Positions 1 through 64,000 of a stretch of DNA of 64,000 bases are shown here, in pieces. How positions within the stretch are numbered: position 1 is the stretch's first letter; each line of letters begins with the position of its first letter. The notes under the pieces are model-generated. The model saw only the letters and a list, made by a program, of their open reading frames with translations, was not told the origin of the DNA and made no database searches. The DNA is from an uncultured Chloroflexia bacterium (GTDB taxonomy: Bacteria; Chloroflexota; Anaerolineae; JAAYZQ01): positions 1,088,001 through 1,152,000 of the forward strand of contig CAVOXA010000001.1 of NCBI GenBank assembly GCA_963700285.1, written 5' to 3'. The position numbers were made by a program, and so were the translations under genes.

Positions 1-69
1 GAAGTCAATCTCTTCCGCACTGAGCGTCATACCGTCCCGCTTGTGTGCAATGATGTCAACCGCTCGCAT
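1..69 (-). CDS. pdp: Pyrimidine-nucleoside/thymidine phosphorylase, N-terminus (runs off the window)
   Basis: Not in the ORF track. ATG at 69 with AGGAGG RBS at 75-80 translates MRAVDIIAHKRDGMTLSAEEIDF, the typical Pdp/DeoA N-terminus. Confidence 0.8.
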   Translation of the reverse strand, partial: MRAVDIIAHKRDGMTLSAEEIDF

Positions 70-107
70 TTGATCCTCCTGGCGCTAGTATAGCATACAA
101 TAACAGA

Positions 108-137
108 TTGTAAAAGTCTCAATGGTTGTGGTATAAT
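108..137 (+). promoter_or_regulatory. Sigma70-type promoter for trmFO
   Basis: TTGTAA (108-113), 18 nt, TG-extended TATAAT (132-137). Confidence 0.55.
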
Positions 138-173
138 GGTGTGGTTATTCACCGGACTGGAAAGGGATCGCTC

Positions 174-1514
174 TTGACCGATCAGGAAAGCGTATCATCA
201 AACTCGTGCATCGTCGTTGGAGGAGGGCTAGCGGGTAGCGAGGCAGCCTGGCAGGCGGGGGAACGTGGCCTGGACGTGACGCTGTACGAAATGCGCCCGC
301 AGACCATGACCCCAGCCCACCTTTCAGACCAGCTTGCCGAGTTGGTTTGCTCCAATTCCTTGGGATCCAACCTCGTCGACCGGGCGCCAGGTCTGTTGAA
401 GGAGGAGTTGAGGCGTCTGGGTTCGGTGGTCATAGCCTGCGCGGACGCCACAGCTGTGCCGGCCGGGGGCGCCCTGGCTGTCGACCGAGATGCCTTTGCC
501 CGGATGGTTACCCATCGCATCAGTGCCCATCCTCGCATTACGCTGCGGCGCGAAGAGATTCGGAGGATCCCACAGGGCCAGCCGGTCGTCCTGGCCACGG
601 GCCCGCTCACTTCTCCAGAGCTGGGCTCCGCACTCGCCTCACTGACGGGCTCCGACCATCTCTACTTCTACGATGCGATGGCGCCCATTGTCACCGCCGA
701 GTCGGTAAACATGTCTGTGGCATTTCGAGCCAGCCGATATGGACAGGATGAGGGTGACTATCTGAACTGCCCCATGAACCAGGCCGAGTATGAGCTTTTT
801 GTTGAAGCGCTGCAAAACGCAGAAGTCCTCCCTCTGCGCGACTTTGAGCGCGAGGATCCCAAGTTCTTTGAGGCATGCCTGCCCGTAGAAGTGCTGGCCG
901 GGCGGGGAATCAAGGCGCTGGCTTTCGGCCCGCTCAAACCGGTGGGGCTGGCCGATCCCCGCACCGGTCGCCGACCCTACGCCGTGGTCCAATTGCGCCA
1001 GGACAACCAGGCTGCGACTCTGTACAACCTTGTGGGATTCCAGACGAATCTCAAGTGGGGCGAGCAAGAGCGTGTGTTTCGGCTTATCCCTGGCCTGGAA
1101 CGGGCCGACTTTGTCCGCTTGGGCCAGATGCATCGGAATACCTATATCAACTCGCCGACCCTGCTCCATCCTTCGATGCAGTTCCGCCAGCGGGATGATC
1201 TCTTTTTTGCTGGCCAGGTGACCGGCACCGAGGGCTACATCGGCTCGGTTGCTAGTGGCTTGGTGGCCGGGCTCAACGTGGCCCTCCATGTGGCGGGGCA
1301 ACCAACTTTCGCCTTTCCCAGGACAACGATGATTGGGGCTCTGTGCCACTATGTTTGCAGCGCTACGGCTGGCAGTTTCCAGCCTATGAAAGCCAACTTT
1401 GGATTGTTTCCCCCGCTTGTTCCGCCGGTGCGCAACAAGCGGGATCGCTATGCTGCCTACGCGCGTCGCGCCTTGGCAGACCTGGATAATAGTGGGCAGG
1501 TTAAAATCGTCTAA
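174..1514 (+). CDS. trmFO: Methylenetetrahydrofolate--tRNA-(uracil-5-)-methyltransferase TrmFO (Gid)
   Basis: Motifs [66 protein letters not shown]. Likely start is TTG at 174, downstream of the promoter and RBS. Confidence 0.95.
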
Positions 1515-1568
1515 ATTCGTCAATTAACGTACATAATAGCTGAAATCTGCTTTAATCGAGATGGTAAC

Positions 1569-1596
1569 TTGACAAGACGCGAGAATATGGTATAAT
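1569..1596 (+). promoter_or_regulatory. Consensus sigma70 promoter
   Basis: TTGACA (1569-1574), 16 nt, TGG-TATAAT (1591-1596). Confidence 0.7.
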
Positions 1597-1918
1597 TGCC
1601 GGTGCCGGATGATCGTGTCCGCCGCCGGCAGACTGCTCACAGGGGGTCTAGGACATGGGGGGAAAGATATTTCCTCCCAACGTCAACCTTTAAGAGGATT
1701 GCGGATCGAGATCATTATGCTATAATTGATGGTAAAGTAGGCTACGGAGACGTTTCTCCTGCCAGGTTCAGGCTCGATGCTTTGGCCCTCGTCTCATGCT
1801 AGCGGTATCGAGAGAGATGGCAGAAGGCGGTTCTTGGTATGGATCCCGGCCACTTGAGATGGTTAGGCTGATGTGGATGAGCGTTGCGTAACCCTTGTCC
1901 AAAAGGAGGTTAAGGAGC

Positions 1919-3502
1919 ATGAAGAAAAAAAGGACCCTGTTCCTCTCACTGATTTTGGCCTTGCTCACTGCGGTGGTTGCTGTGCCAGGGATCCAGCTCG
2001 CTGGCGGCTCGACGGAGCGCCTGGCCAACGGTAGCTTTGAAGATGGCTTCTATTCCACCCCGGCCGGTTTTGTTGGCAAGCATTGGAAGTGGTTCCACAA
2101 TGGTGGACGGGCCTCCTATGGTTTCTATGATGAAACCTGGGCGCCGGTCATCTACGATGGCAAGCATTCGACGCTGATCGAGATCAACACCTACGATCGG
2201 AGCGGGTCTGATGCTGATCGTTATGCTGGCATCTATCAGACGGTGGCCGTGGTGCCGGGTGAAACCTACGACCTGTCCATGCACGGCATGTTGCGAGCCC
2301 TGGAAGAGGATCCGGATCGGGCTGGCTACAACTACCGCGTCGAGTATGGTATTGACTATCACGGTGGCGACAACTGGCGAGAGGTGACCGAATGGTACGA
2401 GCTTCCCTGGAATGAAGTTCATCCCCGCCTGACGCCGGGGTCCATGGAGTCTTTTTCTACCTCGATCAAGGCTACCAGCGATCGGTTGACCCTCTACGTC
2501 CGTGCCTGGAAAAAGTGGGGTACGGCGATGCGGGAATTGGACGTTAACGTAGATGCCATCAGCCTGAAAGGTGCAATGCCGGTGGATGTGGATGAAGGCA
2601 AAGAGAAGCCAGCCACTTCCGCAGACGCAGCTCATCCAGATGCCGATCCTGGACTGACCGTCTTTTTTGAGGCACCTGCCTTCCCTGTCAAGGGCTGGGA
2701 GTATACCATCACAGTGGACGCCAGCAACGATGTGGGAGTCACCAAGCTGCAGTTCTTCAATGGCAAGGGCAAGATCGGCGAGGTCACCTATGAGGTGGGA
2801 CCCCTGAGTGTGTCTCATGATTTTGTATGGCAGCCGGAAAAGACTGGGAACCAGAAGCTCAGCGCTGTGGCCTACGATGTGGGTGGTGCCGTGGCGAAGC
2901 ACAAAGTTCAGGTCGTTGTTGGCAAGAAGGGCGGATTCTTGGCCAATGGTGATTTTGAGGAAGGGTTCTACATGACCTCCTTTGGCGAGGTCGGCAACGA
3001 GTGGGGGTCGTTTAACAATGGCGGCCCTGCCAGCTATGGCTATTACGATGACACCTGGCCTCCCGTGGTTGAAAAGGGCGAACACTCGCAGCTAATCGAG
3101 ATCAACACGTACGGCCGGAGTGGGTCGGAGCCAGACCGATACTCGGGAATCTTTCAGACTGCGGAGGGATTGACGGTCGGGGCCATGTACGAACTATCGT
3201 TTGACGGCATACTGCGAGCCCTGGCGGACGACCCGGACCTTGAAGGCTACAACTACCGCGTGCAATGGGGTTACACCACCGATGGCAGTACCAATTGGAG
3301 GGACGTGGACAACTGGGTCGAGGTCCCCTGGAACAGAGTCTATCTCAGGACAGATCCAGGCAAGATGAAGGGTTACACCACCTACATTGAAGCACCGTCC
3401 GGCGAGATCACACTCTTTATCCGCGCCTGGAAAAAGTGGGGAACGGCCATGAAAGAGTTGGACTTGAACGTGGACAACGTCAAGCTGGTCGGCTATAAAT
3501 AG
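1919..3502 (+). CDS. Secreted protein: two homologous carbohydrate-binding-like (CBM4/9-like) domains around an Ig-like domain
   Basis: Signal peptide MKKKRTLFLSL. Duplicated block LANGxFEEGF...GEHSQLIEINTY...GYNYRV...RAWKKWGTAMxELD. AAGGAG RBS before ATG 1919. Confidence 0.75.
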   Translation: MKKKRTLFLSLILALLTAVVAVPGIQLAGGSTERLANGSFEDGFYSTPAGFVGKHWKWFHNGGRASYGFYDETWAPVIYDGKHSTLIEINTYDRSGSDADRYAGIYQTVAVVPGETYDLSMHGMLRALEEDPDRAGYNYRVEYGIDYHGGDNWREVTEWYELPWNEVHPRLTPGSMESFSTSIKATSDRLTLYVRAWKKWGTAMRELDVNVDAISLKGAMPVDVDEGKEKPATSADAAHPDADPGLTVFFEAPAFPVKGWEYTITVDASNDVGVTKLQFFNGKGKIGEVTYEVGPLSVSHDFVWQPEKTGNQKLSAVAYDVGGAVAKHKVQVVVGKKGGFLANGDFEEGFYMTSFGEVGNEWGSFNNGGPASYGYYDDTWPPVVEKGEHSQLIEINTYGRSGSEPDRYSGIFQTAEGLTVGAMYELSFDGILRALADDPDLEGYNYRVQWGYTTDGSTNWRDVDNWVEVPWNRVYLRTDPGKMKGYTTYIEAPSGEITLFIRAWKKWGTAMKELDLNVDNVKLVGYK

Positions 3503-3528
3503 CCTGTGTGGGAGTCGATCAATCTGTG

Positions 3529-3570
3529 CCGCGGAGGGCCACGCCTGGCCCTCCGCGGACTCTTTTTTTT
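3529..3570 (+). terminator. Intrinsic terminator
   Basis: CCGCGGAGGGCCA-cgcc-TGGCCCTCCGCGG hairpin followed by T8. Confidence 0.85.
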
Positions 3571-3599
3571 GGAAGGACGATGCAGCCAAGGTTGCAGTC

Positions 3600-5327
3600 A
3601 TGACCGATCTCGAGCCTCCTCATAGAAGGTCGCCTGGGCCAGAGTTGGCGGATGCGGGGGGCTTGGCCCCGTCACTGGACAGGGCGCAGGCTATCCGTAT
3701 CCTCACTCGCCGGCTGGAGCTACTGGTTGGGGGGATCCGCCTCTCAAAAAGCGGCATTTCCCGCTTAGCGCGCTATCTCGGTAGCCAGCAATTTGCTGCT
3801 GGCGACGTGATCCTCCAGTACGGTGAGCGGGGCGATTTCATGGGCCTGGTTGGTACCGGACAGGTGGCCGTGTACGATCCCCCCGAGGAGGAATCCCTCG
3901 CACTCCCAGACGCTGGCGCGCTGGCGCTGCTTCTACAGCCAGGGAGTACCTTTGGCGAGGCGATGCTGCTCGATGGCCGTCCCTGTGGCAGCACCCTTTG
4001 TGCGATGTCAGATACCACTCTCTATGTGCTGAGTCGCGATGATTACCTGACCGTGGCCGCACAGAGATCATCGAGACCCCGGCGCGCTTCCAGCCCCTGG
4101 TGGCTGTGGCTTCTGCCCCTTGTGTTGTTGGCAGCCATCGCCCTGTCAGTCTCGGGGATCTATTTGACATCAACCCTATTAAATAGCCCCATGGCAAATG
4201 GGACTCAAGCAACTGTTCCCGCTGCCCCTGATCCCGGCAGCGAGGCCGTCCAGGTTGTCACGCCCAAGAATGGACAGGCATTACGAGTTTCTGAACCGAT
4301 TCTTGTCCAGGCCATGCTGCCAGAGCCGGGGGTTTCCCAGGCCGAACTGGAGGTGGATGGGTGGCCGCAAGGGCGGCAGATCAACGATGATCCTGAGAGG
4401 ATCCCCTGGCTCCCAGAGTGGGTCTGGGAAGATGCAAGCCATGGCTCTCATGTGCTTATGATCCAGGCCTATGCTATGGCAGGAGAGATGATCGTATCGG
4501 CACCGGTAACCGTCACTGTGGTGCCATCGGGGACATTGGCCTTTGCCAGCAACCGTGATGGGCCCTATGGTGTCTTTACGATGACCAGTGATGGTCGTCG
4601 CCTGGCCCGATTGACGCTGGGACCCGGGGATAGCCGCCAGCCTGCCTGGCGTACTGCCAGCACCCTGGCCTTCGTAGCCGAGCTAGAGATTGGCCGGACT
4701 CTGATCCGCCAGGTTGCGCTTGACGGAGCGGTGGTCGAGGATGTGGGTGCTGGCCGGGAGCCGGCCTGGTCACTGGACGGAACACTCTTGGCCTATGCCA
4801 CATCGGTGGAGGGAGTGAGCCAGGTTTTCGCGTACAGGATTGGAGAGGGGGCCCCGATACAAGTGACAAACGAGGACACGTATGCCGGCCAGCCGGCTTG
4901 GTCCCCAGACGGGACGTACCTGGCGTACGTGGCTGACCGGGATGGCAACTGGGATATCTGGGTCGTAGCGCCAGATGGTGGTGAGCCACGACGCCTGACA
5001 ACGGACCCTGCCATGGACTGGGCACCGGCTTGGTCGCCCGATGGTAGCCATCTGGCTTTTGTCTCTGATCGTGGGGGGAGCCATCAGATCCATATACTAC
5101 CGGTGGGTGGCGGTGACGCGAGACCCTTGACCGACCTGCTCCAAGGCGCCGAATCGCCAACCTGGTCGCCCGATGGTCTCTGGCTGGCTTTTGTGGCCTA
5201 TACGGGGGAGGGTCAGGGTATCAACGCCCGCGAGATCTACCTCATGCGGGCCGGCGGCCAGGATCAGGTCCGGCTTACGTACAATGCCTTTGACGATTCG
5301 CAGCCAGACTGGCGCCGGATACCCTGA
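3600..5327 (+). CDS. Membrane protein: cNMP-binding domain, TM helix, Ig-like domain, TolB-like (PD40) propeller
   Basis: GDVILQYGERGD...FGEAMLL (cNMP-binding), hydrophobic WWLWLLPLVLL, repeated PAWSPDG motifs. Confidence 0.8.
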   Translation: MTDLEPPHRRSPGPELADAGGLAPSLDRAQAIRILTRRLELLVGGIRLSKSGISRLARYLGSQQFAAGDVILQYGERGDFMGLVGTGQVAVYDPPEEESLALPDAGALALLLQPGSTFGEAMLLDGRPCGSTLCAMSDTTLYVLSRDDYLTVAAQRSSRPRRASSPWWLWLLPLVLLAAIALSVSGIYLTSTLLNSPMANGTQATVPAAPDPGSEAVQVVTPKNGQALRVSEPILVQAMLPEPGVSQAELEVDGWPQGRQINDDPERIPWLPEWVWEDASHGSHVLMIQAYAMAGEMIVSAPVTVTVVPSGTLAFASNRDGPYGVFTMTSDGRRLARLTLGPGDSRQPAWRTASTLAFVAELEIGRTLIRQVALDGAVVEDVGAGREPAWSLDGTLLAYATSVEGVSQVFAYRIGEGAPIQVTNEDTYAGQPAWSPDGTYLAYVADRDGNWDIWVVAPDGGEPRRLTTDPAMDWAPAWSPDGSHLAFVSDRGGSHQIHILPVGGGDARPLTDLLQGAESPTWSPDGLWLAFVAYTGEGQGINAREIYLMRAGGQDQVRLTYNAFDDSQPDWRRIP

Positions 5328-5390
5328 CAGGAGCCTGCTTGTGGCCGCAGTGCATTTGCTTTTTGACCGTACTACGGCTAAAATGGGCAC

Positions 5391-6701
5391 ATGCAAATTG
5401 ATGGGCTTCCCCTATCGCGGCGCCGTTTTTTGCTGGGCGCCGGTGCAGCGGTGCTGGCTGCGTTCCTATCGGCCTGTGGTCTTCCCGTAGACGGTTCCCC
5501 GACCAAGACGCCTGGACCGACACCGTCCGGCTCTGGGACGTCCAGTGGCCTGGTCCGTCCCACCCTGCCCAGTACGACGCCTACCCGCACAGCGACCACA
5601 TCGCCTACGTCGATCTCTACTGCCCAGGCAACGGTCACGCGCGCTGACTTTCACCAGCAGGCTGCCTTGATGGACTCGCCCTTGGTACCAACGGCTACAG
5701 ACGCTCCTCCGTCTCCGACGCCTCCTCCTGCGCCGACGCCGACGCCAGCAGCGACGCCCTTCCCGGCGGGCCCGCCAAGCAAGCTGGGGTTGTTCGTAGG
5801 CTGGTATCACAACCAGGTTATGGAACTCATTGCTACTCGCAATGTGGCAGTGCTCAAGACCCTGGAACTAGATCCGAACTTTTTGGCTGAAGTCAAAGCC
5901 CGCTCGCCAGAAACGCTCATCGTTGGCAGGGTGACTCTGGGGCAGCTTGACCTGAACCACCCCAATCTCCAGAGCGAGGCTCGTCGCGCTGTCGATGCGG
6001 TTCTACCTATCGCGCTCGATGAGCGCCGGGTTGGCCTGGTCGATGCCTGGGAGGGATTCAATGAACCAGTTCCAGGCAATGAGGAGCAGATGCGAAGGCT
6101 GGCCAAGCTGGAGGTCGAGCGTGTGCGCTTACTGGCGGCGAATGGGCTGCACGCCGTGGTGGGCAACTTTGGCACAGGCCAACCGCCTCTTGAGTGGTGG
6201 CCGGCTTTCCGCCCTGCCTTGGAGGCGGCTCAAGCCCACGCGGGCTACCTGGGCTTGCACGAGTATTCGGCCCCGACAATCTGGTTCAATACCAACCGCG
6301 ATCCCCTGGATTTTGGCGTGGCTGCAACAGACGAGGGCTGGCTGACCCTTCGCTACCGCAAAGTCTATGGTCAGTATCTGATCCCCTGGGGCTTGCGCCT
6401 GCCCTTGATCATCACCGAGTGTGGCGTCGATGGCTTGGTGAACGACCGGCCCGGTCCGCTGGGCAAGGGTTGGATGGACTTTGCTGGTTTTTGGGCGGAG
6501 ATGGGCATGGGCCAGGATGCGGCCGGCAACTATGTTGAGCAGTTAGCCTGGTATGATGGCCAATTGCAGTTGGACGATTATGTGCTCGGGGCCACAGTGT
6601 TCGCCATGACCGCCTTTGAGGAATGGCGCAGCTACGAACTCAAGGGCGAGGCTGCAGCGATACTGCAGCAGTACCTCTCGGTCCATCCCCCGCGCCAGTA
6701 G
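5391..6701 (+). CDS. Tat-exported lipoprotein with Pro/Thr linker and glycoside-hydrolase-like TIM barrel
   Basis: SRRRFL Tat motif, LSAC lipobox, PT-rich linker, NEP...LHEY...ITECG (clan GH-A-like). Confidence 0.7.
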   Translation: MQIDGLPLSRRRFLLGAGAAVLAAFLSACGLPVDGSPTKTPGPTPSGSGTSSGLVRPTLPSTTPTRTATTSPTSISTAQATVTRADFHQQAALMDSPLVPTATDAPPSPTPPPAPTPTPAATPFPAGPPSKLGLFVGWYHNQVMELIATRNVAVLKTLELDPNFLAEVKARSPETLIVGRVTLGQLDLNHPNLQSEARRAVDAVLPIALDERRVGLVDAWEGFNEPVPGNEEQMRRLAKLEVERVRLLAANGLHAVVGNFGTGQPPLEWWPAFRPALEAAQAHAGYLGLHEYSAPTIWFNTNRDPLDFGVAATDEGWLTLRYRKVYGQYLIPWGLRLPLIITECGVDGLVNDRPGPLGKGWMDFAGFWAEMGMGQDAAGNYVEQLAWYDGQLQLDDYVLGATVFAMTAFEEWRSYELKGEAAAILQQYLSVHPPRQ

Positions 6702-6718
6702 TCTATCCAGATACCTGC

Positions 6719-7297
6719 TCAGGGGCGATTTCTGCCGTCCGGCAGGGTAACACCCTCCAGTGATGCCGCTTGGGAAAGCTGATCATCAGTGACCCTGGCC
6801 CCTTCCAGAGACGCTCCGCGAAGGCACGCGCCCTGCAGGTCCGCCCCATCCAGATCTGCCCCCGGAAGGGCTGCGAGCTCCAAGTTGGTACCACGCAGAT
6901 TCGTCTTGCCCAGCTTGGCTTCCTCCAGGTTGGCTCCCCACAAGCTGGCTTTCTCCAGATTAGCCCGGTTCAGGTTGGCGGCTTCCAGGATGGCGCCTTC
7001 CAATGTGGCCGCCTCCAGGCTGGCCCGGCTCAGATTGGCGTCGCGGAGGTTGGCGCCTGCCAGCCTGGCCCCTTGTAGCACCGCCTTCCTCAGTGATGCC
7101 TGGCCAAGGTTTGCCCATCGAAGATCAGCGTTGGAGAGGTCGGCCGAGTCCAGGTTCGCTTCACTGAGATCGGCGCCGCTGAGGTCTACTCCGTGCAGGA
7201 CAGCCCCTTTCAGCTCGGCGTTCTGGAGATCAGCGCGGGCAAAAGAGCGCTCCCCGGCCTGGTAGCGTTCCAGCAACTCACGTGCGTCCATGGCCAT
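6719..7297 (-). CDS. Pentapeptide repeat protein
   Basis: ELLERYQAGERSF N-terminus, continuous A(D/N)Lxx repeats, C-terminal TLPDG. Confidence 0.9.
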   Translation of the reverse strand: MAMDARELLERYQAGERSFARADLQNAELKGAVLHGVDLSGADLSEANLDSADLSNADLRWANLGQASLRKAVLQGARLAGANLRDANLSRASLEAATLEGAILEAANLNRANLEKASLWGANLEEAKLGKTNLRGTNLELAALPGADLDGADLQGACLRGASLEGARVTDDQLSQAASLEGVTLPDGRNRP

Positions 7298-7323
7298 GGC
7301 TCCTCGAGCCGGTACGCATCCGG

Positions 7324-9813
7324 CTATTCAAACTCGCCGCTTCTGCGCTGGGAAACCTGCTCGGCCGGGCCGTCGCTTGTCTCAGCCCGACCTTCCTGCT
7401 CAGGCTCCTCTGCCGATTCCTCCTCTTTGGCCTTCAGGCTCTCAGCAATCTGCTCCAGACGCGCCATCACACGTCCGTGGACCGAGTCTGCGGGGTAGTC
7501 GCCATCCTTCTGAATGTCGCCGGCCGGTGCTCCCGTTAGGATCTCCAGGCCTTCGTCTACCGTGCGCACGGCATAGATGTGAAATCTGCCGTCCTCCACG
7601 GCTTGAATCACGTCCGCGTGGAGCATCAGGTTCACTACGTTCTGCGCAGGGATTATCACGCCCTGTTCTCCGGTCAGCCCCCGCTGAAGGCAGGTCACGT
7701 AAAAGCCCTCTATCTTCTCGTTGACCCCGCCGATTGGCTGGACGTTGCCCTGCTGGTCTACAGAGCCAGTGACAGCAAGCCCTTGTTTCAAGGGCAAACC
7801 GCTTAGGCTGCTGAGCAGGGCGTACAGCTCAGTCGAGCTTGCGCTGTCGCCCTCAATGCCTTCATACAGTTGTTCGAAGGAAATGGTTGCCGACAGGCTG
7901 AGCGGCTTCTTGAGGGCATATTTGCCGCCCAGGTACCCCGTCAGGGTGAGCAATCCCTTGTCATAGATGCTTCCACTTAGCTTGGCTTCGCGGTCCAGTG
8001 AGACAACGCCTGACTGGCCAGTATAGGTGCGGACCGTGATACGCGATGGCTTGCCAAAGCTATAGTTGCCCAAGGATAGGACGGCCAGACCGTTGACCTG
8101 GCCCACAACTTCTCCCTCGATATCCACGCGAATGGCCCCTTCATCGATCAGTTCCTGCATGCGCTCTTCAGCTCGATTGGCCCGCTGGATCTGGGCATCG
8201 AGGGCCTGCTGTATGTCGACAGCGGTCGTCCGATCGCGACCTGCATGCCTCGCCCAGTAGCTGGCTTCGCGGATCAGATCGGCGATGTCGCCAAAGCGCG
8301 TGGTCAACTTGGCCTGGTGCCCCGCCAGTCGCGAGCCATACTCCACGATCCGTCCCACTGCCTGTGGCTCAAAGTGTAAGAGTTTCTCCTGGTGGCAGCG
8401 TGCGGCGACAAACTGCGCATAATACTGGCAGGTCTCCGGCGTGCGTTCAAAGTCAGTGCCAAAGTCAGCCTGGACCTTGAACAGCTTGCGGAAATCTTCG
8501 TCGTGCTCGTGGAGAAGGTAGTAGGCCAGCGGATCGCCGACAAGTATCACTTTGAGGTCCAGGCGGATGGGTTCGGGATCCAGCGTCACAGTCGAAACCA
8601 GCCGAAACTGAGAGCCTGGTTCCTCCAGTTGGATGGAGCGGTTCTTGAGTGCCCGCTTCAATGCGTCCCAGGCCAAAGGGTTTGTCGATAGCCCCTGCGT
8701 TTCGACCACCAGGTAGCCGCCATTGGCCCGATGCAGACAGCCGGGCTTGATCATGGTAAAGTCTGTGACCAGGGCGCCGAACTCGGCCCGGTACTCGATG
8801 CGGCCCAGCAGGTTCGGGTAGGTGGGGTTGGGTTGGAAGATGACGGGCGCGCCTTTCTGCTCGCTGTTGTCGACGATCACGTTGACCGTGTACCGCTTCA
8901 AGAGTGCTTCGCGCTGGCCAATCTTCATGCCGGCCTCAGGCCCCTCGGGACGCTCTTCTTCACCTCTGAAACCTCGCACATTTTCCACAATGTCGGCTTG
9001 GACAGCCTGCAGATACTCGGGGATTTCGTCCACGTATCCGTGCTTTTCCGTGAGATCGTTGATGAAGGGGCTTACAACAGAACGCGCGATCTCCTGGTCA
9101 AATCCCTGAAGGCGCCTCCGAGTGCTCTTTTCCAGGTCACGGATGGCGCGCATTGTTTCGGCCATCTCGATTTGCAGGGCTCGCTGGTTCTCTTCCAGGC
9201 TGTTGCGTGTTGGCTCGTCAAGTTGTTGATACTCCTCGGGCGTAATCACCTGCCCGTTGAGTACCGGCGCCAGTCCGATCCCCCTCGGAGTCTGCAGTAG
9301 GGTGAACCCCCGCTCGTTGGCCGTGTTCTCCAGTTGGGAAAACGCCTCGCTGCGCTGTTCCTGCATTTCGCGGACGATGCCCTCTTTTTGCTGCTCATAT
9401 TCTTTGCTCTCAAAAATCCTGGGGATCTCGCGCAGCAGGTCGTCTACCAACTCTTCCATGTCACGGCGCAGCTCAACAGCAGTGCCTGGCGGCAAAGAGA
9501 TGGCGTTGGGCCTGTTGGCGTCACCGAAATTATTGACATAGACCCAGTCTTCGGGGACCGGCTGGCTGGCAGCGACACGGTCAAGTAGCGTGTGGATGGT
9601 GGTGGCTCGGCCGGTGCCAGGGTCACCAAGGGCATAAATGTTGAAACCAGAGCTGGCAATGCCCACACCGAAATCAATGGCTTGGACCGCCCGGTCTTGG
9701 CCAATAATCGATACCTCGCCGGGCAGAGACGCCGTGGTCTCAAAGCCAAATCCGGTCACGTCACAGGGCTTCCACAGTTCGCTGCTTGCCAGTTCTTGGG
9801 GTTGCTCACGCAT
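7324..9813 (-). CDS. Lon-like ATP-dependent protease (AAA_32 + Lon_C, LonC/YcbZ type)
   Basis: IIGQDRA, G.PGTGR, HRANGGYL, GQVNGL, catalytic EGDSAS and QPIGGVNEKIEGF. Start at 9813 chosen from the RBS and promoter position. Confidence 0.9.
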   Translation of the reverse strand: MREQPQELASSELWKPCDVTGFGFETTASLPGEVSIIGQDRAVQAIDFGVGIASSGFNIYALGDPGTGRATTIHTLLDRVAASQPVPEDWVYVNNFGDANRPNAISLPPGTAVELRRDMEELVDDLLREIPRIFESKEYEQQKEGIVREMQEQRSEAFSQLENTANERGFTLLQTPRGIGLAPVLNGQVITPEEYQQLDEPTRNSLEENQRALQIEMAETMRAIRDLEKSTRRRLQGFDQEIARSVVSPFINDLTEKHGYVDEIPEYLQAVQADIVENVRGFRGEEERPEGPEAGMKIGQREALLKRYTVNVIVDNSEQKGAPVIFQPNPTYPNLLGRIEYRAEFGALVTDFTMIKPGCLHRANGGYLVVETQGLSTNPLAWDALKRALKNRSIQLEEPGSQFRLVSTVTLDPEPIRLDLKVILVGDPLAYYLLHEHDEDFRKLFKVQADFGTDFERTPETCQYYAQFVAARCHQEKLLHFEPQAVGRIVEYGSRLAGHQAKLTTRFGDIADLIREASYWARHAGRDRTTAVDIQQALDAQIQRANRAEERMQELIDEGAIRVDIEGEVVGQVNGLAVLSLGNYSFGKPSRITVRTYTGQSGVVSLDREAKLSGSIYDKGLLTLTGYLGGKYALKKPLSLSATISFEQLYEGIEGDSASSTELYALLSSLSGLPLKQGLAVTGSVDQQGNVQPIGGVNEKIEGFYVTCLQRGLTGEQGVIIPAQNVVNLMLHADVIQAVEDGRFHIYAVRTVDEGLEILTGAPAGDIQKDGDYPADSVHGRVMARLEQIAESLKAKEEESAEEPEQEGRAETSDGPAEQVSQRRSGEFE

Positions 9814-9845
9814 AATCTTTTGTTGCCTCCATGGTTGCTGCAAGG

Positions 9846-9874
9846 ATTATAGCTCTGGGGACACAGGCTGTCAA
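9846..9874 (-). promoter_or_regulatory. Consensus sigma70 promoter for the Lon-like gene
   Basis: Minus strand TTGACA (9874-9869), 17 nt, TATAAT (9851-9846). Confidence 0.75.
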
Positions 9875-10314
9875 GGCATGGACCCTGTGCATTGACTATC
9901 GCCCGGACCGCTGGCCCTGGCCCAGCCAGTGCTATCAGAGGTGCCGCCAGAGGCGGTTCCTAGGTCGCGCATGGTCCAACTATCGCTATCGTTCCATGCT
10001 TCTGGCCGGTAGTATGCGCGGACGAATGCCCGATGGGATGCTCGATCTCAGCAGGTACCTCTGTGCTTGCCCTTGGGCCCCGCGGCCAGGGGAGGGCATG
10101 GCCCCGGTGTCGAATCGTTTCGCTCAGCTTCGTGCTGTGTTCGCTAGCAGTAGCCTTGTCGCAGTGGCCTTCCGAGACGCCAGTGACTTTTACTTTCAGG
10201 TCCCTGGCCCTCCGGCGTACCGCGTCGGGGAGGGCCAGGCTGCGCTCTGGAGGCTGGATAGTTGCGCCGTGGCAGCCGAAAGAATGTGTAGCTATGTTTT
10301 CCAGCCGATGGGAA

Positions 10315-10343
10315 TTGACAGCATTTTTGCCTCAAGGTATAAT
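10315..10343 (+). promoter_or_regulatory. Consensus sigma70 promoter
   Basis: TTGACA (10315-10320), 17 nt, TATAAT (10338-10343). Confidence 0.8.
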
Positions 10344-10379
10344 GAGCCGCTAGTTTTGAACCAAAGGGAGCGTAGAAGC

Positions 10380-11333
10380 GTGAGCGTTGACACAGCGATC
10401 TCACTTGCCGAGATCACAGCAGGACAAGAGTTGGAAGGCGCGGTCAAGCGGGTAACCCTTTCCGGTGCCATAGTGGACGTAGGTGCGCAGGTGGATGGTC
10501 TGTTGCACATCTCTGATTTGGGAGACAAGTCGGTCACCCGAACCTCCGACAAGCTGGCCGTGGGCCAGACGGTGGCGGTATGGGTCAAGCGGGTGGATCT
10601 GACCGGCGGACGCCTCAGTCTCACCATGGTGCAACCGCCCAAGTTCACCTGGAGTGATCTGAAGCCTGGCCTCAAGACCCAGGGTAAGGTCGTCCGTCTT
10701 GAAAAATTTGGCGCCTTTGTGGACATTGGCGCCGAGACGGATGGGCTGGTACACATCTCCGAGATGGGGACCGGCCGGGTCAGCAAGCCGTCCGATGTCG
10801 TGTCTGAGGGTGACATGATCACGGTTTGGATCAAGGATGCCGATCGCAAATCACGGCGCATCAGCCTGTCCATGCTAGAGCCGCCGGCAGTTGACATCCG
10901 GAGCCTACAGCCAGAGGCGGTGCTCACCGGAAAAGTCGTGCGTCTCGAGAGCTTTGGCGCCTTTGTAGACATTGGCGCCGGGCGCGATGGCATGATCCAT
11001 GTGTCCGAGATGGGACGTGGCTATGTTGGCAACCCCTCCGAGATCATGTCGGTGGGTGACGAGATCCAGGTCCGGGTGATGGAGGTGGATGCTCGACGGG
11101 GCCGCATTTCTCTGAGTATGAAGGATTTGCCGACCGAGGCATACGTCATGGAAGAGGAGCAGGAAGAACTGCCCAGTTCTATGGAGTTGGCTTTGCGCGA
11201 TGCTATGGAGAGGGATGGAATGCCGCTTCCTTCCAAGAAGCAGCAGCAACGGCATCAAAAGAAATCGAAACGACGGCGTACTTGGGATGAGGATGATCTC
11301 TATGCCCGGACGCTGAGCATGCACCAGGACTAG
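10380..11333 (+). CDS. S1 RNA-binding domain protein (three S1 domains, bS1-like)
   Basis: Three GxV...FGAFVDIG...DGL(V/L)HISE repeats. Real start is GTG 10380 downstream of the promoter, not 9831. Confidence 0.9.
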   Translation: MSVDTAISLAEITAGQELEGAVKRVTLSGAIVDVGAQVDGLLHISDLGDKSVTRTSDKLAVGQTVAVWVKRVDLTGGRLSLTMVQPPKFTWSDLKPGLKTQGKVVRLEKFGAFVDIGAETDGLVHISEMGTGRVSKPSDVVSEGDMITVWIKDADRKSRRISLSMLEPPAVDIRSLQPEAVLTGKVVRLESFGAFVDIGAGRDGMIHVSEMGRGYVGNPSEIMSVGDEIQVRVMEVDARRGRISLSMKDLPTEAYVMEEEQEELPSSMELALRDAMERDGMPLPSKKQQQRHQKKSKRRRTWDEDDLYARTLSMHQD

Positions 11334-11371
11334 ATACTGCGCCGGCCTTCTCGTACTTCTGGATGACTCTC

Positions 11372-11404
11372 AGCCCTTTCCTTTTGCATGGAAGGGGCTT
11401 TTTG
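11372..11404 (+). terminator. Intrinsic terminator
   Basis: AGCCCTTTCC...GGAAGGGGCT followed by a T run. Confidence 0.75.
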
Positions 11405-11433
11405 TATGCACGAGAGATTCTTTGCAGCAAAGG

Positions 11434-12069
11434 CTAGAACTCGGCAGCGCTCCCCTTGTTGGCAGTGGCCACGATGAGACGCAAGAACCCACCGAGCTTG
11501 CTATCTACCCGCTCAACCAGGAATCCAGCCTGGACCAGGTTCTCTTCTGTCTCCCGGTTCAGGTGGCACCGTCCGTTGAATGCGTACCAGGGGATGTTCG
11601 CCAGATCCGATATCTGGGCCAGACCGGCGCGGTGGGGTCGCATGTGCTCCAGGAGGAGTAATTGCCCTCCGGGCGTCGTGAGCACGCGCATCAGCTCGTT
11701 CAAGGTACGCCGCTGATCGACGACGCTGCACAGCACCAGACTGGCCACGACGTAATCAAAGCAGCCTGCCGGAAAGGTCAGGTTTTCCACATCAGATTGG
11801 CTAAAGCGCACAGGGAGTTTGAGTGCCTGCGCTCGCTGCGCAGCAAAGCCCAACATATCGGCGCTTTCGTCGATAGCGGTCAGGCAAACTGAGGGGTGGT
11901 AGAAAGGTAGATTGGCCCCGGTACCCACACCGATCTCCAGTACCTTGCCCCGGGCCCGTGGGAGAAGCTGGCTCCGCAGCTCCCGCAGCCACAGTTTTTC
12001 CAGGGGTGCCATGCCCCGGTCATAGGGCGCGGCGATACGATCGAACGTATTACTCTCAGTCTGTGCCAT
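11434..12069 (-). CDS. Class I SAM-dependent methyltransferase
   Basis: VLEIGVGTG motif I, FDYVVASLVLCSV, LLEH, GRCHLNR. Confidence 0.9.
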   Translation of the reverse strand: MAQTESNTFDRIAAPYDRGMAPLEKLWLRELRSQLLPRARGKVLEIGVGTGANLPFYHPSVCLTAIDESADMLGFAAQRAQALKLPVRFSQSDVENLTFPAGCFDYVVASLVLCSVVDQRRTLNELMRVLTTPGGQLLLLEHMRPHRAGLAQISDLANIPWYAFNGRCHLNRETEENLVQAGFLVERVDSKLGGFLRLIVATANKGSAAEF

Positions 12070-12217
12070 TCGAGCCCTGCGCCGTCAGCATCGCCAGCTC
12101 TTCCTCAAGATCCTCAAGTTCAATGATCATGGCTGCTGGCACTGAATGTTTGGGGAGTCGGGCCTCCAGTTCGGCGATCTGTTTCTTCAGTTGGGCGATC
12201 CGTTCATCCTTGCTCAT
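12056..12217 (-). CDS. Small conserved coiled-coil protein (53 aa)
   Basis: MSKDERIAQLKKQIAELEARLPKHSVPAAMIIELEDLEEEL. AGGAG RBS upstream. Overlaps the methyltransferase start. Confidence 0.75.
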   Translation of the reverse strand: MSKDERIAQLKKQIAELEARLPKHSVPAAMIIELEDLEEELAMLTAQGSNGTD

Positions 12218-12302
12218 GGCCACTTCTCCTACCGTTGGCGTGTGGCTATCGGGTGCCAAGACCCCAGGCGGGAACCAACACTTGACTTTACGTGTTGTGA
12301 AC

Positions 12303-12331
12303 TTGACAGGCCCGCAACCCTCTGCTATACT
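12303..12331 (+). promoter_or_regulatory. Sigma70 promoter of the thioredoxin/selenoprotein operon
   Basis: TTGACA (12303-12308), 17 nt, TGC-TATACT (12326-12331). Confidence 0.8.
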
Positions 12332-12338
12332 GTAGCCG

Positions 12339-12355
12339 ATACCCCTATGGGGTAT
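12339..12355. promoter_or_regulatory. CsoR/RcnR-family operator
   Basis: Perfect inverted repeat ATACCCC-TAT-GGGGTAT with the family's C-tract/G-tract layout. A CsoR-family gene lies in the downstream operon. Confidence 0.85.
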
Positions 12356-12370
12356 GTCGGTTTGATGCAT

Positions 12371-12399
12371 ATCTTATCACGATACAGGCTTTTTGTCAA
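12371..12399 (-). promoter_or_regulatory. Face-to-face sigma70 promoter for the small-protein/methyltransferase operon
   Basis: Minus strand TTGACA (12399-12394), 17 nt, TGA-TAAGAT (12376-12371). Confidence 0.65.
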
Positions 12400-12438
12400 C
12401 GTTGCGGATGGTTGATGGGCCGAGAACTGGAGGGGCTG

Positions 12439-12909
12439 GTGTCTGGTCTGCTACAAAGGTTGTTTGGCAAGAAAGAGGATGGGAAATCAGAGGCTGTTGC
12501 GACCGCTAGCAGTGAGTCGGTTGGTAATGGGAACAGCGACTCTGATGCCACGGGTGATCTGGATGCCGGCGCGACCGTGTCTGATGCCGAGCCGATCCAT
12601 GTTACGGATGAGAATTTTGACGAGATGGTAGGGAATTCGCGCTTGCCCGTGTTGGTTGATTTCTGGGCGCCCTGGTGTGGTCCGTGTCGCATGGTAGCCC
12701 CGGTGGTAGAAGACCTGGCCAGGGCTTACGATGGACGGGCGTTGATGGCCAAAGTGAACACCGATGAGAATGTGCAGGTGGCCAGCAACCTGGACATCAT
12801 GGGCATCCCAACGTTGATCCTGTTCAAGGATGGACAGGAGATTGATCGGGTGGTCGGTTACGTTCCCCAGCGCGTGCTTGAAGAAAAGCTGAACGCGGCG
12901 TTAAACTAG
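12439..12909 (+). CDS. trxA: Thioredoxin with N-terminal low-complexity extension
   Basis: VDFWAPWCGPCR, IMGIPTL cis-Pro loop, FKDG. GTG start at 12439 after GGAGG. Confidence 0.9.
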   Translation: MSGLLQRLFGKKEDGKSEAVATASSESVGNGNSDSDATGDLDAGATVSDAEPIHVTDENFDEMVGNSRLPVLVDFWAPWCGPCRMVAPVVEDLARAYDGRALMAKVNTDENVQVASNLDIMGIPTLILFKDGQEIDRVVGYVPQRVLEEKLNAALN

Positions 12910-12918
12910 GAGGTCTGG

Positions 12919-13350
12919 GTGCACGCTTTTCGGGACAAGACGGGTCGTTTTTTCAGGGAGAATTGGCTCTTTCTGCTCGTCGTTGGTGGAGTCATTGCGG
13001 CATTCCTGGCGCTCCGTACTCCTGCCAGCGCTGTGGGCTCTGTCGCTGAAGTTGATGCTCTGTTGCAGAATGGGCAGCCAACCTTCGTCGAGTTTTATTC
13101 CAACACTTGAGGCTCCTGCCTTTTGGCAAAGCCTGTCGTGGACAGGCTGGAGCGAGATCTGGAGGGAGAAGCACGGGTGCTGCGCCTAAGTGCCTGGGAT
13201 TCAGTGGGCCGCCAGCTCGCCTCGCGCTATGGCGTGCGCGGCGTCCCCACGTTCTTGCTGTTTGATGGTTCGGGACACATGGTCCACTACCAGGTGGGGC
13301 GCCTGGACGCGGACCAAGTCAAGGCTCAGATCAACTTATTGGGGAGGTGA
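12919..13350 (+). CDS. Membrane-anchored thioredoxin-like selenoprotein (UxxC; TGA 13108-13110 read as Sec64; 143 aa)
   Basis: ORFs 12919..13110 and 13123..13350 share one frame. Readthrough gives FVEFYSNT-U-GSC-LLAKPVVD...GVRGVPTF, placing U at the attacking Cys of a Trx fold. SECIS-like hairpin follows. Confidence 0.9.
13112..13153 (+). promoter_or_regulatory. Putative bacterial SECIS 1
   Basis: AGCCTGTC-GTG-GACAGGCT (13130-13148), loop 27 nt after the TGA. Lower stem GCTCC/GGAGC. Confidence 0.75.
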
Positions 13351-13354
13351 ACCT

Positions 13355-13579
13355 GTGCCCATCTACGAGTATACCTGCGGAGATTGTCACGAGCAGTTTG
13401 AAAAGTTTGTGCGTTCCATGACGTCGACCGTTGAGGTCAAATGCCCCGTATGCGGGGGAACGCACGTCAAGAAGGGGTGGTCCACATTTGGCACGGGAAA
13501 TGCCGGCTCGGGCTTTAATCTAGCGACATCCGCAGCCAGCAACTGCAGCCCAGGTGGCACCTGAGGCATTCCTCGCTGA
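13355..13579 (+). CDS. FmdB-family zinc-ribbon protein with putative C-terminal Sec (TGA 13562-13564; ...NCSPGGT-U-GIPR)
   Basis: MPIYEYTCGDC...KCPVCG is the FmdB signature. GGAGG RBS precedes GTG 13355. The gene is certain to 13564; the extension rests on the SECIS-like hairpin. Confidence 0.75.
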
Positions 13580-13595
13580 GAGCCGTGGGCTCTCA
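13577..13595 (+). promoter_or_regulatory. Putative bacterial SECIS 2
   Basis: TGAGAGCC-GTG-GGCTCTCA, loop 20 nt after TGA 13564. No U-tract, so not a terminator. Confidence 0.65.
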
Positions 13596-13653
13596 TATTC
13601 CACAAGTTTCTGCTTTGTTCGATGAAGTTGGGGTTGAGAAGGTGAAGTGGGCT

Positions 13654-13947
13654 ATGGTGCTATCGTCTGAGACTCGGGAAGACATGTTGGCCAGGATGCG
13701 ACGCATCGAAGGGCAGGCCCGCGGCGTGGAGAGGATGATCGCCGAGGACAGAGATTGCCTGGACATACTGACACAGCTGGCCTCGCTGCGTTCGGCGGCC
13801 TACAGCGTCAGCGTCGCATTGACGCAGCACTTTGCCCTCCAATTTGTCCGCGATAGCCGCCAACAAGGCCTGCCTCCCGACCAACAACAGCTTCCTGACG
13901 ATGCCATGCGAAACCTGGTGGACGTGCTGCTGCGGACACCACACTGA
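13654..13947 (+). CDS. CsoR/RcnR-family metal/sulfur-sensing transcriptional repressor
   Basis: RMRRIEGQARGVERMIAEDRDCLDILTQLAS family signature. Confidence 0.9.
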   Translation: MVLSSETREDMLARMRRIEGQARGVERMIAEDRDCLDILTQLASLRSAAYSVSVALTQHFALQFVRDSRQQGLPPDQQQLPDDAMRNLVDVLLRTPH

Positions 13948-13959
13948 CCACTGAAAGGG

Positions 13960-14136
13960 ATGGGTATTGTGGAGATTTTTGGCTTGAGTGCGGATGTGAT
14001 TCTGGTAATAGGGCTTCTGATAGGTTGGGTGGTGCTGATGCGCTTTGTCCTGCCCCGATTTGGGGTTTCGACCTGAATGAGCGAGTCCTGCGACGCGGCG
14101 TCGCCGCGTGAGGAAAAAGACCAAGTCGCAGATTGA
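13960..14136 (+). CDS. Small single-pass membrane selenoprotein (58 aa; TGA 14074-14076 read as Sec)
   Basis: Absent from the ORF track. Translates MGIVEIFGLSADVILVIGLLIGWVVLMRFVLPRFGVST-U-MSESCDAASPREEKDQVAD*. Start may be GTG 13969. SECIS-like hairpin follows the TGA and the operon terminator follows the final stop. Confidence 0.7.
14086..14114 (+). promoter_or_regulatory. Putative bacterial SECIS 3
   Basis: ACGCGGC-GTC-GCCGCGT (14093-14109), loop 23 nt after the TGA. Outer TCCT/AGGA pairing. Confidence 0.65.
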
Positions 14137-14160
14137 ATGGAACTCTTTGCATTTTGTCTG

Positions 14161-14196
14161 AAAAGGGCGGTATCTGATACTGATACCGCCCTTTTT
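14161..14196 (+). terminator. Intrinsic (bidirectional-type) terminator closing the operon
   Basis: AAAAGGGCGGTATC-tgatact-GATACCGCCCTTTTT. Confidence 0.85.
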
Positions 14197-14231
14197 GTTC
14201 ACACCAGTTGCGCAAAAGAATTTCACCTTGA

Positions 14232-14260
14232 TTGACAAAGGCCGGCAACCATGGTACAAT
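14232..14260 (+). promoter_or_regulatory. Sigma70 promoter
   Basis: TTGACA (14232-14237), 17 nt, TGG-TACAAT (14255-14260). Confidence 0.75.
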
Positions 14261-14316
14261 AGAGGCTGGTGAAAGAGGCCATAAGCGGTTTCACGAGTGG
14301 AGGAGGAGGGAGGGTT

Positions 14317-14757
14317 ATGCTGAATGAGAATCGACCGGTCTACACGATAGGCACAGCGGCCGAACTCTTGAGTGTTCATCCACGCACACTGCGCCTGTAC
14401 GAGGATGCGGGGCTGATTCGCCCGGCGCGCAAGAACAATCGCCGTTTCTATTCGGCCACCGACCTGGAATGGATCAATTGTGTGCGCTACATGATCCACG
14501 AACAGGGACTGAATCAGGAGGGGCTCCGGCGCTTGCTGGCGCTAATTCCTTGCTGGGAGATCAATGCCTGCCCACCGGAGAGCAAGGCCAACTGTTCTGC
14601 TTGGTCAGATCGCACGACGCCCTGTTGGGACCTGGCCCGTACAAGCAGGGCCGAGTCGAAAAAGTGCCACGAGTGCCAAGTCTATCTATCTGCCAGAGAC
14701 CACTTGATGGGTGAGGCAGAGATGGAGGCTGCGCTGAACTATGCAGCGGCCAGTTGA
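14317..14757 (+). CDS. MerR-family (HspR-like HTH) regulator with Cys-rich C-terminal domain
   Basis: YTIGTAAELLSVHPRTLRLYE...RRFYS HTH. Tail PCWEINAC...C...PCW...CHECQVY. Confidence 0.85.
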   Translation: MLNENRPVYTIGTAAELLSVHPRTLRLYEDAGLIRPARKNNRRFYSATDLEWINCVRYMIHEQGLNQEGLRRLLALIPCWEINACPPESKANCSAWSDRTTPCWDLARTSRAESKKCHECQVYLSARDHLMGEAEMEAALNYAAAS

Positions 14758-14822
14758 ATGCTGCCACGGCAGACCAGTGCAGAGGACCGGCTAGAATCTT
14801 CTACCCGGTCCTTTTCTATTTC

Positions 14823-15218
14823 TTATCCCTCGAAACTTGCTGCCGTGTCAGGCGGGGCATAGGCTTCGTCTGGCAGCGTGGGAGGTGCATAGGCTGGTGC
14901 TGGCGGCGTGTACTGTTGTTGGACAAAGTAAGCCGTTCGCCGTGTATTCTCCTCGATGCACAAAAAGAGATAGACCGCCTCGCCCATGGCGTAAAAGAGT
15001 AGGAAAATGACAATGGCAACGATTACGGCCACGACAAAGCCAGAGATGCCCGCCAGTGGGCCGCCAAGGTCGATACCTGGAATCCCCAAACGTTGGTTCA
15101 GTGCGAAACCAAATACCAATGCACCGATGGCGGCCAGTACACCTACGATCAGGAACAGCCAGGCCATGATTTTCAGGATGGTACCAACAACGCGCAGAGC
15201 TGTGAATTGCCTTGCCAT
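14823..15218 (-). CDS. Two-TM membrane protein of unknown function
   Basis: Two long hydrophobic helices, GE.....IEENTR motif, AAGGAG RBS. Confidence 0.75.
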   Translation of the reverse strand: MARQFTALRVVGTILKIMAWLFLIVGVLAAIGALVFGFALNQRLGIPGIDLGGPLAGISGFVVAVIVAIVIFLLFYAMGEAVYLFLCIEENTRRTAYFVQQQYTPPAPAYAPPTLPDEAYAPPDTAASFEG

Positions 15219-15466
15219 GAAGCGTGTCTCCTTTCAACAATTCTCTGTGCCGAGTTGTATCATTATAGCACAGAAGTGTTGGAAAGACAAATGGCCTGAT
15301 AGGTGATTTGCAGAATCGCTAGCCTGGCGTCTCAAAACACCAGTGAGAACCATTAATCACCAGAAACGAATTGAAATGTTTTGTGCGGGCGCTGATTCAG
15401 CACGCACTACAACTGAGAGCAGCTCTGGGTACCTGAGCATCCTCCCGTCTCCAGCCCTGGTCTTGC

Positions 15467-15820
15467 TTATGTACCCTCCGCCTCGGGTTCAGCCGGCACT
15501 GTCGGGCGGTAGCGATGCCGATCTCGGCGCCAAACCTTGGCCAGGACTCCCTCCAGGCTCTCCCCCAGATCGACGTTTTCAGAATTGGCCAGGCAGAGGA
15601 CGGCAAATAGAATGTCGGCCAGTTCCTCGCCCAGCTCCTGGGCCGCTTCCATCGGTTTCTTGGGCTTGGGACCATAGATATGGTTGATCAAACGCGCCAA
15701 TTCCCCCACTTCCTCGCTGATACGCGCCAGGTTGGCATGGGGTGACCAGTAGCCGCCGCCTACAGCCTGCACCCACTGGTCCACGTCTTCCTGTAGCTCC
15801 TTGATCGTCCTGCCAGGCAT
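15467..15820 (-). CDS. MazG-like nucleotide pyrophosphohydrolase (YpjD type)
   Basis: TIKELQEDVDQW, EEVGELAR, YGPKPKK, EELADILF, RDRHR. Start is ATG 15820. Confidence 0.9.
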   Translation of the reverse strand: MPGRTIKELQEDVDQWVQAVGGGYWSPHANLARISEEVGELARLINHIYGPKPKKPMEAAQELGEELADILFAVLCLANSENVDLGESLEGVLAKVWRRDRHRYRPTVPAEPEAEGT

Positions 15821-16077
15821 ATCGTTATCCCTCTCGAAGGTTCTAATCTGGGCCTTCCTTGGGCGTGTGTTTCCACGCCCGCTTATTGTAACACAATCTG
15901 GGATAGGGCCCAAGTCGCCCGTCCCACACCAATGACCCACATGGTTGGGTGGAACCTCGCAGGAAAAGGCGTCACCGTTTCGTTGACCTTCTTCGAAAGT
16001 AGCCAATTTGGCTACTTTTGTGCTACAATGTGGCTGTGCCTTGTGGTTGACAGTCAGCCGCCAGTTGCGGCGGGGGA

Positions 16078-16800
16078 GTGGACAGGTACATGGACGGAAG
16101 CAAGATTCTCGTGATTGAAGACGATCCCGATCTAGCGAGTTTGTTGGCCCAGGCTCTTTCCAGGATGGGGGCCCAAGTCTATACGGCTCCTGACGGACTG
16201 GACGGCCTGCGCGCATTCTATGCTCAACAGCCTGATCTGGTGATCCTCGATGTGATCATGCCCGTCATGGATGGCTGGCAGACCCTGTCCCGCATCCGCG
16301 AGCTTTCTGATGTGCCCATTATCATGCTGACAGTTCAGGCTTCGGAAGCGGAGATTGTCCGGGGGTTGGACCGCGGCGCAATGGACTATGTCACCAAACC
16401 ATTCAGCATGCGGGTTCTGATCGCGCGCATCCAGGCTGCTCTGCGGGTGGCTGAACTGCGCCCCGGGGCCACCAAATCTGCCCGTTATGATGATGGCTAT
16501 CTGCGCATCGATTTGGTGGATCGCAGGGTCATAGCGGGCGGGGAGCTGGCGCCCCTGACCGAGACCGAGTACCGGCTGCTGGCTTACCTGGTCGAGAATG
16601 CGGGCCAGGTGCTGAGCCAGCAGCAGATCGTCAAGCAGGTCTGGGGGCCAGAGTATTCTGAGGACGTCCACTATGTCCGGACCTACATCAGACGCCTGCG
16701 GCAAAAGGTAGAGCCAGAACCCACAAACCCCTCCTATGTGATGACTGCTCGGGGCGCAGGCTATTACTTTGAAGGGCAAAGCCCCAACCGGGCGCCCTGA
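16078..16800 (+). CDS. OmpR-family response regulator
   Basis: ILVIEDD, PDLVILDVIMP, DYVTKPF, LTETEYRLL, winged helix with GAGYYF. Confidence 0.92.
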   Translation: MDRYMDGSKILVIEDDPDLASLLAQALSRMGAQVYTAPDGLDGLRAFYAQQPDLVILDVIMPVMDGWQTLSRIRELSDVPIIMLTVQASEAEIVRGLDRGAMDYVTKPFSMRVLIARIQAALRVAELRPGATKSARYDDGYLRIDLVDRRVIAGGELAPLTETEYRLLAYLVENAGQVLSQQQIVKQVWGPEYSEDVHYVRTYIRRLRQKVEPEPTNPSYVMTARGAGYYFEGQSPNRAP

Positions 16801-16966
16801 ATAGAGGGCCGCTCCACACTTTGTAACCAGAAATATACCCCCTGCTAACCCAAAATAAACCTTCCTGTGGTACCATTTGCCCATAGAACGCTGGATTCCC
16901 TCCCCTTTTCGGACTGCATGGGTGAGGTGGACTGCCTGGCCAGTCAGACTGAGGGGCAGAGGTGCG

Positions 16967-17671
16967 ATGCGCGGACACAAGGTTCTCCTTGTCGACGATG
17001 ATCCTGACCTGCTTCGGCTGCTGGAGCAGTCGTTCTCCAAGGCCGGCGCAGAGGTCCATACGGCCCCTGATGGCCAGGAGGGACTGCGCCGGTTCCACGC
17101 CTGCCGGCCTGATCTGGTTGTCCTGGACATCATGATGCCCGAACTGAACGGCTGGCAGGCCTGCTCCCGCATCCGCGATACCTCCGACGTGCCGATCATC
17201 ATGCTCTCTGTCCAGGGGGCGGAAGACGACGTAGTCCGGGGCCTGCAGTGTGGCGCTGTCGACTATGTGGCCAAGCCTTTCAGCGTCCCTGTTCTGCTGG
17301 CCAGGGCCCGCGCGGCGCTCCGGGAGGCTGCACCGGCCTCTGGAACGGGGACCAATGGTTTCTATGATGATGGTCGCCTGAGCATCGATGTGGGCCGGCG
17401 GCGGGTCATGGTCCATGGAGCACTGGTGGACCTGACAGCCACCGAATACCGGCTGTTGGTCGAGCTATTCGGGAACGCGGGCCGGGTACTGACCTACGAC
17501 CAGATCCTGGAGGCGGTCTGGGGGCGCGAATACCGGGACAGCCCCCACTATGTCCACATCTATGTCTATCGCCTGCGGCAGAGACTGGAGGAGGACCCCG
17601 GGCAGCCCAAATACCTGCAGACCGAGCACGGCATGGGCTACCGCTTCGAGAAGCAGGCCAGGCGCCCCTAG
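16967..17671 (+). CDS. OmpR-family response regulator (tandem paralog)
   Basis: VLLVDDD, PDLVVLDIMMP, DYVAKPF, LTATEYRLL, GMGYRF. Start is ATG 16967. Confidence 0.92.
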   Translation: MRGHKVLLVDDDPDLLRLLEQSFSKAGAEVHTAPDGQEGLRRFHACRPDLVVLDIMMPELNGWQACSRIRDTSDVPIIMLSVQGAEDDVVRGLQCGAVDYVAKPFSVPVLLARARAALREAAPASGTGTNGFYDDGRLSIDVGRRRVMVHGALVDLTATEYRLLVELFGNAGRVLTYDQILEAVWGREYRDSPHYVHIYVYRLRQRLEEDPGQPKYLQTEHGMGYRFEKQARRP

Positions 17672-17997
17672 TCTCCCTCACTCCGAATGTTGGCCCACCC
17701 CCCCAACCGCGGGACCGGCCGCATCTGCCAGCAGGACTCTGCACGCCCGAACCTGTGGGCACACGGCGAGGGCCAGCGATCCAATGACCTCTATTTTCCG
17801 ATGATCGCGGTCACCCAGTACTACAAGGCGTGACGCGAGCAACCGTCCCATGTTTAGCCCCGTTGCACGCTGCCGGCGCCGAGACCAGATGGAAACTCCA
17901 GAAACCATTTGATCCAGGTGCGTACGAATCCCTTCGTGTAAAGAGCTGCTTGACGAGACGCCGTACTGGCGTCCAGTCTATCGCCAAGCTCGGGCGT

Positions 17998-18026
17998 TTG
18001 ACAAACCCCCTTCCTGATGATACCAT
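17998..18026 (+). promoter_or_regulatory. Probable sigma70 promoter
   Basis: TTGACA (17998-18003), 17 nt, TGA-TACCAT (18021-18026). Confidence 0.5.
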
Positions 18027-18055
18027 GACCCAACACCTAATCCATCCTGCACAGT

Positions 18056-18109
18056 CGCCCGCAGGCTACTATACACCCGCAGGCAACTGCACACCCACAG
18101 GTCAAGGTA
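18056..18109. repeat. Three imperfect 18-bp tandem repeats
   Basis: CGCCCGCAGG at 18056, CACCCGCAGG at 18074, CACCCACAGG at 18092. Confidence 0.55.
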
Positions 18110-18284
18110 ACGTGCATTGACAACGGTTCCAGCGACGTTCGCGCGCTGCTATCTGTGGAATGGCGGCCCCGGCTTGAGGTTCTTTGTGCTGCCAGGGTCT
18201 GGAAGACAGCATCACCGTGGGATGGAGTCCAATTCGCTCGAGGCACGACTGATAACTCAATCACATGATTAGCAAAGGAGGGAA

Positions 18285-21200
18285 GTGAGTATGGGGCAGA
18301 GACGGCAGTGTGTTCGCATTTTGGCAGGTCTACTGGTGTTAAGCCTGGTAGTCACATCTGTCCCGTGGACTGGTATACAGGTCCAGGCGCAGGCAACCGA
18401 GTTGTTCTTTTCCGAGTACATAGAGGGCTCGAGCAACAACAAGGCCCTGGAGATCTACAATGGCACCGGGGCCGCGATCGATCTGGCAGCCGGCGGCTAC
18501 AACGTCCAGATGTATTTCAACGGAAGTGCGAGCGCCGGCCTCACGATCAACCTGACCGGCACGGTGGCGGATGGGGATGTGTTCGTGCTGGCCCACTCCT
18601 CGCGCTGACGCGACCATCCTCGCCCAGGCTGACCAGACCAACGGCGCGGGGTGGTTCAATGGCAACGATGCGGTTGTGCTGCGCAATGGTACGACCATCC
18701 TTGATGTCATTGGCCAGATCGGCTTTAACCCCGGCACCGAATGGGGCAGCGGCCTGACCAGCACCGCCGACAACACCCTGCGCCGCAAGGCGACCATCTG
18801 TGCCGGCGATCCGGACGGCAGCAATGCCTTTGACCCATCCGTTGAGTGGGATGGTTTCGCCACGAATACCTTTGACGGACTGGGAGCGCACACGGCCAAC
18901 TGCGGTCCGACGCCGCAAGAGCCCAAGATCAACGAGTTCTCGGCCAGCACCACTGGCACCGATGTAGAGTACGTCGAGATCTTTGGCTCTGCGGATACCG
19001 ATTACTCTGCCTACACGGTTCTGGAAATCGAAGGGGATACGCACCGGCGCTGGCGTGGTTGACGAGGTCATCCCCGTCGGCACGACCGATTCCGCCGGAT
19101 TCTGGCTTGCAGAACCTGGCCGCAAATGCGCTGGAGAACGGCACGCATCACCCTGCTGCTGGTCAAGGACTTTAGCCGGTGCATTCAGCGACGATCTCGA
19201 CACGGACAATGATGGCGCCTTCGATGTCACGCCCTGGAGCGCGATCGTCGATGCCGTCGCTGTGAACGACGGTGGGGCAGGCGATCTGACCTACGGCGTG
19301 CCGGCCCTCGGCCCGAACTACGATGGCGTCAGCAGCTTTGCCCCCGGCGGCGCTTCGCGCTATCCCCGACGGCTTCGACACGGACAGCCGCCACCGACTG
19401 GGTGCGCAACGACTTCGACCTGGCCGGCATCCCCGGCTTCCCGGCACCATCGTGCCTGGGCGAGGCGTACAACACGCCCGGCGCACCGAACGAGATCTAT
19501 GTTCCGCCGCCCGAAGCCTGCGGCGACCCCTTCACGCCCATCTACGACGTGCAGGGCAACGGCCTGACCAGCCCGCTGGTGGGCACGGAAGTGGCCGTCG
19601 AAGGCGTCGTCGTCGGCGACTTTCAGAACAATGACCAGCCCGACAACGGCAACCTGAACGGCTTCCACGTTCAGGATCCGGTCGGCGATGGCGATCCAGC
19701 CACCTCGGATGGCGTCTTTATCTACGCCCCAGGCGGCATGGATGTCAGCGTGGGCGATGCCGTGCGCGTGCGCGGCACGGTGTCCGAGTACAACGGCATG
19801 ACCGAGATCACCGCGAGCCAGATCTGGCTGTGCTCGAGCGGCAACAGCGTGGCTCCAACCGCACGTCTCACTGCCCGTGGCAAGTCTGGACGATTTCGAG
19901 CCCTTCGAGGGCATGCTGGTCACCTTCCCGCAGTCGCTCTACATCTCCGAGTACTTCAACTTTGACCGCTTCGGCGAGATCGTGCTGACCGCGGATCGCC
20001 AGTCCCAGCCGACGGCCGTCTACGAGCCTGGGTCGCCGGAGGCAGCAGCCGCTGGCGCAGGCTAACCTGCTCGACCGCATCACGCTCGACGATGGGCGCA
20101 CCACGCAGAACCCCGATCCGGCCATCCACCCCAACGGCGGCATCTTTGACCTGACCAACCTGTTCCGCGGCGGCGACACGGTCCAGAACGTGACCGGCGT
20201 GATGGACTACAGCTTTGGCCTGTACCGCATCCAGCCGACTCAGGGCGCGGACTATACCATCGGCCAATCCCCGCACCGGCCCAGCCCGACGACGTGGGCG
20301 GCAGCCTGAAGGTGGCCTCCTTCAACGTGCTCAACTACTTTACGACTCTTGACGACGGTGTCTGGATCTGTGGCCCGGCGGGAGACCAGGAATGCCGCGG
20401 CGCTGACACCCCTGAGGAGTTCACGCGCCAGCGGGACAAGATCATCGCCGCCCTGGCTGCCATCAATGCCGACGTGGTCGGGCTGATCGAGATCGAGAAC
20501 CATCCGGGCGATGTGCCCACGGCCGACCTGGTAGCTGGGCTCAACGATGTGATGGGCGCGGGAACCTACGACTACATCGCCACCGGCGCCATCGGCACCG
20601 ACGCCATCCGGCAGGCCTTCATCTACAAGCCGGCGACGGTGACGCCGCTGGGCGCCTACGCCATCCTCGATTCCTCGGTGGACCCCCGCTTCCTGGATGA
20701 CTACAACCGGCCGGTACTGGCCCAGACCTTTCAGGACAACGCCACCGGCGGCATCTTCACCGTGGCGGTCAACCACCTCAAGTCCAAGGGCTCGGACTGC
20801 AACGACGTCGGCGATCCCGATCTTGGCGATGGCGCCGGCAACTGCAACCTGACCCGCAAAGCCGCGGCCGAGGCCCTGGTGGACTGGCTGGCGACCGATC
20901 CCACCGGCAGCGGCGACGCCGACTTCCTGATCATCGGCGACCTGAACTCCTACGACAAGGAAGATCCGATCGACGTCTTGCTGGCTGGCGGCTACACCGA
21001 CCTGATCTACCAATTCCTGGGCGAATACGCCTACTCCTACGTCTTTGACGGCCAGATCGGCTACCTCGACCATGCCCTGGCCGGCGCGAACGTGAACCTG
21101 CTGGACGAGGTCACCGGCGTGACGGTCTGGCACATCAACGCCGACGAGCCCGACCTGATCGACTATGACATGAGCTTCAAGCAGGACGCCCAGGATGCGC

Positions 21201-21618
21201 TGTACGCGCCGGATGCCTACCGCTCCTCGGACCACGATCCGGTCATCGTCGGCCTGGATGTCTGCGACGAGATCGCGCCAACCTGGAGGTATCGGTGACT
21301 CCCGACACGCTCTGGCCGGCGAACCACAAGTACGTGGAAGTGCAGGTGAGCGTCGATCTGGTCGAGGACAACTTTGACCCGAACCCGCTGGTGACGCTGG
21401 TCTCGGTGACGTCCAACGAGCCAGACGACGGCCTGGGCGACGGCGACACCCCTGTCGATATCGTGATCGTCGATGACTTCAGCTTCAAGCTGCGGGCGGA
21501 GCGCTCCGGCACGGGCGAAGGCCGGATCTACACCATCACCTACCAGGTGACGGATGCCTGCGGCAACAGCACCGAGGCGACAGCCACGGTGACGGTGCCG
21601 CACGACAAGGGAGAATAG
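18285..21618 (+). CDS. ExeM/NucH-family extracellular endonuclease with lamin-tail domains (many apparent frameshifts)
   Basis: Signal peptide, [28 protein letters not shown]-fold, [47 protein letters not shown] spread over successive frames. Confidence 0.85.
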
Positions 21619-21638
21619 GGACAAAAAGATAGCTGTGA

Positions 21639-22070
21639 AGGAACACTATAACGAATTGAGAAAGCAGCGGATTCCCGTCTGAGCGGCCATTCGTTGTAGT
21701 GTCCTACCGAATCTCCGAGCCCCGTTGGCGAGGTCGGGCCTGTATGGCAGACCTCGTCCTGGTGGGCCCCTGGACGGGGGCTCGGAGTGGGACAGGAACA
21801 GTGCAACGAATGGAGAAAACAACGAACGCTCCTCATGCGGGCAATTCGTTGCACTCCGAATTCGTTGTGGAGTCTGGCAGGAGTTCCGAGCCGTCGCGCT
21901 TCAGGGCGGGGGCTCAGAGCGGGCAGGAACACTACGACGAATGGAGAAAGGAACGAATGCTCCATGGGGGACAATCGGTTTGATTCCGAATTCGTTGTCG
22001 TGTTTGACAGGAGTTCCGAGCCGTCGCGCTCATGGGCGGGGGCCCGGAGCCCTGGTGCTGACTGAATGAT
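21639..22070. repeat. Cluster of REP/BIME-like palindromic units
   Basis: Left arms ATTCGTTGT near 21689, 21860, 21990. Right arms AGGAACA..(C/T)(A/G)ACGAAT.GAGAAA near 21639, 21794, 21925. Inner TCCGAGCC/GGGGCTC stems. 21855 and 21985 start a roughly 65-bp direct repeat. Confidence 0.75.
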
Positions 22071-22212
22071 CGATGGAACCGGCTGCGGTCGCGGTCGCCG
22101 GTCTGGGCAGCCGATCACGAAAGGGGGTGACCGAGGAGGACGGATCAGCAAAGCATTGCAGTTCGCTACATGGTCGTAACACGATTCCAAAACAAAGAAG
22201 GAGAGACAAAAG

Positions 22213-24327
22213 ATGAAGCGCAAAATTGTGGCTGTACTGGGTGTCGTTGTGTTGTTTAGCAGCCTGCTGGTGGCTGCTATGCCGGTCAGTGCCGGGAAGG
22301 CGGATGTCGCAGATCTCCCCATCCCGGTTGATATCGACAGCATTCTAAAGGAGATGCCGGCACCTAAGCAGCCAGAGCCACAGGAAGCAGCTGTTCTGGC
22401 CGCGGATGGAGAGACAACCGCATCCCAGTGCTTTGGCAATAACGAGAGCCTTCCCATCACCATCACCAGCTTTGACCCGGCCAATCCTCTCAGCCAGGAT
22501 GTCGTGTTCTGGAGAGAAACCGCTGACGATTCCCCGGGTAAGGCCACGCTCTGGGTGGCATGGGACTTTGTGACAACGGCCTATGGCCGAGAGGATGTGA
22601 TCACCTGCGACCAGTTGGCCTACATGCAGAGCCAGATGGACAGCATTGTCGCCACGGACGTCGAGTACTTTGGCGAGTATGTACAGCGTCCGGCAGGCAA
22701 TGAAAACATCGACGTGATGATCTACAACATTGTCGACGAGAGCTATTTCGATCCGGACTACCCCTTTTACGTCGCCGGCTTTTTCTGGTCGAACATTAAC
22801 AACGAGCTGGATCGAAACATGATCTTTATTGATACGTTGGACTGGGTCAACCGCATCGGACCCGATGCTACACGTCCATATCTCTACGAGGGTACGGTTG
22901 CTCACGAGCTCCAGCACCTGATCCACAACGACCACGATTCTCAGGAGCTTTCCTGGGTGGAGGAGGGGCTGTCCGACCTGGCAGAATACCTGAATGGATT
23001 CGGCCACCCCGACGGTCATGTGGTCTACTACCTGGCCTACCATCGCACCTCACTGACGGTCTGGGGCGGTGGGCTGGAGGACTATGGCGCCAGCTATCTT
23101 TTCCAGCTATACCTGCTGGAGAATTTTGGCTCCAAGACGGCCGGCAAATGGGATCCTGGATGGACACACGCCTTGTGTGGCGATCCACGCACGGGCATCG
23201 ATGGTATCCAAGGCCTGACCGGGATGAGTATGAGCGATCTCTATGACGCCTGGGTCCTGGCCAACTACCTGGACGATCCATCACTGGAAGGCCCAGGCGA
23301 TTTGCCCCTGGGTTACGACGAGATTGACCTTGTCCCCTTCACCAGCCGGGCCTACAGTCCATGGTCGATTGCGCGGTCCATCAACGACATCTATGGCAGT
23401 GACCACAAGGGCAATCTGCCCATCGCTCGCTACTGGGGCGGCTACAAGTCGGGCACTGTCGAATATCCGCTGGGCGCCTTGCCCCCGTATGCGCCGCTGT
23501 ACGGCACCTACAAGGGCATGCAACCTACGATGGATGTCCTACTGCGTGGGGACGCCGAGTCTGGTGTGGCTCCCAACTCCGGCGGCTATGAGGTGGCGAG
23601 TGGCGGCGGCAACCTGCTTACTGATCGCATGCTGGCGCTCAAAGAGGAGGTCGGGGGCACCCTGACTTTCTGGACCTGGTTCCACATCGAGGAGGACTGG
23701 GACTTTGGTTTTGTTGAAGCCTCCGCCGATGGCGGATCGACTTGGGAACCACTTGCGGGCAGTATCACCCGCCAAAGCGACAATCCCTTTGGTTCCACTG
23801 CTTGGGAAAACTCGCTTGTCGCTGGACAGGCCAGTACAGACACGGCGATCACCGGCATGAGCTGCGCCCAAGCCAGTTGTGAGCATCCAGAGTGGGTGGA
23901 GGCCACCTTTGAGTTGCCCGCAGCTAGCGGCGTGTTGGTTCGGCTCTCCTACTACACCGACGATGCGTACAACGACCCTGGTTGGTTCATCGACGACGTC
24001 CAGGTAAATGGCTTCAGCGATGGCTTTGAGAGTGGTACCGGCAACTGGGATCTGGGTGGCTGGACGCCGACTAGCGGCCTGTTTGCCAATGACTGGGTGG
24101 CGGGGTACGTTAATCCTGTCTATGCCAAGGGCAAGTTCTCCCATCTGGACTATGGATACTTTGATGACGACGTGATGGATGGCGCTTATGAGTACGAGAT
24201 GGGTGCCGTCGATACCAGCCGGCTGCAGAAGGATCAGGCAACCGTAGTCATTTCCAACCGTCCGGGTTGGAGCGACTTTGCCGCCAACTACTTGCTGCTG
24301 GTTGAGAAAGGCGATGCCTCGCAGTAG
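22213..24327 (+). CDS. Secreted zinc metallopeptidase (M30/M6 immune-inhibitor-A-like)
   Basis: Signal peptide, AHELQHLIH (HExxH), WVEEGLS, IEEDWDFGFVEAS and YYTDD...GWFIDD InhA-type C-terminal domain. Confidence 0.85.
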   Translation: MKRKIVAVLGVVVLFSSLLVAAMPVSAGKADVADLPIPVDIDSILKEMPAPKQPEPQEAAVLAADGETTASQCFGNNESLPITITSFDPANPLSQDVVFWRETADDSPGKATLWVAWDFVTTAYGREDVITCDQLAYMQSQMDSIVATDVEYFGEYVQRPAGNENIDVMIYNIVDESYFDPDYPFYVAGFFWSNINNELDRNMIFIDTLDWVNRIGPDATRPYLYEGTVAHELQHLIHNDHDSQELSWVEEGLSDLAEYLNGFGHPDGHVVYYLAYHRTSLTVWGGGLEDYGASYLFQLYLLENFGSKTAGKWDPGWTHALCGDPRTGIDGIQGLTGMSMSDLYDAWVLANYLDDPSLEGPGDLPLGYDEIDLVPFTSRAYSPWSIARSINDIYGSDHKGNLPIARYWGGYKSGTVEYPLGALPPYAPLYGTYKGMQPTMDVLLRGDAESGVAPNSGGYEVASGGGNLLTDRMLALKEEVGGTLTFWTWFHIEEDWDFGFVEASADGGSTWEPLAGSITRQSDNPFGSTAWENSLVAGQASTDTAITGMSCAQASCEHPEWVEATFELPAASGVLVRLSYYTDDAYNDPGWFIDDVQVNGFSDGFESGTGNWDLGGWTPTSGLFANDWVAGYVNPVYAKGKFSHLDYGYFDDDVMDGAYEYEMGAVDTSRLQKDQATVVISNRPGWSDFAANYLLLVEKGDASQ

Positions 24328-24361
24328 GCGCCTCGGGCGTGAGATCGTATGAAACGAAAGG

Positions 24362-24391
24362 GGCTGGCAGGATCCTGCCAGCCTCTTCTTT
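24362..24391 (+). terminator. Intrinsic terminator
   Basis: GGCTGGCAGG-AT-CCTGCCAGCC followed by TCTTCTTT. Confidence 0.7.
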
Positions 24392-24412
24392 GCGCGTGGA
24401 GGGCTCAGATGG

Positions 24413-25048
24413 TCACTTCTCCGGGATTAGGAGAAGGTGGTCAGGCTCTATCGGCTCGACGGGCTGCCAGGGATGATCATCTTTGATGCCTTTGGATGAT
24501 GGCGGGTGGTCACTCCCAGCAGTCGAGCAGAACACTACCCGGCTAGTGCGTTCTGCATGATAGTCATATGCTTGCCCTTGTGCCTCTAGCTTAACTCGGT
24601 AGCCAGGTATGATCACCTGGGCGTACGCCAAGTCCGGCTGGGGGCAGCCCAAGCTGGCATCGGGCCAGATTACCTCCTTCACTGAACGGACGATGATGTC
24701 TTCCTCCGATACTCCAAGCCGCTGGGCGAGGTCAGCCACAGCCTGAGAAACTACCTTCTCGGCTCCCATTGTAGCCGAGCCGCCCAGTTCACGAGTTGCT
24801 GTCGTCGCCACGACCGGACTTGTTTGGGCTTTCGAAACTGCAGTAGGAACCTGGACATGGCTCTCCATGTGCGCGGCCGGCGTTGGCCTCGTTCTTGTTG
24901 GTGCACGGAGTCTGGTATTCGGGCCCTTTGTAGGTGGGACGGCGAAATCTGTAGCCAGTGTTGATCCCCTGCAGGCTGACAGGCCCAAGATCAAATGGAA
25001 AAGCATGATTGCTGCCAGTAGCCCTGGTGTGACGGTCCTTTTTCCCAT
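24413..25048 (-). CDS. Lipoprotein of unknown function
   Basis: LSAC lipobox and WPDASLGCPQP..AYAQVI.PGY...YDYH domain. Confidence 0.75.
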   Translation of the reverse strand: MGKRTVTPGLLAAIMLFHLILGLSACRGSTLATDFAVPPTKGPNTRLRAPTRTRPTPAAHMESHVQVPTAVSKAQTSPVVATTATRELGGSATMGAEKVVSQAVADLAQRLGVSEEDIIVRSVKEVIWPDASLGCPQPDLAYAQVIIPGYRVKLEAQGQAYDYHAERTSRVVFCSTAGSDHPPSSKGIKDDHPWQPVEPIEPDHLLLIPEK

Positions 25049-25344
25049 CAGTGAGTCCTCTTTCCTCGCCCCGCTTGGAGCGATGTTCCTCCCATGCTCT
25101 ATAAGGACGGTTCAGACAGAGCCGGTGTTCCATCTCGGAACGATTCCAAAAGGACGGCAGTCACGGCATTCGGGGCGTTCGGCCAGGCACGGGTTCGCGC
25201 GACCAGATCGCGGCCTTGACCAGGTTCGGGATTCATGATAGGCTATAGCTGGAGCGGTACCGTCGTGGCCGGCCCCTTAGGTGACTGCAGGAGAGAGCTT
25301 GCATCTCTTGTATTTTCAAGATAATTTCGCGATTATTCCAAGAA

Positions 25345-25373
25345 TTGACAGGCTGGCCACTATCGGTTATAAT
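25345..25373 (+). promoter_or_regulatory. Consensus sigma70 promoter
   Basis: TTGACA (25345-25350), 17 nt, TATAAT (25368-25373). Confidence 0.8.
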
Positions 25374-25455
25374 CGGGACCGCTTGGGCGGCAGGGATCTG
25401 GGCCACAGACCTCGCTACGAAGCGACCTGGCCAGCATAGGAGGATACTGCAATCT

Positions 25456-26951
25456 ATGCGCATTGCGCTGATCAATCCCAGATTCAGACTGCCCATCGAC
25501 ACCCGCACCAGCCCCCACCTGGGGCTGGCCTACCTGGGCGCCGTGTCCCAGGAGCGGGGCGACGAGGTGCGCATCTATGACGCCGACGTCGAGGAGCCAG
25601 CCGCTGGGCGAGTTTGTCGCCGAGTTCCAGCCCGACCTGGTGGGCATCACGGCCAATACGCCCCAGGTCAAGGGCGCCTGGCGCACCGCCGCCGCCATCA
25701 AGCAGGTCGCCGACGTTCCGGTGGTCCTGGGCGGCCCTCATGTCAGCGTCGTCTCGGAGCAGCTTGACTACGAGTCGCTTCGCCAGCCTGGGGTCGATCT
25801 GATCGTTCGTGGTGAGGGCGAGGCGACCTGGCTCGACATAAGCCAGCGCCTGGAGGATTGGAAGCGCGACCAGGAGTCCCACTCGACGGCCAGACTATTT
25901 GATCCGGCGCTGGGCCTGTGGGACGACATGGAGGGCATCAGCTACCGGACATCGGACGGTGAGCTGCACCGCAACCCGGACCGGCTTCCCATCGCCGATC
26001 TGGACAGCCTGCCCTGGCCGGCCTACGACCTGTTCAAGATGGACCATTATACCAGCCTGCAGCCGGCCACCGATGCCGTGGACGGGGCGCGCTCCTTCTC
26101 GATGATGACCAGCCGGGGTTGCCCGTACCGCTGTACCTTCTGCTCGCAGTCGATCATGCCCGTCAAGTGGCGCGCGCGGTCGGCCGAGAACGTGCTGGCG
26201 GAATGGCGGCACCTGGTGCGCGATCGCGACGCCCAGGAGATCGGCGTACTGGACGATTCGGCCAACATCCGCATGGGCCGCCTGGAGGAACTGTCGGATC
26301 TGCTGGTCGCCCAACAGACTCAACCACGTGCCCTGGATCTTTGTCAACGGCATCCGGGCCAACCTGGCTTCACTGGAACTCCTGACCAAGATGAAGGCCG
26401 CCGGTCTGCAGCGAACGGCCTTTGGTGTCGAGACCGGCGATCCGGACATGCTGGTCAGCATCGACAAGCGTACCGACCACGACGCCATCCGCCAGGCTTT
26501 CGTGAATGCCAAGAAGGCCGGCATCGAGACCATCGGCTTTTTCATCATCGGTTTGCCGGGCGATACCCGGGAGTCGATGCAGCGCACCATCGACTTTGCC
26601 ATCGAGGTGGACCCGCTCATCGCCAACTTTAGCATGATGACGCCCTATCCTGGCACCAAGGTCTACGAGATCGTCAAGGAGCAGGGGCGTTTTCTCATCG
26701 AGGACTGGGAGGACTATGTCTTCTTTGAGCAAAAGGCCCGCTACGAGATGGGCGACATGACGGCCGAGCTGGTGGAAGAGATGTACCGCCGGGCCTACCG
26801 CCAGTTCTACCTGCGGCCCAAGCCGGTTCTGCGCCGCTTGAAAACCAAGGGCTTCTGGCTGAACCTGCCGCGCAACGCGCGCATCGCCCTGCGGACCTTT
26901 GTGCCCAAGGCGGAAAAGACAGAGCTGCGCGAGCAGGTCGAGGAACGTTAG
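25456..26951 (+). CDS. B12-binding radical SAM protein (apparent frameshifts near 25595 and 26315)
   Basis: PHLGLAYL, VVLGGPH, RGEGE, TSRGCPYRCTFC, FGVETG, TPYPGT. Confidence 0.85.
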
Positions 26952-27007
26952 AACGTGTGCCAGACGTGCTGGAACGCTCTCAACGCTGTTGTGAGAGGTT
27001 TCTCTGA

Positions 27008-28475
27008 ATGAAGACGACGCTGATCTACCCCGGCATCGCCGGGCGGGGATTCAACAGCCTGAGCCAGGGCATGGATGCCGGCTGGGTATCGCACGGCCTG
27101 GCTTCCATCAGCGCTGCGGCCAAGGCCCAGGGCTTTGAGGTCGACCTGATCGACCTGCGCGCGCTGCGGGACTGGGATCACTTTCGCCAGGAGTTTGAGG
27201 CGCGCGACCCGGACGTGGTGGGCATCGGCATGATGTCGGTGGACTATAACCCTACCCGGCAGGCCCTGGAGATCGTCAAGGAAATCAAGCCGGAGACGGT
27301 GACCATCGTCGGCGGGCCGCACGTCACCCTCGCCCTGGACGACTCGCTCAGGATGCCCAACGTGGACTACTTGGTGACCCACGAGGCCGAGGTCACCTTC
27401 CCCAAGCTGCTGCGGGCCATCGAGCAGGGCGAGCTGCCCGCAGGCAAAGGTGCTCCGCGGCGAGACGCCCGACCTGGATGCCATCCCCTTTGCCGACCGC
27501 GACCTGTTCCTGGACGAGTGGCGCAAGTGGGGCTATGACCTCGACAGCCCCGAGGTGCCCTTTGTCAAGGAGCTGCCGGCGCCCTTTCTGACCATCATCG
27601 CCGGGCGGGGCTGCGTCTACAACTGCTCTTTCTGCAAGCCGGGCGAGGACCTCATCTTTGGCAAGGGGGTGCGCCGCCGCTCCGTGGACAACGTCATCGC
27701 ACGAGCTGGAGGAGCTGCGCGAGCGCTATCACTTTGCCAGCTTTATGTTCCACGACGACTGCCTGACCGAGGACCGGCGCTGGGTGGCCGAGTTCACCCG
27801 GCGCTACCAGGAGGAGGGCTTTACCCAGCCCTTTTTCTGCCAGAGCCGGGCCGACATCATCGCCCGCCACCCGGACATGGTGGAGATGATGGCCGATGCC
27901 GGTCTTGCGGGCTACTTTCGTCGGCTTTGAGAGCGGCAACGACGCGGGTGCTCAACTTTCTGCGCAAGGGCACCACGCCGGAGCGGAACCTGGAAGCGGC
28001 CCAGGTCTGCCGCCAGTATGGCCTCACCATCTGGGCCAACTATATGCTGGGCATTCCCACCGAGACCAAGGACGAGGTCATGGACACGGTCAACATGATC
28101 CGCGAGATCGATCCCGACTACTACAGCCCAGCTTTCTTCACACCCCATCCGGGCACCGATCTGTACGACTATTGCGTCGAGCACGACCTGAGCCTGATCA
28201 CCGACTATGACAGCTACCGCCGCAATCCCACCGAACCCAAGATCAAGGGCCAGGACTACGAGTTCCTCAAATGGGCCCGAGACCACAGCCAGGAACGGTT
28301 GTTCAAGAACCGTGTGCGCCGCGGAGGGCGGGCCTTTGCCGAAAAGTACGCCGATCCGGCCCGCTATGCCCGCAAGGCGCGCAAGATCCTGGGCGTTCAG
28401 ACGCCGGGTTCGGACAATGGCTCGTTTCGGGCGGTGAGGGCGCGGGATAGACAGTTCGAGACGGTATCAGGCTGA
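27008..28475 (+). CDS. B12-binding radical SAM protein (apparent frameshifts near 27440, 27700, 27915-27945)
   Basis: IVGGPH, GRGCVYNCSFC, FHDD, GFESG, TPHPGT. Confidence 0.85.
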
Positions 28476-29886
28476 CCCGAGTCCCAGCCAGGCCGCAAAG
28501 CGAGTCCAGAAGGAGGCCGCTGGTTCCGGATCCGGGTCCTTTCCCTCCAGACCGGGATCGGCAGGTGGCTCATAGGCCATCAGGCGCCCGCTCGGTTCAC
28601 CGGCATCGTCATAGTTGATGCGCACGTAGCTGAGCAGTCGTTCGTCCGTAAAGCGCTCCGGATGCTGAAAGAGTTCCTGCCAGGTATGTTCGCCGGCTGC
28701 GGAGAGGTCGGCGCGCCAGGTCCATGTCCCACTGTTGATATAGGTACCGCCATCCGGTAGGAGCTCCTTGGCCGCGTCGTGGGTATGGCCAAAAGTCACC
28801 AGTTTGACACCTTCTTCTTGTGCCCGCACCTTGGCAATCTCGTATAACGAGGAATTGACCCTGGCCCGTATCTGGTCGCCCATGGCCACCGGGTCCGGCT
28901 GGCGGGGCATGGGGGCCAGATCCCCTTTGTCAAGTTCGGTGGATGCGGCCAGGATGTCCGCTACCTCGGCGTTAAATTCGGCGCGGTAGGCCTCGTCGGA
29001 CTCGTAGCGCTGCGCCATTTCCTGCCACCTGGACGGGATCTTCCAATTGGCGAAGAAGCGTTGCGCTTGGTTCCTCCGCGCCGGGTTCCTCGACGTCGCG
29101 GACGACTTCGGAAAAGATGCCCGGCAGGGCACGGATCAGTGTGGCGATGGACCGTGCGGCAAAGGGAAAATCGTAGGCCAGCGCGTACCAGACCAGGGCG
29201 GTGATGGGCTTGACGCCGTCGATCCAGTACTTGTCCCTTTCTACCTCGTTAAAGACGTCCATGACAAACCAGGAACCGGCCGGGATGGCCAACTGGCCCG
29301 GTTTGTCGTGGTCATGGGGCTCCTCCATGTCATCCACCCGGTCCACGACCTCTGCATACTGATTGCCGTGCTCAACGTAAATGCCCTCACGGCTGATGCG
29401 CCGTTCCTCAAAGATCAGCAGTGCAGCCCGGTCCCCGGTGGCAGCGACGGCTTGGCGGATGGCCTGCTGTACGGCTGGCCAGTGCAGGTTGACGTCGTGG
29501 TTGCCCTTCACAAAGGTCAGGTAGCGGGGCGGCGGCCCTGTCTGGATGAACCGCTGTAGGGCATCGAAAAAGATTGGGTGCCCGGCGATGATGAGGCGCA
29601 TCTTGCGCTTCGAATCTGGCTCCGACGAGGAATGATACCGCTTGGGCCGGTACTCCCGGGCCGGATCAAATTCGTCGACGTGGGGTACCTGGAGCATCTC
29701 AAATGCGTCGCCATTGATGATCAACTCTACCTCTGTGCCATCACGGTCGCTCTCGGCGGCGATGTCGTCCAGAAAGGCGGAAAATTCTTTGTCGCTGCCA
29801 AAATCCTCCAGAGGGTTTCCCTCATCCACGCGACCCGCACTAAGATGCAGGTCACTGATGACAATCTTGAACTTGCCGGGCATCAT
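28467..29886 (-). CDS. Calcineurin-like metallophosphoesterase (apparent frameshift near 29030)
   Basis: ISDLH, NGD, GNHD, EHGNQY in one frame; FGHTH and YINSGTW in the next. Confidence 0.85.
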
Positions 29887-30392
29887 ACACCTCCTGTTCA
29901 CTCTCAGTAGTCAGCTTTTCCTCGTCATGGATGCGCCACAGCTTTTCCAACCAGGCAGGCGTGGTCGCTTCTGGGATCAGGTCGCCACGGCGGAGGTAGG
30001 GTTTCAGGTCGAGGATCGGGGTGCCCTCAAAAGCGTCCAGGCCCTGTACATAGAGTCGCACACCCTGCCGCTCCAGTAGGCGGACGGGGGTGATAGCGAT
30101 AGGGTTGGGCCGGTGGGGCGAGCGCGTAGCAAAAATGCCTCGCAGCGGCATTTCCTCACGTCCTTCGGGCCGGACCTGTAGCGAATCCAGGTCCAAACCG
30201 GAGGGAGCTTGATCCAGCCACCACAGTCACCCAGATGTGAGAGAACTCTTCGATCCCATCGAGTGCCTCTTTCCAGGCTGCGTCTATCTCGATCACTGCC
30301 TGCTCTGCATCCAAGTTACGGGCTTTGGGCCGTGTGGGGCCCTGCACGACCCGCCCAATGGCCTTGAGTTGGAGATTAGGATCCTTCTTCAT
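29852..30392 (-). CDS. tsaA: tRNA (N6-threonylcarbamoyladenosine) methyltransferase TrmO/TsaA (frameshifted near 30200-30230)
   Basis: LKAIGRV, LDGIEEFSHIWV, GIFATRSPHRPNPI, GLDAFEGTPILDLKPY. Confidence 0.85.
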
Positions 30393-30831
30393 TTCCTGCT
30401 CCCAGGTACACATACTGCTGGGCGTCAAATTCCCAGTCAAGGATGGCTTCCAACTCTACCTCGATGTGCGGCCGCAGAGGGTCAATGCGCTTGACCAGGT
30501 GCACGTCCACGATCCGGTTGTCGTTGACGCCCAGGGCATCGCAGATGGCATCCTGGGCGATCTTGAGCCCGCCGTCCAGATCCCGGCGGCGGGGAGTCTC
30601 GAAATAGAAATCGATGAACAGTCCGACAAAGCCCTGGCGCAGGGCAGCTACCAGCGCATCGGAGATGGTTCCATCCGCCCAACGCTGGCGGATGGCTGTT
30701 CCCACGTCTTTCTTGTACTTGCGGCTGGCTCTGCTCAGCACGCGCCTGCCATTGACCGTGGCGTATTGCTGGTTGATGCTGGGCGGCAGCGGCAACTCGA
30801 ACCTTGCTCGCAGCGCATGATCGGTCGTCAT
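30376..30831 (-). CDS. rusA: RusA-family Holliday junction resolvase
   Basis: LPLPPSIN, RRDLDGGLKIAQDA, NDNRI. Confidence 0.8.
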   Translation of the reverse strand: MTTDHALRARFELPLPPSINQQYATVNGRRVLSRASRKYKKDVGTAIRQRWADGTISDALVAALRQGFVGLFIDFYFETPRRRDLDGGLKIAQDAICDALGVNDNRIVDVHLVKRIDPLRPHIEVELEAILDWEFDAQQYVYLGAGNEEGS

Positions 30832-31245
30832 GCCCTCAGTGTAGCACGTTTGTTCGGATCTGGCAAGGGCTGGCTGCGGTGCGTTGCACGCCTATTATAC
30901 CACATTCTGTCAATGTGGGCCAGCGGGTTGGTCACCCTCCTGCTCACAGAGCATGTCATCACGCTGGATCCGGAGTTCATCGAATTGCACAGTCACCAAC
31001 CTTTGTGATCTTTTGCGGGAGCACGAATTACACTTCATGATGCTCGCTGCGTAGAATTGCTGGTGCCAGCAGCCAACTACTTGACAATGCACACAGGTTG
31101 TGATAAGGTATTCTCCGATCAGATAGGTCTGGCTCAGATATTTGGGCACTCTCCTTGACCGCTTGAGCGGGCCGCTTGGGCTGCTCGAACGGGACGACAT
31201 GGACATACACGGTTGGCCGCGGTACAATCCGGGGCCGGAGGGTGA

Positions 31246-34200
31246 GTGATGACCGCGTTGCAGACTGCCCCTTACTCCTCCAGGGTCCTCCCCGAAGGCA
31301 CGGTGACCTTCCTTTTCTCCGATATCGAAGGCTCCACGCAACTGCTCTACCGCCTGGGCGACCAGGTCACGGCGGTGCTGGCCGAGCATCACCGCATCCT
31401 GCGGGAGGCGGTGGCCCACGGCGGCGGTCAGGTGGTGCGCACAGAGGGAGATGCCTTCTTTGTGGCCTTCCCCCGCGCTACCGATGCTGTGGCCGCGGCC
31501 GTGGAGGCGCAACGCAGCTTGGCACAACACGCCTGGCCTGAGGGCGCGGCGATCCGGGTGCGCATGGGGCTGCACACGGGCGAGCCCGAGGTGGCGCTGG
31601 ACGACTATGTCGGGCATCGACGTGCACCGCGCGGCGCGCATCGCCCACGTGGGCTACGGCGGCCAGGTGCTGCTCTCGGAGACGACAGCGGCGCTGGCTG
31701 GGGACGAGCTGCCACCCGGTGTGAGCCTGCTGGACCTGGGCCGGCATCTGCTGAAGGACATCCGCCGGCCGGAACGCATCTGCCAGTTGCAGATCGAGGG
31801 CCTGCCCGCCGAGTTCCCGCCGCTGAAGATCGCTGGGCACGCTTGCCCCCGGAAGGGGCGCGGCTTGCCCGGCAGGTGGGCGCCTGCCCCTATCGCGGCC
31901 TGGCGGCCTTCCGCGAGGCCGATGCGCCGTTCTACTGCGGGCGCGAGGCGTTCGTCGGCCAGTTGGAGCAGGCGGTGCGGCGCCAGGCCGTTGACGGCGG
32001 TGATCGTCGGCTCCTCTGGCTCGGGCAAGTCGTCGGCGCTGTTTGCCGGGCTGCTGCCGCGGCTGCGGGAGGAGGGCGGCTGGCAGTTCGCACTGCTGCG
32101 CCCGGGCGCCCAACCGTTCTACGCCCTGGCGCGGCGCGCTGCTGCCGCTGCTGGAGCCGGGCCTGAGCGAGACCGATCGCCTGGCGGAGACGCGCAAGCT
32201 GGCCGAGCGGCTGGCCAGAGAAGGAAGTCAGCCTGGTGCAGGTGGTGGAGCGGATCCACGAGAAATCGCCCGAGACCCGGCGGCTCCTGCTGGTCGTGGA
32301 CCAGTTTGAGGAGCTGTACACCCTCGTGCACGGATGCCGCTCGCCCAGCAGGCATTCATCGACGCAGCTGCTGGCGGCGGCGGACGCGAGCAAAGGCCGG
32401 CGGCCGTCAGCCGTGTGTCATCCTGCTGACGCTGCGGGCGGACTTCATGGGGCAGGCGCTGGCCTACCGGCCGTTCGCCGATGCCTTGCAGGAAGGCTCG
32501 CTGCTGATGGGGCCGATGACGCGGCAGGAGCTGCGGCGTGGCCATCGAAAAGCCGGCCGAGATGCAGGGGGCGGCCTTCGAGGCGGGGCTGGTGGAACGG
32601 ATCCTGGACGATGTGGGCGACAAGCCGGGCAACCTGCCGCTGCTGGAGTTCACGCTGACGTTGCTTGTGGGAGCGGCAGACCGACGGCTGGCTGACCCAC
32701 ACGCACTACGAAGCCATGGGCAGCGTCGAGGGCGCGCTGGCAACCTACGCCGACCAGGTGTACGCCGAGCTTGAGCCGGAGGAACAGGAGTCGGCGCGGC
32801 GAGCGTTGGTGCAATTGGTGCGACCCGGCGAAGGGACGGAGGACACGCGCCGGGTGGCGACCCGGGAGGAGCTGGGGGAGGAGAACTGGAAGCTGATCCA
32901 GCACCTGGCGACCGGCGGCTGGTGGTGACGGGCGGGACGACGCAGGGCATGAGACGGCGGAGGTGGTGCACGAGGCGCTGATCCAGCGGTGGGGGCGGTT
33001 TCGGGAGTGGATGGACGCCGATCGCGCCTTTCGGGCCTGGCAGGAGCAGCTGCGCGGCAACCTGCGCCAGTGGCAGGAGAGCGGGCAGGATGAGGGTGCG
33101 CTGCTGCGCGGCGCGCCGCTGCTGGTAGCGCAGAACTGGCTGGCCGAGCGCACGGCTGAGCTGAGCGAAGCCGAGCAACAATTCATCCGGGACGGGGTGG
33201 CGCTGCGGGAGCGGCGGGCAGCCGAGCGCGAAGCCCAGCGACAGCGAGAGCTGGAGGCAGCGCATAGGCTGGCCGAGGCGGAAGGCCGCCGGGCTGAGGA
33301 TCAGGCTCAGGCTGCAGCTCGGCTCAGGCGCAGGGCGCTTCTCCTGACCGGAGCATCGATCCTGGCCGTCATCCTGGCAGCGATCGCCTTTCTGGCTTTC
33401 CGCCAGGCCAATCAGAATGCCCAGGCCGCTGAGATCGCCAGCTCGCGGGCGGAGCAGGAGCAGGCGGCCGCCGAGGCAGAGGCCGAGGCGCGCGCGACGC
33501 AGCAGGCCCTGGCCGAAGAGCAAACGCGCCTGGCCACATCCCGCGAGCTGGCCGCGGCCGCGGTGAACAACCTTCAGATCGACCCGGAGCGTAGCATACT
33601 GCTGGCATTGGAAGCTCTGAAGGAAGCCGATACCCTCGAAGCGCAAAGTGCCCTGCACCAGGCGATCCTGGCTTCACGCCTGGTCGCTAGCATCCCTGCC
33701 GATAGCCAGTCCGTCTTTGGTGTGGCTGCCAGCCCTGACGGGAGCAAGTTTGCCGCCGCTGGCATGGATGGTGTATTGAAGATCTGGGCGATGAGTGACT
33801 TGAGTGCATTGTCCGCCACCTCGCCGCTGCTTGCGCTGGAGAACCCAATTGACTTTGATGTTTCGATGGAAACAGGCGGCTATACCCTGGCTTTCAGTCC
33901 GGATGGCAGCCGGTTCGCAGTAATCGCTGACAATCAAAGCGCCAGAATCTATGACGCCTCAAGCGGTCAATTGCTGCAAACCTTGTCCAGTCAGAGCGGA
34001 AACGTGTATAGCCTCGCCTTCGACCCGGATGGAAAGCGTCTGGTCACGACCAGTGCTGGCGGCATGGCGGTTGTTTGGGATGTCCTTACCGGGGATGAGC
34101 TGTTGACCGTCACCGTTCCTGAATATGCAATCTATGGCGCCGTCTTCTCTCCAGACGGTAGGTGGCTGATCACCGGCAGCGATGATGCACTGGCTCGTTT

Positions 34201-35644
34201 TTGGGACCTGGATAGCAATTCAGGCAAAGAGATGTTCTCTCTGAGCTTTGATTATATGACGGAAGGAGTGCCTGGCGCCTTCGCCTTCAGCCCGGACGGA
34301 AAGTTCCTGGCGATTGGCGCGGGAGCGGTCGCCAAAGTGTGGGATTTTCAAGTACTGCAGGCGGACCCGTCGGTCAAACCCTTGTTTACCTTGTTTGGAC
34401 ATCAGAACAATACGAACAGCCTGGTATACACCGAGGACGGATCACGCTTGGTCACCGGCAACGCGGATGGCACCGCCAAAGTTTGGGATGCTGCAACGGG
34501 TCAGGAGCTATTCACGCTTGCCGGAGGAACGAGAAGTATTAACAGCCTCGCAATCAGCCCGGATGCGATGCATGCATTAAGCGCGCATGGCGACGGCCAG
34601 GTCAGGATCTGGGATATCTCCCCTACCGGAAGCCATGAATGGTGGGCAGCCTTCCCGGCCTACCGCGGTCATATCAGCCTAGATGGCGAGCATCTGGCCA
34701 CGGCCTATCCAACTTCGGAACTTACAGGCGAGTCGCGATTCCAGTTGTGGGCGCTTTCCCCTTCTGGTGTCAGGGAGACACAAACCATCATAGTGAACCC
34801 TGGGACACCAGTATGGCAATATGGTTTTGCTGCAGATCTCTCTCGTTATGTTACAATTGATGCAGATATGATGCTCAAATCATGGGAGCCTACAACAGGT
34901 CAGTTGATACAATCGTTCCCAATTGGCCAAACCGCAACATCCAGCGGTCATGATACGGATTTTGTCTTTGGATTCGATTTCAGTCCAGACGGCACGCGAT
35001 GTGCCACTGGCGGCGATGATGGCCTGGCAATCGTGTGGGATTTAGCCAGCGGTAAGCCACTATTGACCCTCACCGGTCACGAAGGGCCGGTGAGGTTTCT
35101 TAGCTTCAGCCCGGATGGTACCCGTCTGGCGACTGGCAGCCTGGATGGAACGGTGCGCATCTGGGATACCGTGAGCGGCCAATGGCTGCAAACCTTTTCC
35201 GGCCATGAAGGATTTGTAGCCGATGTTGAGTTCAGCCCGGATGGGAAACGCCTCTTGACAGGCAGCGGCGATGCCACCGCCAAAGTGTGGGACATCTTGA
35301 CAGGAAAGGAGCTGCTCACCCTCAGGGGTCATATCAGCACGGTCTTTTTTGTGGACTTTAGCCCGGATGGCACGCGCGTTGCTACTGGGAGCACGGACGG
35401 GAACGCCAAAGTATGGGACGCCTCTGCCGGACAAGTTTTGTTGACTTTGCCAGGTTTTGTGGTTGAGTTCGCGCCAGATGGAAAGAGCCTGATGGCAATA
35501 TCAATCGCAGATATGGTTGGGCGGGGATTTTTTCTTGATGTACAGGAGCTAACTGCCCTGGCTCGCTCACGTCTTACGCGCACATTGACCACTGCGGAAT
35601 GCCAGCAATACCTGCATGTTGCGCAATGCCCGGAGACACCCTGA
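31246..35644 (+). CDS. Class III adenylate/guanylate cyclase - STAND NTPase (nSTAND1-like) - TM - WD40 repeat protein (frameshifts in the 5' third)
   Basis: TFLFSDIEGST, GDAFF, RMGLHTGE, GGQVLLS; CPYRGLAAF, GSSGSGKSS, VDQFEE, LTLRADF, LPLLEF, VHEALI; TM helix; many GH...FSPDG...WD repeats. Confidence 0.85.
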
Positions 35645-35860
35645 GGTGATCTGGGAGCAATCGAGGGCCTGGGCAAGAGCAGTATCGTCTTCAGCCCTGG
35701 CGGCCGCCGCGTGGCGGTGGGTAGCGTGGGCGGCACGGTGTTCGTCGTCGACGCGGCCCCGGCCGAGTTGACCCTGTCGGGGCATACCAACATGGTGTTG
35801 GGCCTGGCTTTCAGCCCCGATGGCACGCGTCTGGCACCACCAGTTGGGACAGTACGGCTG
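35645..35860 (+). pseudogene. Orphan WD40-repeat remnant
   Basis: SIVFSPGGRRVAVGS...LTLSGHTNMVLGLAFSPDGTRLA directly after the stop, with no start. Confidence 0.6.
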
Positions 35861-36356
35861 CAACGTCTTTAACCTCTCTCCAGACGCGCAGCACATTCCC
35901 ACTCCATATCTTGCCGATTTCCTTAACGGTAGAGCCGTGCCGGACCAGCTCCAGCGTAACGTTGCGCGTCTCGCTGGCGTCGCACCACCCATCAAGACTG
36001 AAGCTGTAGTTATAGAAGTCTGAGCTGATGCCGACGTGATCAATACCGATGCGATTCACCACGTAATCGACCTGGTCAACGAGATCCCGCGCACTCGGCC
36101 TCCCGTGTTTCTTCTCGATTTCCTCCAGCCGTTGCTCATATGCCATGCGTGTTTCCGCACTGCGGTCCCCGAGTGCCAGAAAGAATGGCCAAAAGCCGAC
36201 GGGGAGGGCGAATTCTACCCGGAGGTCAGCGATCTCTTCTGCCTTCTCTGAGGAGTCCGTCTTGATGGCGCGCTTCAGCCCAACGATATGAATAACCCCG
36301 CCATTCTCTTGGAGTCCGCCTAATACCCACATGATACGAGCGCGTTCTTCTGTCAA
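35811..36356 (-). pseudogene. C-terminal fragment of a membrane dipeptidase (peptidase M19)
   Basis: NGGVIHI, DYVVNRIGIDHVGISSDF, IGKIWSGNVLRVW. The N-terminal half is missing. Confidence 0.7.
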
Positions 36357-36444
36357 ACAGAGGAGTCAGCTCATGGAAAACCATCACTGGTGCGAGGCAC
36401 AGCCGACCGCAGCCCCCTGCATCAAGAAGACAAGCCGTTCAGTT

Positions 36445-36525
36445 CAGTTCCACGTAATACAGCTCGTTGGCCAAGGCCTCGACGATCCGCTTGTTGAGGG
36501 TGAGCTTGTCGCCGGGGATGATCGA
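36445..36525 (-). pseudogene. Remnant paralogous to the 3' part of the radical SAM gene at 37601-38723
   Basis: Encodes IIPGDKLTLNKRIVEALANELYYVEL versus IIPGDKRTLNKLIVEALANQTYYMEL at about 37785-37860. Confidence 0.75.
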
Positions 36526-36645
36526 GCGACGAAAGCGACTCCCGCCTTGCTACCTGCCAACCGCTGTTAGCCCAAAGGGCAGTTCACTCCTCGACATAGC
36601 CCGCGGGAGGGTGAACCCTCGCGGCAATGACACGGCCCGGCCGTG

Positions 36646-37065
36646 TCAGAAGCTGATCGGCTCCTTTGAATCATCTGCCATCGTCCAGAAATGGGCTTCG
36701 CCCGTGAATATCCGGCAAGGTCGAACAAAGGGTTTGACCGAGAACCCGGCGATGGCATCAATCCAAGCCCTATTCTCATACGCTCTTTCCAGGCTTTTTT
36801 CGTCCTCCAGAAACTCGACCTCGCCCGTTACCCTCATCTGTTTCCAGTCAGCCGGGCCTGACCCATTGAAGAAACACACCTCAACCCTGGGGTTCTGCTG
36901 TAATTGGCTGGTAACGTCCTTTCCAGCGAGCGGTATGAAGTAGAAACCGCTTTCGTCGGCGTACCACAGATAGAAGGTTCTTACTCTCGGCTGATCTCCG
37001 TCTGTCGTGGCCAGGTAGCAAACGGGGTTGTCATTCGCGAACTCGAAACAGTCCTTGAGGTCCAC
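36646..37065 (-). CDS. Pyridoxamine 5'-phosphate oxidase-family (FMN split barrel) protein
   Basis: CYLATTDGDQPRVR, K...QLQQNPRVEVCF, QMRVTG. AAGGAG RBS. Confidence 0.85.
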   Translation of the reverse strand: MDLKDCFEFANDNPVCYLATTDGDQPRVRTFYLWYADESGFYFIPLAGKDVTSQLQQNPRVEVCFFNGSGPADWKQMRVTGEVEFLEDEKSLERAYENRAWIDAIAGFSVKPFVRPCRIFTGEAHFWTMADDSKEPISF

Positions 37066-37385
37066 TTTTCACTCCTTTCGCTCTCACTTCTGAGAGCAGC
37101 AACTCGGATCAACAGCCACTGATCACCCTCCCGCAAGCCACAACAACGCCTACTCGGAGCTGTGCGCTGCGCAGCCCAGGCTGTACAACATGGCAAGCAC
37201 TTGTGCAGTCTGCCATCTGCCGATCCCAGTGCGGCTGTGATGAGTCCTCGGAAGTCACAGCGAACTGCGAGTGCATCTATACTATACCACCGTTAGACTG
37301 AGTTGTCAATGGTTCAAATTGACCCATTATGCAGGCGATTTCACATCGATCTGGGTGTAGATGTACACTGCCTCGATCTAGCCGT

Positions 37386-37403
37386 TATGTCTAATTAGAC
37401 ATA
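37386..37403. promoter_or_regulatory. Perfect 18-bp palindrome, candidate operator
   Basis: TATGTCTAA-TTAGACATA in an intergenic region. Confidence 0.5.
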
Positions 37404-37600
37404 GGTCGTCCCGGACAAAGATTGCTTGCTCAATGGGGGATTGGCAAGAATCTATTGCACGAATGGCAGGCGATGACAGTATTGATGGACACAACCTGCC
37501 CGAACCTTTCGCCTTGACGGCGCGCTTGGTGATACCTCCGCCTGGACGCAGACAAAAAGTATCATGACGCGATAGAAACCAGCGGGTCCCAACTCGCCGA

Positions 37601-38723
37601 TCATGCCCATTGTCGTATTAGACCTTCCACCACCTGCGCGAGTTTGGGTCCGACGTTCCCAATGCTTTCCAGACCTTTCGCACCCATTTGGCGGTAGATC
37701 AAGCCCAGGTCCTGGGGTGTATCCTCAATGGCCCAGGCGGCCTTGCGATAGGCCCAGACGCGGTGTTGGGGCTCGCTATTGAGTTCCATGTAGTAGGTCT
37801 GATTGGCCAGGGCCTCGACAATCAGCTTGTTCAGGGTGCGCTTGTCGCCGGGGATGATGGGCCGGGGCATTCGGTCGGAGATGCCGTACTGCTCGCACAG
37901 CTCGCGCAGGCGCAGGGCGATGGGCTTCCAGTCGCCGCGGACGGGGCCGTAGCTGGTGGGCGGGTAGAGGGCCTGGTAGGGTTCCAGCAGGTCGGGGAAG
38001 CGGTCGCGCAGGACGCCAAAGAAAAAGTCGCGCTGCTGGTCGGCCAGGGTCAAGCCGCCGGCCATGACGAACTGGCCGCCGTGCTCGGCGGTCCACTTGA
38101 CGACGTGCTGCAGGTTAGCGTCGTCGTCGCACAGCCCCGGCAGGATGGGCATCATGCAGGTGCCGGTCAGGATGCCGGCCCTGGACAACTGCTCCATGGC
38201 CGCGAAACGTTTCTCCAGGGGCGGGGCCAGGCGCTCCATACGGCGCACGATCTGGTAGTGGGCCGAGTCGGGGGTGGAGATGATGCTGAAAAAGACGACG
38301 GCTGTGGCCCGGTCATTGATATCCCGGATCAGGTCCAGGTCTCGCAGCACCAGCGGTGAGCGCTCGAGGATGGAGACAGGAAAGCCCAGCTCCAGACAGA
38401 CCTCCAGCATGCGCCGCGAGAGCTGGAACTTGCGCTCGGCGGGCTGGTAGTCACCGGTGGCGACCAGGTCGACGGGCGAGCGGCCCAGGGCCCGGCGCAG
38501 CAGGTCGGGGGCGTTTTCCTTGGGTTGGATGCGGAAGGCAAAGTCTGCCGGATGCTCGTACGGATAGTACTTTCTGTTCGCGGCAGTAGCAGAAGTCACA
38601 ACCGTGCTGGCAGCCCTTGTAGGGGTAGGCGCTATAGCGGACCCAGAACCAGTGGTCAGGGCGCTTGTGCTTGTTCAGGATCGTTTTGGGCCGGTAGGGC
38701 ACGAATTGCGTGCGTCTTGTCAT
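37601..38723 (-). CDS. SPL-like radical SAM protein with C-terminal helix-hairpin-helix domain (frameshift near 38575)
   Basis: YPYKGCQHGCDFCYC, DYQPAE, RSPLVLRDLD, PILPGL; tail AYRKAA...SIGNVGPK. Confidence 0.8.
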
Positions 38724-38831
38724 GATCTGACCTGATCAGGACAGAATCGATAAGCTGGATTCTGCCCAGAGTCTTCTCGCCAGCGAACGGATTGGAGTCT
38801 GTCCGTATTGTACTGGGGAACGAAGAAAAGG

Positions 38832-39629
38832 TCAACCGGCGAGCAACATCTCTAGCCAGCGACGGGCCGCTTGCGGCGATTCCAGCCGCAGGTCCGCCTC
38901 GGTTTCCCGTGGCTCCGCTGCCACAACAACGGCGATGCCCCCGCGCGCCTTGATCGACGCCAAACGCCTCTTCATCCTTGTCGTCGTCGCCCAGGTAGAG
39001 GGGTACCGCCCCGCGCCAAGGGTAGTGGTCCAGCAGATAGGCGACCGTCAGGCCCTTGTGCGCCAGCTGGGGGCCGATCTCCAGGAACTTGTGCCCGCCC
39101 AACAGGCGGAACGATCTCCGGATCAGCTCGGGTCAGCGCCGCTGTCTGCCAGCCGGCTGGCGCTGGCCAGCACCCGTTCGGCCTCGTCCTCGGCGGCAAA
39201 GCGGGCGTGGAGCGCCAGCGCCCAGCCCTTGTCCTCCAGGAAAAAGCCCTGCCGCCCGGCGATCAGCTCTGCCCATCGGGGCTTGAGGGCATCCAACGTG
39301 GGGCGTACGACGTATCATAGTCCAGCCGGTCGATCCGCTCGCCCTCAGGGCGTCTGCAGCTCGATGCCGTAGGTGCCGGCCAGCAGAACGCCGGGCACAG
39401 GGACCAGCTTCTGCACGTGGCTCAGCCGCCGGCCGCTGACCATGGCCACACGGAATGCGAGGGTGCCGCGCCAGCCGCTGCGATCAGGTCGACCAGTTCT
39501 GGATCAGGGTTGACGTGGTCCGGCGTGGGGGCAAAGTCGGCCAGGGTGCCGTCATAGTCCAGGAACAGCCACAGGCGCTCTGCCTGGGCCAGTCGCTGCT
39601 TTCACCCCTTGGGGAGTCGCTACCCTCAC
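38832..39629 (-). CDS. otsB: Trehalose-6-phosphate phosphatase (HAD; multiple frameshifts)
   Basis: WLFLDYDGTLA, VSGR, GTYGIE, LEDKG, HKG, YLGDDDKDEEAF across frames. Ends are approximate. Confidence 0.75.
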
Positions 39630-40894
39630 GGCGTCCTCCCGGCTCCGGAGCAGGGGCTCGATGTCGCGGCGAAAGATGGCCTGCCAGGTATAGTCCTGCC
39701 GCACCCGGCGGCGCAGGCGATGCACCGGGCTGTCGCTCGGCCCAGGCCAGAATCCGCCCGGCCAGGTGGTCGGGCGCATCGTCCAGGTCGAACAGGATCA
39801 CGTCCTCGCCGCCAATCTCCACGGCGGCCGGCACCTCGGTGCACACCACGGGGATGCCGACCAGCCCGGCCTCCAGCACCGGCATGGCAAATCCCTCGCG
39901 GTGGCTGGGCATGAACATCAGGTCGCTGACGCGGAACAGGTCGCCCACCACGCCGGCGTCGATGAGGTAGGGCTCGTCGGGGTCGCTCCCCGATTCAAAG
40001 ACAAAGCGCATCTCCTCTTCCACGCCCAATTCCTGGCGCAATGCCTGCAACGAGCGGAAATAGGCCATGCTCTCCGCGTCGTGGGGGTCGGGCGGGCCGG
40101 TGAGGACCAGCCTGGGGCGACAGCCACGCGCTTTCAGCGCAGCCACCACCCGCAGCGCATACTCGATGTTCTTGGCCTGGGTGACTCGCACCGGCATCAG
40201 CAGCACCAGGTCGCTGTCCAAGCAGGCCCAGGCGCTCCACCAGGGCTGCCCCTTCCGCCGACAGGCCCAGCAGCGCCTGCGGATCGACGCCGTTGTAGAT
40301 CACGCGGATCTCTTCCGGCGGGCAGCCGTACAGCCCGGCCAGTTCCTGCTGCCGGCGCTGCGAGACGACGACGTAGGTCACGTCCGGGCGCCGGGTGCGC
40401 AGCAGATCCCAGGGATAGCCGGGATGGACCTTCGAGCCGGAGCTGGGGCTGGTCCAGGTAAAGTCGTGACACCAGGCGATGCAGTGCGGATGCGCCGTGC
40501 CCATCCAGCAGGCGATAGAGCGCGGCCGTCAGGGGCAGGTTAAAGTGCTTGGTAAAGACGTTGTGGACGATGACGTTGTCAAAGCGCGTTCAGGATGGGC
40601 GCCAGCGTCTCGGCTCAGTCGGCTCGCTCATGGCCTCGAACTCGGGCGGCACCTGGCCCTGCTCCAGCTGTGCGCTCATCTGCGCAATCTCGGCGTACTG
40701 CGAGTCCATCTCGGGCACGAGTACCAGGTCGACGCCCTCTGGCAGCGCCTCGGCCTCACCCCGGCCGGCGACGACGGTGACCGGATAGCCAGCCTGCGAC
40801 GAACGTCTGAGCGTGGGCCTGGATCACGGCTTCGACCCCGCCGACCACCGGCGGGGCGGTGTAGTGCAGAATGGCGATTCGAGGGTAGTTTCAT
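39626..40894 (-). CDS. GT4-family glycosyltransferase (multiple frameshifts)
   Basis: AILHYTAPPVVGGVE, HN..KHFNLPL, WCHDFTW, YNGVD, PVRVTQAKNIE, PSHREGFAMPVLEAG. Confidence 0.8.
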
Positions 40895-40908
40895 CGGGCC
40901 AGACTCCT

Positions 40909-42433
40909 TCACAAGTTCAGCTCGGCGACTGTCTCCAGCTGGCGGCAGAGCCAGTCAGCGATGTCCTCCCGCTCGATGAGCCAGCGCAGCCGGCTGGGCG
41001 CGCTCCTGGCGCTCCTCGGCGGGCATGACCAGGGCCTGGTGGAGCGCTTCGGCCGTGGCGTACACGTCGCAGGGTGAGATGACCAGCGCGCCAGGCTCCA
41101 GTTGCTGGCGCGCGCCGGCTCGTTCGGAGAGGATGAGCACGCCGTCGCGCTGGTTCACGATCGGACCCTCTTTGGCCACCAGGTTCATGCCGTCGGCGAT
41201 GGCGTTCACCAGCAGCACGTCGTACAGCTGCATGGCCGCCACCGCCCGCGGGTAGCTCTCGCCGACCAGCACGCGCACCGGTTCCCACTCGCTGTCGCCG
41301 TAGGTGGCATTGACCCGCCCGGCAGTGGCCATCAGGTCGTCCAGGTAGTGCCGGTATTCCTCCACATCCAGCCGCGATGGCACCAGCAGCGCCAGGAACT
41401 GGACCTGGCCCCGGTGCTCGGGATACAGTTCCAGCATCTCCTCAAAGGCCAGGAAGCCCCGCACAATGTTCTTGCTGGGCTCGATGCGGTCGATGCGCAG
41501 GATCAGCTTCCGGTCACCGACGATATCCTGGATTTCGGCTGCGATGCTCGGCCACCTCCGGCGACGCGGCGAGCTGTCTGCAGAGCCTCCACATCAATGG
41601 AGATGGGAAAATCACGCACGTGGGTGGCGTGATTCCTGATACCACACCCGGCTCCGGCGGTAGTTGACCGCGGCACGGGGCAGGAACGACTCGCAGGTGC
41701 GGAGAAAGTTCTGCCCATCCTCGCGGGTCTGAAAGCCCAGGACATCCACGGCGCACAGCCCATTCAGGATGTCCTGTCGCATAGCCGGCGGCAGGATGCG
41801 CCAGTACTCCGGCCCGGGCCAGGGGATGTGGATGAAGTGCAGAATCGTGGGTCGCTCGCGCCGCCGCAGCCCAGCGCGCAGGTGACGGGCCACCAGGTAG
41901 AGGTGATAGTCCTGGAGCATGACCAGGGTGGGGCGGGATGTAGCCCGGACCCGCTGGACGATGGCGTCGGCAAACTGGCAGTTGACGGCCTTGTAGCCCT
42001 CTTCCCAGGCCTGCCAGGTGGCACGGTCGATCACCGGCGCCCGCGGCACGTCCCACATCGAATGCTGCAGGAACCAGAGCAGCGGATTGGCGATGACATT
42101 GTAGTACCCATCGTAGGCAGCTTCGTCCGGCGAGAGAAAGTGCACTCGCACGGCGGTACCATCGTCAAGGGCCACGCGCCCCTGTTCCCAGTCAGCGTCG
42201 GCCTCCGTCCGGGCGCAGGCGATCCAGGTGGCATCGCGTGTGCCGGCACAGGCCGGTCAGGGCCGTGACCAGCCCGCCGCCACCTCGCTCGAATAGCAAG
42301 CGTCCCATCCTCGGCCTGCTCAAAGGTCACCGGGCCACGGTTGGCGGCGATGATCAGCGCCCGGTCGGCAAAGAACTCGGTTTGCAGCGCCTCACAGCGC
42401 TGGCGAGTCGACTTCTCTATCCAGTTCCATCAT
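40909..42433 (-). CDS. otsA: Trehalose-6-phosphate synthase family GT20 (multiple frameshifts)
   Basis: AANRGP, GGLVTAL, YY..IANPLLW, QDYHL, HFIHIPWP, FPISID, RIDRIEPSKNI, DGMNLVAKE, LSERAGA. Confidence 0.85.
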
Positions 42434-44216
42434 TCGACCCTCCCATGGACCGGACCTCCTCCTCGCGGCTGGCCTGGATGGCCAGGTCGATAAAGACGGC
42501 AGCGGTCCAGCCAAAGACCTCGGCGGCGGTCGCCGGCGGCTCGCCGGTTTCGGCGTGATAGTACTCATAGATGCCGGGCTGGTCCATGATCAGATCCAGC
42601 GTCTTTTCCAGCAGGGCGTCGCGCCAGGTCGAACTCGCCGACCTGCCGCAGCGCCTCGATAAAGATATAGTTGATGTTGACCCACACCGGGCCGCGCCAC
42701 ATCGTCTCCGGATCGTAGTGCGGGTCGTTGCGCGCCACCGAGGGGATGGCGTACTCTCCCCAGAACTGGTCAGGGTCGGTCAGGTGGGCGATGCAGCCGG
42801 TCGCGGATGTCGTCGGGCAGCTGGCCGGTCCACAGGGGGTAGAGGTTGAAGGGCGTGACCACCGGGATGGGTTGGTTGTCGTGCAGGGCGCGGAACAGGC
42901 CCGCCTCCTCGTCCCAAAAGTCCTCGATCATGCGCCGCACGATGGCCGCGGCCCGGCGGCGCCACATGGCCCCTTCGGCCTCCATGCCCAGGGCCTCGGC
43001 CATCATCGCCAGCGAGCCCATCTGCACGCAGAGATAGGTGTTCAGGTCAGGCGATTCGACCGGCATCCCATAGTCCCACAGCGGGCTGTCGTCCAGGCCG
43101 GAGGAGTAGGGATGGTTGTACTGGGCCAGGCCGTCGGCGTCGTCGTCGTTCATGCTGAACCACCAGGCGTTCCAGCGCACCAGCGGCACATAGATCTCTT
43201 GCAGGAACTCCAGATCGGGGTCGAGTCTCGTGCAGCTTGAGCGCCGCCCAGGCCATGATGGGCGGCTTGGTGACCTCGGCCCGCAGCGGATGCTCGATGT
43301 CGGCGACCACGGCTTCGTCGTAGACGGCATCGGGGATCATGCCGTCGGGCAACTGGCAGGCCAGCATGGTCCGCAACTGGTTGCGGGCCAGCTCCGGGTC
43401 CACGTGGCGAAAGGCCAGGGCGTGGAAGCAGGCGTCCCAGTTCCAGATGCCCACGTACTGCACCTTGGAGGGCATCATCGCCTCGTGCTCCACCCGTCCC
43501 AGCGGGCGCGACCAGGTTGTTGCTCATCACCCACCAGGCATAGTAGTAGTGATCCCGGATAGCGTTCGGCGACGGGCGGCACGCGGCAGAACCAGTCGTG
43601 CCACCGCCCCTCGGCAGCGGCCAGCGTCTCGGAAAAGGGGACCGGCTTTGCCATCCAGTTGCAGGTCGTTGCGGATGTTGAGGTGGATGGCCACGTCGTC
43701 GCCGCCGTCCACGACGAACTCGATGGCATAGGCCTCCCGTTCCAAGCCCAACTCGTTTCTGAGCACCTGGCCGTTGGTGCGATAGGACAGGTTGCGCACC
43801 CCCACCAGGCTGCCGCCATCGTCGCCCTGCTGCCACATCTGGGTGCTGACGCGGAAGCGGATGCCGGCTGGCACTCCTGGCGGCAGGCCCACGGCCAGCG
43901 TGTCGTTCCGGTGGAAAGCCAGGGAGAAGGTGCCCAGCCGGGTCTGGAAAAGGAGGACGTGGGGATAGGTGGTCAGGTGATAGGTGAGCGGCATCCCCTC
44001 GCCATCGACGAAGCACAGGTCCTGGATGTAGGGCGGGCGGAAGCGATAGGTGTCCAGGCCGGGCTGGATGGCTGTCAGCCGCTCGGCGAGCTTGATGTAG
44101 AGGTGTTCGCCATCGGCTTCTTTGAACACCAGCAGCCGCGAGCCCCGGTCGCTGAAGGGCACGCGGGTGATGTCGATGCGGTTCTTGAGTGATTCCAGAA
44201 AGAAAGATGCTGTCAT
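42417..44216 (-). CDS. GH63/MGH1-like (alpha/alpha)6 glycoside hydrolase (multiple frameshifts)
   Basis: YVGIWNWDACF, TKPP, SGLDDSPLWD, DLN, WRGPVWVN.NY, IYEYY, FGWTAA. Confidence 0.8.
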
Positions 44217-44498
44217 TGGTTACCTCTGCCCAGTAGTATACCACAGAAAACTGCCTGGCAGTACATTCGACTCGGCCCTTGTCGGATCGCCGAAATCAAG
44301 GCAGGGCACGGTCATAGGTACATTGTTCCCGGCCGCCCCGGAAGCTGATCGCGTTCTACTGATACTACTTGATATTTTGGTACAATGCAGGTACAATTGG
44401 GACGCGCTTGCATAGGAATTCTCGCCGGGATTGCCAGCCTTTCATGAGTCTTTGCCCTAACCCCGGTAATTCTAGAACTGGAGGCTAGCGAAACCCAG

Positions 44499-45155
44499 AT
44501 GAACAAAGCACATAGAATCCCAAGTGCTGAATGCTCACAGCTCGCTGTGTTGCTTATCGACGCCCAACCCTGTTTCTGGGACTATGCGTTCCCCGATGAC
44601 GACTTGCGCAAAGAAGCGGTCACGGTCCGACTCGAACATCTGCTGATGCTGGCCGGCTGGCTGGACCTGCCGGTGGTCGCGACTTTTGAGGATCCAGTTG
44701 CGAAAAACGGCGAGTTGCCAGAGCGACTGGAGGCGGTATTCCCAGCAGCCGCCCAGCGGTTCACCAAAAAGACCTACAATCTCACCCTGGAATGGACCAT
44801 CAGCCAGGCCCTCAAGCGCTTGCCGGTGACACAATTCGCCGTTGCCGGGGCCGAGACCGACGTATGCGTCATGCAGTCTGTTCTGGGCCTGCTGCGCATG
44901 GGCTACCAGGTTTTTCTCCTGGAGGATTGTCTATTCACCACGGAGCCATACCCCGGGCCAGCCCTACGTCGGATGACCATGGCGGGCGCCATACCTACTA
45001 CGCTCAAGTCGCTCGCTTACGAGATGGTGGTCAGCACCGAGCGCACACCTTGGTATCCCGAGGGCTGGATCGATGCGGAGAGATCGTACGCCAAGCCGTT
45101 TCCCGAACAGTTTGTCGTTCCCGAGGCGTGGCCTGCCTGGGCGCCGCGGCGGTAG
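44499..45155 (+). CDS. Isochorismatase-family hydrolase (YcaC-like)
   Basis: LLIDAQ, FTKKTY, AGAETDVCVMQS. Confidence 0.85.
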   Translation: MNKAHRIPSAECSQLAVLLIDAQPCFWDYAFPDDDLRKEAVTVRLEHLLMLAGWLDLPVVATFEDPVAKNGELPERLEAVFPAAAQRFTKKTYNLTLEWTISQALKRLPVTQFAVAGAETDVCVMQSVLGLLRMGYQVFLLEDCLFTTEPYPGPALRRMTMAGAIPTTLKSLAYEMVVSTERTPWYPEGWIDAERSYAKPFPEQFVVPEAWPAWAPRR

Positions 45156-45352
45156 GTCACTGCGCGCCGGCAGATTGCCGCGCAGGGTGGCCTTTTGGGT
45201 GCTGGGCCCGGCGGCGTGGCCACGCTCAAGTTGTTACACTTTGCGCGTCGTACCCGGCAACCCCGGGGCTGTGTTTGCCGGCCTACGCCTGAGGCGCAAA
45301 ACGTGGGAGCAGATATGGTAGCAGGTTGGTCTGATCTGGCCGAGTCAGGCGG

Positions 45353-46135
45353 TCATGGGACTGCTGGCGCCTCGTAGTCCAAATCTCGCTTCACAAAACG
45401 CAAGGTCAGAGCCACCACGTCCTCGAACTCGCGGTCCAGGATAACGGTATGGCCCGAGTTTTCCATCCAATGTGCTTCTACCACGGTAGAACTCACACCC
45501 TCGCAGATGATCCTCCCGCTGTCGGGGGCGGTGGCGTCGTCCTGGCGACCCTGGACGATGAGAACGGGCTGGTAGATGAGGGGCAGGCGGCGCAGCACTT
45601 CCTTCTGCATACGGAAGAGCTGAAGGGCAGCCCGCAGGGGGTTGACGCGGTAGCCCTGCCAGCCGGCGCAGGGTTGCCAGTTGCTCTTGGCGATGGAGGA
45701 TACAACCCGAGCACTGAGGTGCAGCAAGAGCCGGTCCCATCTGCCCAGGTTCAGTTTGATGGCGGGGGCGTAGGCCAGTACTCCCACTGTCTCGGGGTGC
45801 TCGCTGGCCAGGTACAAGGCCGTGAGGGCGCCCATCGACTCCCCTCCGAGAAAGACCTGTTCGCAATGTGATGCCAACTGCTGGTAGGTTCCCTCGCCTG
45901 CAGCCGCCCACTCCTGCCAGGTTGTTCGATTCAGTTCCTCGGGTGTGATGCCATGCCCTGTGAGGAGAGGTCCAGCCACCGTATAGCCTGCGCCGTGTAA
46001 CCGGCGGGCCAAAGGGCGGACCTCCGCCGACGTAGCCGTCAGCCCATGAGACAAAAAGATACCCACGGGACCGGCCTCCCACAAGAAAGCTCCACCTTGC
46101 AGGTGAGGGTTGTGCAGGGCTGGACCCTGGTCCAT
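45353..46135 (-). CDS. Alpha/beta-hydrolase carboxylesterase (YvaK/Est type)
   Basis: HGLTA, GHG, GESMG nucleophile, QGRQD, SGH. Confidence 0.88.
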   Translation of the reverse strand: MDQGPALHNPHLQGGAFLWEAGPVGIFLSHGLTATSAEVRPLARRLHGAGYTVAGPLLTGHGITPEELNRTTWQEWAAAGEGTYQQLASHCEQVFLGGESMGALTALYLASEHPETVGVLAYAPAIKLNLGRWDRLLLHLSARVVSSIAKSNWQPCAGWQGYRVNPLRAALQLFRMQKEVLRRLPLIYQPVLIVQGRQDDATAPDSGRIICEGVSSTVVEAHWMENSGHTVILDREFEDVVALTLRFVKRDLDYEAPAVP

Positions 46136-46147
46136 GAGCTAACCTCC

Positions 46148-46186
46148 AAAAAAAGAGTGCGTGGACCAATCTTCTGGTCCACGCAG
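46148..46186 (-). terminator. Intrinsic terminator after the csp-RRM operon
   Basis: TGCGTGGACCA...TGGTCCACGCA stem followed on the minus strand by T7. Confidence 0.8.
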
Positions 46187-46230
46187 CGTTGATCTCTAGA
46201 ATATTTGTTTGGCGCCAGCGGGTGCTCGTC

Positions 46231-46518
46231 CTACCAGCGATCGCCGCCTTGGCGGTTGTCCGCTCCATCCTTGCGAGGTTTTGCCTCGGCGACTTTTATC
46301 TCCCATTCGTCCACCGTCTTGCCGTTCAAGCCGGCGATGGCTGCCTGTGCGGTTTCATCGCTCGCCATCTCAACGAAAGCAAATCCTCTCGACCGTCCGG
46401 AGTAGCGATCCGTGATCAGGTTTGCCGACTCTACTTCACCGAACTCGGCGAACAGTGCGCGTATTGTATCCTCCGTCGTCTGGTAATTCAGGTTGCCGAC
46501 GTATACTTTCTTGGCCAT
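46231..46518 (-). CDS. RRM RNA-binding protein
   Basis: KVYVGNL (RNP2) and RGFAFVEM (RNP1). Confidence 0.92.
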   Translation of the reverse strand: MAKKVYVGNLNYQTTEDTIRALFAEFGEVESANLITDRYSGRSRGFAFVEMASDETAQAAIAGLNGKTVDEWEIKVAEAKPRKDGADNRQGGDRW

Positions 46519-46525
46519 GTTTCTG

Positions 46526-46741
46526 CTACCAGCCTACAACAGTCACGTTGGCCGCCTTCAGTCCCTTGGGGCCCTGCTCGACGCTGAATTCGACCGCCTG
46601 TCCTTCCTCAAGATTGCGAAAACCATCGCCCTGGATCGCAGAGTAGTGGACAAAGACGTCTGCGCCATTGTCCTGCTCGATGAACCCGAATCCCTTTGAT
46701 CCGTTGAACCACTTGACTTTTCCAGTTACTCGCTCCGACAT
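46526..46741 (-). CDS. cspA: Cold-shock protein
   Basis: [37 protein letters not shown]. Confidence 0.93.
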
Positions 46742-46872
46742 TCTTCTACCTTTCTGATGCATCGTTAGGGCGAAGTGTGATCCTTCCCAGCATGCATAAA
46801 GCGCCCAGACCTGTAAGCCTGGGCGCTCATTTGCTTTGATCGAACCAGATTCTTACCTCGTCCTACGGCGTT

Positions 46873-46901
46873 ATGCTACCATGATCACCCAGAACTGTCA
46901 A
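46873..46901 (-). promoter_or_regulatory. Promoter of csp with a roughly 125-nt structured 5' UTR
   Basis: Minus strand TTGACA, 17 nt, TGG-TAGCAT. GCGCCCAG/CTGGGCGC hairpin at 46801-46826. Confidence 0.6.
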
Positions 46902-46949
46902 GTTCCGCCAGCATGTGGGTAGGCCCATAGGGCCAGCGTACTTGGCTCA

Positions 46950-47972
46950 TCAATTCTGCATCTGTAGGTCAAAGCTGTACACCTGTTCATGGTCGCCTCC
47001 CATGGACACTGCAATGTCACCGGTGGTTAGACCGTAAACAACGGACCACATCGTGTTGGGCTGGGACACGTCCTCCAGAATTGCCATCGCCTGCATTGGA
47101 GATAGTGCTCCCTCGCCCTGCTCAAGAGCATGGTAGGCCCGGGCATATCGCGGGCAGAGGGTCTTTGCAGCCTCGGGGCTCCTGCCTGACATGAGAAAGT
47201 TGGTGGCCACCTGCCAGGGCTCTTGGTTGCGCAGGACCTTCATCTCGCCATCTATGAACTCGATGATAGCAGAGGTCCCCTTGCGGTCGGCTACCAAATA
47301 GTGCAAAGGAGGACCGCCGTCGAAATCTATGTGATACTCCCGAAGAAGGGCGATGGCCTCGTCGACGCTTCGCGCCTGATCCAGAATCAGGCGCATAGCC
47401 TGCAGGCCGCTGATAGTCGTCTGGAGAGGATCTGCCCGGTCCTGGGCATGGGGCACGGCCATCATGCCCACGGCCAGGCCCTGCTCATTCATGCCGTCGA
47501 ATGGCCAGTAGGGCGCGTCCCGCAGCCTGAGCACCTCGATCCAGGGAGGAGTACCCCCGTCAAAGCCCAGGTATGAGATATCCACCAGGGATACGCTGTC
47601 ATAGCCTTCCGGTGGGTGCGTAAAGAGGAGCAAGGTGGGCCGGTTGTGCCAGTCAAAGTTGCGACCCAGGAGCAGATCCCCGTCCCCGTCCAGCGAGGCA
47701 AAGACCGTGCAAGCCCAGCCAGGTTCGGGTCGATCTTCAGTCGGCCGCAGGCCGGCGCTGGCGCGTATGCCCTGTTGCAGGAAATCCTCGAATCCATAGC
47801 TCCCGTAAAAGTGCATCACGTAGAGAGGATAGTCATCAACTTTTCTGAAGGTGATCAGCGTGCGTGCCTGGCTGCCGAACAGGATGGTTAGTGCGGCGAC
47901 CATTACTATCACGGCGCTCACCAGGATGATCACCCTGCTTCTGCGCGATGCCCGCCCGGTTCCTGGCTGCAT
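46950..47972 (-). CDS. Linear amide C-N hydrolase (Ntn/choloylglycine hydrolase-like), membrane-anchored
   Basis: TM helix, ACTVF nucleophile Cys, GRNFDW, DGMNEQGL, VATNF. Confidence 0.82.
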   Translation of the reverse strand: MQPGTGRASRRSRVIILVSAVIVMVAALTILFGSQARTLITFRKVDDYPLYVMHFYGSYGFEDFLQQGIRASAGLRPTEDRPEPGWACTVFASLDGDGDLLLGRNFDWHNRPTLLLFTHPPEGYDSVSLVDISYLGFDGGTPPWIEVLRLRDAPYWPFDGMNEQGLAVGMMAVPHAQDRADPLQTTISGLQAMRLILDQARSVDEAIALLREYHIDFDGGPPLHYLVADRKGTSAIIEFIDGEMKVLRNQEPWQVATNFLMSGRSPEAAKTLCPRYARAYHALEQGEGALSPMQAMAILEDVSQPNTMWSVVYGLTTGDIAVSMGGDHEQVYSFDLQMQN

Positions 47973-48049
47973 CAGGCTGGTACCTCCTTGTGACACGACA
48001 GCGGATCCGGAAACCCATGAATTCAGTCTCACTGGGAAATCCGTGTCTT

Positions 48050-48568
48050 TCAGTCCGCCATGCTATCCCATGGCTCTATGACCACGGTTTCGATGGTTTC
48101 GTTGTCCTCTGCATAGGTGTAGCATGCCCGGACCCGCTCGCCAGCAAGGACTCGCGGGAGCCAATGGGCATTGTCCTGCCACATCTGCTCGAAGGGGATG
48201 GCGTCTACCGCGTACCAGGCCGGCGCCATCTCGCGGCTCTCCTCGGACTCTCCCTGCCAGGTGCTGGTCAGGAAGACGTGTACCGTCTGGCTCCAGGCAG
48301 GTTCTGCGGAGAACAGGAAGGTAAAATGACCTACCAATCCCAGATCCTGCTCCGCAACCCTGATCCCTACTTCCTCTTCTAGCTCTCGGACGGCAGCCGC
48401 GACCACGGTCTCCCCGGGTTCGACCTTGCCCCCGATGCCGTTGATCTTGCCAGCGGCAAAGCCGGCCTTCTTGAGCCCCAGGAGGACCTCGGTGGGCGGG
48501 TCTCCCTTCACAAGAAGGCACACCGTTGCATCGTTCAGGGGCCTTTTCGAGTCACTGTCAAAGCTCAT
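48050..48568 (-). CDS. Nudix hydrolase, 8-oxo-dGTP diphosphatase-like
   Basis: GGKVEPGE...AAVRELEEEVG Nudix box, EMAPAWY, MWQDN. Confidence 0.88.
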   Translation of the reverse strand: MSFDSDSKRPLNDATVCLLVKGDPPTEVLLGLKKAGFAAGKINGIGGKVEPGETVVAAAVRELEEEVGIRVAEQDLGLVGHFTFLFSAEPAWSQTVHVFLTSTWQGESEESREMAPAWYAVDAIPFEQMWQDNAHWLPRVLAGERVRACYTYAEDNETIETVVIEPWDSMAD

Positions 48569-48653
48569 AGGATCTAACGCGTATGGATCAACTTTCGTTC
48601 GCCCAGCATCTCGCTGTTTAGGGTGACGATCAGCCGGTAGACGCTGAGCTCTT

Positions 48654-49127
48654 TTACGCGCCGCTGTCCAAAGGCTGGGACGACCAGCGCTGTAATTCGA
48701 CGATGTTGCCTTCAGGATCGGTCACATAGGCAAAGGTGATCTGGCCCACGCCGGAGATCTCCAGGGACTGGATCTGGCCGACGGCGCTGCCCCCGGCGGC
48801 CAGGACGACGTCGTGGGCGGCCTGCACATCGTCCACGGCGAAGGCGATGTGGCCAAAACCCGGGCGGTTGACGGCCATCACAGGGGATTCTAGCTGCTGG
48901 TTGTACTGAAAGACCTCGAGGGTGGGCCCTTGGTCGCCATAACCGGGGAGCCGGAGGTGGATGCCCTGGATCTGGGCATTTGGTACGCCAGTGGCGGCTT
49001 CCAGCCAATCACCGGCTAGATCGCGCTCTGGCGGTACCGGCGTGCAGCCAAAGATCTGTTCGTAGAAACGGGCCAGTCTTTGCCAGTCCTGGGCGACTAG
49101 GTTGGTGTGGACGAATCTGGCGTTCAT
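48654..49127 (-). CDS. VOC/glyoxalase-family protein
   Basis: HTNLVA, FYEQIFG, GHIAFAVDD, DPEGNIVELQ. Start is ATG 49127. Confidence 0.88.
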   Translation of the reverse strand: MNARFVHTNLVAQDWQRLARFYEQIFGCTPVPPERDLAGDWLEAATGVPNAQIQGIHLRLPGYGDQGPTLEVFQYNQQLESPVMAVNRPGFGHIAFAVDDVQAAHDVVLAAGGSAVGQIQSLEISGVGQITFAYVTDPEGNIVELQRWSSQPLDSGA

Positions 49128-49652
49128 GCTTTCATCCTTCTCTGGTACATAACGTCCAGCTCGGCGTGGATAACCAGCTAAACTGGCTAACGATTGGCCG
49201 GCCATGGCAGCATGCGGCGGCAGGTTCTGGAGGCTGGTATCAAGGGGCAAGCTGGCCGATCCTTCGCGCACTCGGGACGGGCCTGCCCTACGAAGATGAG
49301 TCGCGCCCGGCAGCGCGTATCACGGTGCCGACATTGTACTTCAAAAGACGTTGGGCTGCAAGGCGCCTGCGAAAGGCGGCCCACAAGAAGTGCCGGTCCG
49401 CTCGTCAGTAAGGGGCCGGGGTCTAGTACCTGACCGGGGCGAGTGGGCCCCTGGTCTAGGACGTGAGGGTAGGTAACTTCCTCCCGAATCTGTACCTAAA
49501 AGAGGATGTCAAAGATAGAAAGAAGATGATATAGTGTGTATGAACTATAGAATGAGAGATAAAATCTAAGAAAGATAGATATGGGCTTAAAAGCCTACTT
49601 TGAAGTATAGACAGTCTTTGATATATAGAGAGCATAAGGAGAAACTGCAATC

Positions 49653-49904
49653 ATGGTGACGACGCTGTCCTCTGGTCGAATGTTCATGTTTGGTGCGGCG
49701 CTGGTGGTGGCGGTGCTTCTGGCCCCGGCACTGATCTATGCCCACATCTGGTGGCAGGCCGCGAAGCGGAGTAGGGTACAGCAGGCGAGAGAGTCAGGTC
49801 GTGGCAAGCTGATCGCGCAAAGCTTGCCTGGCAGGAGTCCCGGTCCACGGACCTGGCCCGAAGGCCAGGCACGGCCGAGCGCCCGGGCTACCGACTCGCG
49901 GTAA
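49653..49904 (+). CDS. Small membrane protein, hypothetical
   Basis: AAGGAG RBS, one hydrophobic helix, downstream of an AT-rich tract. Confidence 0.45.
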   Translation: MVTTLSSGRMFMFGAALVVAVLLAPALIYAHIWWQAAKRSRVQQARESGRGKLIAQSLPGRSPGPRTWPEGQARPSARATDSR

Positions 49905-49989
49905 CCGGCAGGTACACAGCGCGTTCCTTTCCTCTCCAGGTCGGGTGGAGCAGTGTCTTGTCTGAGCCCAGGGATGGGGTGAGGCTAGT

Positions 49990-50094
49990 GCTCAGTTGCC
50001 CTCGGAAGAAGGCCCATTCCTCACACTCGGAGCCATCGTCAAAGACGCGGTTGCCGCCCTCATCGGTGCATTGCGCCGATGAGGGCTTTGGCAT
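49990..50094 (-). pseudogene. DUF333 remnant
   Basis: MPKPSSAQCTDEGGNRVFDDGSECEEWAFFRGQ matches the second repeat of 55766..56182 with an internal deletion and no signal peptide. Confidence 0.75.
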
Positions 50095-50103
50095 GCGGGC
50101 GAC

Positions 50104-53100
50104 CTACCGGTTCTTGTACGCCAAGGGCAGGTAGAGTTTCGGCATCTCTGGCGGGCCAGGGGCGACCGCGACCCCAGCGCTGAGCGGATCGGATAGGGTG
50201 ATTGGGTGTTCCGGTGTACCTTCCGCCATCTCGGACAGGGATGCCGCTGATTTCGGATCGACGTCCCCGGCGAGGTGCAACGCGTAGCGGCTGTCGCCGT
50301 TTGCCTGTACTTCGACTAGGTGCAGGCCTCTCCTGGAAACGGGGAAACCGACCGTCTCTACCGGCCCGGTACCGTCGGCTGCAAAGTCAGGCCGCCAACC
50401 GTTGGCCGGCTGCCAGATGTAAAGATTGGGATCGCCGGATCGCGCTTCCAAGCCAAAGATGGCCAGGTCCCTGATCCGAAGCGGGAAGCGGTATTGGATG
50501 CGCTGCCCGTCGGTGAGGGTTTGGCTGCCCTCCAGCAGGTTGGTTAGAGCAAGGCTGTTGAAGTCCAGTACGGTGACATTCCCTTCCGCATCCGCCAGCC
50601 AGACGCCCATATACTTGGCACCATCGCCCTGCGACAGGCTCCAGGGGACCGTTGGACTGTAGGGCAGCCAGCCGCTCTCCTGAACAGCGGTCCAGGTCCC
50701 ATCGCTGGTGTCCAGCGTCCATTCCCGCAGGAACATCCAGCGCGCGTCTGTGACTGCTCTGCCATCCTTGGTGATGAGCAACTGGGTTTGCCGGTGGTTT
50801 GTGGCTGGCCCGGCCTCAATCCTCAGAGAAGGAGAGGCCGGCGGTTGGGTATCGGCCCCGTCGGGCAGTGCGGGATCCACCGAAAGCTGAGCGGTTCGCT
50901 GCACAGTGGTTTCCGTGTCTCGGAAGGCGGCTAGTTCTCTCGCTGGGCAGGTATCGACGATGGGCCAGGTGCCCAGCGCCGTCAGCGAGATGTCCAGGGT
51001 TGTGGCCGCCAGCCCGCCGTCCACCTGGGCACGGAAGCTCAGGGGACGTTCCTGTCCAGGCCACAGGAGTCTGGGCGGCCAGGTGATGGTGCGACTGGCG
51101 TCATCATAGACTCCATCGCTGCTGATGCTGTCCGCCTGGACCTGCAAGCCGGCCGGTACGGTAGCACTGATGGGCACCAAGGTGTCCTGTGGGCCACTGT
51201 TCGGTACGTTCAGCGTCACGGCCACCGTTTCGCCAGGCCGTGCCTTGTTGGGGACAACCGCGATCCTGCTGCCCGATAGCTCGGGGCGTTGCCTCGGATG
51301 CCAGGCTACTTCCTCGCCATGGGCACGCAGCGTCTCCATGTTGCCTGCCCAATCCTCGCCCTGGACGTGGAAGGCGTAGCAACCTGCTCCCAGGTCCGTG
51401 TCAGAGGTATAGGACCACAGGCCGTTGCCGATCTCGTCGGCGGCTGTCCATCGCTCGCCGTTGATCTGGATGCCCAAACCTCTCTCGCCCGAGACTGAGC
51501 CATTGATCTGGCCGCTCAGGCGTAGGCGCTGGTTGCCCGCGGCGTCGGTGATCACGCCGGCCATACAGTCCCTGCCGGGCTTCCAACAGCCTGGCGCTAC
51601 CTGGGTGGTGGGCAGTGTCAGATCCAGGGCAAAGGTCTTGGAGACCGGCTCCGAGACGTGGTCCATGAGGTCCGTCGCCCGCGCCCAAAGGGTGGTGGGC
51701 GCCATGTCGGTGTCAAAGATCAGTGGCTGAGTGTAGGGCTGCCAGGTGGCGCCGTCGGTGCTGGTCTCGATACGGGTCGTACCCGACCCGTCGCCGTCGT
51801 CGGCTGACACCTCGGCCCTGACCGGCACGTTGTACCAGCCGCTGCCTTCGGTGGGGCGGGCCGGGTCAAGGCTGAGCGCAACCTGGGGCGCGTGCGTGTC
51901 CACCAGAACCGCAAGATGGGCGGTCTCGCCCCACTTGCCGCCATCGCTCCTGGCGCGAAGGTGTACGTACCACAGCCCGTCGGACAAGCCTTCGTAGGTG
52001 TCGGTGGTGGCCAACCCCAAGCTCATTTCCCGTGGAACGGTATCAGGGTTCCGGTCCATGTACCAGCGATAGCCGTCCACAACTGCCGGGTCGCCGTCCG
52101 GCTGCCTCCAGGTGAAGGTCGCTGTGTCGGCCGCGTACCAGGCCCCCGGGTCGGGATGGGTTATGCTGTCGATGAGGGGAATTCCCGGTGCGACCGCCGG
52201 ACCGGTGGCCCTTGCAGCTTCGGTGCTCGTGTTCTGGCCCGTGTCCGACCCCCTCCAGGGCACAAAGTAGTCCAACACCATATAAGCCTGCTTGACTCCC
52301 GTGTGAGAGTCGGACTCTTGCATGTAGGTGAAGGGATTGTATTTGTATTCCTGGGCCTGAGTGGGCGGGGGTTGCTTGTAGGGGTCGAGGCCCACATTCG
52401 TGCCGTCCATAAAGAACCCCTGTTCCCAACTGATCGAATAGGAAGTTCCTTCTTCAAAGCCCCAGGTTTTCGACCCCTGGGCTCCGATCCCCAGGAATTC
52501 GGCCTCGCCGCTTACCTCATAGTTGTAGGATTCACTGGTTTCCACGGTCTGCTCGGTGAAGGTTGTCTTTTCTACCTTCCAGTAGGGGTCTCCACCGCCC
52601 AGGCTTATATAGATGGGCGGGGGTGGACCTCCTGACTTGTCCCAGCGCCACAAGAGGTCCCCGTTCGTGTCCCACCACTGGTCGTGGAGTTTGATCTTGA
52701 ACTGGCCATCCTTAGCCACCGGGTCTTCGATATCTGTCGGGCGCTGGTCCACCTCGCCGCCCAGTTGCTGGCATGTGCCTACCCGTGTGTAGGCGGGATT
52801 GCCACCGACCTGATCTTCGATCCAGCCGACCACCAGCTCGGGGTGACCATCCGCGGCCACCAGGTCGGCGGAGGCGACCGTGGCCCCAACGACTTTATGC
52901 TCGGGCGGGACCGGGATCGGGTGGCCGGGCGCCCAGGATTCCACAAAGCTGGAGCCTTGCAGGTCCTGGCCGATACTGTAGCCCAGTTCCCATTGCCCGG
53001 CTTCTTCAGCCTCTCGCCCCCAAGCCGCCACCAGATCCAGATCGCCGTCACCATCGGAATCGGCGATAGTCAGGCCCATCCCACCGTTCCCATCGCCAAA

Positions 53101-55638
53101 GTTGCCCTCGATCGGCCTGGGGTTTGGCCACCAGTTGCTACTGTCTCCATTGGTGTCCAGGTCCCAGCCAACGCGGTAGTAGCCATGGTTGGTGCCGGCC
53201 GGATTGTCGATCCAGCCGAAAAAGATCTCGGGCCGGCCGTTGCCGTTCACGTCGTGGATGTCCAAAGCGGCGCCCTGGGTGGATCCGCCCACCCAGCCTG
53301 GGATCTGCTTCTTTGCGCTCCAGTTCGTGGGATTTGCCGGGATATCCCAGCCTACGCTATAGTAGGCGTTGTTGTCGCCTGCTGGATCCTCCACCCAGGC
53401 GACTATTAGCTCTGGCTTCCCGTTGCCATTCAGCTCGGTGAGGGCAATGCCCAAGCCGCCAGGCTTGTCGCCGGTTTCGGGGCCGCCAAAGTACGTAGCC
53501 CAGGAGTCCACCTCGTAGTAGATATATTTGGCGCCGTCGCTCCAGGCCGATACGCGCTCCGTTTGGCCATTAATCTGGCCGAAATCGGATCCAGCCCACT
53601 TGTCCGAGTCCTCGGTGCTGTACACCAACTGCTTGTCCATCCATCCAGTGCGGTGGGCCGGCACCCAAGAATCTGGGAACAGCGTCTGCGCCCCACCACT
53701 GGCGTTCCAGTACGATATCTTTTTGGAGTCGGTCTGGGTCGAGACCGGAACGCTGACACGGGCCAGCCCGCTACCGTCGCGTTTCTGATATTGGTAGGCA
53801 TAGTAGGTAACGGTATTGAGGGTCACCAGGCCGTCATCAGGAGAGGTCCAGCCCGCACGGGTCTCCAGGCTGCTGCCATGTTCCGTGGTTTGGGTGATGG
53901 AATGCTCCCAGCTCTTGGTGAACGAGGAACCTAGCTTGAACTTGCCAAACTCGAATTCGGATTCGAAAGTGGCCGAACTTCCGTAGGAGTTGGTGATCTG
54001 GTCTGCGGTCACATCGCCGCCCTTGATGCTACTGGCATAGGCGACGTCTGTCTCTGGGTTGTAGACCTCCCAGTAGGGCGGGCGATTGACCATCGATATC
54101 AAGCGTGTCTCGTCGAGTTGCTGGCACTTGCCCGTATAGTCGCCGTAGAGGTTGTTGCCGTCCACATCGCCCATGACGAGGTCGGTGAAGCGCGTGTCCA
54201 TGTCCTGCCGCTGATCGCGCAGATGGAGGCCGTCACCGTTGTCGCTGCACGGGCAGGCAGAGTTGTCGTCAAACGACAGTATCTGAAGAAGGTCGTCATA
54301 GTCAGAGAAGCTGGCCACGATTTCCGCTTTGCCATCGCCGTCGATGTCGCCGGCATCCACAGACACGTAGTCCACGTCTGTGGCTGCATCAACGCCCCAA
54401 TTTGAGCTGTGGAACTTGAGCTGGCCGGTGTCTGCGTCCAGCGTGACGGCCTGGAAATAGTCGTTTTGGTCGGCAAAGGCCGTCACCACCTCGTCCCACC
54501 GGTCGCCATCGATGTCGCCGGAAGCAATGGAGACGTACTCAACGTCGTCGCGGTACTGGTCGCTGGAATGCCACCAGCTCAGGCTGTGGAGGCTGTTGTC
54601 GCTGCTGTTGAATTGAAATAGCCCAACGTGCAGGTTCTTTTCCGAGTCCTTGTAAACGGCGGCGATCTGGTCGCGGCCGTCTCCGCTAAACACGCCCGTG
54701 GTCACGTCGACCTCGGAGGCGCCACTGTAGCGGCCATAGGCCAGCTCCGTGAGACCGCCGCTGCCGTTGTACTCCAGGACGATGATCTGCAGGACCTCGT
54801 ACTGGTCCGAAAGGGCCAGGGCGATCTCGTCCTTGTATCCGTCGCCGTCCAGGTCCCCAACCGCTGCGGCGATGTCCGTCATCTCATAGCGGCCATGGCT
54901 GGAGCTTCTCCAGGTGCCCATGTACTGGATCCCGCCATCCGATTCGCCGTCCAACAGCACCACCTGGAGGTACTGCTGGTCGTCACCAAAGGCCACGACG
55001 ACCTCTTCGCTGGCATTGCCGCCATGGGTCGCGTCCAGGTCGCCGGCGGCCGTGGCCATGAGGTAACCCATGTTCTCGCCCTGGCGATAGTTGCTTGAGC
55101 TGGACCAGAAATCGCGGGCCAGGTCCCCACTTGATGCCTCCGGGTTCTTGATGGAAATGACCTCCAGCTCCCCGGGGTTGTCGTCGCCAATGGCCATGAC
55201 GACTTCCACTTTTCCGTCGAGATCCAGGTCGGCGGCAGTGATGGCTGCCGAACGGGGGCGCCACCAGGTGTCATTGCTGATCTTGGACTCCCAGAAGTAC
55301 TTCAGACTCGCATCCGTGTCGCTCGTGTTGTCATATTTGGCAATCCCCATCTCGCCAATCGAGTTCTCGAGGGCGATGAGGATCTCGTCGTCCACGCCCA
55401 GCGTGGTCGTTCGGCCCGGCAGCGGCTTGGTACAGTCAATGCCATCTGCTGTCGGCGCCGACCCTGCCTGGCGCTCGCTACCTTCAGGCGCCCGAACCGC
55501 GTCTTCCGTCTGGACGAACTCGTGTGTCCTGTCTGCAGCCAGGCCCAGGACTGGTGCTGGCAGGGTCAGCGTAAGCGCCAACAAAAGCGCCAGATTCAAC
55601 CACATGGCCGGCCTGGCAAGTGCATTCTTCATTTTCAT
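50104..55638 (-). CDS. Large secreted protein (1844 aa): FG-GAP/VCBS propeller, two Ser/Thr-rich beta segments, Ig-like/DUF11-like domains, YLP tail
   Basis: Signal peptide, repeated GDxDGD motifs, three W(V/I)(E/D)..AG.N..Y..VG repeats, C-terminal LYLPLAYKNR. Confidence 0.8.
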   Translation of the reverse strand: MKMKNALARPAMWLNLALLLALTLTLPAPVLGLAADRTHEFVQTEDAVRAPEGSERQAGSAPTADGIDCTKPLPGRTTTLGVDDEILIALENSIGEMGIAKYDNTSDTDASLKYFWESKISNDTWWRPRSAAITAADLDLDGKVEVVMAIGDDNPGELEVISIKNPEASSGDLARDFWSSSSNYRQGENMGYLMATAAGDLDATHGGNASEEVVVAFGDDQQYLQVVLLDGESDGGIQYMGTWRSSSHGRYEMTDIAAAVGDLDGDGYKDEIALALSDQYEVLQIIVLEYNGSGGLTELAYGRYSGASEVDVTTGVFSGDGRDQIAAVYKDSEKNLHVGLFQFNSSDNSLHSLSWWHSSDQYRDDVEYVSIASGDIDGDRWDEVVTAFADQNDYFQAVTLDADTGQLKFHSSNWGVDAATDVDYVSVDAGDIDGDGKAEIVASFSDYDDLLQILSFDDNSACPCSDNGDGLHLRDQRQDMDTRFTDLVMGDVDGNNLYGDYTGKCQQLDETRLISMVNRPPYWEVYNPETDVAYASSIKGGDVTADQITNSYGSSATFESEFEFGKFKLGSSFTKSWEHSITQTTEHGSSLETRAGWTSPDDGLVTLNTVTYYAYQYQKRDGSGLARVSVPVSTQTDSKKISYWNASGGAQTLFPDSWVPAHRTGWMDKQLVYSTEDSDKWAGSDFGQINGQTERVSAWSDGAKYIYYEVDSWATYFGGPETGDKPGGLGIALTELNGNGKPELIVAWVEDPAGDNNAYYSVGWDIPANPTNWSAKKQIPGWVGGSTQGAALDIHDVNGNGRPEIFFGWIDNPAGTNHGYYRVGWDLDTNGDSSNWWPNPRPIEGNFGDGNGGMGLTIADSDGDGDLDLVAAWGREAEEAGQWELGYSIGQDLQGSSFVESWAPGHPIPVPPEHKVVGATVASADLVAADGHPELVVGWIEDQVGGNPAYTRVGTCQQLGGEVDQRPTDIEDPVAKDGQFKIKLHDQWWDTNGDLLWRWDKSGGPPPPIYISLGGGDPYWKVEKTTFTEQTVETSESYNYEVSGEAEFLGIGAQGSKTWGFEEGTSYSISWEQGFFMDGTNVGLDPYKQPPPTQAQEYKYNPFTYMQESDSHTGVKQAYMVLDYFVPWRGSDTGQNTSTEAARATGPAVAPGIPLIDSITHPDPGAWYAADTATFTWRQPDGDPAVVDGYRWYMDRNPDTVPREMSLGLATTDTYEGLSDGLWYVHLRARSDGGKWGETAHLAVLVDTHAPQVALSLDPARPTEGSGWYNVPVRAEVSADDGDGSGTTRIETSTDGATWQPYTQPLIFDTDMAPTTLWARATDLMDHVSEPVSKTFALDLTLPTTQVAPGCWKPGRDCMAGVITDAAGNQRLRLSGQINGSVSGERGLGIQINGERWTAADEIGNGLWSYTSDTDLGAGCYAFHVQGEDWAGNMETLRAHGEEVAWHPRQRPELSGSRIAVVPNKARPGETVAVTLNVPNSGPQDTLVPISATVPAGLQVQADSISSDGVYDDASRTITWPPRLLWPGQERPLSFRAQVDGGLAATTLDISLTALGTWPIVDTCPARELAAFRDTETTVQRTAQLSVDPALPDGADTQPPASPSLRIEAGPATNHRQTQLLITKDGRAVTDARWMFLREWTLDTSDGTWTAVQESGWLPYSPTVPWSLSQGDGAKYMGVWLADAEGNVTVLDFNSLALTNLLEGSQTLTDGQRIQYRFPLRIRDLAIFGLEARSGDPNLYIWQPANGWRPDFAADGTGPVETVGFPVSRRGLHLVEVQANGDSRYALHLAGDVDPKSAASLSEMAEGTPEHPITLSDPLSAGVAVAPGPPEMPKLYLPLAYKNR

Positions 55639-55765
55639 CCTCCATCATTGTTGGGTACCGATAGACAGACCTGGCGCAGCGCATGCAAACACGACTCGGA
55701 GACCCTGCCGGCCAATGGGCGCGGCAGAGTCTCCCGGCCAGATTCAACGGTTGACGGGCGCGATT

Positions 55766-56182
55766 CTAGGGCTTGTTGTCCCCTGGCTTGCAGTCTCCCC
55801 GGTAGAAGGCCCACTCCTCGCATTCGGAGCCGTCGTCAAAGACGCAGTAACCCACCTCGCCGCCCGATTCTGAGCGGATGTCGGTCTTGCCGCCCTCGTC
55901 GGCACAGTGCACCGACGCGGGGTTGGGCATGCCAATAGGAGCCTCGGCCTCGCCGCCGGGGCCGCACTGGCCGCGGTAGTAAGCCCACTCTTCGCATTCG
56001 GAGCCGTCGTCAAAGAGGCAGTATCCCACTTCGCCACCGGATTCGGTGCGGCTCTCCCACTTGTGGCCCTGATCCGCGCAGTACTTGGATGCGGGGTTCT
56101 CCATGTTGAGGTTGCGTTGCGAACCACAGGCGCCGATGGCCAGGATGGCTGCCAGTAGTACGACCAGCATTGTTCTTTTCAT
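55766..56182 (-). CDS. Lipoprotein with two DUF333 domains
   Basis: IGAC lipobox and 2x MxNPASxxC.DxG...GYCxFDDGSECEEWAxYRGxC. Confidence 0.88.
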   Translation of the reverse strand: MKRTMLVVLLAAILAIGACGSQRNLNMENPASKYCADQGHKWESRTESGGEVGYCLFDDGSECEEWAYYRGQCGPGGEAEAPIGMPNPASVHCADEGGKTDIRSESGGEVGYCVFDDGSECEEWAFYRGDCKPGDNKP

Positions 56183-56417
56183 TTCTTATCTCCTTATATT
56201 ACTTACTATGGACAAGGGATGATAGGCGGCGGACGACGGAAGATGGATGGTAACCACGGATGATGGATGAAGGATAGTGGGGCGCTGGATGACAAGAGCC
56301 GGCCTGCCGTGCGTCCGCTGAGGTTGGTATTGTGCCTCTCTTATGGTGGCATGTCTATACCCTCCCGGACAAGCAACTTCAAGTGGGTGGCCTGACCACC
56401 CACTTGAACAGGGCTGC

Positions 56418-58055
56418 CTACGAGTCCTTGAAGGCCAGCGGCAGGTACTGGCGGTGAGGCACCAGGTAGATGGTACGGTGGGCCCAGTTGTCCGTGTAGA
56501 GGTCCTCGTCCCTGTCCCGGTGCTCGACGTTGATCCAGAAGTCGTGGGCACCCATCTCGCCTGAGGAGTCCCAGGCAAACTGGGCGGTGGCCGTTTCCCC
56601 GGCCAGGATCAAGGGGATATAGTCTCCCCCGAGGTACCGACCGCCGCCGTTGGGGTTGCCGTCCCAAAACTCAACCCCGACGTGGCTGAAGGCATCACCC
56701 TGCGCCTGGACAGTCGCCGAAATGCGAACCGTTTCGCCGGCGCTCGGTAGCTCGGGATCGAAGACAATGCTCTCCGGTTCGATGGCCAGGTTGATGGGTC
56801 CCTCTGCAGTTCCCTGCGGTTTGACCGGGAGTATCGCATAGGCCTTGTTGTTGTTGGGCGGATTCGTCTCGTCGTGCACCTCTGCGATCTTGTTGTCGGG
56901 GTCCACGACGGCATAGATGTCCAGCGTCTGGCCACCGTAGCCTGTGGTGTCGAATTGCACTGTGACCGTTTGGCTGGACTGGGTCTTCAGTTCCGGGATG
57001 TTCTGGTCGAGGCCGATCTGCTGCCCGCCATCGTCTGGATCGCCCTGATAGAGACGGACTGTGACGTCTCTGGCATCTGTGACACCGGTTTGCGACCACA
57101 CGCTGTAGTTGCGCACCTTGGCCGTGACCGTAACCAGTTCCCCGGCCGTGGGTGAATGAGGATCGAAGGTGATCTCCTTGGTGAGCAGAGGGTAGCCCGG
57201 GGTCGTGGAGTATTTCCAGGGCAGGTTGAAGGCGGGATCGGGCTTGTCGTAGGTGAGCTGCCACCAGGTGGCTGGTATCGTTGGGTTGTTGGCGTTGGTC
57301 TCCGGCCGGACTGCATAGTCAAGCGCCAGGTGCCCATCGTCCGAGGACCAGTAGACGTAGGGATCCATCACGTATTTGTCCTCTTGCGTTTGGTCAATGT
57401 TGTTGACCCTGAGGTAGATCGAGGTTGTCTGCTCAAAGCTCACCTTGTGCGTGGATATCTGCTCCTTGCTGTAGGTCCCGTCCACCTTGGCCTTGATGCC
57501 CCATACATCGACCCCGGTCCCGAACTCGACATCCTGCTTTCTAGTCTGCTTTGTCTTGTCGTCTTTGACATCACTCCACTCGACCGTGAACGTATTGACA
57601 CTCCCATCCACCTGGCCGTCCCTGTCAAAATCCCCAGTAGCCACCCGGGCAGGGGGGATGCCTGTTCACCGGTATCAAAGTCATACGCGATCTCCTGAAG
57701 ACCGTCCTTGAAATACCCTAGCGTCATGTAAAAGTCCGATCCGTATCTGCGGACGCCCACAAAGTCGTCCAGCTTGTCCCCGTTAAAGTTTCCAGTCGCC
57801 AAAGCGGATCTATCACCGTAAGATCTCGTCGTCCGCCACCAGCCGGCGATTGCCGGCCAGGGGGTCCCCGCCCTGGGCTACCAGGGTATCCAGGTCCTGG
57901 ACCTTGGCCCGGTGGCCGACGCGGTGGCGAGGGATCAATGGCTGTTCGGGCTCGTCCGCCTGAACGGGCGCGCCGCCGCCGGCCAGCCACAGGCTGGCCA
58001 GCAAAAGGCAGACCAGCAGAAGTAATACCGCAAGCAAGGCAAACGTGCGTTTCAT
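56418..58055 (-). pseudogene. Internally deleted paralog of the 1844-aa protein with CARDB-like C-terminal domains
   Basis: Signal peptide at 58055, RLVADDEIL (compare TLGVDDEIL), broken FG-GAP pieces in three frames, then an intact 3' part with VDPDNKIAE and a QYLPLAFKDS tail. Confidence 0.7.
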
Positions 58056-58155
58056 GATTATCCCTCCCCTAGAACTCCTGACCCCAATCTCGCATGCCCA
58101 CGGTCGGGCGCAGCAGGGCACCCAGGCCATGCGCGTTGCCGCCGCCTGCCGGTTC

Positions 58156-61100
58156 CTAGTGCTGCGGCACGAACGGGAAGTAGAGCCAGTACCGGCGCCA
58201 CTCGTGCAGGTGGCTGTCGGACAGGGAAAAGGGCGAGTACTCGTCTACGTCCGTCACCTGCACGTACTGCCCATCCCCGCTGCCACCTCGTTCGTACACG
58301 CCAGCTTCTTTGTCCCACTTTCTGTTTGTCTCGTTGCTGTGGTAGACCTCCAACGTGGCGTTGTCCTGGCCATTACGCTCCGCCTCGGCATAGTAGAAGC
58401 GGACCGTGGCCGGCTGCGGCGCCGTGGGGTCCAGCTCGAAGCAGCGCTGGACGCCGGCGCTGGCGCTAGGGCACAACTGGTTGCCCCAAACCGTCACGAT
58501 CGTGCTGCCCATGATGCCGGTCCCCGGATCGATCTCCAGGCCGAGGTAGCTGTCCTGGGTCCCGCCGGCATCCCTGATGTGCAGGAAGGCGGTGTTGCTG
58601 CCGTCCACCACCCTGCTCTGCTTGAGGCCGCCGTTGTTGGCCAGGGCGCCGTCTACGTGCAGCGCCGTGGCTGGGCCCAGGTCCAGCGTCGTCCCCTTTG
58701 CCACGGTCAGGTCGTGAAAGGTGATCGTGTCGGTGTCGAGGGTCTGGGCGCCTGGGCCGTCAAAGGTGACGGAGCCGCCGCGGGCAGCAAAGACGCCGCC
58801 GTTCCTCACCAGGTCTCCGCCGACCTCGATGGCATGGTTTCCCTCCGAAACATCCAGCGTACCGCTATTGAGGGTCAGGTCGCCGTGCACGTCCAGCGGA
58901 GCGCCCAGGGTGGTGGTGGCCATGGAGGTCGCCGGGTGTCTTCCGCCGGCCAGGGCGCTGATCTCGCCCGCCGTGAGCGCCCGGTTGTAGACCCGCACGT
59001 CGTCCAGCAGGCCGTCCAGGGCGCCATCGACTCCGCTCCAGCTCAAGTGGATGCCATCGCCCGCGCCAACCGCGCCTGAGATGCTGGCTGCACCTGCCTG
59101 CTCGGCGCCATTCAGGTACAGGCGCATGGTGCTGCCATCGTAGGTGCCTGCCGCGTGCAGCCAGGCGCCGGTGGTCAGGACGTCATTCACCCGGATGCTG
59201 TGCAGGCTGCCGCCAATCTTGGCATAGAAGTGAAGCTGTCCTGGCCCGTTGTCCCCTCCATAGCGCAGGACCGCCTTTTCGTTGCCTAGTGTTACAAAGC
59301 GCATGTCCTGGCCTGCGGGCATGGCATCCAGCTTGACCCAGGTGGCCAGGCTAAACTGCTGCAGGTTGTCGATGTCGCTGGTGCCAGCGATGGAGACATA
59401 GTCGGCATCGGCGCGGTCAAAGTGCAGGGCGTAGGGATTCTCAAAGAGCGTGGCCGGTGTGTCCGTGCTCCAGGATGGGCTTCTTTGCAGCACCCCATCG
59501 TGGCCGTAGCCGGATGAATCGGCTGCGGTGGTTCCGACGCCGCCATCGAGCTTCCAGTAACCCAGCATGCCATCGTTGAGGACCAGGTCGTTGAAGGTAG
59601 TGGACAGCGTCTGGTCAGTCGTATTGTCGAGCAGGACGCGGCCCCCGTTGGGGTTGAAGGTGCCGCCGCTGTGCCGGAAGCCGCCGCCGGCGCTCATCAG
59701 TCCCGATGGGGCGGTGAAGCTCCCGCCGCCGAGGTCAAAGGCGCCGCCGATGTCCAGCCTGCTGCCGCCGCCGGTGAACGTCCCCCCGTCCTGGACCCAA
59801 TCGCCGCTGATGGTCAGGTCCGCGTTCTGGGTGATCTGGCCCGCGTAGCCGGAAGCGATGGTCAGACGCATGATGGTATTGGCAAAGCCCTTGTCGACGA
59901 CGGCGTTCTTTGTAGACGTGCTGTCAAAGCGCACCCCGTCGGTGGAATGGCGGGGCACGACGTCGGAGGCCCAGTTGGCCGCCTCGGACCAGTTCGGCGT
60001 GGCCCCTCCGCCGTCCCAGACGCGGGTGACAGGCAGAGCAACGTTGCCGGTACCGGCATCCGCGGCATATTCCAGGATGAGGGGGATGCCGTGGTCGCGA
60101 TCCTGGGCCGTGCTGCTGGAAGTGGTGACGTGCGTGACCCGGATCTGGTCGACGGCGGTTTGGGCGAAGGCGTCCCCGGTCATTTCGACGACGACGAAAT
60201 AGATACGCGGCGCGCCGAACTGCACCTGCACGTTGGCATCCCCATCGGTCAAGGCCACGGTCTGGATTCCCCCGGTGAGGGACAGGCTATCCACACCGGC
60301 GACCAGGGTGTCGCTGTTGATCTCAAAGGCGCCGGAACCATCGTCCAGGTAGATGGCCAGCTTGCCGACAAGACTGCTGGCTTCGGCGGTGGTGAGGGGG
60401 ACGCCGTGGCCGTCTTCGAAGAGCAGTTCCAGGGTGGCCAGCTCCTCGTCGCCGTCGCCACTGCGGCCGCGATGGGTCATGGTGATCATCAGCAGGTCAT
60501 CGGTCTGGCCGCTGGTCAGTTGGGTGGGAGCGGTACTGGCCGTGGCCAGGGCGAACTGCCCGCCGAGGTTCGCCCACCAGGCGATCTCTTTCGCCTCTTG
60601 TGCGGCGCCGACCAGATCCAGGTCTCCGTCACCATCCACGTCAGCCGCGGCGGCAGCCGATCCCCCGGCAAAATCCTTGGCTGCACTGTGCTTGCCCCAC
60701 GCGCTGCCGTCCCCGGCGGCGTTTTCCCACCAGGTGATCGCCCCGTCGCCGGAGGAGGCGCTGAGAACATCCACGTCGCCGTCGCGATCCAGGTCGGCCG
60801 CTGCAATACCCAGCGGCATGGGGACGTCCGGATCCACGGGGTGTTGGGTCCAGGCGCTGCCAGAGCCTGTCGAATTCTCCCACCAGGTGATGTCACCGGC
60901 AACAGACGCCGCGCCGAGGATGTCCGGGTCGCCGTCACCATCAACATCGGCGGCGACCACGCTGACTGCCCCGTCGAAGCTTTCGGCTACGACGTGTTTG
61001 CTCCAGGTGCGGCCATCCCCGGCCGTGTTCTGCCACCAGGCGACGTCGCCCGCGTACCCGGCGCCAAGGATGTCCAGATCCCCATCACCGTCCACGTCGA

Positions 61101-62814
61101 CTGCGGCGACGTCCTGCGCCTCGTCGAAACCTCCATCCACGGCGTGTCTGCTCCAGGCGCTGCCATCCCGGGCCGTGTTCTGCCACCAGGCAACCATATC
61201 CCCTTCGAGAGAGGAGCCCACGACATCCAGGTCGCCGTCACCATCCATATCGGCGGCAGCCACGCTGCTCGCCCCGCTGATGTCCGTAACGATGTTGCGC
61301 CTGCTCCAGGCGCTGCCGTCCCCGGCCGTGTTCTCCCACCACGAGATATCGCTGGCCGAATTGAACGCCGCGCCGAGGATGTCCAGGTCACCGTCCCCAT
61401 CCACGTCGGCCGCGGCGATACCCACCGCCCCGCCAAAGTTCGCATCGACGATCTGTTTGCTCCAGGTGCTGCCGTGCCGGGCTGTATTCTCCCACCAGGC
61501 AATGGTATCGAAAATGCCCCCCGCTGCGAGGATGTCCAGGTCCCCATCACCATCCAGGTCGGCCACGGCGACGCTTTCCGTCCCCTCAAAGGCCCCGTCC
61601 ACGACGGTTCTGCCCGCGCCGGGGAAAAGGGCGCTGCTGTGGATCAGCTTGTTCTCCCACCAGGCGATATCGCCGTCGTCGTGCGCGATGCCCAGAATGT
61701 CCAGGTCACCATCGCCATCCACGTCCGCGGCGGCAACCCCGTTCCAGCCGACGTGATCCGAAGCCATGTGGTGCCCGTGCCAGGCGCTGCCGTCCCCGGA
61801 CGTGTTCTCATACCAGCCAATCTGATCCACGTAGGTCCACGGCGCGTTGAGCAGATCCATATCGCCGTCACCATCCACGTCGGCCGCTGCGACGGCCCAG
61901 GCAAAGGAATGGCTGCCAGTCACGGCATGCTTGTCCCAAGTACCGCCGTCTCCGGCCACATTCTCCCACCAGATCATACCCTCGTTCTGCAGCGCGCCGA
62001 GGATGTCCTGGTCGCCGTCGCCGTCCACGTCGGCCGCGGCTACGTCCCGCGCCGAATCCACTCCTTGCTCAACGTGGTACTTGAGCCAGGCGCTTCCATC
62101 TCCGGCGCGGTTCTCCCACCAGGTGATCGCCTCCTCACCCTCAGAGGCGCCCAGCACGTCCAGGTCACCGTCCCCATCGATATCTGCCGCGGCAAGGGCG
62201 AAAGTAAGGTAGGTATCGGTGGTTACATGGTATTTGCTCCAGGCGCTGCCATCCCCGGCAGTATTCTCCCACCAGGCGATGCTGGACCCTTCGTAGCCCA
62301 CGCCAAGGATGTCCATATCGCCATCGTTGTCCATGTCGCCAGCGATGACATCCCACGCTGCGGAGAAACTGCTGTCCACCGCATGCTGAGTCCAGGCGCT
62401 GGCGTCCCCTGTCTCATTCTCCCACCAGGCGACATCGTTGGCCCCCGGCGCCGCACCCAGAATATCCATATCGCCGTCGCCATCGAGGTCAGCCGCGGCG
62501 ACGCTTGAGGCATGTTCGAACGAGCCATCCACGAGGTGCTTGCTCCAGCTGGTGCCATCTCCAGCCGCGTTCTCCCACCAGGCAATGTCGTTGACGTTCT
62601 CAGCCGCGCCAAGGACGTCCAGGTCGCCGTCCCCATCCAGGTCGGCCGTGGCGATATCCAGCACCCCCCCAAAGTTGCCGGCAATTGTGTGTGCCGTGGA
62701 GAATGGGATGTCGCGGGCATGAACGGGAGCCACGATCAGGACCAGTAGCAGAGCAACGATAGTCGCCAACGAAAAGATTCGAAGCACGTGTTTGGTCGGT
62801 CGTACCGGTTTCAT
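58156..62814 (-). CDS. Large secreted FG-GAP repeat adhesin-like protein with LamG domain
   Basis: About 14 AAD(L/V)DGDGDxD(I/V)LG...WWEN repeats, WDGGG...NWS beta-helix-like segment, GYWKLD...GLLDDVRVYNRAL LamG domain, tail WLYFPFVPQH. Confidence 0.85.
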   Translation of the reverse strand: MKPVRPTKHVLRIFSLATIVALLLVLIVAPVHARDIPFSTAHTIAGNFGGVLDIATADLDGDGDLDVLGAAENVNDIAWWENAAGDGTSWSKHLVDGSFEHASSVAAADLDGDGDMDILGAAPGANDVAWWENETGDASAWTQHAVDSSFSAAWDVIAGDMDNDGDMDILGVGYEGSSIAWWENTAGDGSAWSKYHVTTDTYLTFALAAADIDGDGDLDVLGASEGEEAITWWENRAGDGSAWLKYHVEQGVDSARDVAAADVDGDGDQDILGALQNEGMIWWENVAGDGGTWDKHAVTGSHSFAWAVAAADVDGDGDMDLLNAPWTYVDQIGWYENTSGDGSAWHGHHMASDHVGWNGVAAADVDGDGDLDILGIAHDDGDIAWWENKLIHSSALFPGAGRTVVDGAFEGTESVAVADLDGDGDLDILAAGGIFDTIAWWENTARHGSTWSKQIVDANFGGAVGIAAADVDGDGDLDILGAAFNSASDISWWENTAGDGSAWSRRNIVTDISGASSVAAADMDGDGDLDVVGSSLEGDMVAWWQNTARDGSAWSRHAVDGGFDEAQDVAAVDVDGDGDLDILGAGYAGDVAWWQNTAGDGRTWSKHVVAESFDGAVSVVAADVDGDGDPDILGAASVAGDITWWENSTGSGSAWTQHPVDPDVPMPLGIAAADLDRDGDVDVLSASSGDGAITWWENAAGDGSAWGKHSAAKDFAGGSAAAAADVDGDGDLDLVGAAQEAKEIAWWANLGGQFALATASTAPTQLTSGQTDDLLMITMTHRGRSGDGDEELATLELLFEDGHGVPLTTAEASSLVGKLAIYLDDGSGAFEINSDTLVAGVDSLSLTGGIQTVALTDGDANVQVQFGAPRIYFVVVEMTGDAFAQTAVDQIRVTHVTTSSSTAQDRDHGIPLILEYAADAGTGNVALPVTRVWDGGGATPNWSEAANWASDVVPRHSTDGVRFDSTSTKNAVVDKGFANTIMRLTIASGYAGQITQNADLTISGDWVQDGGTFTGGGSRLDIGGAFDLGGGSFTAPSGLMSAGGGFRHSGGTFNPNGGRVLLDNTTDQTLSTTFNDLVLNDGMLGYWKLDGGVGTTAADSSGYGHDGVLQRSPSWSTDTPATLFENPYALHFDRADADYVSIAGTSDIDNLQQFSLATWVKLDAMPAGQDMRFVTLGNEKAVLRYGGDNGPGQLHFYAKIGGSLHSIRVNDVLTTGAWLHAAGTYDGSTMRLYLNGAEQAGAASISGAVGAGDGIHLSWSGVDGALDGLLDDVRVYNRALTAGEISALAGGRHPATSMATTTLGAPLDVHGDLTLNSGTLDVSEGNHAIEVGGDLVRNGGVFAARGGSVTFDGPGAQTLDTDTITFHDLTVAKGTTLDLGPATALHVDGALANNGGLKQSRVVDGSNTAFLHIRDAGGTQDSYLGLEIDPGTGIMGSTIVTVWGNQLCPSASAGVQRCFELDPTAPQPATVRFYYAEAERNGQDNATLEVYHSNETNRKWDKEAGVYERGGSGDGQYVQVTDVDEYSPFSLSDSHLHEWRRYWLYFPFVPQH

Positions 62815-62967
62815 TTTGGAATCCTCCTTTATGATCTGTCGCTTGGTCTCAGTATACCCCATGGGCGTGACAAAAGCGTGACAGTAGGATGGGCCGCCCC
62901 TCTGACCTTTGGCTCAGCCGGGAGACTGGTCCAGTTTTCCGAAACTGGACCAGACTTGAGCCTGCGC

Positions 62968-63993
62968 TCAACGGGCAACATCTCGCCTGAACTGCTCCAG
63001 CAGGTACCGGTAGAACGCCTCCTTCTGGGCAAAATCGAGTACAACGTCAACGCATCGACCGTCGGGGCTCTTCCGGATGGTGCCCTGGTCAAAGCCCTCG
63101 TTCTCGATCGAAAACCTCATGGTCTCCGGCTCCTCAAAGAATTCCGGGTGCGCCAGGTAGGCGGTGGTCGTGGTGTTCCACATCTCATAGTACGGGTCAT
63201 CTCGGACCATGGCATAGCTCTGGTGGACCAAGTCGGAATACTGGTGGCTGGCAGCCTGCTGCTCGAGCTTTGCCCTGAATTCGTCCGTGATCGGCGCCTT
63301 GTCGGTCACGTCTAGGGGAAGCATTACAATAGGAAACGATGTGTTCTGGAATATCCAGTCTACTGCCAGCGGATCCCAGTAGGCATTCCATTCGGCTCCT
63401 GGATTGGCGATTTTGGCCGGGATGGTGTTGGGATCGAGGTTGCCATCTACGTGTATGGCACCGCCCATCCACACTAGCCGTGCGATCCCTTTTTCCAGAT
63501 CCGGGTACTCTTTGAGCACGTCGCTGAGCGGGGTGAGGGGACAGGTGATCAGGAGCGTTACCGGTGTATCTTCCTCCACGGCCCGGGACAGGAGCTCGTG
63601 CAAAAGGTCACCTCCGGAGGGATGGGGCGGCCACTCTTCCTTATCCTCCAGTTGGGAGAAGGCCTCAATCTCGTGGTGGCGAATGACATCACCTCGATAG
63701 ATCCAGGGGAAGGGGTTCCATCCCCGGGCGTCGCTCAGTGCTACCGGGACTCCCGAATGCTTGATAAGCTGCATGAGCTTCCACTGGACCTGCATGGCCT
63801 GATCGCCGATTGTATCGGTATGGGTAAGGATGATGCCCTGCAGGTCTATTCCGTCCATCGTCGTCAGCAGCAGGTAGGACACAAAGTCATCGATAGTTCT
63901 GCCCTGGATAAAGACGACGGGCTCTCCCGCCTGCGCCAGCCGGCCACTGATATAGCCGCCCATGGCCCCGGCTCCCATGACCGCAATCTTTAT
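62968..63993 (-). pseudogene. Chimera: ketopantoate reductase (PanE/ApbA)-like N-terminus fused to an N-terminally truncated nucleoside hydrolase
   Basis: IKIAVMGAGAMGGYISGRLAQAGEPVVFI joined to IDDF...TCPLT...WMGGA...GN...AEWNAYWDP...PLDVT. Confidence 0.7.
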
Positions 63994-64000
63994 GATCTAC

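Follow-up and report, generated by a model that had tools for sequence, protein, structure and literature searches.

The gene under study lies in a 64,000-nucleotide stretch of DNA (the window) from an uncultured Chloroflexia bacterium, where it is the second gene of a predicted operon. The gene order is trxA, the Sec-thioredoxin gene, fmdB, a CsoR-family gene and the gene for a small membrane peptide, followed by an inverted repeat (Table 1). This full five-gene order occurs only in close relatives, and most distant orthologues of the Sec-thioredoxin sit in other neighbourhoods. A MerR-family, HspR-like regulator gene with a Cys-rich C-terminal part (14317-14757) lies downstream, has a promoter match of its own and follows the operon in 13 of the 80 best orthologue loci.

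Table 1. Features of the predicted operon, in window coordinates
Feature	Position	Strand	Basis or remark
Sigma-70-type promoter match TTGACA-17-TATACT for the operon	12303..12331	+	11/12 matches; similar promoter in relatives
Palindrome TACCCC-TAT-GGGGTA, predicted CsoR-family operator	12340..12354	.	Rarity; conservation near fmdB loci
Divergent promoter match, also fronted by the palindrome	12399-12371	-	
trxA, classical WCGPC thioredoxin (start codon uncertain)	12412..12909	+	TIGR01068 120 bits, cut-off 96.8
AGGAGG ahead of the Sec-thioredoxin gene	12908-12913	+	Overlaps trxA stop
Predicted Sec-thioredoxin gene, 143 aa	12919..13350	+	GTG start; true stop TGA 13348-13350
Hydrophobic helix, residues 16-32, predicted uncleaved membrane anchor	12964..13014	+	Model, charge counts
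In-frame TGA, predicted Sec64, first position of U-G-S-C	13108..13110	+	74 TGA and 6 Cys in best 80 orthologue loci
Predicted SECIS of the Sec-thioredoxin gene, 8-pair stem, GTG loop at +30	13130..13148	+	Covariation, frozen codons
fmdB, FmdB-family zinc ribbon, predicted C-terminal Sec: C-SPGGT-U(TGA 13562-13564)-GIPR-stop	13355..13579	+	TIGR02605 over cut-off
Predicted SECIS of fmdB in the 3' untranslated region, loop G at +23	13578..13594	+	Covariation
CsoR/RcnR-family repressor without Cu-binding His	13654..13947	+	PF02583
Single-helix membrane peptide, 55-58 aa, predicted Sec: GVST-U(TGA 14074-14076)-MSES-C	13960..14136	+	TGA conserved; Cys homologues
Hairpin of the peptide gene, predicted SECIS, stem of 7 pairs, loop GTC at +26	14093..14109	+	
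Likely operon terminator, 10-pair inverted repeat and T run	14165..14198	+	By sequence; terminator scan did not call it

Two open reading frames, 12919-13110 (63 residues) and 13123-13350 (75 residues), share a common frame, and reading TGA 13108-13110 as selenocysteine (Sec, U) joins them into a protein of 143 residues with the motif EFYSNT-U-GS-C (U64 and C67). The first-pass annotation had described this merger together with a GVPT loop, a hydrophobic anchor and a hairpin behind the TGA, and each of these is in place, the GVPT at residues 108-111 (nt 13240-13251). The joined protein scores 44.7 bits against Pfam Thioredoxin (PF00085, cut-off 23.5) over residues 47-138, a match that spans the TGA. 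In a profile alignment of 27 orthologues with solved thioredoxins, U64 aligns with the first Cys of WCGPC, Glu58 takes the column of the Asp before WCGPC and Arg89 that of the Lys of the next strand in the classical proteins, and Pro110 of the predicted cis-Pro loop is invariant (27/27). An AlphaFold model with the site entered as Cys (pLDDT 87.9) has thioredoxin topology, its core being preceded by an N-terminal helix and by the hydrophobic one, and its top PDB matches are thioredoxins (E 7e-9). Score, fold, a CxxC-type site at the start of a helix and the Pro loop together place the protein in the PF00085 family. Databases store the C-terminal 75-residue half as a separate entry, which lacks the active site.

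Within that family the protein is not a classical TrxA, since it scores 49.8 bits against TIGR01068 (cut-off 96.8), has SNT-U-GS-C at the active site and carries a membrane helix. The DsbE, ResA, StoA and DsbA models score it far below their cut-offs, and with these low scores and ccdA near none of the best 80 loci it does not belong to the CcmG/DsbE, ResA, StoA or TlpA groups. When the NCBIfam selenoprotein models (SaoT, TsoX, TsoY, HUIPC, GOS_C and others) were run against the 27 thioredoxin members, a weak TsoB match was the sole result; the TsoY model matched nothing in the genome, and its control was silent too. A plasmid search with a Cys orthologue as query returned ordinary trxA genes only.

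The evidence for selenocysteine comes largely from orthologues, for which we used the best 80 loci of a species-level genome collection, titled almost all Anaerolineae or other Chloroflexota. Site 64 is TGA in 74 of these loci and TGC or TGT in the other 6, so that the Cys expected by the first-pass annotation in this column is indeed found there; among the best 30 loci from 61 related genomes the same column holds 29 TGA and 1 Cys. The hairpin of the window, AGCCTGTC-GTG-GACAGGCT, has its loop G 30 nt from the T of the TGA, and a GTN-loop hairpin at exactly +30 is present in 72 of the 74 TGA forms versus none of the 6 Cys forms. When such hairpins are sought with a strict filter (loop starting with GT and closed by C-G, stem of at least 6 pairs, 18-34 nt behind the stop), 20 of the 7954 TAA/TAG stops of the genome and 19 of its 9128 TGA stops qualify (~0.2%). 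Across 29 aligned loci 96% of the stem cells pair, with 15 two-sided changes; this pairing was reached by 0 of 500 shuffles, a test that relatedness inflates, and slid controls pair at 21-40%. Covariation in the stem occurs even where it alters the protein (PVVDR versus PIVDG), and third codon positions within the stem are frozen among the 74 TGA forms (Val73 GTC in 51/51, Gly76 GGG in 41/41), the codon for Pro72 being only CCC or CCT (74/74). Among other Sec genes of the genome, the GrdB/PrdB-type sites have the same C-G-closed GTN loop and formate dehydrogenase has a similar GT-containing loop. No SECIS family of Rfam matches 12200-14300; a sub-threshold match to the L20 leader in this interval was taken as chance.

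A UGA aligned with Cys in homologues, homology on both sides of it and a loop-G stem-loop that is kept by covariation and lost in the Cys forms are what is expected of a bacterial Sec codon. On this comparative evidence UGA 13108 is very likely decoded as selenocysteine by way of the hairpin behind it. The earlier proposal of Sec at the attacking-Cys position of a membrane-anchored thioredoxin is strongly supported by the alignment, the TGA/Cys column, the hairpin and the distribution of selA given below. We see hardly any room for TGA 13108 being a real stop (between two small genes or in a pseudogene), a sequencing error or a Trp codon under an altered code, even though the assembly is rich in indels with both selB and selD frameshifted, databases list the 75-residue half alone and three JGI proteins carry W at the site. 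The same TGA recurs at 74 loci, from independent assemblies, and all 74 TGA forms retain Cys67, a residue that would fall in untranslated sequence if each half were a gene of its own; the alternative forms have Cys, never TGG. A UGA=Trp code was rejected because TGA ends 507 of 1181 long open reading frames in the genome and the sole tRNA with a UCA anticodon is tRNA-Sec. A 229-residue database entry that unites the thioredoxin with FmdB is no natural fusion, as three TGAs are read as W in it, one of them the true stop of the thioredoxin gene; given that this W-reading entry runs through the true stop into fmdB, we regard it as a gene-caller artefact. Sequencing runs contained at most 0.32 of the words per run, and their contigs are small, none spanning the TGA.

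The genome has all four of selA, selB, selC and selD, of which selA and tRNA-Sec are intact and selB and selD frameshifted in this assembly. Because 41 of 72 open reading frames compared with a same-genus genome show non-triplet gaps, marking an indel-rich assembly, and because selB is whole in 5/5 relatives including the same-genus genome, we read these frameshifts as assembly error; of 3 relatives tested for selD only one has a whole copy, and none was found in the same-genus genome or in a further relative. The selD gene (G000:C9:56718) has an in-frame TGA of its own (AAG-U-ASK), with tRNA genes just upstream. By eye, a secreted endonuclease/lamin-tail-like gene at 18285-20200 of the window appears broken over several frames, as fits such an assembly.

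Among 67 genomes surveyed, which are incomplete, selA was found in 61; the TGA form is present in 48 of these, a distant Cys paralogue in 9, and in 4 the site was unread. All 48 TGA-form genomes tested have the gene, and it is absent in exactly the six genomes with a Cys form of this subfamily. In a quick tree, calculated with the site masked and one short row (L113) excluded, these six Cys forms come together as one clade (SH-aLRT 99), nested in a larger group that has a support of 96 and includes 51 Sec forms, which suggests a single Sec-to-Cys replacement accompanied by loss of the machinery; on this phylogeny the six are to be counted as one event, not six. Cys does not always track selA loss, since 9 loci are more distant paralogues with Cys in selA-positive genomes. 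Distant membrane-anchored paralogues from other Chloroflexota families (L153-L172) mix Sec and Cys in selA-positive genomes, and three of them have U-GG-S instead of U-xx-C. A typical Anaerolineae-type copy was also present on a 2.2-kb contig titled Thiohalocapsa (L084), which groups with Chloroflexota rows in the tree and is therefore likely mis-binned.

The two small genes fmdB and the membrane peptide gene likely hide a Sec codon like that of the thioredoxin gene. The FmdB protein has two CxxC pairs and scores 48.6 bits against TIGR02605 (cut-off 31.3), a model that 22/22 members match; four Cys are invariant, and there is a single C-terminal U. Its first stop is a TGA with a hairpin in 61/61 loci, a set of overlapping loci that includes near-duplicates and kin, against a background in which TGA ends 507 of the 1181 long open reading frames and a hairpin follows in 10-13%. 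The hairpin, which lies beyond the true stop, shows 21 two-sided changes in 30 loci (0/500 shuffles), its innermost pair being open in 19 of the 30. Among the best 150 database relatives of FmdB, a lone Cys stands within 6 residues of the end in 97 and a Cys-x3-6-Cys tail is seen in 33, these Cys tails being loose counterparts of the Sec tail and not a tight alignment. From these patterns we are confident that the FmdB tail is recoded with Sec.

The peptide has the layout helix-RFVLPRFGVST-TGA-MSES-C-acidic tail, and a TGA lies inside 25/25 matches from the 61 related genomes. It has 1148 protein-database matches at E 0.01; of the best 120, 112 end at GVxT, that is, exactly at the UGA, 7 continue with Cys and one with W. 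In 56 metagenome loci that were found with Cys forms, 22 have TGA and 33 Cys (four non-peptide regex matches and one locus without a match being dropped), and a hairpin follows in 19/22 TGA forms versus 0/33 Cys forms, near-duplicates and kin included. Recoding of the peptide with Sec is thus predicted with high confidence. A structural model has one helix (3-33) and a disordered tail, and the charges predict the U-x4-C side in the cytoplasm (20/20). In a sample of 201 genomes from across the phylum the peptide was found in only 2, compared with 25 of 61 relatives. Genes next to its relatives, from a scan that covered 93 of 132 neighbour open reading frames, encode thioredoxins, peroxiredoxins, CoA-disulfide reductase-rhodanese, YgaP-like, ArsR, rubrerythrin and zinc anti-sigma proteins, and RND efflux and unrelated genes as well. 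No Pfam or NCBIfam family matches the peptide, and the NCBIfam selenoprotein models match none of 20 members. By names, models and motifs, no entry fitting either the U-x4-C peptide or a C-terminal FmdB Sec appears in a 119-family catalogue (PMC13188914), and neither was found in print in the main-text literature, whose supplements could list such families; a term search found no mention of FmdB or Anaerolineae in the searchable portions of PMC13326102, PMC12013277 and PMC13745706.

The palindrome in front of the operon is found at only 6 places in 7.05 Mb, of which 4 adjoin a promoter match, and in relatives too a similar promoter precedes the operator. The palindrome lies upstream in 19 of 21 loci with fmdB downstream versus 4 of 55 other loci, after four of the best 80 loci with <400 nt upstream were dropped. 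By eye, further copies of the palindrome lie ahead of another csoR-trxA pair, of a ferredoxin-like gene and of a cluster of CoA-binding, ECF sigma, zinc anti-sigma and glutaredoxin-like genes. This last operator-controlled cluster (G000:C15:122158-125600) also holds, by eye, an OsmC-like gene and a small gene that reads S-C-APGG-TGA-GP, a possible further selenoprotein. A SAM methyltransferase gene and a gene for a 56-residue coiled-coil protein (11434-12226, minus strand) diverge from the operon and may be co-regulated with it, given that the divergent promoter match adjoins the same palindrome.

The operon-type CsoR proteins of relatives have two Cys, no Cu-binding His and F or Y four residues before the second Cys. 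They show neither the x-C-H-C motif nor the nearby copA/copZ of the Cu(I)-sensing CsoR proteins, and a separate C-H-C CsoR elsewhere in the genome adjoins a copZ-like gene; a copper regulon was dropped as first choice on these grounds. In the sections cited here, x-C-x-C CsoR proteins are described as reactive-sulfur sensors (10.1101/2021.07.25.453692), and TAC/GTA repeats with G/C runs as typical of CsoR-family operators (PMC10318464). Stress by thiols or reactive sulfur, not copper or cytochrome c maturation, is what the operator and its regulon point to. The repressor copy of the window has Phe (nt 13843-13845) in place of the second Cys, so that the x-C-x-C motif of the CstR persulfide sensors is present in the relatives' repressors and absent in this one. 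A 217-nt contig of an independent run (3 differences) has no change at the Phe, and more distant contigs have Cys; since the independent contig agrees, the Cys-to-Phe change is probably real. Without its second Cys this copy may not sense, and an x-C-x-C paralogue (G000:C10:762017) may take over.

In the thioredoxin, an Arg/Lys-bearing N-terminal helix precedes the hydrophobic helix 16-32. For counts of charges and anchors one of the best 80 loci, which has no anchor, was dropped. An A-x-A follows the helix in only 12/79 loci and a lipobox-type Cys in 0/79, which led us to reject a cleaved signal peptide and a lipoprotein; probably the anchor stays uncleaved. The N side of the helix carries the higher net charge in 72/79 loci (and in 29/29 in a separate count), whereas the number of Lys and Arg is higher there in only 54/79 and equal or higher on the C side in 25/79, from which we lean modestly towards a catalytic domain outside the cell.

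A domain outside the cell would depend on an electron donor that spans the membrane. Elsewhere in the genome there are ccdA and a ResA-like lipoprotein gene, beside a cytochrome c maturation gene, and CcdA-type genes are present in 31 of 38 genomes (not found in 7, three of them >90% complete). Around the best 80 loci (median 9.6 kb) the neighbours include trxB in 24, csoR in 22, trxA in 18 and ccdA in 0; trxB lies directly downstream of the Sec-thioredoxin gene in three loci (L119, L127 and L129). These counts are from targeted searches, which replaced a first neighbour clustering confounded by shadow ORFs. In 29 of the 80 loci (within L079-L136), from more distant Anaerolineae, an endonuclease IV-like gene precedes the Sec-thioredoxin gene, and fmdB, csoR and trxB are often found 3-6 kb upstream. 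Of the two suggestions made by the first-pass annotation, possible export agrees with the N-in/C-out net charge and is weakened by the Lys/Arg count and by the neighbours, with ccdA at none of the loci and trxB at 24. For pairing with the WCGPC thioredoxin, the two genes are neighbours in 18 of the best 80 loci, and the pairing extends as far as predicted co-regulation only.

Together these data lead us to favour, with moderate confidence and from sequence and models, a membrane-anchored Sec disulfide reductase that likely takes part in a thiol/sulfur-redox stress response with the two other predicted selenoproteins of the operon. In thioredoxin chemistry the residue at the first position attacks and the second Cys resolves. 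By this chemistry the Sec64 selenolate would attack a substrate disulfide or persulfide, Cys67 would resolve the mixed bond, and the resulting Se-S bond would then be re-reduced. The two-Cys CsoR-family repressor would bind TACCCC-n3-GGGGTA and release it when its own thiols are oxidised, and this release would induce trxA together with the genes for the Sec-thioredoxin, the zinc ribbon with its Sec tail and the membrane peptide with Sec. The N-terminus would lie inside and the catalytic domain, by a modest preference, outside, in which case electrons would come from cytoplasmic TrxA via the CcdA encoded elsewhere in the genome.

The main rival is the same selenoprotein with its domain in the cytoplasm, re-reduced by TrxB and acting on membrane targets such as the U-x4-C peptide. 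It draws its strength from ccdA in 0/80 and trxB in 24/80 loci, in three of them directly downstream, from the predicted cytoplasmic side of the U-x4-C motif (20/20), from the retained acidic and basic residues of classical thioredoxins and from 171-residue Cys relatives which, by eye, have two hydrophobic helices and a basic stretch after the second. With the N-in/C-out net charge in 72/79 and 29/29 loci and CcdA in 31/38 genomes standing against it, we consider a cytoplasmic domain possible but rather unlikely. An outward selenoprotein might alternatively serve biogenesis, like HCF164/TxlA or ResA, by reducing apocytochrome c CxxCH motifs or by introducing and shuffling disulfides in exported proteins. 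This we find improbable, as the genome already has ccdA and the ResA-like gene beside its cytochrome c maturation gene, ccdA is near none of the best 80 loci, the DsbE, ResA, StoA and DsbA models remain far below their cut-offs, and the operator and neighbours point to stress control.

Beyond the favoured stress-linked reductase, the operon could be viewed as an oxidant-inducible membrane selenium redox module of Anaerolineae, in which an outward Sec-thioredoxin, a cytoplasm-facing U-x4-C peptide from a widespread and undescribed Sec/Cys family and a Sec-tailed zinc ribbon are controlled by one dithiol repressor; we put this forward as a speculative and doubtful reading. In its boldest form the peptide may be a minimal membrane carrier or sensor that couples cytoplasmic TrxA/TrxB to the anchored thioredoxin without CcdA.

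A motif scan of the genome for other selenoproteins gave mostly noise, the plausible results being formate dehydrogenase, SelD, two GrdB/PrdB-type sites and two G-U-GG sites. Two paralogues (G000:C1:551583 and C1:566142) with EGEG-TGA-GGS and a GCCTCC-GTT-GGAGG hairpin are likely further selenoproteins, and a genome-wide filter for TGA plus hairpin yielded the candidates FHLD-U-PKHPC (G000:C5:212004, minus strand) and CYPVCCS-U-EG (C11:1827, minus strand).

On its own the thioredoxin gene is one more UxxC thioredoxin, of a membrane-anchored subfamily, and its main value lies in its neighbourhood. Of the five genes that make up this small predicted operon, three appear to encode selenoproteins that are wrongly annotated, and the U-x4-C peptide, with more than 1000 database relatives, is a candidate family to add to the prokaryotic selenoproteome. 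The Cys forms provide a clean case of Sec-to-Cys replacement with loss of hairpin and selA, and the 15-bp operator offers a way to test which genes an uncharacterised x-C-x-C CsoR controls in Chloroflexota that are abundant but uncultured.

Among known regulators, the closest likeness is to the CstR-type x-C-x-C CsoR (10.1101/2021.07.25.453692) and T. thermophilus TTHA1953 (PMC10318464). As described in the parts of these papers cited, they share with the operon two Cys without a Cu-binding His, a TAC...GTA palindrome that lies over the promoter region and has runs of C and G, and redox genes downstream; the operon differs in having no rhodanese, TauE or Sox genes, and the repressor of the window in its Phe at the second Cys. 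The SAO operon and C-terminal Sec proteins such as SaoC (10.1101/2022.07.06.499078, in part) resemble it as a multi-selenoprotein operon with a SECIS behind the true stop, whereas the families here are others, with no MerB-like lyase or ABC transporter and with a thioredoxin and CsoR context. The FmdB selenoprotein of TIGR02605, listed in the relevant portions of PMC2398784 and PMC13188914 as UxxU with two Sec, is likewise a zinc ribbon with a Sec-type UGA. The FmdB of the operon does not have this catalogued form, but keeps both CxxC pairs as Cys, has a single predicted Sec 2-5 residues from the C-terminus in C-x4/5-U-G and has its hairpin beyond the true stop.

The plastid HCF164/CCS5 and the cyanobacterial TxlA have the same architecture of a membrane-anchored minimal thioredoxin (PMC3842002), TxlA being the cyanobacterial counterpart of HCF164 (PMC12658273), in the passages cited. 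Compared by architecture, the gene described here is a Sec form and has no photosynthetic or cytochrome c genes nearby. An Atlas search with a natural Cys orthologue found cyanobacterial thioredoxin clusters of similar size, ranked behind those of Chloroflexota. We take cd02950 to be the TxlA family. Several Trx-like UxxC groups, including 'Trx-like 3 (cd02950, UxxC)', are named along with the FmdB family in the consulted part of the GOS survey (PMC2398784), and in Table 1 of PMC13188914 the UxxC form of Trx counts as verified and that of PF13098 as predicted, FmdB being entered with a UxxU motif and two Sec. Set apart by description, the gene differs from the known UxxC thioredoxins in its single N-terminal membrane helix and in SNT-U-xx-C in place of W-C-G-P-C. 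It has in common with them the thioredoxin fold, Sec at the first position of CxxC, the in-frame UGA and the downstream hairpin with a G in its loop, and is a membrane-anchored member of this known kind of selenoprotein.
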